A DNA stretch of 28,761 bases from positions 1 to 28,761 of IMG/VR virus record IMGVR_UViG_3300006737_000131; one strand, written 5' to 3'. The translations under genes and the position numbers were made by a program. This DNA comes from a virus. Lineage: Duplodnaviria; Caudoviricetes. Position 1 is the first letter of the stretch. Each line of letters starts with the position of its first letter. The notes beneath the pieces are model-generated. The model was not told the DNA's origin, did not search any database, and saw nothing but the letters and a program-made list of their open reading frames with translations. Of this stretch, positions 1 to 28,761 are shown piece by piece.

Positions 1-443
1 CCTGTTGGTAAATTAGCTATAGGCAAAATACCACTTCCTAATGGTCCACCACCTGTTACTGGAATACCTCCTGTTTGTGGTGGTTGTGGTTGTTGTAAAA
101 CTGGTTGTAATGGTTGATTTATGAGTTGATTTATGCCACCTATGCCACCTATTGATGGTGGTCTAATTGGCATAATCGGTTGTTTTAACATTGGTGCACC
201 AGGCACATTTGTTGGAGGTGGTGCTATTGTAGGAGGTAATCCATTTAATGAAGGTATTAATCTGTTTATATCACCAATAGAACGAGGTGGCACCAATGGA
301 CTTGATGGAACAATAGGCATAGGCGCAGGCATTGGCATACGTCTTATAGGTGGAAAATTTATATTTCTTATCGGTTGCCTTAAACCACGACTGGGTGGCT
401 TTATGTCGTTTACACCTCTGATTAAATTTTTCAAAAAACCCAT
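1..443 (-). CDS. Pro/Gly/Gln-rich protein, 5' part only (runs off the left edge); probable internal virion/ejection protein
   Basis: Not in the ORF track. ATG at 443 overlaps the TAA of the 697-aa gene (TAATG). I translated MGFLKNLIRGVNDIKPPSRGLRQPIRNINFPPIRRMPMPAPMPIVPSSP...GILPIANLPT with no stop to the window edge. Function is inferred from position only. Confidence 0.75.
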   Translation of the reverse strand, partial: MGFLKNLIRGVNDIKPPSRGLRQPIRNINFPPIRRMPMPAPMPIVPSSPLVPPRSIGDINRLIPSLNGLPPTIAPPPTNVPGAPMLKQPIMPIRPPSIGGIGGINQLINQPLQPVLQQPQPPQTGGIPVTGGGPLGSGILPIANLPT

Positions 444-2536
444 TACGATTCCTTAGCTTTGCTTGCAAAGACATCCATCATTGCATACATATTATCCATA
501 CCTCTTTCTCTGTTTTCATCCATAGTTGGCATTAAACTAATAATACCGCTAGGGTCTGATTGCATTTCGTATGAGCCAGCGCCTCTTACAGCTTGTCCTG
601 TCATTACAAACTCACCATCGCTTAACATAGCTGGTATGTCATCACTGGTTTCTGTACCTGGACCATTTATATCGCCATCCATTCTTGGAAATTGGCTTGG
701 GTCCATACCACCGCCTTCTTGCATTTGCACTGCTCCACCTTGCGCGTAAGCCATTACAGGCCCGCCATACATCATGCCCGAAGCCATGCCGCCTGTTAAA
801 TCTTCTACAGCACCACCGTACATCATCATTTGCATAGAACCAATGCCTTTTTGACTTGGTTCATTTTGAGCTTGTATTTGTATTTTCTGTTGTTGTAATT
901 GGTCGATTTGGTCAGCTATCATTTGCGCTCTTTGTAATTCGTTATTACGAACTACCATATCGTATTCAGTCATAAGATTTTGTATTTCAGCATCAATAGA
1001 AAACATCATCATTTCTGGTGTTCTACTGCTAGGCATATTTTGTATGCCGCTCTGTAAACCTTGAACAGCACCTCCATCCATCATACCTGCTGGCTTGCCA
1101 CCAGATAATTCTGGGAAAGTATTTGCAGGCAGTAAACCAAACTCAACTGGGTTTGGTGTCTCTTGTCCCATTCTTCTAGCTATTTCAGCTTCAATATTGT
1201 ATCTACCTGTTGGACTCATGGTTGTTAATGGGGTTAAAGGAACGCCCGTTTGTTTTTTAGCGTCTTCGTAAGCTAGTTTACCTAAACCAGCAGCTAAAGC
1301 TCCGATACCAGCTGTCTTTGCAAAATTACCAAGACCTCCTAAAAAGCCTCCGCCTCCACCGCTACCGCCAGCGCCACCAATTCCGCCGCTACCGCCTGTT
1401 AAACGACCTAAGATACCGCTACCGCCTCCAGCGGCAAGTTGTTGTAATTGTTGAAGCTGTCCTGCTGGCATTGCAGCTAATTGTTGTGGAGTCAAGCTAT
1501 TTAAAGCATTTTGTGCGTTTGTTTGTAAGTTTGCAGTAGTTACTTGGCTTTGTGTACCACTACCCAAACCAAATCTGTTTGCTAAACCTTGTCCTGATGA
1601 GGGACCGCCTGCAAAGGTAGAGCCTGTTTGACCAAATATACCACCTGCAAGAGGATTTTGTATGCCAGAACCAATGCCTCCAAAACCTTGTCCAACACCA
1701 CCTGCAATAGGTGATAGGCCTGGTATGCCTGCTTTAGCTAAAGGGTCTATAATTGTGCTAGATAAAAAAGTACCTGCTTTTCCTAGTAAACCGCCAATTC
1801 CAGGTATTTTAGTGGTTAGTCCGCCAATACCACCAAGAACGCCACCGAGAGCTGTACCAACCCCAGGTATAAAGGCTGCAATGGGAGCAACTTTTTTAAC
1901 TACTTTTTTTAATTTTTTGCCTATCTTTTTGAAGAATCCAAATTGTTCTAATCCTGTGATTGGGTTTAGTGTAGCTATACCTGTGCCAACAACAGCCTCT
2001 TCTGGGTTTACTCCAATTTCTTTAAATTTACTTTCAACCATCGCTTCAAATCTATCATCTTCAAAAAACTCTGGTGGTAAAACCACTTCGCCTGGTTTCA
2101 AATGAGCAAGTTGTGTATCTTCACCTTCGCCTTGAGCAGCAATTTCTTGTGCAATACCTCTCATTGGAGCTTGTTCTTGCATTTGACCACGTTGCATAAG
2201 TATTTGCATAGATTCTTGTTCTTCTCGACTCATGTCCGGCATTTCTGTAGGCATAGTGCTTTTAAATATTTCCATTTCTCTATCTGATATAGCACCTTTT
2301 CCTGCTTGGTCTCGCATTATTCTTTTGTACATTTCTATTTGTTCTTGAAGTTGCTGGTCACCCACCACCTGAGCCGTATCAGGATTTATGCCTAATTGCT
2401 CTGCTATTGCTTTGTCTTGGTTAGACAAGACACCAGGCCCAAAAGCGTCGCCATCACCTTCTAAACGCTCTGGAGGCAACATAGAAGCGTCGCCTGTTAG
2501 TCCTAGTATTCTTTTTCTCAATAATTCATTTATCAT
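443..2536 (-). CDS. Probable internal virion / DNA-ejection (pilot) protein
   Basis: 697 aa, Gly/Met/Gln-rich, downstream of the nozzle. Motifs EDTQLAHLKPGEVVLP, LNPITGLEQF and GPGTETSDDIPAMLSDGEFV are typical of tape-measure/ejection proteins. Long Gly-rich hydrophobic segment. Confidence 0.65.
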   Translation of the reverse strand: MINELLRKRILGLTGDASMLPPERLEGDGDAFGPGVLSNQDKAIAEQLGINPDTAQVVGDQQLQEQIEMYKRIMRDQAGKGAISDREMEIFKSTMPTEMPDMSREEQESMQILMQRGQMQEQAPMRGIAQEIAAQGEGEDTQLAHLKPGEVVLPPEFFEDDRFEAMVESKFKEIGVNPEEAVVGTGIATLNPITGLEQFGFFKKIGKKLKKVVKKVAPIAAFIPGVGTALGGVLGGIGGLTTKIPGIGGLLGKAGTFLSSTIIDPLAKAGIPGLSPIAGGVGQGFGGIGSGIQNPLAGGIFGQTGSTFAGGPSSGQGLANRFGLGSGTQSQVTTANLQTNAQNALNSLTPQQLAAMPAGQLQQLQQLAAGGGSGILGRLTGGSGGIGGAGGSGGGGGFLGGLGNFAKTAGIGALAAGLGKLAYEDAKKQTGVPLTPLTTMSPTGRYNIEAEIARRMGQETPNPVEFGLLPANTFPELSGGKPAGMMDGGAVQGLQSGIQNMPSSRTPEMMMFSIDAEIQNLMTEYDMVVRNNELQRAQMIADQIDQLQQQKIQIQAQNEPSQKGIGSMQMMMYGGAVEDLTGGMASGMMYGGPVMAYAQGGAVQMQEGGGMDPSQFPRMDGDINGPGTETSDDIPAMLSDGEFVMTGQAVRGAGSYEMQSDPSGIISLMPTMDENRERGMDNMYAMMDVFASKAKES

Positions 2537-2847
2537 TATGGCGTACTCACTGTTACTGTTCCTAAACTCATTGTAGCAGAAAGTCCAGTCAAATAAGTTT
2601 GATGTTCATACAGGTTTCTAAACTGTGTGCCATCAAAAGCTTGATGAACCTCTGTCGTTGAGTTAAATATAATAGCACCTGTGGCAAATTGCAACTCGCT
2701 AATGTCTGTGGAGTTATATGATTTTATAGCGTCTGGGTCTACAGAACTGAGGTTTATTTCTAATATTCTAATTAATCTGTTAAAAGTATCTGCTGAAACT
2801 GTTTCACCTTGAGCAAAAGGCAACTGAGTTGGTAGTAATTTACTCAT
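2536..2847 (-). CDS. Hypothetical virion-associated protein
   Basis: 103-aa ORF with TAATG-type coupling to both neighbours; lies between nozzle and ejection genes. Confidence 0.6.
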   Translation of the reverse strand: MSKLLPTQLPFAQGETVSADTFNRLIRILEINLSSVDPDAIKSYNSTDISELQFATGAIIFNSTTEVHQAFDGTQFRNLYEHQTYLTGLSATMSLGTVTVSTP

Positions 2848-4739
2848 TATCTACGTCCTGACGGTTGAACTTCTACTCTTGTGCTTCCTAGCCTCCACTT
2901 ATAATTTTTTCTATCTGTTTCAGAGGTGTCATCATCGGACTCAAACCTTAAAACAAATTGTCTAGCGCGCGAACGTAATGAACCAAATGTAGAGCTTGAT
3001 GTAATCTGTGTTGTAGAATCAGTGGTTAAGGTTTGATTTGCAAAATCACGTCTTTTAACAACCACATTTATAGCTGGATTTTGACTTGTGCCAACTTGAT
3101 TTACAAACAATATATCTGGAAGTATTTTTTTAAGAAATACAAAATTTTCTCCATCTGCAATATCTATGTCAGCTGACTCTATAAAAACACCGTCCATTGA
3201 ATCGCTATCATTGTTAAAACCTTTTTCATGCTCATAAACGTATTTGGTTGAACTTGCTTCACCAGCTGCTAAAGGTTTATTTAGTACGCCAGCTGCTAAC
3301 CAGCTATATCTTTCTAATGAGCCTATGCTCCAAGAGTTTTCTTCATAGTTGTAAATTACATACCTAGATATTTCTGTTTCATTATCAGTAGTTGAAGGGT
3401 AAAAAAACCAAACTTCGCTAAACTCTTCGTTCAGACCTGCAAAACATTTAAACGCTTGGCTTTCATCTAAATCAGAAAAAACATAGTCTTGCACTGAGCA
3501 TGGTAACTTTTGCACAGCGCCATTGTAAAAATAAAAACCTTTCTTAGACATATAAAAAACACCTTTTGGTGAATTTGCAGCAGCTTTAGGGCCAATAAGT
3601 CCTGCACCTTCATTAATTAGGTTTACAGCAAATGTGAGAGGTGGTCCAATAAAATTCATTGAATACAAAGATGTATCTGTCCATATTAAAACTTCTTGTC
3701 TAGCTTTTAAGCCGCCTACAATAGAAGAACCAGAAGATAATCTTAGAGAACCTGCGGTATTTGTTGCAAGTGGTTCAAACTCTAAGGGATTTTCTTGGTC
3801 ACTAAATGCAATTAACATAGGGTCTAAAGTTCCTGTCCTAGAACCACTACTTATTGGGTCTGCGCCTAAAACTATTAAATGCCTATCGGTTTCTGACGTT
3901 AATACTTGCAAGCTTTGTGTTGGCACTAAGTTTGCGCCAGATACGGCAGAAAGCTTTACTGCTCTCGTTGTAAGACCATCGTTTTCAACCCATCTATAAA
4001 TACTTCCGCCGCGAGGATTTATTATTAAATCTTCGCCATAATTATCATGTGTCCATAATCTAAGTTGGTTAGTGTCGCTCAATGCAGTAGATGAACCCCA
4101 AGCTCCAGCTCCCCAAGTACCAACACCCCAACCTGTTGATTCAACATAAAACTCTAAGCCAGAATTTACTTGATATGCTGCATCGGTACCAGAACCTCCA
4201 TTGCCACTATCACTTGCATTTGCTGTGACTGTTGCACCACTTGTATCTTTGGCTGAAATTTCATAAGTGTTTGTGCCAGTAACTAAACTAATTTGGTATT
4301 CTTGGTTTATAACAGCAGCGGTAACATTACCACCTAAACTGACAGCGCTTGAAAAAGTAACAAAATCTCCACTTACAGCACCATGACTACTATCGGTTAC
4401 AGTAAGCGTAGCAGAACCATTAGTTGCAGCAAAAGTAGCGGCATTTGTGGTGTTTTTTCTTATAGGTGTTATATCGTTATAAGTGTTGCCCTCTTCTATG
4501 TAATATTTATTAGTTGTGCCTACACCTAAATATTTATTACCACCTAATGAAATCCATGAGTGCAAAGCTCTAGCAGAGCCTATAATTGAATTTGAGTTAA
4601 GCTTTTCCCAGCCGCCTATTTTTTCTACGCGACCTTTTCTAAAACGAATTTTATCGCCGTCAACCCAACCACCTTCATTTGAATAGTCGGTTTCCTCTTT
4701 GTTTATTCCAGGCTTAAAATTAAGTTTTGATAGCGGCAT
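2847..4739 (-). CDS. Tail nozzle / packaged-DNA stabilisation protein (P22 gp10 / T7 gp12-like)
   Basis: 630 aa, beta-rich. N-terminus FKPGINKEETDYSNEGGWVDGDKIRFRKGRVEKIGGW, internal EVWFFYPS and C-terminal WRLG...VQPSGRR are characteristic of this podovirus family; position after the adaptors fits. Confidence 0.7.
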   Translation of the reverse strand: MPLSKLNFKPGINKEETDYSNEGGWVDGDKIRFRKGRVEKIGGWEKLNSNSIIGSARALHSWISLGGNKYLGVGTTNKYYIEEGNTYNDITPIRKNTTNAATFAATNGSATLTVTDSSHGAVSGDFVTFSSAVSLGGNVTAAVINQEYQISLVTGTNTYEISAKDTSGATVTANASDSGNGGSGTDAAYQVNSGLEFYVESTGWGVGTWGAGAWGSSTALSDTNQLRLWTHDNYGEDLIINPRGGSIYRWVENDGLTTRAVKLSAVSGANLVPTQSLQVLTSETDRHLIVLGADPISSGSRTGTLDPMLIAFSDQENPLEFEPLATNTAGSLRLSSGSSIVGGLKARQEVLIWTDTSLYSMNFIGPPLTFAVNLINEGAGLIGPKAAANSPKGVFYMSKKGFYFYNGAVQKLPCSVQDYVFSDLDESQAFKCFAGLNEEFSEVWFFYPSTTDNETEISRYVIYNYEENSWSIGSLERYSWLAAGVLNKPLAAGEASSTKYVYEHEKGFNNDSDSMDGVFIESADIDIADGENFVFLKKILPDILFVNQVGTSQNPAINVVVKRRDFANQTLTTDSTTQITSSSTFGSLRSRARQFVLRFESDDDTSETDRKNYKWRLGSTRVEVQPSGRR

Positions 4740-4749
4740 AACACGACAT

Positions 4750-5178
4750 TTACGCTAACCTAATTATCGCGCCTGTTGCAGTAGCGCTTGGAAAAACAAT
4801 AGTAAAATCTCCAGCAGTAGAAGTTTTGTCTCCACCAAAATCTATTGCAGCAACAGCCTTGTCAGATTGTGTGTCATTGTAAATTAAACAACCTCTAGCT
4901 GTTACCGTAGCATTACTAAATGTTAAGTCTGCAAAATCACAAATAGCAGTAGTGCCAGATGTTGTTGGCGTTACTGACGTAAGTGCAGAGCCAGCAGCAG
5001 TATAGTTTGTGCCTGTAGCCTCACCTGTAGTTACGTAAGCAGTTGTGCCAGCTCCTAGTGTTGCAGAACTGCTATACAAGGCTAATTTAAAACTGTTACC
5101 ACTTGTTGCTGTAAAATTATGTGTGCCAACAAGCAACTCTTGCTTGAAACTCGTACATATCGCTGATGTTATTGCCAT
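4750..5178 (-). CDS. Tail structural protein (tail-fibre N-terminal-like domain)
   Basis: 142 aa, Thr/Ala/Ser-rich beta protein (MAITSAICTSFKQELLVGTHNF...FKLALY...DFGGDKTST); tail module context. Confidence 0.6.
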   Translation of the reverse strand: MAITSAICTSFKQELLVGTHNFTATSGNSFKLALYSSSATLGAGTTAYVTTGEATGTNYTAAGSALTSVTPTTSGTTAICDFADLTFSNATVTARGCLIYNDTQSDKAVAAIDFGGDKTSTAGDFTIVFPSATATGAIIRLA

Positions 5179-5465
5179 TATAGCTCCTTCAATATTTTAG
5201 CCATGTCGCTGTGGCCCTGTTTTTCTAATAAATTTGCATAAGTCGTGTTCTGTGACTTAATTGCATTTTTCATACTATGTAAGATTACAGTATAAACTTG
5301 ATTTTGAAAAGCCAAAGCCTGCTGTTTTATATGCTCAGGTGCATCGTTAGAAATGTCGCAAATTTTCTTAGTTGCTTGTGCTGCCCAAAATTCTGGGTCA
5401 TGTCCTTTGCCATCTGTTGTTGTAATACCAACTTGACCTAAAACAAAATCGCTTTCTACGCTCAT
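5178..5465 (-). CDS. Hypothetical protein
   Basis: 95-aa ORF coupled by overlaps to both neighbours. Confidence 0.6.
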   Translation of the reverse strand: MSVESDFVLGQVGITTTDGKGHDPEFWAAQATKKICDISNDAPEHIKQQALAFQNQVYTVILHSMKNAIKSQNTTYANLLEKQGHSDMAKILKEL

Positions 5466-6181
5466 CCTTTATATGGTTCTGGCGGAACTACATTCTCATC
5501 TATTTTCAAACCATGCTGTTCTAATTGTTTATTTATATCTTGATAAGGTCCGATAATAAACTTACCCTCATGTGGAACTGCTACTAATGGTTTGTTTAAT
5601 CTGTGAAAACCATAAAGTTTTTCTGTAGCTGGCACATTGGAATCTAAAACTGTTGACCTGCCGCTTATACCAATTAATATATCTTCACTCATACATTTGC
5701 TTATCCAAAACTCAACACAGGCTCTACCTGCCTCTGCAAAGTGCATATTTTCTTTGTATGAAAAATCTATGCCGAATAAATCTAGTCTACCAACCTTGTT
5801 CCACAAAGCAAAAGCTATAGCGTAAGCAACAGTATTGTTAAGATAGGCACATTTTGTTGCGTTACAAACTTCTTCTATTGGGTACATAACAGGATTTTTA
5901 ATTCTAGGGTCTAACTCACAAGTATAAACAGGTGTTTCTGTTTCTTCTAAAACACGACACATAACAGATGTTTGTTTACCTGCATCGTCAGTATCAAAAA
6001 ACCTACTTGCAGGGTCTAGCATAAATATACGGTCGCATGGATAAGTAGAGGCAGTTGAGTTTATACACCAAACCTCATCCCACTCTCTGCCGTTTTGTAA
6101 TCCTATTGCAAAATCAACTTGTGATATACCAAGTCCTACTAGGGCAATTTTTTTGCCTTCTAAATTTTCTATTCTGTTCAT
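5462..6181 (-). CDS. Putative glycosyltransferase-like protein (sialyltransferase/Maf/MptE-like Rossmann fold)
   Basis: 239 aa. N-terminal KKIALVGLGxS, then VWCIN, DRIFMLDP, NTVAYAIAFA and LDLFGIDFSY, matching the motif order of GT29/GT42/Maf-like folds. Recognised by eye. Confidence 0.5.
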   Translation of the reverse strand: MNRIENLEGKKIALVGLGISQVDFAIGLQNGREWDEVWCINSTASTYPCDRIFMLDPASRFFDTDDAGKQTSVMCRVLEETETPVYTCELDPRIKNPVMYPIEEVCNATKCAYLNNTVAYAIAFALWNKVGRLDLFGIDFSYKENMHFAEAGRACVEFWISKCMSEDILIGISGRSTVLDSNVPATEKLYGFHRLNKPLVAVPHEGKFIIGPYQDINKQLEQHGLKIDENVVPPEPYKG

Positions 6182-6825
6182 CAGCTCACGCTAGAGCGGA
6201 CTGAATCATACCTGTATTCGTCGCGTGTTCCACGACCTTCTGATGTGTTTTTCATTCTGGCTACCGCCTCCTTGAAACGTCCCTCTAATTGAGTGATAAC
6301 GTCAGGCGGTTCTTTTAAAAATATTGCTCCTTCTATTAAAGAGCCATACAACAAAGCATCTGAATAATCAGTTGACAAAAATGTTGTGCCAGAGTCGCTA
6401 CCAGCAGTCAAAGAGACTGGTTTATGTAAATAATGAAGCTCAACCGTATAATCCGAATCGGGTATAGGCGATACTTCAAATGCCGCATCATCAAACAAAG
6501 AGTAATATTTCGGTTTAGAGCGAGTAGTTCCAGATGAATATTCCTTTATGAATGATGGATGTTTAAAATCTAAATAGTCGTATGTGCTTGAACTTATTAC
6601 AGCCAAACTCATAGGTGCATAAAAATCTGTAGGTGTTGCTAAAAATCTATTGCCTGTTGTTACAGTACCTTGAACGTTTTTACGTTGTTCTGGCAACTGC
6701 ACGAAAGAAAATATACGGTCTTCTGCTTCTGTTATAAATGTTGGAAGTTGTGTTGTAAATGTAGATTCAGAGACCTGTAGGTAATCTTGTATAGCTGTTT
6801 TTAATGTACTGTATGTAAAACTCAT
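6181..6825 (-). CDS. Head-tail adaptor protein (T7 gp11 / P22 gp4-like)
   Basis: 214 aa: TYSTLKTAIQDY...FITEAEDRI...PKYY...PIPDSDYTVELHY...ALLYGSLIE. Helix-beta-helix adaptor pattern. Confidence 0.65.
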   Translation of the reverse strand: MSFTYSTLKTAIQDYLQVSESTFTTQLPTFITEAEDRIFSFVQLPEQRKNVQGTVTTGNRFLATPTDFYAPMSLAVISSSTYDYLDFKHPSFIKEYSSGTTRSKPKYYSLFDDAAFEVSPIPDSDYTVELHYLHKPVSLTAGSDSGTTFLSTDYSDALLYGSLIEGAIFLKEPPDVITQLEGRFKEAVARMKNTSEGRGTRDEYRYDSVRSSVS

Positions 6826-7133
6826 GTTGTCACCGTTACCTCACCAACATTTGATGAAACCTCAAATGTAGATAATACACTACCCAATTTACCATCACCA
6901 ACATTAGTATAGACTAAAAATTTTCTATTATCGTCTGCTTTATCTGGTCTTGCATTTCTAATAGCTTGTGGGTCTTCTGGAGCTGGCTTTGGTTCTAGTT
7001 GTGGATGTTTTGCATCCCACATATCTGGTCCAACCAATAAGCCATCCCAAGTTTTACGCATATCATGCAATTTATATCTAAAACCAGATATATCGCAGAT
7101 GCCGTATGAGCGTTTACCTGATGCAAAAGACAT
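6822..7133 (-). CDS. Conserved hypothetical phage protein (adaptor region)
   Basis: 103 aa, FASGKRSYGICDISGFRY...KHPQLEP...DPQAIRNARPD; coupled to both neighbours. Confidence 0.6.
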   Translation of the reverse strand: MSFASGKRSYGICDISGFRYKLHDMRKTWDGLLVGPDMWDAKHPQLEPKPAPEDPQAIRNARPDKADDNRKFLVYTNVGDGKLGSVLSTFEVSSNVGEVTVTT

Positions 7134-7828
7134 TATGCGTTACTGTAGCTCCTTAAATTTGGTGAAATTTTAAAAGATGCTCGGTCTTCATCTGTAGATA
7201 AAGCTCTTTGGAACTCTTCCTCATACAAAGCTTTCAACATTTGTGTTCTATCTGGTGCTCTTTTAAGTGACATATAATAAGCTAGTCCTGCTGCTAAACA
7301 TGGGTAAAATCTAAAAGGCATATCTAAAGTATTTGCTCCAGCGTCAGCATCATCCATTCTTGTTAAAACATTCATGTAAACAGTGTAAGTGCTAGACTTA
7401 TCCGGAACTGGCCAAACAGTAATTGTTGGAGTTGATTGTTTATCAATAAAAAATTGATTAGGTTTGCCTGTGCTTGATTTAGTTGTTATATGTGAATATT
7501 CAGCTCTACTTAATCTTGTCATAGGCAAATCAGTAGTTTCTGTGCCTTCTGTTTCTCTAATATAGACATCAAGAACATCTATGGGTGCTGTAGCGTTAGT
7601 GCTATCAATGTTATATGCTCCTGTATCTTTAACCATAGCAACAGTTTTTTCTTTTACTGTCCATTGGTTTAAACCTCTGTTGGCCCACTCTGCAAGCATT
7701 AAATTAAGGCTTCTAGTAGCACTTTTTAAATCGTAACCAGTGCGAAGCTCTAAGCCACAACGCTCAAACGCTTCTTCAACGTAGTCTGCTACATCTAATT
7801 CAAAGTCTTTGCTTCCAGATAATGCCAT
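7133..7828 (-). CDS. Second head-tail adaptor / head completion protein (P22 gp4 / T7 gp11-like)
   Basis: 231 aa: DVADYVEEAFERCG...RSLNLMLAEWANRG...GKPNQF...VWPVPD...FYPCLAAGLAYY. Confidence 0.65.
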   Translation of the reverse strand: MALSGSKDFELDVADYVEEAFERCGLELRTGYDLKSATRSLNLMLAEWANRGLNQWTVKEKTVAMVKDTGAYNIDSTNATAPIDVLDVYIRETEGTETTDLPMTRLSRAEYSHITTKSSTGKPNQFFIDKQSTPTITVWPVPDKSSTYTVYMNVLTRMDDADAGANTLDMPFRFYPCLAAGLAYYMSLKRAPDRTQMLKALYEEEFQRALSTDEDRASFKISPNLRSYSNA

Positions 7829-7830
7829 AA

Positions 7831-8520
7831 TTACTCTCTATCTTCGTCTGAGGCATACAAATTGTCAAATGTAGCCACTGGGTCTGTGTAGCTTTCATGT
7901 GCCTCGGCTGAATGTACCCATTGTGACGGTGCAAAATCTGGAGCACCCTCACCTGTTCTCCACAAAGCTGGGTTAGTTGCTCTTACTCTGTTATTGGGCA
8001 AAGCAACAAAGTTACCAGTATAGTCACCAGCATCGGTTAAGTATAACACGTGTGATTGTTTGTGTTGAGCTGAGTCGTCAGCTATTGAATGTTCAGTATA
8101 ATCTACAGTAAACATATATTTACCTAAATAAAACTCACCATCAATTTTACAATACCAAGGACTTGAACTAACCCTATCTAATGTAACCACACTATGATGA
8201 TGACTTAGACAATCCCAGGGTTGAGCTAAATGGTCTTGCATTGGGTTTGGCCACTCTTGTAAAGGAACATCTGCTACTAAAGCTTGAATAGGCATACGGG
8301 CCCACATAGCGCCACCATGTACGTTTTCATCTGGATAATTTTCAAAGTCGGTCTCGCAGCCTGTAAAGACCACTTGAAAGGAAAGAGACCTATCTGGAAT
8401 TGTATTTACTGCAAACGCTAAAGCATGCAGATATTCACCGTGTCCGTGTTGATGATTAGTTGTAAACTCTTTTCTTACCCAGCATTTAAACTGCGGGATA
8501 TTTGATATTAAATACGCCAC
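7831..8520 (-). CDS. Conserved hypothetical phage protein (His/Trp-rich)
   Basis: 229-aa ORF with GTG start and well-formed globular composition; motifs GGAMWARMPI, QPWDC, HKQSH, ALPNNR. Confidence 0.65.
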   Translation of the reverse strand: MAYLISNIPQFKCWVRKEFTTNHQHGHGEYLHALAFAVNTIPDRSLSFQVVFTGCETDFENYPDENVHGGAMWARMPIQALVADVPLQEWPNPMQDHLAQPWDCLSHHHSVVTLDRVSSSPWYCKIDGEFYLGKYMFTVDYTEHSIADDSAQHKQSHVLYLTDAGDYTGNFVALPNNRVRATNPALWRTGEGAPDFAPSQWVHSAEAHESYTDPVATFDNLYASDEDRE

Positions 8521-8539
8521 CTTATTTAATTAAAAAGTT

Positions 8540-8617
8540 TTACCTTTTTCCGCCTTTTGCTCTGTACTTAGTACCTTTCATACCACCACCGCCAGCTCTG
8601 TACTTAGTACCTTTCAT
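8540..8617 (-). repeat. Two 36-nt coding repeats (MKGTKYRAxGG)
   Basis: ATGAAAGGTACTAAGTACAGAGC starts at both 8617 and 8581. Confidence 0.85.
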
Positions 8618-8917
8618 AGCACCACCGCCAGCTCTACCGCTTACTGGTCCTTTTGGCTTGCCTTTGGCTCTTATAGACGCGGCTCTTGCTGCCACACCTA
8701 TGGGTCCGCTTGCAAGCGTCAAAGCAACTTTACCTGTTCTCTCAAGCGCATTAACGACTGATTTAGGCATTTTACCCATACCTGGATTAGCTTTCATTTC
8801 TGATTTTGCTGCTCCACCCAGGGACATATATTTAGTGCCTTTCATAGCACCACCTTTAGCCATGTACTTGGTGCCTTTCATGCCGCCACCTTTAGCCATG
8901 TATTTAGTTCCTTTCAT
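8540..8917 (-). CDS. Small basic Lys/Gly-rich repeat protein (MKGTKY repeats)
   Basis: Start moved from 8932 to the ATG at 8917, which follows a GGAAGGAGA Shine-Dalgarno. Five MKGTKY-x-x-x-GG units. Confidence 0.7.
   Translation of the reverse strand: MKGTKYMAKGGGMKGTKYMAKGGAMKGTKYMSLGGAAKSEMKANPGMGKMPKSVVNALERTGKVALTLASGPIGVAARAASIRAKGKPKGPVSGRAGGGAMKGTKYRAGGGGMKGTKYRAKGGKR
8810..8917 (-). repeat. Three 36-nt coding repeats (MKGTKYMxxGGx)
   Basis: Units begin at 8917, 8881 and 8845; differences within MKGTKYM are at synonymous positions. Confidence 0.85.
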
Positions 8918-8918
8918 A

Positions 8919-9218
8919 TTATCTCCTTCCAAATAATCCCATATTTGAATTTTTAGTTATTTTACCACCTTTTGCGGCAAAAGTTTTTACATTTGTTGGC
9001 TTACCACCAACGCCTTGTTTTTTAGCTCGTTTACGACTTACTGCTGATTTTTTTTCTGATTTAGTCATGCGTGCAGCTTTGGCAGCTGGCACACACTTTG
9101 GGTATTTTCTTTTAGCGTCTTTTTTTTGTTTTGACCTGCCACATTTATCAAAGCCACCACCTTTTTTTGGCGAGCCAATATCAACCCAATCTTCTTTAAA
9201 CCACTTGGTTAAACTCAT
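8919..9218 (-). CDS. Small basic hypothetical protein
   Basis: 99 aa, Lys-rich: LTKWFKEDWVDI...CGRS...YPKCVP...FAAKGG. Confidence 0.7.
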   Translation of the reverse strand: MSLTKWFKEDWVDIGSPKKGGGFDKCGRSKQKKDAKRKYPKCVPAAKAARMTKSEKKSAVSRKRAKKQGVGGKPTNVKTFAAKGGKITKNSNMGLFGRR

Positions 9219-9220
9219 TT

Positions 9221-9697
9221 TTAACTGCTAGGCACTCTAGTTTTTTTACGTTTGCTTTGCATCATAGCTCCGCAACCTCTGCCTTGTACCATTTTTACAG
9301 CACCACCAGCTTGCATAAAACCCATTTTGTTTCTTACTTTTTTTGGTAGTTTGGGTAAGCCTTTGTTTGCAGATGGGATAGGTTTCAAACTCATTTCACC
9401 ACCAGCTGCTTTTTTCTTAGCACCTTTGTATTTACCACCCATTTTTTTGTATTCAGAAACCATGTAGGCATTTGCATAAGCCGACGGATATACGTCAAAC
9501 TTCGCTTTTGCTTTAGCTTTGGCTCTAGCATAAATAGATGGATTAGCTACATTAGCTGGTGTTTTAGATTTAGCACCACCACCTTTTTTTAATTTTAAGG
9601 CGCCTAAAGTTTTTGCTTGTTTTGCATGTAAATTACTTGCTTTTTTCAAACCTTTTATAACTTTGTTTATTTTTTTCTTTTGTGTTTTATTAGCCAT
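9221..9697 (-). CDS. Basic hypothetical protein
   Basis: 158 aa, Lys-rich, with core YARAKAKAKAKFDVYPSAYANAYMVSEYKKMGGKY. Confidence 0.7.
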   Translation of the reverse strand: MANKTQKKKINKVIKGLKKASNLHAKQAKTLGALKLKKGGGAKSKTPANVANPSIYARAKAKAKAKFDVYPSAYANAYMVSEYKKMGGKYKGAKKKAAGGEMSLKPIPSANKGLPKLPKKVRNKMGFMQAGGAVKMVQGRGCGAMMQSKRKKTRVPSS

Positions 9698-10006
9698 TTA
9701 ACATTTCCACCTTCTTCTTGCTTGCCTAATTCTTGAATTAGGATTATTTCTAGTTTTAGCAGAGCTTTTCTTTAATTGTCCAAGTGACCTTGCACAATAA
9801 GACTTTCGTCTTTTTGCCGCTTTGCTACCTTTTTTTACTTTACCTGTTACTGCTGTTTTTAATTTTGAGCCAGGATTTTTCTTACGATAAGCAGCAACAC
9901 CTTTTTTGGTCATGCCCGCTCCACTTTTGGTGGAGCGGTAATTACCGCCTTTGCCTACTGTCTTTGCTATTGGTTTAGCTTTTCTTTTAGGCTTTTTAAC
10001 CGCCAT
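9698..10006 (-). CDS. Small very basic hypothetical protein
   Basis: 102 aa with no Asp or Glu; GMTKKGVAAY...RRKSYCARS...RQARRRWKC. Confidence 0.7.
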   Translation of the reverse strand: MAVKKPKRKAKPIAKTVGKGGNYRSTKSGAGMTKKGVAAYRKKNPGSKLKTAVTGKVKKGSKAAKRRKSYCARSLGQLKKSSAKTRNNPNSRIRQARRRWKC

Positions 10007-10011
10007 CAGTC

Positions 10012-10413
10012 TTAATAATTTTTAGTTAGAACTAAAATTATTGTATAAGCGTCACCGCTGCTATGCCCAACTGTGGTTAAGTCAATATCACCTGTAACAC
10101 CGCTACCTGCGTTGTTTGGAATACCTGTAAATAAATCGTAATACTCATCGCCTGTGCTGTCTGCTGGTAAATGAACCAAAAGTACATTTGAACTTGCATC
10201 AAACTCAAGTTTAACGCTCATACCAAATGTTGCCCAATAAATTCTTGAAACAGAAACAGAGGTACAAGTTTGTCCTGCGCTATTTTTAGATAGCGCAGAA
10301 ACATCTACTTTTTTTACAGCTGACTCACCAGTGCCATCTGACACGTTGGTAAATTTTAAAATTGCGGTTTTTTCACCATCTTGGATGGTTTGTGAAGTTA
10401 CTGCATCAGCCAT
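10012..10413 (-). CDS. Putative virion structural protein (small beta-sandwich)
   Basis: 133 aa beta-rich protein preceded by an AGGAG SD; head accessory region. Confidence 0.6.
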   Translation of the reverse strand: MADAVTSQTIQDGEKTAILKFTNVSDGTGESAVKKVDVSALSKNSAGQTCTSVSVSRIYWATFGMSVKLEFDASSNVLLVHLPADSTGDEYYDLFTGIPNNAGSGVTGDIDLTTVGHSSGDAYTIILVLTKNY

Positions 10414-10423
10414 GTTTTACTCC

Positions 10424-11134
10424 TTAAAGTTCAGTGTTTGCTGTACGTTCTTTATGAGCACCAATGTAATCAACACTTAAGGTCTTTGCAGCAGCAGCTC
10501 CATTTTGAATACCGAAAGAAACTGTAAGTTCTTCGTTATCTGGAACATTTGTGCTAACCACTGTGCCTGCTAATACATTATTTTGAAACACATGAAACTT
10601 TTGGTCTTTAGGGTCATAAATAAATCCTAAAGTCATAAAAGTATCATCTGCCAATGAATTAGGCAAAGTCAATGTAGATTGTGTGCTATCTTTTTCAACG
10701 ATAAAACTGATTGTTGCAGCTCCATCTGATTTTAAAAAGAAAATACCATCTGTTACATCTAATGGTGAAGTATCAGTTAGCTGTAAACCAGCAACAATAT
10801 CAGTTTGTGTTGCATCATTAGTTTTAAATCTAATTTGAAACGCTAACTGTTTGCCGCTTTCATATTTAAAGCCTTCTTTTACTAACTGAAAAAAGTCATT
10901 GTCGTTATCGCCAGCAGCATTTGTTACTAACAAAATACCACCATCGCCATCGGCCAAAGCCTCTGTTGCGGAACCAGTGCCGTCCTCAGTTGTAGTTATT
11001 GTCCAATCGGACGCTAAATAAGTATCAAAATCATTAAAGTATGAATGATACTTGTGTGGTGCAGGTGCTTTTAATTTACCTAATGAACCGTCTCCAGAAA
11101 CATTGGTAACACCCGAAGTAAAATGCGTAGTCAT
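10424..11134 (-). CDS. Putative head decoration / head fibre protein (lectin-like beta-sandwich)
   Basis: Start moved from 11182 to the ATG at 11134 (MTTHFTSGV), preceded by AGGAGG at 11141-11146. 236 aa, Thr/Asp/Gly-rich beta protein. Confidence 0.55.
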   Translation of the reverse strand: MTTHFTSGVTNVSGDGSLGKLKAPAPHKYHSYFNDFDTYLASDWTITTTEDGTGSATEALADGDGGILLVTNAAGDNDNDFFQLVKEGFKYESGKQLAFQIRFKTNDATQTDIVAGLQLTDTSPLDVTDGIFFLKSDGAATISFIVEKDSTQSTLTLPNSLADDTFMTLGFIYDPKDQKFHVFQNNVLAGTVVSTNVPDNEELTVSFGIQNGAAAAKTLSVDYIGAHKERTANTEL

Positions 11135-11199
11135 AATCAGCCTCCTATAAATTAGCCATTGCAAGCACCATGCCCGCAACAATTAGTTCTACAATATTG

Positions 11200-11228
11200 A
11201 TAATACTACTAGGCTGTATTTTGTGCAA
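11200..11228 (-). promoter_or_regulatory. Sigma70-type promoter for the downstream structural genes
   Basis: Minus strand TTGCAC (11228-11223), 17-nt spacer, TATTAT (11205-11200); overlaps the 3' end of the nucleotidase gene. Confidence 0.55.
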
Positions 11229-11718
11229 CCAAAGTGTCTTGGTAATTTCTAAGCTGTTTTATCGTATCAGCCGCACTGGTATGCAACACTCCTATGCCAC
11301 CTGCATTGGTCCAGGCTTCTATGTTATCTTTTCTATCATCAATCAACACATAATCAGGTCTTGCATAAACAGCTTTATGCTTGCCTTTTAATGTTGCCGT
11401 AATAAAAACATCTTTATCTACATACTTTCTAATCCAATAAATTTTATCTTGCACTACTTTGGTTCTGTTAAGTACACCAGATGCGGTAAGTATTTCCCAA
11501 TCCACTCCAAAGTTTTTTACATATTCAATTAAATAGTGCATATCTGGCATAAGTGGTAAATCTGCAAAAAGACCTTTATTAGATAGCTCAACTTTTCTAT
11601 CATCATAAGTATTCTCGTTAACTAAAGGACCATTTAAGTATTTAGGTCCTTGCACTCCTCTCACAAAGTCAGCGAGAACACCGTCCATGTCTACAAATAT
11701 TTTAGTTATCGGTGTCAT
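11209..11718 (-). CDS. HAD-superfamily 5'(3')-deoxyribonucleotidase (NT5C-like)
   Basis: HAD motif I IFVDMDGVLADF, motif II ILTAS, motif IV LIDDR. Start placed at ATG 11718 (TAATG overlap with the upstream gene). Confidence 0.8.
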   Translation of the reverse strand: MTPITKIFVDMDGVLADFVRGVQGPKYLNGPLVNENTYDDRKVELSNKGLFADLPLMPDMHYLIEYVKNFGVDWEILTASGVLNRTKVVQDKIYWIRKYVDKDVFITATLKGKHKAVYARPDYVLIDDRKDNIEAWTNAGGIGVLHTSAADTIKQLRNYQDTLVAQNTA

Positions 11719-12296
11719 TAGCGTCCCCAACCATAAGCAGTTTGATATTTAGGTTTTCCATCCCAAAGACTAGCATCTTCAAAAGAAGAAATAGAAACCC
11801 CATAAGGTCCAACTTTCTTTCTCATTTCTTTACCAATAAAAGCGTTTTTTACAGGCTTCACTAAATCCTCACTTGCGCCCTTAGTATCTAAGTATTCTTT
11901 ACCAATTTCTTCTATAGTAATCATACTTTTAGTTTTCTTCACTATTTGGTAAAAGTTGATGTTGGTTTGGTCATAACCCCAAGAGCTATAAAGTATTTCT
12001 CCCACTTTGTACTTGTCTTGGTTTTCAGCAGCCATGGCTTTTTTCTTTTCAGCATATTTCTTTTTGCTTTCGTAGCTGTCCGCTATGTCCTCAAAGTATT
12101 GTTTAACATACTCGTCTCTTCTCTCTGCTGTTTTGAAACTATAGTATTTGTCATACTTGCTTCTTTTGCCAGCAAACACCATTGCTGTATATTTTGTGCC
12201 ATCATCGTAGTCATTGATGTAAGCAACTGCATCTGTATTAGAATCTTCAATTTTTATTGAAGCCTTTGGTATGTAAAAATCTCTAGTTAAAGCCAT
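11718..12296 (-). CDS. Hypothetical non-structural protein (Lys/Tyr-rich)
   Basis: 192 aa with strong SD AAGGAGG at 12301-12307; motif KVGEILYSSWGYDQTNINFYQIV. Confidence 0.75.
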   Translation of the reverse strand: MALTRDFYIPKASIKIEDSNTDAVAYINDYDDGTKYTAMVFAGKRSKYDKYYSFKTAERRDEYVKQYFEDIADSYESKKKYAEKKKAMAAENQDKYKVGEILYSSWGYDQTNINFYQIVKKTKSMITIEEIGKEYLDTKGASEDLVKPVKNAFIGKEMRKKVGPYGVSISSFEDASLWDGKPKYQTAYGWGR

Positions 12297-12337
12297 TTTT
12301 CCTCCTTTTGGTTTTTAATTAAATATCTCACATAGTT

Positions 12338-12366
12338 AATATACTAAATATTGCAACTTTATGCAA
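12338..12366 (-). promoter_or_regulatory. Sigma70-type promoter with AT-rich UP-like region
   Basis: Minus strand TTGCAT (12366-12361), 17-nt spacer, TATATT (12343-12338); AT-rich tract immediately upstream; follows the capsid terminator. Confidence 0.7.
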
Positions 12367-12401
12367 CTATTTACATACATTATTTTTAATTAATTTAGAC
12401 C

Positions 12402-12429
12402 AAAAAAAAGGGCCTAAACTGGCCCTTTT
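12402..12429 (-). terminator. Rho-independent terminator after the major capsid gene
   Basis: Minus strand AAAA-GGGCC-agttta-GGCCC-TTTTTTTT; the flanking A/T tracts may make it bidirectional. Confidence 0.85.
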
Positions 12430-12468
12430 ATTGTAATACTGAGTAATAAAGTGTATTACGACTTCTAA

Positions 12469-13386
12469 CTATGCACCTTGTGAGCCGTAGATTCCTCTCC
12501 AATCAGAGAAACCGAAGCTATATCTTTCCCTTGCTTTATATCTGATATTGCCAGTAGAAAAGTCTGGTTCCATAGAGGTTTCCATTGGAGACCTTTGGAA
12601 CATTTTTAGACCTTCGCCTGAGCTATTAACAGATGTAAGGATGAAGTAAGCATCTGGGTCAGAAAGATAATGATTAACTGCATAACCACCAGGTAATACA
12701 CCTGTGTTTTTAATTGCGTTAATGTCATTATCAGCTGTTCCAGTTCTGCCTTGAGAGTTAAGTATTCTGTCAGCCACAAAAACTAATTGTGGTGGGACAA
12801 TAAGTTTGTCCGCTTGCACAGAAATAATTAAGCCTCTGTCATCTGTAAAGGTTGATATATCAATAAGATTATCTTCCAATGATGCTTCATTTAAGTCAGC
12901 CATAGTAGTAGCTCTGTTCGCAGCTGTACCACCACCTGAAAGTGGGTGTGCAGTGTTAATAAGTGATACACCATCGCCTCCTGTGAAGCTAGATGAGAAA
13001 GCATTATTTAAAACATCAGCACCTTTGACTTCCTTAGTGTTAGCCATTGATTTTGCTAATGCTTTAACATATCTTTTTCCGAGTGAGTCATAGAGGTTAT
13101 CTTCAACACTTTCTTCTGTTAAAGCAAACGCTAACGCCACTGTATCGTGTGTATAACGTGCACTGTAACTTTCAGATGCGTTGTCAAATTGAACCCCTTG
13201 TCCTTCGGACTTAAGTGGTGCGGAACCAAACCCTGTTACCAAGACTTCTTCTTCAAATGCTCTATTAGAATCTTCAATAACGAAAATATCTTTATATTCC
13301 TCGTTATATTCATCATAGGACATCCCAAAAAGTGCGTTTAGACCAGGCTCTAGCTCTTTCGCTAATTGTGCTCTTGAAATTGCCAT
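12469..13386 (-). CDS. Major capsid protein (HK97 fold)
   Basis: 305 aa: MAISRAQLAKELEPGLNALFG...SNRAFEEEV...LIVPPQL...YKARERYSFGFSDWRGIYGSQGA. Follows the scaffold region and is followed by a terminator. Confidence 0.85.
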   Translation of the reverse strand: MAISRAQLAKELEPGLNALFGMSYDEYNEEYKDIFVIEDSNRAFEEEVLVTGFGSAPLKSEGQGVQFDNASESYSARYTHDTVALAFALTEESVEDNLYDSLGKRYVKALAKSMANTKEVKGADVLNNAFSSSFTGGDGVSLINTAHPLSGGGTAANRATTMADLNEASLEDNLIDISTFTDDRGLIISVQADKLIVPPQLVFVADRILNSQGRTGTADNDINAIKNTGVLPGGYAVNHYLSDPDAYFILTSVNSSGEGLKMFQRSPMETSMEPDFSTGNIRYKARERYSFGFSDWRGIYGSQGA

Positions 13387-13397
13387 TATTTATCTCC

Positions 13398-13985
13398 TTA
13401 TGCTAAACCAGCACCTTTTTGTCCACAGATATGATTCTGTATGACACAAAGGACATTAGTATTTGATGATGAAACATCATCGTTATCAGGGTCCTGAGAT
13501 ATATCTAACGCTTTCAAAGGCAGAGTAGCAGTGGTATTACCAGTGCTGACTGCAATTTCCATGTTAGAAATCCCAGATGAAGTATCGCCAACTGGTGAAC
13601 CATCAACAATGTCGAAATTTCCAAACAAGTCGGCCACAGGCATTGCTGCGTCTCCTTGTATTTCAAAAACAACATTAGGGTCATCAACGACGCTTGCTAT
13701 TATATCAGAAGCAGCGATGCTTCCAGGATAATAGTTTTTAAACACTTGTTCGCCTGTGGTTGGGTCAGTGTACTGAACACCATTGAACACTCCAACAATC
13801 GGAACGGTTCCAGTTGCGGTGTGTCTACCTATAACCCCAGCTGTAAGCTGAGTTACCAAGTCGCCTTGGAAGATAGGTGTTGTAGCCCCACTAGCAATCC
13901 TATATCGGCTTTGACCGCCAGAAAAGGGTGCTCCGCCCATCATACGAACAGGTTTACATCCAAATGCGCTATCTTTATTAGCCAT
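13398..13985 (-). CDS. Putative capsid cement / minor capsid protein
   Basis: 195 aa immediately upstream of the MCP; IFQGDLV, VGVFNGVQY and VVDDPNVVFEIQ motifs; AGGAG SD. Confidence 0.6.
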   Translation of the reverse strand: MANKDSAFGCKPVRMMGGAPFSGGQSRYRIASGATTPIFQGDLVTQLTAGVIGRHTATGTVPIVGVFNGVQYTDPTTGEQVFKNYYPGSIAASDIIASVVDDPNVVFEIQGDAAMPVADLFGNFDIVDGSPVGDTSSGISNMEIAVSTGNTTATLPLKALDISQDPDNDDVSSSNTNVLCVIQNHICGQKGAGLA

Positions 13986-14010
13986 TTTTATATTCTCCTA
14001 AATATGATTA

Positions 14011-14493
14011 TTACTTTTTCCCAAAAGTAACATTAGACCTTCTATCAGCATCATACTTAACATATCTACCGTCTTTTTTGGCATCAGAAAACATATTGTT
14101 ATCTAAAGCTTCTTTTTTAAGACGGGTTTGGTCTTCGTAATATTCATTACGTTGTTCCTTTGTTTCGATAGGTATTTTTGCTAATAAAAGTCCTTCACTA
14201 TAAACAAGACCAGCATGTGCACCTTCATCAGCAGTAGGATAAGCATACTCACTAGGTAAGTCTGTTCCTCTTACGAGTTCCCATCCTTCTCTAATTCTTC
14301 TACTTACATTTGCTTTGTCCTCTTGCCCTAGCATGGATTCTCTTATCCAACGATATTCGTACCCTTCTGGTGGCGCAGGAGTTTCAAGTTTTCTTACTGG
14401 TCGCCATGGTTGTCTACGAGTATTTTTAGCGTGCTGCTCGGATTCACGGGAATTTCTGGAATGTGTCATTTCATTATTTTCTTCTGTTGTCAT
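14011..14493 (-). CDS. Conserved hypothetical head-module protein
   Basis: 160 aa, WRP...PAPPEGYEYRWIR...REGWELV...GLLLAKIP; GGAGG SD. Confidence 0.65.
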   Translation of the reverse strand: MTTEENNEMTHSRNSRESEQHAKNTRRQPWRPVRKLETPAPPEGYEYRWIRESMLGQEDKANVSRRIREGWELVRGTDLPSEYAYPTADEGAHAGLVYSEGLLLAKIPIETKEQRNEYYEDQTRLKKEALDNNMFSDAKKDGRYVKYDADRRSNVTFGKK

Positions 14494-15410
14494 TTTGCCT
14501 CCCTAGATGCAATGCGTTGTTTTTCTTTAGCAACGGATTTTAACCAAACGTCTTCCGTCATGCCGTATGGCTTTAATCCACGGAGTCTGTCAACTTCTGT
14601 TTTTGAAAATTGCACACCGTTCTTTTTGCCTTGTGTTTTTTGCCGACCTCCTACGGAGGCTGAGGCGACTCTTTGCACAGCGGGTCTGCCCTCACTTTGT
14701 TCAGCATTATCCGATTTTAAATCGGGATAAACTTTACCAATTCTTTGGTTTAATTCATTGTAATACTCATTTGAATCTGGTTCAAATCCTTCATTAACTA
14801 AATTTACATGCGTAAATTGAGCATATTGTGTTGCTTCTGGATTTTCACCAAACCATTTGTTTTCAGATGCCCAATCTAAAGCTTCTTGTGTTGGTACTAC
14901 TTGTTGTTGTTGCGCTTGTTGTTGTGGCTGCACTTGAGTTTGAGCTTGTGCTTGACTATAAGAATCTGTTTGTCTTTGTTTTGCTATTCTTACTTTTTCT
15001 TTTTGTATAGAAACTTCATTTTTAAGACTATCTGCCTTAGAAATCATTTCAGCATCACCAGACTCATGCGCTTTTTTAAACAATTCGTTTGCTTCACGTT
15101 CTTTTATAGACATCAATTCTTCATCTTTTGCAAGAGAAGTTTGTTGTGCTTGAACTGCATGCTGATAATAATTATGTACCTCAGCCTCTTTTTGTTGTAA
15201 TGCTTGTTCTAAAGCTTGTGCTTTTTCCTCAGCAGCTCTTTTTCTAGCATTTAATTTATTAATTCTTTTTGATACACCTTTTGTGTAATTTTCTAGTTCA
15301 TCTTCACTAGAAGCATTTTGAGACACCTCCTGTGATTCAGAATCAGTAACCTCTACCTGTATTTCTTCAACTTCTGGTTGAATTTGTTTGTTTTCATTTT
15401 CTATCGTCAT
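14490..15410 (-). CDS. Putative capsid scaffolding protein
   Basis: 306 aa, acidic N-terminus, long Glu/Gln/Ala/Lys coiled coil, WASENKWFG motif; lies between portal and MCP. Confidence 0.65.
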   Translation of the reverse strand: MTIENENKQIQPEVEEIQVEVTDSESQEVSQNASSEDELENYTKGVSKRINKLNARKRAAEEKAQALEQALQQKEAEVHNYYQHAVQAQQTSLAKDEELMSIKEREANELFKKAHESGDAEMISKADSLKNEVSIQKEKVRIAKQRQTDSYSQAQAQTQVQPQQQAQQQQVVPTQEALDWASENKWFGENPEATQYAQFTHVNLVNEGFEPDSNEYYNELNQRIGKVYPDLKSDNAEQSEGRPAVQRVASASVGGRQKTQGKKNGVQFSKTEVDRLRGLKPYGMTEDVWLKSVAKEKQRIASREAK

Positions 15411-15847
15411 AAGCTCACTATATCATCTGGATTGAGAATGGTGGCTATAACCTCATCATCATTAATGATTCTGACCTCTGCACCATCTTCAAGTTTAAAC
15501 CTAGAGCCAGAGTAACGCCCTATTAAAACCCATTGTTTTTCTTCACACCACGGAGTATCGCCATAACGTTTTTTATCGTTATAGCAAAGTGGTCCTTTTT
15601 TTACCACATAAGCTACTACTGTAGCTAAAGATTCGCGGTCTGTTGTTTGTTTTGTAAGTATGATACCACCGTCTGTTTTTGCTTTACCAGCATAAGGTAA
15701 AACTAACATTCTCCATCCTGTCGGTTGTGGCATCCTGTCTAAAATTGTTTTATCTAATTTTTCTGGGTCTAAAACTATCGCATCTGGCTCAACATAAGCT
15801 TCTGCTAATTTTTTTGCCATTACGTTATTTTTTTGTACATCTGTCAT
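15407..15847 (-). CDS. groES: GroES-like co-chaperonin
   Basis: PQPTGWRMLVLP...KTDGGIILT...VVKKGP...VLIGRYSGSRFKLEDGAEVRIINDDEVIATI follows the Cpn10 pattern, with an N-terminal extension. Confidence 0.8.
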   Translation of the reverse strand: MTDVQKNNVMAKKLAEAYVEPDAIVLDPEKLDKTILDRMPQPTGWRMLVLPYAGKAKTDGGIILTKQTTDRESLATVVAYVVKKGPLCYNDKKRYGDTPWCEEKQWVLIGRYSGSRFKLEDGAEVRIINDDEVIATILNPDDIVSL

Positions 15848-16026
15848 ATATCTTTGCCTATGTCACTAATTGCATTTGCAATATAGTATAAAGCAGAAAG
15901 CTCTCCTTGCAAATATTTATAATGTTCAATATCTTTTAGTCCACCAGACATTAGTGTTTCTTGTATTTGCAGTTCTCTTTCAGATATGGTCTTTTTAATT
16001 TTTTCTATTAATTCTATATCGTCCAT
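15844..16026 (-). CDS. Small hypothetical protein
   Basis: 60-aa helical ORF coupled to groES by an ATGA overlap. Confidence 0.65.
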   Translation of the reverse strand: MDDIELIEKIKKTISERELQIQETLMSGGLKDIEHYKYLQGELSALYYIANAISDIGKDI

Positions 16027-16305
16027 TTATTTACTATTTTTTGGTCTGCCTCTTTTTTTTGCGACTGTTTTTTTTGCAGCTACTTTTTTTGGCTGTGTTT
16101 TTTTTACTTGTTTTTTAGGTTTTTTTTCAACAACCTGTTCACCATTTATTATAGCCATCTTTTTTTCAATTCTAGCCATATTTTCTTGATGCGCCTTATC
16201 TTCGGCTTCTTGTTGTTGTTTTAATTCTATAGCTTCTTGCTGTCGCATTTGTTTTTTTTCAGCTTTTAATTTTGCTATAGCTTCTAATTTATATGATGTT
16301 GTCAT
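16027..16305 (-). CDS. Hypothetical protein with Lys-rich histone-like tail
   Basis: 92 aa; coiled-coil N-half, C-tail KKVAAKKTVAKKRGRPK containing an AT-hook-like RGRP. Confidence 0.6.
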   Translation of the reverse strand: MTTSYKLEAIAKLKAEKKQMRQQEAIELKQQQEAEDKAHQENMARIEKKMAIINGEQVVEKKPKKQVKKTQPKKVAAKKTVAKKRGRPKNSK

Positions 16306-18791
16306 TGTATTCCCCGTATTTTATTTTCTAACTCTAATAATTTTAAATCAGCGTTTTGTTTTAGTCTATTTATAGCTACATCAAGTTTATCATCTGCTAT
16401 TTGTTTTTGCACATCTAATCTTTGTTGTTGATATTGACTATCCATCATTTTTTCTTGTTGTCTTTGATTTTGTTTTAAACCAAATTGTTCAGATTCCATA
16501 TCTAATTCTTTATCTTTTAAGTCAAGCTCCCTTTTTCTTATATCTACAAGTGGGTCTTCGCTACCACCGACACCTATTGATTGTAAAAATTCGCTAGTTA
16601 ATTGTGCCATTATAGAAGAACTATATTGCTCAATAATCATTTGTATTTGTTGCTGTATTTGTGCAGCCTCTTCTGGACTAACTTGTTGCATTTGTGCTTG
16701 TATCTCTTGTATTCTTTGTTGAACTTCTGGAGGCATCTGTTCTTGTGCCATTTGTCCTGCTAAAAATTGTAAATGTTGCATGCAGTGACTAATTATCAAA
16801 GCTTGAACTTGTGGACTTTGTTTTACAATTTCTGTTAAAAACAAACTTTTATGTGCTTCTAAGTGAGCTTCATGGTTTTGTTCAGGAAAAGCCTGTGCAG
16901 GCTGTCCTAAAAGTAACCCAGCGTTTTCTTGTCCAGCATTTACAGGTTTAGGTGTCATGTCAGGCGGTGGTTGTAGTAAAGAATCTACGTTGTCAACACC
17001 TAAAGCTGCATACATTCTTTTATATGCTTCATAAATACCCATAGGCCCATGTATTTCAGGGTTAGATTGCACCATTTGTAATAATTCTTGTGCTAGTGTG
17101 ACTCTTTGACTTTGTGAAAATATATTAGGGTCAGATATAGGTATGATGTCAACTCTATCATCAAAGTCCATTTGTTTTACTTCTTGTGAACCAGAGCCAA
17201 TTTGATAATTGTAAACCGGCGGTAAATACTCACTAAATACTTTTGCTAGTAATCCAAACTCAATTCTTTGAGCGTAATGCAATCTTTTGTGTATTGCACT
17301 CATAACTTTTGTGCCACGCTCCAATAAAGCAACAGTTGTTCCAACTGGCATGGCTTGATTCATGTCACCAACATTCATGTCAGCTATAGCAGCAAATCTT
17401 TTACCAGAATCTACTAAAATACCAAGTAATTGCATTAAAACACTGCTAGGTTCTTTAATAGGTAACGGTATGAGGTTTTCTCTTAATGAGCCTCCAGTAG
17501 TATCTATATCTCTAAACTCACCTGGTTGTAATGGGTCGTCCTCGTCTCTGATTCTCATACCTCTAGCTTTAAAACCAGCAGGAAGATTTGCTAAAGTACC
17601 AGCGTCAATAAGTTGTCTAAGGATAGATGTTGAAGCTTTTGATAGTCCACCAATCATGTGTGATAAACCAAGGCCGTAAAATCCTAATCCAGGTAAAAAT
17701 TTGTACTGAACAAAATAATTTATTTTATTTTTAAGCGGGTCATTTTGACGGTAATTTCTTCTAATTGATAATATTTGTTGAGAATCTTCTTCAATAGTAA
17801 CAATATATGGTAGTTTGAGACCTGTTTCCATGCCTTCTTGATTGATGTCTTCAAAACCCTCTAAATCTAAAACTGTATGTACTTCATATACGGTTCTATT
17901 TCTATTTTCTTTATAAGATGAAGATATACCTTGTATTTCATCTATAGCTTCTGATATATCAGACATATCTTCACTATAACTACCAGAGCCAATATCTACA
18001 TTGGCATAAAAACCAGATACTTGTTGTTTTTTAATTTCATTAGCCGACATGCTTATTACATGTGTAATCCTTTCAGCAGAACTAATGTCCGGTGCTTCGT
18101 ATGGCACGATTAAATCTTCTGGTGCAATAAATTTAGCAACTGCTCTATTTAAAACAAAATCAAAATATATTTTCTTAAAACAAGAGCCAGCTAAAGGAAG
18201 ATAAAAAAGCATTTGGTCAAGTTCAGGGTCATACTCGTCCATTTTATTAAGAATATAATAATTCATAAATTCTTGGACTCTTTCAGCTTGATTTTCTGTT
18301 TCTATCGTTCTAGCACCTATTATTTCAGTTTTGACTGGTCCTTTCGCAGGTAACATTTCTTTATAAGCCTGTGCTTGGAACTGAGTAACGGCTTCTGCTA
18401 AAATTGGATGCACTACACCAGAACTGCCCTCAAACGGTTGTGACCTAGTTTCATCAAACTTCATGCCTAGATATTTAAGACCATCTGTGTATGTTTTTTC
18501 CCATTCACTTCTTGATTCTTTATCGCCACTTATAGAATCTAATAAATCACTAGATATTTTTTCTAAGGTGTTTTCATCTATAAAGTCTACAAGGTTTGCA
18601 TCAAAACTCATTTCTGGTTGTGCTTGTGGTGTTATTTCTTCGTCTATTAAAACTTGTTCTTCATCAACCAATATTTGTGCAGCAGCAGCAATTTGTTCGT
18701 CTCTAGTTGTGTCTGGTACTATTTCAACAGCAGACCCAGTTCTTCTAATATCTGGGTCGTCTTGTGTTCCTAATTGTTTATCTATAGCCAT
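16302..18791 (-). CDS. Portal protein (P22-like, with long Gln-rich C-terminal barrel)
   Basis: 829 aa following TerL: PFEGSSGVVHPILAEAVTQFQAQAYKE, LPLAGSCFKK, FLPGLGFYGLGL, LRQLIDAGTLANLPAGFK; coiled-coil C-terminus. Confidence 0.85.
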   Translation of the reverse strand: MAIDKQLGTQDDPDIRRTGSAVEIVPDTTRDEQIAAAAQILVDEEQVLIDEEITPQAQPEMSFDANLVDFIDENTLEKISSDLLDSISGDKESRSEWEKTYTDGLKYLGMKFDETRSQPFEGSSGVVHPILAEAVTQFQAQAYKEMLPAKGPVKTEIIGARTIETENQAERVQEFMNYYILNKMDEYDPELDQMLFYLPLAGSCFKKIYFDFVLNRAVAKFIAPEDLIVPYEAPDISSAERITHVISMSANEIKKQQVSGFYANVDIGSGSYSEDMSDISEAIDEIQGISSSYKENRNRTVYEVHTVLDLEGFEDINQEGMETGLKLPYIVTIEEDSQQILSIRRNYRQNDPLKNKINYFVQYKFLPGLGFYGLGLSHMIGGLSKASTSILRQLIDAGTLANLPAGFKARGMRIRDEDDPLQPGEFRDIDTTGGSLRENLIPLPIKEPSSVLMQLLGILVDSGKRFAAIADMNVGDMNQAMPVGTTVALLERGTKVMSAIHKRLHYAQRIEFGLLAKVFSEYLPPVYNYQIGSGSQEVKQMDFDDRVDIIPISDPNIFSQSQRVTLAQELLQMVQSNPEIHGPMGIYEAYKRMYAALGVDNVDSLLQPPPDMTPKPVNAGQENAGLLLGQPAQAFPEQNHEAHLEAHKSLFLTEIVKQSPQVQALIISHCMQHLQFLAGQMAQEQMPPEVQQRIQEIQAQMQQVSPEEAAQIQQQIQMIIEQYSSSIMAQLTSEFLQSIGVGGSEDPLVDIRKRELDLKDKELDMESEQFGLKQNQRQQEKMMDSQYQQQRLDVQKQIADDKLDVAINRLKQNADLKLLELENKIRGIQ

Positions 18792-18793
18792 AA

Positions 18794-18985
18794 TTAATGT
18801 ATTACCCTTTTGGTTGTACTTGATTCCAACCCTATTTCACTTCCTATGATAGCCTCTAATTCACCATCAATCAAAAGGCTATGATACTCTGCTATTAATT
18901 TTGCTTGCTCAAAATTTTTTGCATGTATTAGTGGGCCTGCATGTAGGTCGCCATCCCATTCAAAAGTAGTTGCAAAAGTTTTCAA
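18794..18985 (-). CDS. Small hypothetical protein
   Basis: 63-aa ORF between terL and portal, overlapping the terL stop. Confidence 0.5.
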   Translation of the reverse strand: MKTFATTFEWDGDLHAGPLIHAKNFEQAKLIAEYHSLLIDGELEAIIGSEIGLESSTTKRVIH

Positions 18986-20466
18986 TAGTAAACCGTCCTA
19001 TTTTTACTAAGTAGTTTTACTTCATCTTGATAATCTTCATATAGAGATATAAAACCACCTTGACGAAATCTCATTAAAGCCATTGTAGCACTATCGCAGA
19101 AATCATCATAATCACCAAATGGGAAAGAAGCCATTTCTTCTATTACATCCTCTGCAAAATCATCTTCGGGCGCCCAAACCATTCCAGACTCAAATATAGG
19201 TGCAACACTGTTCATACGTGCTATTTTATCTTGTCCTCTACTAGGTGAGTAAGATGTAACTGGTATGCCCATGCGCCTTAGTTCATGCGTAAGAGGTGTT
19301 CCAGAGGCTTTAGCCTCAATTAAAACACAATCTGGTTCCCAATACCTGTATTCTTCTAAAGCAAGTTTTTTTAGTTCAGGAAAATCACACCTAAGTCTTT
19401 TTGCATCTAATAAAATTATTTCATCATTGTTTTCATCGCCACGATTAAAAATTGCCCAAGTCGTAATAGCTGAGTAGTCCGCAGTTTCTTTTTTAGAAAA
19501 AGCGGTATCATAACTTTGTATTACATAACTATATGGTGGTACATCTTCATCTTCCCATCTATTCCACCACTCCCTTTTAACTATAGAGCCTTCTTCTGCT
19601 GTGGGATTTTGCATCCATTGGCTATTCCATTTAGATATAGGTAATGATGCTTTCACTCCTAACAATTCTTCTTTTTTCCAAAACTCTGGCCAAAGAGGTT
19701 TATCTGATTCTGGCATAATTGCAGGAAACTCTACTACTTCCCATTTGTCTGCATTTTCATCGCCTTGTTTTTTTAAAACTTTTCCAACCAAATCTTTTGT
19801 ACTCCATCTAGTCATAACTATAACTATGATGCCTCCAGGCTGTAAACGCTGTCTAGGACCAGATGTGTACCATTCATAAGCTGATTCCAAAGATTTAGGT
19901 GATAAAGCATCTTGTTCACTATGAGGGTCATCAATTATTAATAAATCAGCACCACGACCTGTTATAGCACCACCAACACCAGCTGCGAAAAACTCACCCT
20001 CTTGGTTGCTTGTCCAACGACCAGCTGATTTGTTATCTGCTTGTAGTTTTAAATCTGGAAATATATGTTGATACTCTGTGCTATCTATAATATTTCTTAC
20101 CTTACGACCAAACCTAACAGCTAATTCAGCTGTGTGAGTTGTTTGTATTATTTTTAAGTTGCCGCGTCTTCCCATCATCCATGCAGGAAAAAATGTTGAT
20201 GCAAATTCAGATTTAGAGTGTCTTGGTGGTAAACATACAATTAAACGTTTTAGCTTGCCTTCTGCTATACGATTAAATTTGTCTGCAATTATTTTATGAT
20301 GTCTGCCTTCAATAAAATCAGGCCACATGTGATTAAGAAAACTTATAAAATCATTTTGACAGTCATCTTGTTTTTCAAGCTGGTCGTATCTTTGTAATAA
20401 AGCTACGGCTTCTGATTTATCCTGTTCAGAAAGAATATCAAAATCTTTAAATGATACATCTTTCAT
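18982..20466 (-). CDS. terL: Terminase large subunit
   Basis: Walker A-like LPPRHSKSE, GGAITGRGADLLIIDDP (Walker B), VMTRW coupling motif, nuclease motifs SYDTA and DDFCDS. Confidence 0.92.
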   Translation of the reverse strand: MKDVSFKDFDILSEQDKSEAVALLQRYDQLEKQDDCQNDFISFLNHMWPDFIEGRHHKIIADKFNRIAEGKLKRLIVCLPPRHSKSEFASTFFPAWMMGRRGNLKIIQTTHTAELAVRFGRKVRNIIDSTEYQHIFPDLKLQADNKSAGRWTSNQEGEFFAAGVGGAITGRGADLLIIDDPHSEQDALSPKSLESAYEWYTSGPRQRLQPGGIIVIVMTRWSTKDLVGKVLKKQGDENADKWEVVEFPAIMPESDKPLWPEFWKKEELLGVKASLPISKWNSQWMQNPTAEEGSIVKREWWNRWEDEDVPPYSYVIQSYDTAFSKKETADYSAITTWAIFNRGDENNDEIILLDAKRLRCDFPELKKLALEEYRYWEPDCVLIEAKASGTPLTHELRRMGIPVTSYSPSRGQDKIARMNSVAPIFESGMVWAPEDDFAEDVIEEMASFPFGDYDDFCDSATMALMRFRQGGFISLYEDYQDEVKLLSKNRTVYY

Positions 20467-20470
20467 AAAC

Positions 20471-20530
20471 GAGCTAAGTCACAAGGTAGCGACGATAACT
20501 TTTGCAACCTAGCTCTAAGCGTAAACGCCT
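20471..20530 (-). promoter_or_regulatory. Structured leader: two hairpins directly upstream of the terL start
   Basis: Minus strand AGGCG-ttta-CGCTT, then GAGCTAGGTTGCAA-17 nt-TTGTGACTTAGCTC (14 bp including three G-U pairs), ending 4 nt before the ATG. Confidence 0.5.
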
Positions 20531-20550
20531 GATGCTAGTATTACATATCG

Positions 20551-21000
20551 TCAAACTTCGTGCCATTCTTTACCTTCAAATAATAAAGCCTCTGCCTCTC
20601 TTCTTCTAATAAGTCCCTGTAAAACTTTGCCTCCAGCTTTATTCCATCTTTTTATTTGTGCAGGAATATCATTCCAATCTGGATGTGAACTATTTAAAAC
20701 TTTTAATAAAGTTGAACTTTTTAAATTAGCTGGGCCTAGATTAAAAACCCACGAAACTAAAGCATCAAATTCGTTTTGTTTTAATTTATTCTCAACCATG
20801 TCGTTTATATAACCTTCATACTCTTCCATTTCATGCAGTAATAAGTTGTCTGCTTCTTCTTGTGTAATGCTGTCACCATCTTTGACTCCTTTGGTTGAGC
20901 CGTAGCCTATTGTCCAAACGCCAGCAGCGCATTTATAAGCTTCAAGTTCACAGCCTTCAAATTTTTTAATTAGTGCTAATCCTTCTTGTGAAATATTCAT
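20551..21000 (-). CDS. Endolysin, GH24 (T4 lysozyme-like muramidase)
   Basis: Start moved to ATG 21000 (GGGGAG SD). MNISQEGLALIKKFEGCELEAYKCAAGVWTIGYGST has the E-8x-C-5x-T catalytic spacing; also FDALVSWVFNLG and GLIRRREAE. Confidence 0.9.
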   Translation of the reverse strand: MNISQEGLALIKKFEGCELEAYKCAAGVWTIGYGSTKGVKDGDSITQEEADNLLLHEMEEYEGYINDMVENKLKQNEFDALVSWVFNLGPANLKSSTLLKVLNSSHPDWNDIPAQIKRWNKAGGKVLQGLIRRREAEALLFEGKEWHEV

Positions 21001-21001
21001 A

Positions 21002-21397
21002 TTATTCTCCCCATTTTTTTGTTTTTGTCCCGCCGAAATAAGGTACGGCAAGATTTTCTTTTTCAAGCAATTCAGCAATATTTCCTTTATCGCAGAATAT
21101 GTCACCTAAAACTCTTCCATATTTATCTGTTCCATAAGATTTTAGTGTTATATCACCTACTAGCCATTCTTTCAATTTTTGTTTAGCTAATAAACCTAAT
21201 TCTTTTTCTTTTGTTCTTTCTGGGTATTTTTTTATATTTATACGGCTTTCTGGTGTATCAATGCCGTTTATTCTGACAGCTTTGTTGTGTAGTTGAACAG
21301 AAAAGCCTAAATCAATAGTTTCCAATCTTACTGTATCACCATCAGTTACAGATTTTAGTTTACATTTATATACAAATGCTTCTGGTGAATTACTCAT
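21002..21397 (-). CDS. Thermonuclease (SNase-like) family nuclease
   Basis: VTDGDT, VRINGIDTPE and DKYGRVLG motifs; no signal peptide. Confidence 0.85.
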   Translation of the reverse strand: MSNSPEAFVYKCKLKSVTDGDTVRLETIDLGFSVQLHNKAVRINGIDTPESRINIKKYPERTKEKELGLLAKQKLKEWLVGDITLKSYGTDKYGRVLGDIFCDKGNIAELLEKENLAVPYFGGTKTKKWGE

Positions 21398-21779
21398 TTT
21401 CTTGCTCCTCAGTTGTAGTTACTTTTCTATAATACACCACTACATCTTTAAGTTCAGTGATATACCTTTTGATTTCTTGCATGTTGTATGCCATAACTTC
21501 GTAGTCAGGAATAGTCATAGCAAGAAATACTAACTCTCCCTCTTGTTCTTCTATAAAGGCTAGTTGTTGTTCGTAGTTTTCAGGTGTAACCACAATCCAT
21601 AAAGGCTCTTGCAAGTCTATTTCTCTAGGCATAATAGGTTGTACTATTTTCCTATCTATAGGTTTTGCTGATACTTCTATTTTTTTAGTCGGTATCAGGC
21701 TGCAACTGTAAACCATCATCAAGGCCATCAACATCACTGCTGATTTGCTCAATGTTTTCCATAATATGTTTTGTTCCAT
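21390..21779 (-). CDS. Putative o-spanin (Rz1-like lipoprotein)
   Basis: Hydrophobic stretch AVMLMALMMVYSC ending in a lipobox-like Cys, then a Pro-containing segment and helix. The 5' end overlaps the upstream i-spanin-like gene; the exact start is uncertain. Confidence 0.55.
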   Translation of the reverse strand: MEQNILWKTLSKSAVMLMALMMVYSCSLIPTKKIEVSAKPIDRKIVQPIMPREIDLQEPLWIVVTPENYEQQLAFIEEQEGELVFLAMTIPDYEVMAYNMQEIKRYITELKDVVVYYRKVTTTEEQENE

Positions 21780-22083
21780 TATTTATTTTCCTCTGCATTT
21801 CTACTGGGTCTGCTAGTATCTTTTCAGCTAATTCATAGTTTTGTATAAATTTTGTGTATCTGGAAAGTTCTTTTTGTGCTTCTTGGCTTTTTACAACAAG
21901 ATTATTCATTTGTTTTGTTTGTAATTCATAGTCGGCTTGTATAGATTTAATTGTTGCTTCTTGTGTGGCTATAGCACCTTCTAAAACTACATTATTAGCT
22001 TTCAGAGTTGAGTTTTCTTGATATAGCCAATAACAACCCATGCCTAAAACTAAAATTATACCTATGAATATTTGTTGCATCAT
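21685..22083 (-). CDS. Putative i-spanin (Rz-like)
   Basis: Single N-terminal TM (IFIGIILVLGMGCYWLY) followed by a long coiled coil; overlaps a lipoprotein gene near the endolysin. Confidence 0.6.
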   Translation of the reverse strand: MMQQIFIGIILVLGMGCYWLYQENSTLKANNVVLEGAIATQEATIKSIQADYELQTKQMNNLVVKSQEAQKELSRYTKFIQNYELAEKILADPVEMQRKINNGTKHIMENIEQISSDVDGLDDGLQLQPDTD

Positions 22084-22084
22084 T

Positions 22085-23836
22085 TTAAACTGTCCATATT
22101 TGTAAAGCCTTTGTTTTACCTTTAACTTTTATAGGTTTTGGTAATTTTAATACATTTTTACAATTTTTTGCAGTATTTTTACCAATTAAGATGTCAACAC
22201 CAGCTTCTTTTGTTGCAGACTCTAATCTTGCGGCTACATTTACCGCATCACCAATAGCAGAAAAATCAAACCTTGTATCAGAACCCATATTACCTATTAC
22301 TGCTTCACCAGAATTTACACCTATGCCAATAGCTATCGGTTCTGGTAAATCTTTTTGTAGCTGTATGATTGCAGTACGCATATCTTGAGCACAAGCTACT
22401 GCTTTTTTTTCGTGTTCATCTAAATCTAATGGTGCTCCAAATATTGCCATACAAGCATCACCTATAAATTTATCCACCATACCACCATGTGCCTGTATGC
22501 AAGTAACTTGTGCAGTTAATACTTTATTCATTATGTCTGTTACTTGTTCAGGCTCTAATTTTTCAGACAAATTTGTAAATCCCCTGACGTCGGTGAACAA
22601 GAACGAGCAATATTTTTTTTCGCCTCCAAGTTTTAACAAATTAGGATTATCTTGTAATTTTTTGACTTGTCGTGGGTCAAGATAGTGTTCAAACTGTTTT
22701 TTAATTTGCAGTCTTAACTTGAACTGCTCTCTAAATCTTATATAAAATGCTGTGGTGCCAGTAATAAACTGTGATATTAAAGACCAGGTAACATCAACAA
22801 GTAAGTTTGTTTTTATAAGGTAATATCCAAGAGAGCCAGTAGAAACCATAATACTTAAGCCTAATATAATTCCCCATGTAATGCCAAAACGTATTAAAAC
22901 AAGCCATATAAGGCTAACTGTGACTAAAAATATAACAAGTTCTACTGCTATTGCCCAATCAGGTATAAAAGGACTGTCTTGTATAAGTATGGACTCAGCG
23001 AGTGCTGCTTGAATCTTGTGTGGTTCTAGTAATCCAACTGGCGTGGCTACTTGTGGCATTACTCCATTAGCAGTAACACCTACAAAAACAAACTTACCAT
23101 TTACGTCCATTTCTTGTAAATCTGTTTGTGGTGTATCAACCCAACTAATCCATTTGCGACCAAAACTATCAGTTTTAACAGGTGGTATTCCTCTTATTGA
23201 TATTTCTGATATTCCATTATCATTAGTTTTTATAATATAAGTTTTAACATTAAATAAAGCTTTATATATTTGTGTGCCAAAACTAGGAATCCACTCGTTT
23301 TCAGGGGTTTTTACTAAAAGAGGTATTCTTCTAACAAGTTGGTCTATGTCAGTGGGAGCAATGGCTAAACCCTGTAATGTATTATTTTTTAGAGTGTTCA
23401 GGTTTTCCTTAACTCCCAAAGATACTATACCACCATTATCATCACCCATGACAACTGTGCCAGTTGATTTTGGATATTTACCCTGACCGTCCTCAAACAT
23501 AGCTATTACGGATGGAGCGTAGCCTAAAGACCTTGCAAAATCTTCATCACCTCCCATCCTATCTGCTTGTGGAAAACTAATAACCCAGCCAACGCCAACA
23601 GCACCTTTACCTAATATTTCTAGCTGTATTTCAGCTAATCTTTGTCTGGGTAAAGGCCAACCACCTTCACGTTCCACATCTTCTTCGGTAATATTCAGTA
23701 TAACAAAGTTGCCTGACTGTTCTGGTGTTTTTACCAATGCATCAAAAGTTTTAAGTTTTAGTATTTCTGTTGGCGTGCTTTGAAATAATAATGGTAAAGA
23801 CAGTGTTATAAGTAGAGGTAATAATAATCGTTTCAT
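22085..23836 (-). CDS. CHASE2-domain membrane-bound class III adenylate/guanylate cyclase
   Basis: N-terminal anchor; CHASE2 motifs (VILNITEEDV..GGWPLPRQRLAE, DQLVRRIPL, GKFVFVG, TPVG...HKIQA); three TM helices; cyclase core FLFTDVRGFT, VDKFIGDACMAIFGAP, IGIGVNSG, GDAVNVAARLES, VKGK. Confidence 0.92.
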   Translation of the reverse strand: MKRLLLPLLITLSLPLLFQSTPTEILKLKTFDALVKTPEQSGNFVILNITEEDVEREGGWPLPRQRLAEIQLEILGKGAVGVGWVISFPQADRMGGDEDFARSLGYAPSVIAMFEDGQGKYPKSTGTVVMGDDNGGIVSLGVKENLNTLKNNTLQGLAIAPTDIDQLVRRIPLLVKTPENEWIPSFGTQIYKALFNVKTYIIKTNDNGISEISIRGIPPVKTDSFGRKWISWVDTPQTDLQEMDVNGKFVFVGVTANGVMPQVATPVGLLEPHKIQAALAESILIQDSPFIPDWAIAVELVIFLVTVSLIWLVLIRFGITWGIILGLSIMVSTGSLGYYLIKTNLLVDVTWSLISQFITGTTAFYIRFREQFKLRLQIKKQFEHYLDPRQVKKLQDNPNLLKLGGEKKYCSFLFTDVRGFTNLSEKLEPEQVTDIMNKVLTAQVTCIQAHGGMVDKFIGDACMAIFGAPLDLDEHEKKAVACAQDMRTAIIQLQKDLPEPIAIGIGVNSGEAVIGNMGSDTRFDFSAIGDAVNVAARLESATKEAGVDILIGKNTAKNCKNVLKLPKPIKVKGKTKALQIWTV

Positions 23837-24955
23837 TTAATCACTTTGAGTGATAGTAATAACACTATCGCTGCCTCCATTTATTTTGACAACGTTAGAT
23901 ATACCATCTTGTATTAATATTACTGTATAAGCGTTAGAGCCGTTCAAGTCAACTCTTACACTTTCATTTACCTCTCTTCGCATACTTATTAAATTACCTG
24001 AAATTAGAGTTGTTATTTGTGTTTCGGGGTCTTTGCCTAATAAAGTGCCAGATATTTGTGTGCTAGTTGCTTGTGCTAAAGCATCCTCATCTTCATCAAT
24101 AGCTAAAGCATCTAGTACATTAAGTAAGTCTTCAAGATAATTAACGTCAAGATAATTAATATCTAATTCTGTAAATTCTAAACTATCTTCTTTCAAATAA
24201 TCTTCTGCAAGATAGTCTATGTCTAGGTCATTAAAATCTAAAACGCTATCAGTTTGAGTGTTAGTAACTTCTTCTTCTGCGATAATTTGTTCTTTAGGCG
24301 GCGTTACAATTAACATATTATCAATAACATCTAAAGTTAAATCTAAAATCACAGGTTTTGTAGGAGCTGATTCAAATACACTTACTGTAGTAGCTTCATA
24401 AGGTTTGTTCAATATTACTGTCCCCATTGCTGTAACCACTTCTATTTCGCCACTAGACAAACCAAAAGCATCTGGCAAAAGAATAATTAGACTACGCCCA
24501 AGTTCGTCAACTGTAGCTGTAAAATCAGTGCCACGAATAGCTATGTTGGCTGTAGGTGTTTTTAAAGTAATGTTTTGTTTGTCTATGCGATTTAGATTGC
24601 CTGTTATAAATCTAGCCGTGCCAAGTCCAAAGGTAAGAGCCATCTTTGATTTGCTTGGGTCAGGGTCATAGATATATTCATCAATTAAAAGCTGTGAATG
24701 TTCTGTAAGCTTTACAGTAGAATCATCAAGAAATGTAATGGCCATACGACCATTTGTTGTTATGGCTTCATCGTTGCTTTGTATCGCAAACTTTAAATCT
24801 GCATCGTATGGCTTATCTCTAACAATTTGTGCCGAGCCATTTAGTTCAGATATGTCACCTATATCAACAGCCTGTGCTTGTACCTTGGTCGTTTTGAATG
24901 ACACAAACAGTAGAAGCAGAAGTGCCAGAAATGGATATAATTTTAAGCCAGTCAT
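23837..24955 (-). CDS. Secreted FecR-domain protein with acidic linker
   Basis: Signal peptide ending VQAQA; FecR motifs DEAITTNGRMAITFLDDSTVKLTEHSQL and LKTPTANIAIRGTDF. Confidence 0.8.
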   Translation of the reverse strand: MTGLKLYPFLALLLLLFVSFKTTKVQAQAVDIGDISELNGSAQIVRDKPYDADLKFAIQSNDEAITTNGRMAITFLDDSTVKLTEHSQLLIDEYIYDPDPSKSKMALTFGLGTARFITGNLNRIDKQNITLKTPTANIAIRGTDFTATVDELGRSLIILLPDAFGLSSGEIEVVTAMGTVILNKPYEATTVSVFESAPTKPVILDLTLDVIDNMLIVTPPKEQIIAEEEVTNTQTDSVLDFNDLDIDYLAEDYLKEDSLEFTELDINYLDVNYLEDLLNVLDALAIDEDEDALAQATSTQISGTLLGKDPETQITTLISGNLISMRREVNESVRVDLNGSNAYTVILIQDGISNVVKINGGSDSVITITQSD

Positions 24956-25598
24956 TGTCTTGGGTACTCAGTTGTTGAATATTAAATGTTCTTGAACCTC
25001 CGGTATGGTCTAACCAAAAATATCCGCCTGCTGATGCTGTGGCTCCTGTACCTGTATAAGTAATTGTATTGTCAGAACCATCTATGTCCATGTAGTTGGT
25101 TGCTCCATCAATATTAATATTTGATGTCACTGTGTTGTTAGAACCTTGAATAATCCAATCTAAATTTAGATTTGTAGCTAACGCGCTTGTACCTTGATTT
25201 AAAGTAAACGTGTTTCCACTGCCTGTGACATCTACATTTTGGTCTGAGCCATCAGAACTATAAGTATTACTAGGGTCAACTTGAATAGTAAAACTATTTG
25301 TTCCACCATCAAACTCATAAAACCCTGTGAAATTGTCTGCCCAAATATCACCTAAAAATTTATTAGTTGCACCAATCATATTAATATCTAGTGTCATACT
25401 ATTTCCGTCTAAATCAAAAGCATTAACACTGCCAGCAGTTGAGTTTAACCCACCAATAATATTAGATATACCTAGTTGCTCTAGGTCTATATTTGCACCA
25501 GTACCAGACTGGTCTACATATATTTCGTTATCAGCCGCGTACATTGTCGATGCAGTCAGCATCACAATCAGGCTCATCAATTTTAGTTTCTTCATCAT
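24864..25598 (-). CDS. Secreted curlin-like (CsgA/CsgB-like) beta-solenoid protein
   Basis: Signal peptide MMKKLKLMSLIVMLTASTMYA; repeats NEIYVDQSG, NIDLEQLGISN, DVTGSGNTFTLNQG, IIQGSNNTV, DIDGSDNTI; Asn/Gly/Thr/Asp-rich; directly downstream of csgG. Confidence 0.65.
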   Translation of the reverse strand: MMKKLKLMSLIVMLTASTMYAADNEIYVDQSGTGANIDLEQLGISNIIGGLNSTAGSVNAFDLDGNSMTLDINMIGATNKFLGDIWADNFTGFYEFDGGTNSFTIQVDPSNTYSSDGSDQNVDVTGSGNTFTLNQGTSALATNLNLDWIIQGSNNTVTSNINIDGATNYMDIDGSDNTITYTGTGATASAGGYFWLDHTGGSRTFNIQQLSTQDNDWLKIISISGTSASTVCVIQNDQGTSTGC

Positions 25599-26436
25599 TT
25601 AATTCTACTCCTTGGTTATTATTTTGTAAAATCCAGAAACCTTTTTCATAACCATCATTTACGATTTCTAGCACACCTCCTTCTATAGCTTTCATTAAAG
25701 CTATGGTTGATGACTCATTTCTTGCGTTACCCATTTCTACTTCCACTAGCTCGGTTCCAGCCTCAATAAACTTAAATATGTCCTCAGATTTGCCGTAACT
25801 AAATATGGTCTTTTGACTTAATACTTCTAGTAAAACCTCGCCTGTAGCAACAGAAACCATACGTAAACTTACAGTTATGTTGTCTTCTCTGTATTGAACA
25901 CTTTTACCAACACCTAAATACCTAGCACCAGAACCACCACTTTCTAAGTTAGATTCATAAGAAATAACAGCTCCCTCAATTAAAATGCCAGCAAATAAAA
26001 GCGGTCTAAGAGCTTTGTTTTTTTCTTCTTCGTCTGTTGATTGTTCTCTAGCACTACGTATTAGCTGTCTTTCCTTGGTTAGGTTGTCTAGTCCTACTCG
26101 TTCAACTACCCTAAAAAATTGACCATTACCAGCGTGTTTCAAAGCTCTAATAAGTAAAGCGTTTGGTTGTTGTGTTATAGCTGTACTAAATAAAGCAAAT
26201 TCGCTGTTGCTTTTTCTTTGTCCTGTTTGGTCTGTAAAGGACGCAGGATAGACAGCAACTACAGGACTTATTTTTGGTATAGGCACATTTTTAAGCTCTG
26301 TAGATTGTAAGTCTTGAATATTTACAACATTATAAGCAGAAAACCTATGCTCATAAGTGTCTTCAAGTTGGTCAAATGTAGAACAACTAGAAAGTAAAAG
26401 TACCAATAGGTATAGTAATTTCGGTAACTGTGCCAT
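25531..26436 (-). CDS. csgG: Curli secretion channel CsgG/HfaB-family lipoprotein
   Basis: Lipobox LLLSSC; VAVY..FTDQTGQRK, FSTAITQ, FRVVERVGLDNLTKERQLIRS, LRPLLFAGILIEGAVISYESN, GARYLGVG, QYREDNITVSLRMVSVATGEVL. Confidence 0.92.
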   Translation of the reverse strand: MAQLPKLLYLLVLLLSSCSTFDQLEDTYEHRFSAYNVVNIQDLQSTELKNVPIPKISPVVAVYPASFTDQTGQRKSNSEFALFSTAITQQPNALLIRALKHAGNGQFFRVVERVGLDNLTKERQLIRSAREQSTDEEEKNKALRPLLFAGILIEGAVISYESNLESGGSGARYLGVGKSVQYREDNITVSLRMVSVATGEVLLEVLSQKTIFSYGKSEDIFKFIEAGTELVEVEMGNARNESSTIALMKAIEGGVLEIVNDGYEKGFWILQNNNQGVELNDEETKIDEPDCDADCIDNVRG

Positions 26437-26899
26437 CTGCTTCGGTTATTTTTAGGGTTAGTGTCACACCGTCGCTTGTGTACTCTATTGTATTACCTTC
26501 TAAAGTGATGGTGCCAGAGCTTTGTGGCGTTTCACCAAAAAGATTATTAACTAACTGTCTTGATAGCTCTGCATATACTCTTGATTCAAGGTTACGCATA
26601 AATCTTGCAAGTGTAGAGTTTTCTTTTTCTCTTTCTATCTCATCTTGTAAGGCTTTTATTTCTTCTTTAAGTGTAAGTTTACGAGTGTATTGTTGGTTTT
26701 CTATTGTAAGATAATGACTTGATGTTCCTATGCCATTAAAACTAGGAGACTTGAATTTATGTACTATTTGGTCAGCTGCTAAATTCATTCCAATTACAGT
26801 TAAAAACATGATAACTCCAATAAGAAACAGCCATGTTGCTATTTTAGTTTTTACTATTTCTTCTTGGATTTTTTCTTGTTTTGTCATTCTCTTTTTCAT
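26387..26899 (-). CDS. csgF: Curli assembly component CsgF-family protein
   Basis: Hydrophobic N-region, then ADQIVHKFKSPSFNG (CsgF-type F-x-x-P-x-F-x-G), LESRVYAELSRQL, C-terminal ITEADGTVTEITIP; directly upstream of csgG. Confidence 0.8.
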   Translation of the reverse strand: MKKRMTKQEKIQEEIVKTKIATWLFLIGVIMFLTVIGMNLAADQIVHKFKSPSFNGIGTSSHYLTIENQQYTRKLTLKEEIKALQDEIEREKENSTLARFMRNLESRVYAELSRQLVNNLFGETPQSSGTITLEGNTIEYTSDGVTLTLKITEADGTVTEITIPIGTFTF

Positions 26900-27119
26900 T
26901 TAACTCTAATACAGTGTTAACTTTCTGTTGTAATCGTATCATATCTTGGTCTAACAGGCGAAGTTGGTCAGTGAGTCTTATAATTGTTTTTTGCATTTCA
27001 CTTACAGCAGGTTCTACTGTTTTAGTTACTGTCACCCAAACATAATAAACAAAATATCCCAAGCCAATTACCATAACAGTAGCAAAACCAAACTTTTCAA
27101 TTAACGCCACTACATCCAT
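26844..27119 (-). CDS. Small single-TM + coiled-coil membrane protein
   Basis: 91 aa: LIEKFGFATVMVIGLGYFVYYVW, then a coiled coil containing DQDMIRL. Confidence 0.7.
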   Translation of the reverse strand: MDVVALIEKFGFATVMVIGLGYFVYYVWVTVTKTVEPAVSEMQKTIIRLTDQLRLLDQDMIRLQQKVNTVLELNEKENDKTRKNPRRNSKN

Positions 27120-27412
27120 TAGTCTCTTCTAGCGTCTATTTTTCCATCTTCTACAAAGTTTTCTGCTCTCGCAATTCTATCTAAGTCAGGTGCTAAATTT
27201 AAAGCACTAGAAACACTTGTATCAATACGTATCATATCGTTATTCATTATTGATGCTCTGGTAATAAGCATCTTAGCTATTCCTTCTACTGTTTTGATTT
27301 TGTTGACTAGACCAGTCATCATTTGTTTCATAATCAGGAATATAAAATATCCCATAATTAAACCGCTTGCTATTGGCAATCCGACCTTTTCAATAAGGTC
27401 AAAAGCGTCCAT
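27119..27412 (-). CDS. Small single-TM + coiled-coil membrane protein (paralogue of the neighbour)
   Basis: 97 aa: LIEKVGLPIASGLIMGYFIFLIM, then a coiled coil containing NNDMIRI. Confidence 0.7.
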   Translation of the reverse strand: MDAFDLIEKVGLPIASGLIMGYFIFLIMKQMMTGLVNKIKTVEGIAKMLITRASIMNNDMIRIDTSVSSALNLAPDLDRIARAENFVEDGKIDARRD

Positions 27413-27798
27413 TAGTTATCTTCGCCTTTAAATCCTTTTGATGAATTTGTTGTACCTGCATATAAACCAAACCAAGCAGCGCCAGCACCTACGACTATTG
27501 ATATAAGTCCTGATTGTTCAAAACTTGGCTCTGGTAAGGCCATAAACCATATTGTGCATTTGTAAAGAAGAACTATGTAAACAGTTAAAAACATTCTTGG
27601 AAATATTCTCCAAGAATCTACTGCTTTTGCTAAGTGAATCCATCTTTGGTGAGGATTAACTTTGTCATCTGCTTCTAAATCTCTAATTTTATCTTTGAGT
27701 TCTGATATTTCTTGAATCATAGCCATAAACTTATTTAAGTCCATTTCTACTTCATTTCTATCCATGTCGCCACCAAATCTGCCGCTACTATCGTTCAT
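27412..27798 (-). CDS. Two-TM membrane protein, holin candidate
   Basis: 128 aa: N-terminal coiled coil, then VDSWRIFPRMFLTVYIVLLY..WFMALPEPS..QSGLISIVVGAGAAWFGLY, charged C-tail. Confidence 0.55.
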   Translation of the reverse strand: MNDSSGRFGGDMDRNEVEMDLNKFMAMIQEISELKDKIRDLEADDKVNPHQRWIHLAKAVDSWRIFPRMFLTVYIVLLYKCTIWFMALPEPSFEQSGLISIVVGAGAAWFGLYAGTTNSSKGFKGEDN

Positions 27799-27980
27799 TA
27801 TATAAATCTCGCTAAAACTATACTAGCCACTATAAAAGGATAAACGGCCCAAAGCATATTTTCTAGTTTGTCAAATCTTTTTGAGCCATCCTCAAGACGC
27901 TTATCTATACTTCTGTATAAAGCTCTGCACTCTCTTTCGTGAGCTTCTATTTTGTTTAAAGCGTCTTTTACTGTAGCCAT
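27798..27980 (-). CDS. Small coiled-coil protein with C-terminal TM (XhlA/holin-associated-like)
   Basis: 60 aa: HERECRALYRSIDKRLEDGSKRFDKLE followed by MLWAVYPFIVASIVLARFI. Confidence 0.6.
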   Translation of the reverse strand: MATVKDALNKIEAHERECRALYRSIDKRLEDGSKRFDKLENMLWAVYPFIVASIVLARFI

Positions 27981-28135
27981 TATTTATCGTTTTTTACTCT
28001 TTTGGTTGTGTAAGCTTCATTAACATCTGGTGTTGATTTGTCATCTGCAACATAATGCCCTTTTTTATTTCTAGCTCTTACTTCAACTCTTTTTGTTCCA
28101 GTAACTTTGTCCCAAATATTACTTAACCAGCTCAC
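27980..28135 (-). CDS. Small hypothetical protein (51 aa)
   Basis: Below the ORF-track cutoff. GTG start in a GTGA overlap, TAATG overlap at the end: MSWLSNIWDKVTGTKRVEVRARNKKGHYVADDKSTPDVNEAYTTKRVKNDK. Confidence 0.65.
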   Translation of the reverse strand: MSWLSNIWDKVTGTKRVEVRARNKKGHYVADDKSTPDVNEAYTTKRVKNDK

Positions 28136-28293
28136 GATTTATCCTTAGCTTTTCCTATATTCAAAGCTAACATATCAATAAATTTGTATAATTTACCAAT
28201 CCAAACGTCGTCCTTTGGCGTTGGTGTACTAGCAGCTACTAAACTGCTTATTGTAACAATGGCTGTTACCCACATAATTATTTCTACAATCAT
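28132..28293 (-). CDS. Small membrane protein (53 aa), holin candidate
   Basis: Below the ORF-track cutoff. GGAGG SD at 28301-28305: MIVEIIMWVTAIVTISSLVAASTPTPKDDVWIGKLYKFIDMLALNIGKAKDKS; N-terminal TM plus amphipathic helix. Confidence 0.7.
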   Translation of the reverse strand: MIVEIIMWVTAIVTISSLVAASTPTPKDDVWIGKLYKFIDMLALNIGKAKDKS

Positions 28294-28505
28294 TTTTCAT
28301 CCTCCTTTGGATTATTGCTGGCACTATTTTGCAAACTATTAGCCAGTGTTTGTTCATAAGTTCGCAAACTTGGTACAAGTTCTTCAATTTCAAATTGATG
28401 TGCTTGTATTTTTTTTGTCAAGCTGTTGATATGAGCTTGCATATTCTGCTGTTCAATCGTTAATTCAATTTCTACAGGCTTTGTTTTTTTATTTTTCGTC
28501 GCCAT
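28290..28505 (-). CDS. Small coiled-coil hypothetical protein
   Basis: 71-aa ORF with GAGGT SD and an ATGA overlap downstream. Confidence 0.6.
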   Translation of the reverse strand: MATKNKKTKPVEIELTIEQQNMQAHINSLTKKIQAHQFEIEELVPSLRTYEQTLANSLQNSASNNPKEDEK

Positions 28506-28760
28506 TTAATTTACCTCGCTACTAGCATTTTCATTTATTATATCAAAACAATTAAGGTTTGACGCTATGGTTCGTCTTTCTCCTTCACCTTTGAAGGGAT
28601 AGACCATGTGTTGTAACCAAGAAGGGAAAATTAATAACTTTCCTACTTCTGGGGTCATAACAAATGATTGAGCTGGTTTTAATCTTTCACCGTCTATAAC
28701 TGATACTTGTCCGTATTGAAAAGCTATACAGCCGTCTGAGTGTCCGCTTTCATTATATAA
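28506..28760 (-). CDS. 2OG-Fe(II) oxygenase, C-terminal part (gene starts outside the window)
   Basis: Translated by hand: ...TPEVGKLLIFPSWLQHMVYPFKGEGERRTIASNLNCF..., with the distal His and 2OG-binding Arg pattern. Confidence 0.8.
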   Translation of the reverse strand, partial: LYNESGHSDGCIAFQYGQVSVIDGERLKPAQSFVMTPEVGKLLIFPSWLQHMVYPFKGEGERRTIASNLNCFDIINENASSEVN

Positions 28761-28761
28761 A

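Follow-up and report, generated by a model that had tools for sequence, protein, structure and literature searches.

Why would a phage encode a curli secretion pore side by side with a FecR-domain protein and a CHASE2 cyclase? The question is raised by a stretch of 28,761 nucleotides (IMGVR_UViG_3300006737_000131, hereafter the window), in which seven ORFs run from 27412 to 22085 on the minus strand, each abutting or overlapping its neighbor, in the 5' to 3' order small membrane protein A, small membrane protein B, csgF, csgG, a curlin-like gene, fecR and a CHASE2 cyclase gene. The initial annotation had listed the same seven contiguous genes, had noted that csgE, csgC and csgD were missing, and had read the set as a signal relay; ORF calls and Pfam matches confirmed the genes, and family profile scans of 35 and 42 window proteins gave no match to csgE, csgC or csgD. 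The seven genes are real and intact, and comparison with 53-57 distinct podovirus alleles revealed purifying selection on the cassette (median pN/pS 0.09-0.47 by region).

A podovirus type is supported by the major capsid protein, which is 60-63% identical to those of HTVC023P-type phages; with 60% to HTVC023P/027P compared to 63% to DSL-LC04, whose listed host is gammaproteobacterial, Pelagibacter is a candidate host. The belief that no podovirus-type case was known, expressed in the initial annotation, was wrong, as the arrangement HK-(HK)-csgF-csgG-csgA/B-fecR-(csgA/B)-AC has been described in nine HTVC023P-type podovirus genomes as well as in myoviruses (Wittmers et al., 2022; PMC9599517), the cyclase being labeled CHASE2 in the supplement and modules lacking the cyclase being reported more often in podoviruses. 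The cassette is common among marine viruses: in that study, it was found at all 65 GOV2.0 stations and expressed in metatranscriptomes, and we estimate that about 1100 IMG/VR stretches match the word patterns of the present FecR. Genes, order and phage group are identical to those of the pelagiphage viral T8SS/curli region as described (PMC9599517; Zaragoza-Solas et al., 2020, PMC7029224): csgF and csgG are followed by a curlin-repeat gene, small genes occupy the "HK" position ahead of them, and fecR and the cyclase gene lie behind, whereas a second curlin is absent here and the cassette adjoins spanins and lysozyme. Every cassette gene has a counterpart in HTVC008M (NC_020484 6900-13807) and Melnitz (MZ577097), including same-position homologs of the two small genes (45 and 40% identical in HTVC008M). 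The locus is thus one more intact version of the phage curli, FecR and adenylate cyclase cassette known from the literature.

The identities of the pore proteins stood up to profile searches. CsgF (26387..26899, 170 aa) matched PF10614 (E 1e-14) and has a signal-peptide-like N-terminus, and the start of the mature protein retains F-x-x-P-x-F-x-G, which we take to be the constriction peptide. CsgG (25531..26436, 301 aa) is predicted to be an outer-membrane lipoprotein pore and matched PF03783 (E 6e-46) as well as NF011731 (E 7e-55, below the equivalog cut-off); its lipobox residue Cys18 is invariant in 39 sequences, which points to the outer membrane rather than the inner one. Members of these two families form an outer-membrane channel through which curlin is exported to stack on CsgF. 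The 244-aa protein encoded next (24864..25598) is, judged from its alignment profile and structure model, a secreted curlin-like beta-solenoid with degenerate Q/x-x-G-x-x-N repeats. Curlin_rpt (PF07012) did not match the window's own protein and matched 35 of the 66 members of its alignment, while the alignment profile matched the curli structures 8c50 (E 2.5e-7) and 8enq (E 0.0015), in agreement with the curlin-like secreted protein first proposed. The model is a two-sided solenoid whose top VIA match is the curli subunit 8c50 (Z 17.3, rmsd 8.9 A, 20% identity); helices of SufB type tie with it at lower rmsd.

The co-occurrence of csgG, fecR and CHASE2 genes, on which the initial reading had been made to depend, held among phages. 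In phage csgG loci, counted without dereplication and including this phage itself, curlin and FecR genes followed csgG in all 167 of those where 2.3 kb or more lay downstream, and a CHASE2 gene was present in 104/107 loci with at least 6 kb. Genes for the small membrane proteins were present in 78/97 loci, and csgF in all 224 loci having enough upstream DNA. Even where loci were rearranged or inverted (L268, L269, L273, L285, L286, and L288), the cyclase gene and the small membrane protein pair were still close together. In contrast, FecR, CHASE2, cyclase and small membrane protein genes were absent within up to 8 kb in 77/77 bacterial csgG loci. The arrangement across phage loci is not due to chance.

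Bacterial curli (type VIII secretion) operons share CsgG, CsgF and the curlin-repeat solenoid with the phage, which differs from them in having no CsgE, CsgC, CsgD or separate CsgA and CsgB, although PMC9599517 describes the same proteins as missing in alphaproteobacterial operons too. The cassette may instead be a fibre factory, as proposed in PMC7029224 and PMC9599517, in which an amyloid fibre aggregates infected cells (sibling capture) or shields them from superinfection, while FecR and the cyclase merely regulate or ride along. The solenoid homology of the curlin agrees with this, and so does a second curlin gene after fecR in 22/26 and 26/53 myovirus-type loci, that of HTVC008M bearing a PA14 domain. 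PA14 domains have a sugar-binding role. However, a single curlin with degenerate repeats is present here, and one curlin likewise in 134/134 podovirus loci scored; a tailed FecR protein, which is retained in 165/167 phage loci and is absent from the bacterial curli loci, is left unexplained; and no clumping was seen in Melnitz infections (PMC9004378). We consider the fibre explanation doubtful, albeit with some chance of being correct.

The FecR protein (23837..24955, 372 aa) was initially described simply as secreted and containing a FecR domain. The signal peptide and FecR fold bear this out, yet PF04773 (E 2e-9) covers residues 66-151 only, and what follows is a linker and a curli-like tail. 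As modeled, the protein is an exported FecR-fold domain (signal peptide and mature residues 1-185, 24317..24955, pLDDT >90 over most blocks), joined by an acidic linker of 85 aa that is predicted to be disordered (24062..24316, 25 D/E and 2 K/R, pLDDT ~50) to a C-terminal beta domain that looks like curlin ends and the C-terminal sheet of CsgF (mature residues 271-344, 23837..24061, pLDDT >90). The linker is retained in 88/88 aligned members (median 79 aa, range 42-112), and the only hydrophobic segment is the N-terminal one. The N-domain has the periplasmic signaling-domain fold of FecR/PupR regulators (6ovm; Z 15.4, rmsd 2.5 A, 135 residues), but the only clear PDB sequence match of the protein was the cell surface anchoring domain 5ix9 (E 0.0014; Z 7.4, rmsd 1.5 A over 63 residues). 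Among the bacterial sequences scored, its best match was the N-domain of a 1421-aa RTX adhesin (99.8 bits, prob 99.5) whose gene is divergent from a CHASE2 cyclase gene, and it also matched S. meliloti NsrA (prob 95.8). An N-domain of NsrA or adhesin-anchor type, serving as an input domain, is what these sequence matches suggest.

For the tail, a weak hhalign match to the curlin end was obtained (E 0.004, prob 8.5), and among 32 non-FecR matches of at least 10 bits in a search of 13,954 ORFs were 18 curlins and 9 CsgF C-termini. The curlin-end profile scored a mean of 7.9 bits on 88 FecR tails compared to 4.3 on reversed and 1.4 on shuffled tails, so that reversed tails retain about half of the score; Q-x-G-x-x-N is kept in only 10/88 tails, and no match stood out when the tail fold was compared.

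The last gene (22085..23836, 583 aa) was correctly called a CHASE2/class III nucleotidyl cyclase (CHASE2 PF05226, E 3e-27; Guanylate_cyc PF00211, E 1e-20). Class III adenylate cyclases carry two metal-binding Asp, an adenine-specifying Lys and Thr/Ser/Asp, and a transition-state Asn and Arg; the window protein has the complete set (D416, D460, K456, S526, N533, and R537). D416, K456, D460, R537 and K572 were found in 50/50 aligned sequences, N533 in 41/50, and position 526 is S, T or D. The best PDB matches are adenylate cyclases, and the enzyme is predicted to use ATP and make cAMP. Ligands of CHASE2 domains are described as unknown in PMC5192318.

The same pairing exists in S. meliloti, where the gene for a FecR domain with a signal peptide likewise immediately precedes that for a CHASE2 class III cyclase (NsrA-CyaK, with CyaD1/D2 and Clr) and NsrA, an outer-membrane receptor, signals to CHASE2 cyclases in response to an extracellular protein (PMC7529298, PMC13001267). 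The phage cyclase domain is 43% identical to CyaK over 221 residues. NsrA, however, extends to the surface by means of TPRs and a beta-barrel of its own, neither of which is found in the 372-aa phage protein with its linker, tail and separate CsgG/CsgF pore, and the rhizobial system has a Crp-family reader, whereas no cNMP-binding domain (PF00027) was found in the 10 phage records searched. Exported FecR proteins beside CHASE2 receptors also occur as LysM-FecR with a CHASE2 kinase in Burkholderia (PMC5192318) and with a CHASE2 cyclase, TPR protein and phosphodiesterase in Campylobacterota (PMC9239204); these clusters have no curli parts and include a response regulator or phosphodiesterase not seen here. 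A homolog of the phage FecR domain lay within about 6 kb in 12/29 bacterial CHASE2 loci, the other 17 having no detectable FecR neighbor, and a search with the N-domain matched 26 plasmid records, of which all five examined adjoin a CHASE2 cyclase, one being an ortholog of annotated nsrA that abuts cyaK. By analogy with NsrA-CyaK, the cassette is likely a relay of a cell-surface cue to cAMP. The relay first proposed is thus kept and strengthened by the co-occurrence and by the rhizobial precedent for its FecR domain; that the FecR protein, possibly threaded through CsgG, couples the cyclase to the CsgG/CsgF pore or to curlin at the surface, making the cassette an envelope-spanning sensor, has in our judgment about an even chance.

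Alternatively, FecR may be wholly periplasmic, its tail standing in for CsgE or CsgC by capping the pore or binding curlin that has yet to be exported, and the cyclase would then report on secretion or on the state of the envelope instead of an outside cue. The lack of CsgE and CsgC in the window fits this, as do many bacterial FecR partners of CHASE2, being either short or equipped with LysM or OmpA domains, which stay in the periplasm (cf. PMC5192318). Against it stand the long acidic linker of all aligned members and the closest match scored, an N-domain of a secreted adhesin, and we regard it as rather unlikely. N-terminal periplasmic anchors of adhesins such as LapA and MpIBP have a retention role. 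RTX adhesins with such an anchor (5ix9; e.g., L433:1089-5354, which lies beside a CHASE2 cyclase like the phage gene) have a homologous N-domain followed by an acidic low-complexity linker, so that the phage protein may share the folded anchor and linker of pore-plugging retention adhesins; they differ in type I export by a C-terminal signal, whereas the phage protein carries a signal peptide of Sec type, has about a quarter of the length and would leave through CsgG. One observation does not favor the envelope-spanning relay: CHASE2 identity falls to 55-70% in loci where the FecR N-domain stays 88-96%, which is not expected of a tight co-evolving pair, although these loci were picked by csgG similarity.

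Small membrane proteins A (27119..27412, 97 aa) and B (26844..27119, 91 aa), initially described as inner-membrane proteins, are paralogs (phrog_18771), each with one hydrophobic helix, that of A being accompanied by a coiled-coil-like segment and the end DARRD; many podovirus loci have a single 116-aa gene in place of the pair. Protein A is likely the HK of the published region, but a histidine kinase identity was rejected given the sizes, the absence of HK family matches (Pfam, NCBIfam) among 57 family members and the lack of a conserved phospho-His (no column with >14% His) or ATPase domain. Holin families likewise gave no HMM match for the 57 members (Pfam, NCBIfam), and ESM returned YvrJ (0.87) and BhlA holin (0.85) for protein A as leads only. 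The cassette lies directly upstream of i-spanin and o-spanin genes (21390..22083; phrog_739 E 2e-11, phrog_812 E 1e-11) and of genes for an SNase-like nuclease and phage lysozyme (20551..21397; PF00565, and PF00959 E 9e-47), all on the minus strand and outside the cassette. Lysis genes were within the locus in 18/22 podovirus loci with wide flanks and nearby in 3/11 and 3/38 loci of the other two sets, in which the podovirus-derived profiles would miss unrelated lysins; this adjacency is mostly a podovirus trait.

Together with the BhlA lead, this neighborhood agrees with the proposal that CsgG/CsgF is repurposed as a pinholin- or secretin-like lysis timer with the small membrane proteins as holins (Buchholz et al., 2022). 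We find this improbable, as the invariant lipobox indicates the outer membrane, spanins are already present in this phage, holin matches are lacking, and curlin, FecR and cyclase are left unexplained. Uptake of iron or nutrients, with FecR as an iron-responsive regulator and the small proteins as histidine kinases (the labels used in PMC9599517), can draw on the FecR/PupR fold and on a pore that, having no CsgE gate, could admit small molecules (PMC9599517), but is highly improbable. The FecR protein is not an iron anti-sigma regulator: it carries a signal peptide and lacks the cytoplasmic anti-sigma domain, and the scans of 35 and 42 window proteins gave no match to an ECF sigma factor or TonB-dependent receptor. 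The "HK" proteins, in turn, show nothing typical of a kinase. Neither "histidine kinase" nor "iron-dependent regulator", as used in the literature, is supported by our tests.

Returning to the envelope-spanning relay, CsgG and CsgF would, as their families suggest, form the outer-membrane channel and export curlin to stack on CsgF. The FecR protein would reach the periplasm via its signal peptide, its folded N-domain remaining inside as a plug, with the acidic linker in or under the pore and the curli-like tail docked on CsgF or curlin. Because of NsrA-CyaK and the pairing of FecR and CHASE2 genes in bacteria, the N-domain may be the input of the CHASE2 domain, and binding, pulling or occupancy at the surface would alter the activity of a cyclase predicted to consume ATP. 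In the weakest step, cAMP would act on some target to tune late infection, most plausibly lysis timing or the response to neighboring or superinfecting phage; the link to lysis timing is guessed from where the genes lie, and the pair of one-helix membrane proteins is a candidate effector or scaffold. In its most specific form, phages would have grafted a bacterial adhesin-anchor or NsrA-type FecR domain onto a curli pore, giving one polypeptide threaded through CsgG, with the tail stacking against CsgF and curlin at the exterior and the plug sitting on CHASE2 within, and contact with neighboring cells, lysate or phage would raise a cAMP signal acting without Crp on the one-helix membrane proteins to set the time of lysis. 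We think this version unlikely to hold in full.

So far, three guesses at the function of the cassette have been published, namely aggregation, uptake and a lysis pore. The locus itself adds little to these; the gain lies in the specific wiring, with "FecR" as an NsrA- or adhesin-anchor-type input carrying a linker and tail, and "HKs" that are not kinases. Should the relay exist, a transmembrane cyclase would let phages monitor the exterior of the cell they infect, and its study would be informative on the activation of CHASE2 domains too. If the most specific form is true, some of the most abundant viruses of the ocean would encode a second-messenger version of lysis inhibition.

The minus strand of the window, from 27412 to 22085, carries seven intact ORFs, each abutting or overlapping the next, which encode two small membrane (TM) proteins (97 and 91 aa), CsgF, CsgG, a curlin-like protein (244 aa), a FecR-domain protein (372 aa) and a CHASE2/class III cyclase. 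The initial annotation had proposed this gene set and was borne out, with CsgF, CsgG, the FecR domain and CHASE2 plus class III cyclase all assigned by Pfam. Its view that such a cassette was not known from a podovirus-type genome does not hold, as passages of Wittmers et al. (2022; PMC9599517) describe the same gene order for myoviruses and for nine podovirus genomes of HTVC023P type. There, the small genes are labelled histidine kinases, FecR an iron-dependent regulator and, in the supplement, the cyclase CHASE2. The full set also occurs in HTVC008M and Melnitz. The cassette is already published and the window copy adds another member; no paper treating csgG together with FecR and CHASE2 was found in the literature outside subscription journals.

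The secreted 244-aa protein of the window has no Pfam match of its own; Curlin_rpt is matched by 35 of 66 aligned members, and the profile of this alignment matches curli structures 8c50 and 8enq. The model (pLDDT 83) is a predicted beta-solenoid with 8c50 as best VIA match (Z 17.3, rmsd 8.9 A), level with SufB-type helices; Foldseek found no PDB match at E 0.001 or better for it.

Outside the cassette, the window is made up of a late-gene arm with terminase, portal, capsid (60-63% identity to HTVC023P-type phages) and SU10-type adaptors, and G001, an identical IMG/VR record, additionally has primase-helicase and exonuclease genes. Among the head and tail genes lie a GroES-like co-chaperonin (15407-15847), a 5'-deoxyribonucleotidase (11209-11730) and a phrog_3704 ("ferredoxin") gene (7831-8520). 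Between 20000 and 28761, neither promoter-like sites (26 vs 35 expected) nor terminator-like sites (5 vs 4 expected) were above chance, and Rfam gave no match on the window.

Three scans with CsgG queries, keeping the best 80 per scan, yielded 240 viral loci (not dereplicated); CsgG served as query in place of FecR, whose alignment offered no conserved seed for a genome scan. Among the matches listed, curlin and FecR came after csgG in every one of the 167 loci that extend 2.3 kb or more downstream, and the FecR C-terminal tail was kept in 165 of these. CHASE2 was present in 104 of the 107 loci extending 6 kb or more, csgF in 224/224 and the small TM genes in 37/37, 16/16 and 25/44 loci of the three sets. 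The neighbourhood survey suggested initially therefore links both FecR and CHASE2 to phage csgG. Where a locus is rearranged, cyclase and TM pair frequently move together. Two protein searches against a 5.8-billion set gave close phage relatives alone among the top 120 matches listed. Purifying selection acts on every region of the cassette (median pN/pS 0.09-0.47), and the most variable gene is the cyclase. In loci L066-L070, the curlin is 48-53% identical to that of the window and csgG and fecR 82-85%, which points to exchange of alleles or to diversifying selection acting on the surface component. A second curlin after fecR was found in 0 of 134 podovirus loci vs 48 of 79 others among the matches listed; that of HTVC008M (L158:9594-10919) has a PA14 domain (E 3e-6), a candidate sugar-binding tip. 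The fecR gene at L221:4444-5592 consists of two ORFs, one of which carries the tail domain by itself, owing to a frameshift or an assembly error.

Bacterial csgG loci served as control (16 of 64 parts of the genome collection scanned, best 80 of 596 matches kept). Within this sample, the cassette was present in L318 and L319 only. These loci and L355, which are assigned to Rhodobacterales, Sphingobacteriales and Pirellulales MAGs, score as phage-type and have neighbours that by eye resemble T4-type phage genes (clamp, clamp loader, RegA, Hsp20); on these grounds they were removed from the count of bacterial copies and are probably mis-binned phage contigs. FecR, CHASE2, cyclase and TM genes were found within up to 8 kb in none of the 77 other loci among the best 80 of 596, indicating that the union of curli and FecR-cyclase genes is phage-specific in the sample scanned.

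According to an alignment of 88 sequences and a structure model, the FecR protein begins with a signal peptide, and its mature chain falls into a domain of FecR fold (1-185), an acidic linker that is disordered in the model (186-270; family median 79 aa; 25 residues acidic and 2 basic) and a C-terminal part predicted with confidence as a beta domain (271-344). PupR is matched by the N-domain (Z 15.4), whose first half also matches the "cell surface anchoring domain" of 5ix9 (Z 7.4; Foldseek rmsd 1.5 A over 63 residues), the sole PDB sequence match below E 0.5. 5ix9 is the periplasmic plug that retains a giant adhesin in its pore; no paper joining such a retention module to FecR in a periplasmic adhesin context was found in the literature outside subscription journals. 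The tail bears a suggestive, not proven, sequence resemblance to curlins: a terminal hydrophobic-x-Gln strand is present in 81/88 tails and 62/66 curlins, 18 curlins and 9 CsgF C-termini are among its 32 non-FecR matches of at least 10 bits in 13,954 ORFs, and the curlin-end profile scores 7.9 bits on the tails vs 4.3 reversed and 1.4 shuffled. Comparison of tail and curlin end by hhalign gave a probability of 8.5, and Q-x-G-x-x-N is kept in only 10/88 tails. The ESM Atlas gave no usable match for the tail, VIA rows spanning it reached Z 3.7 or less, and a BFVD search with the FecR model returned two phage FecR proteins and nothing else.

In bacteria, the phage FecR N-domain matched 26 plasmid records, and all five opened adjoin a CHASE2 cyclase. 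The Sinorhizobium meliloti match is an orthologue of annotated nsrA and abuts cyaK; NsrA has FecR at 66-160 followed by TPRs (probability 95.8 vs the phage profile). Passages of PMC7529298 and PMC13001267 describe NsrA as an outer-membrane barrel from which CHASE2 cyclases receive a protein signal (ribosomal uL2). "NsrA" does not occur in the main text of PMC9599517, and among the papers listed for NsrA and CyaK outside subscription journals FecR was also named solely in PMC5498481 (CyaK, FecR). Starting from CHASE2, a homologue of the phage domain lay within about 6 kb in 12 of 29 bacterial loci (9 from one set and 20 of 58 places, picked for large contigs and spread of scores). The appendages on these CHASE2-linked FecR proteins include a barrel, LysM, a neighbouring OmpA, disordered tails and an RTX adhesin, so that FecR of this kind acts like a modular input to CHASE2 receptors. 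The pairing as such is noted in parts of PMC5192318 and PMC9239204; the modular-input link to phage FecR was not found stated in the literature outside subscription journals. Unlike NsrA and the bacterial pairs, the phage FecR bears a curli-type appendage and lies beside a curli pore. The best bacterial match among those scored was the 1421-aa RTX adhesin of L433 (99.8 bits; probability 99.5). Its gene encodes an N-terminal FecR-type domain as well as Calx-beta and VWA domains and forms a divergent pair with a CHASE2 cyclase (both within L433:1089-7879, record G050), a pairing which suggests that CHASE2 receptors can take signals from anchored adhesins. In S. meliloti and Rhizobium sp. BG4, a Pycsar-effector-like gene (PycTM, PF18967 E 3e-11; L399:5118-5657 and L403:2382-2927) is oriented divergently to nsrA-cyaK, which places a membrane effector beside the receptor cyclase.

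Across 50 cyclase sequences, D416, K456, D460, R537 and K572 do not vary; position 526 holds S, T or D, and 41 of the sequences retain N533. By established rules, the active site is predicted to be adenine-specific; a pyrimidine or guanylate cyclase was rejected on the basis of K456 and S/T/D526. No cNMP-binding domain was found in five podovirus and five larger phage records (7 of 10 at least 90% complete), nor any paper on SAR11/Pelagibacter cAMP-CRP-adenylate cyclase in the literature outside subscription journals. Each small TM protein has a single TM helix together with a coiled-coil-like segment, and a histidine kinase identity was rejected since 57 members showed no conserved His and no kinase match; their nearest named clusters, YvrJ and BhlA holin, are leads only. 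In L005, L008-L011 and many podovirus loci, a single 116-aa gene directly upstream of csgF replaces the pair and retains the C-terminal motif of type A (...ADRDDQRKD), which suggests that a homo-oligomer replaces a hetero-oligomer.

The initial annotation read the cassette as a relay from a surface cue through FecR and the CHASE2 cyclase to cAMP. The linkage and homologies behind this idea stand; its steps, in which the tail would be exported through CsgG, FecR would contact CHASE2 and the cyclase would make cAMP, are only inferred, and naming a cue or an output would be guesswork. Among five readings the relay is the best supported, with about an even chance of being correct.

Fibre-driven aggregation is an unlikely alternative. 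Passages of PMC9599517 propose aggregation, superinfection defence or uptake, and Zaragoza-Solas et al. (2020; PMC7029224) propose sibling capture; clumping was not seen according to sections of Buchholz et al. (2022; PMC9004378). A periplasmic monitor appears slightly less probable still than aggregation, and a lysis pore, proposed by Buchholz et al., is improbable.

On its downstream side in the window, the cassette adjoins i-spanin, o-spanin, nuclease and lysozyme. Among loci with wide flanks, profiles derived from podoviruses found lysis genes within 18 of the 22 from podoviruses and within 3/11 and 3/38 of the other two sets. This neighbourhood is in keeping with late expression of the cassette and compatible with a role in lysis timing, though it does not demonstrate one. 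A spanin pair also lies beside or near the cassette in some non-podovirus-type loci (L205-L226, L310, L316, L317). L005 and similar loci have no spanin match; there, cyclase and lysozyme flank a conserved membrane protein of 159 aa (phrog_1544; L005:10881-11360), which looks like a holin by eye, without Pfam support. A lysozyme requires a holin; profile scans confirmed no holin identity for this protein or for three small hydrophobic genes (128, 60 and 53 aa) upstream of the cassette (27412-28293). The 60-aa gene, found behind the cyclase in several loci, weakly matches a GTA head-formation family (E 2e-5). Iron uptake is very improbable; an iron anti-sigma identity for the FecR protein was rejected. 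In conclusion, the cassette is an abundant system, and its reading as a relay is now open to concrete test.
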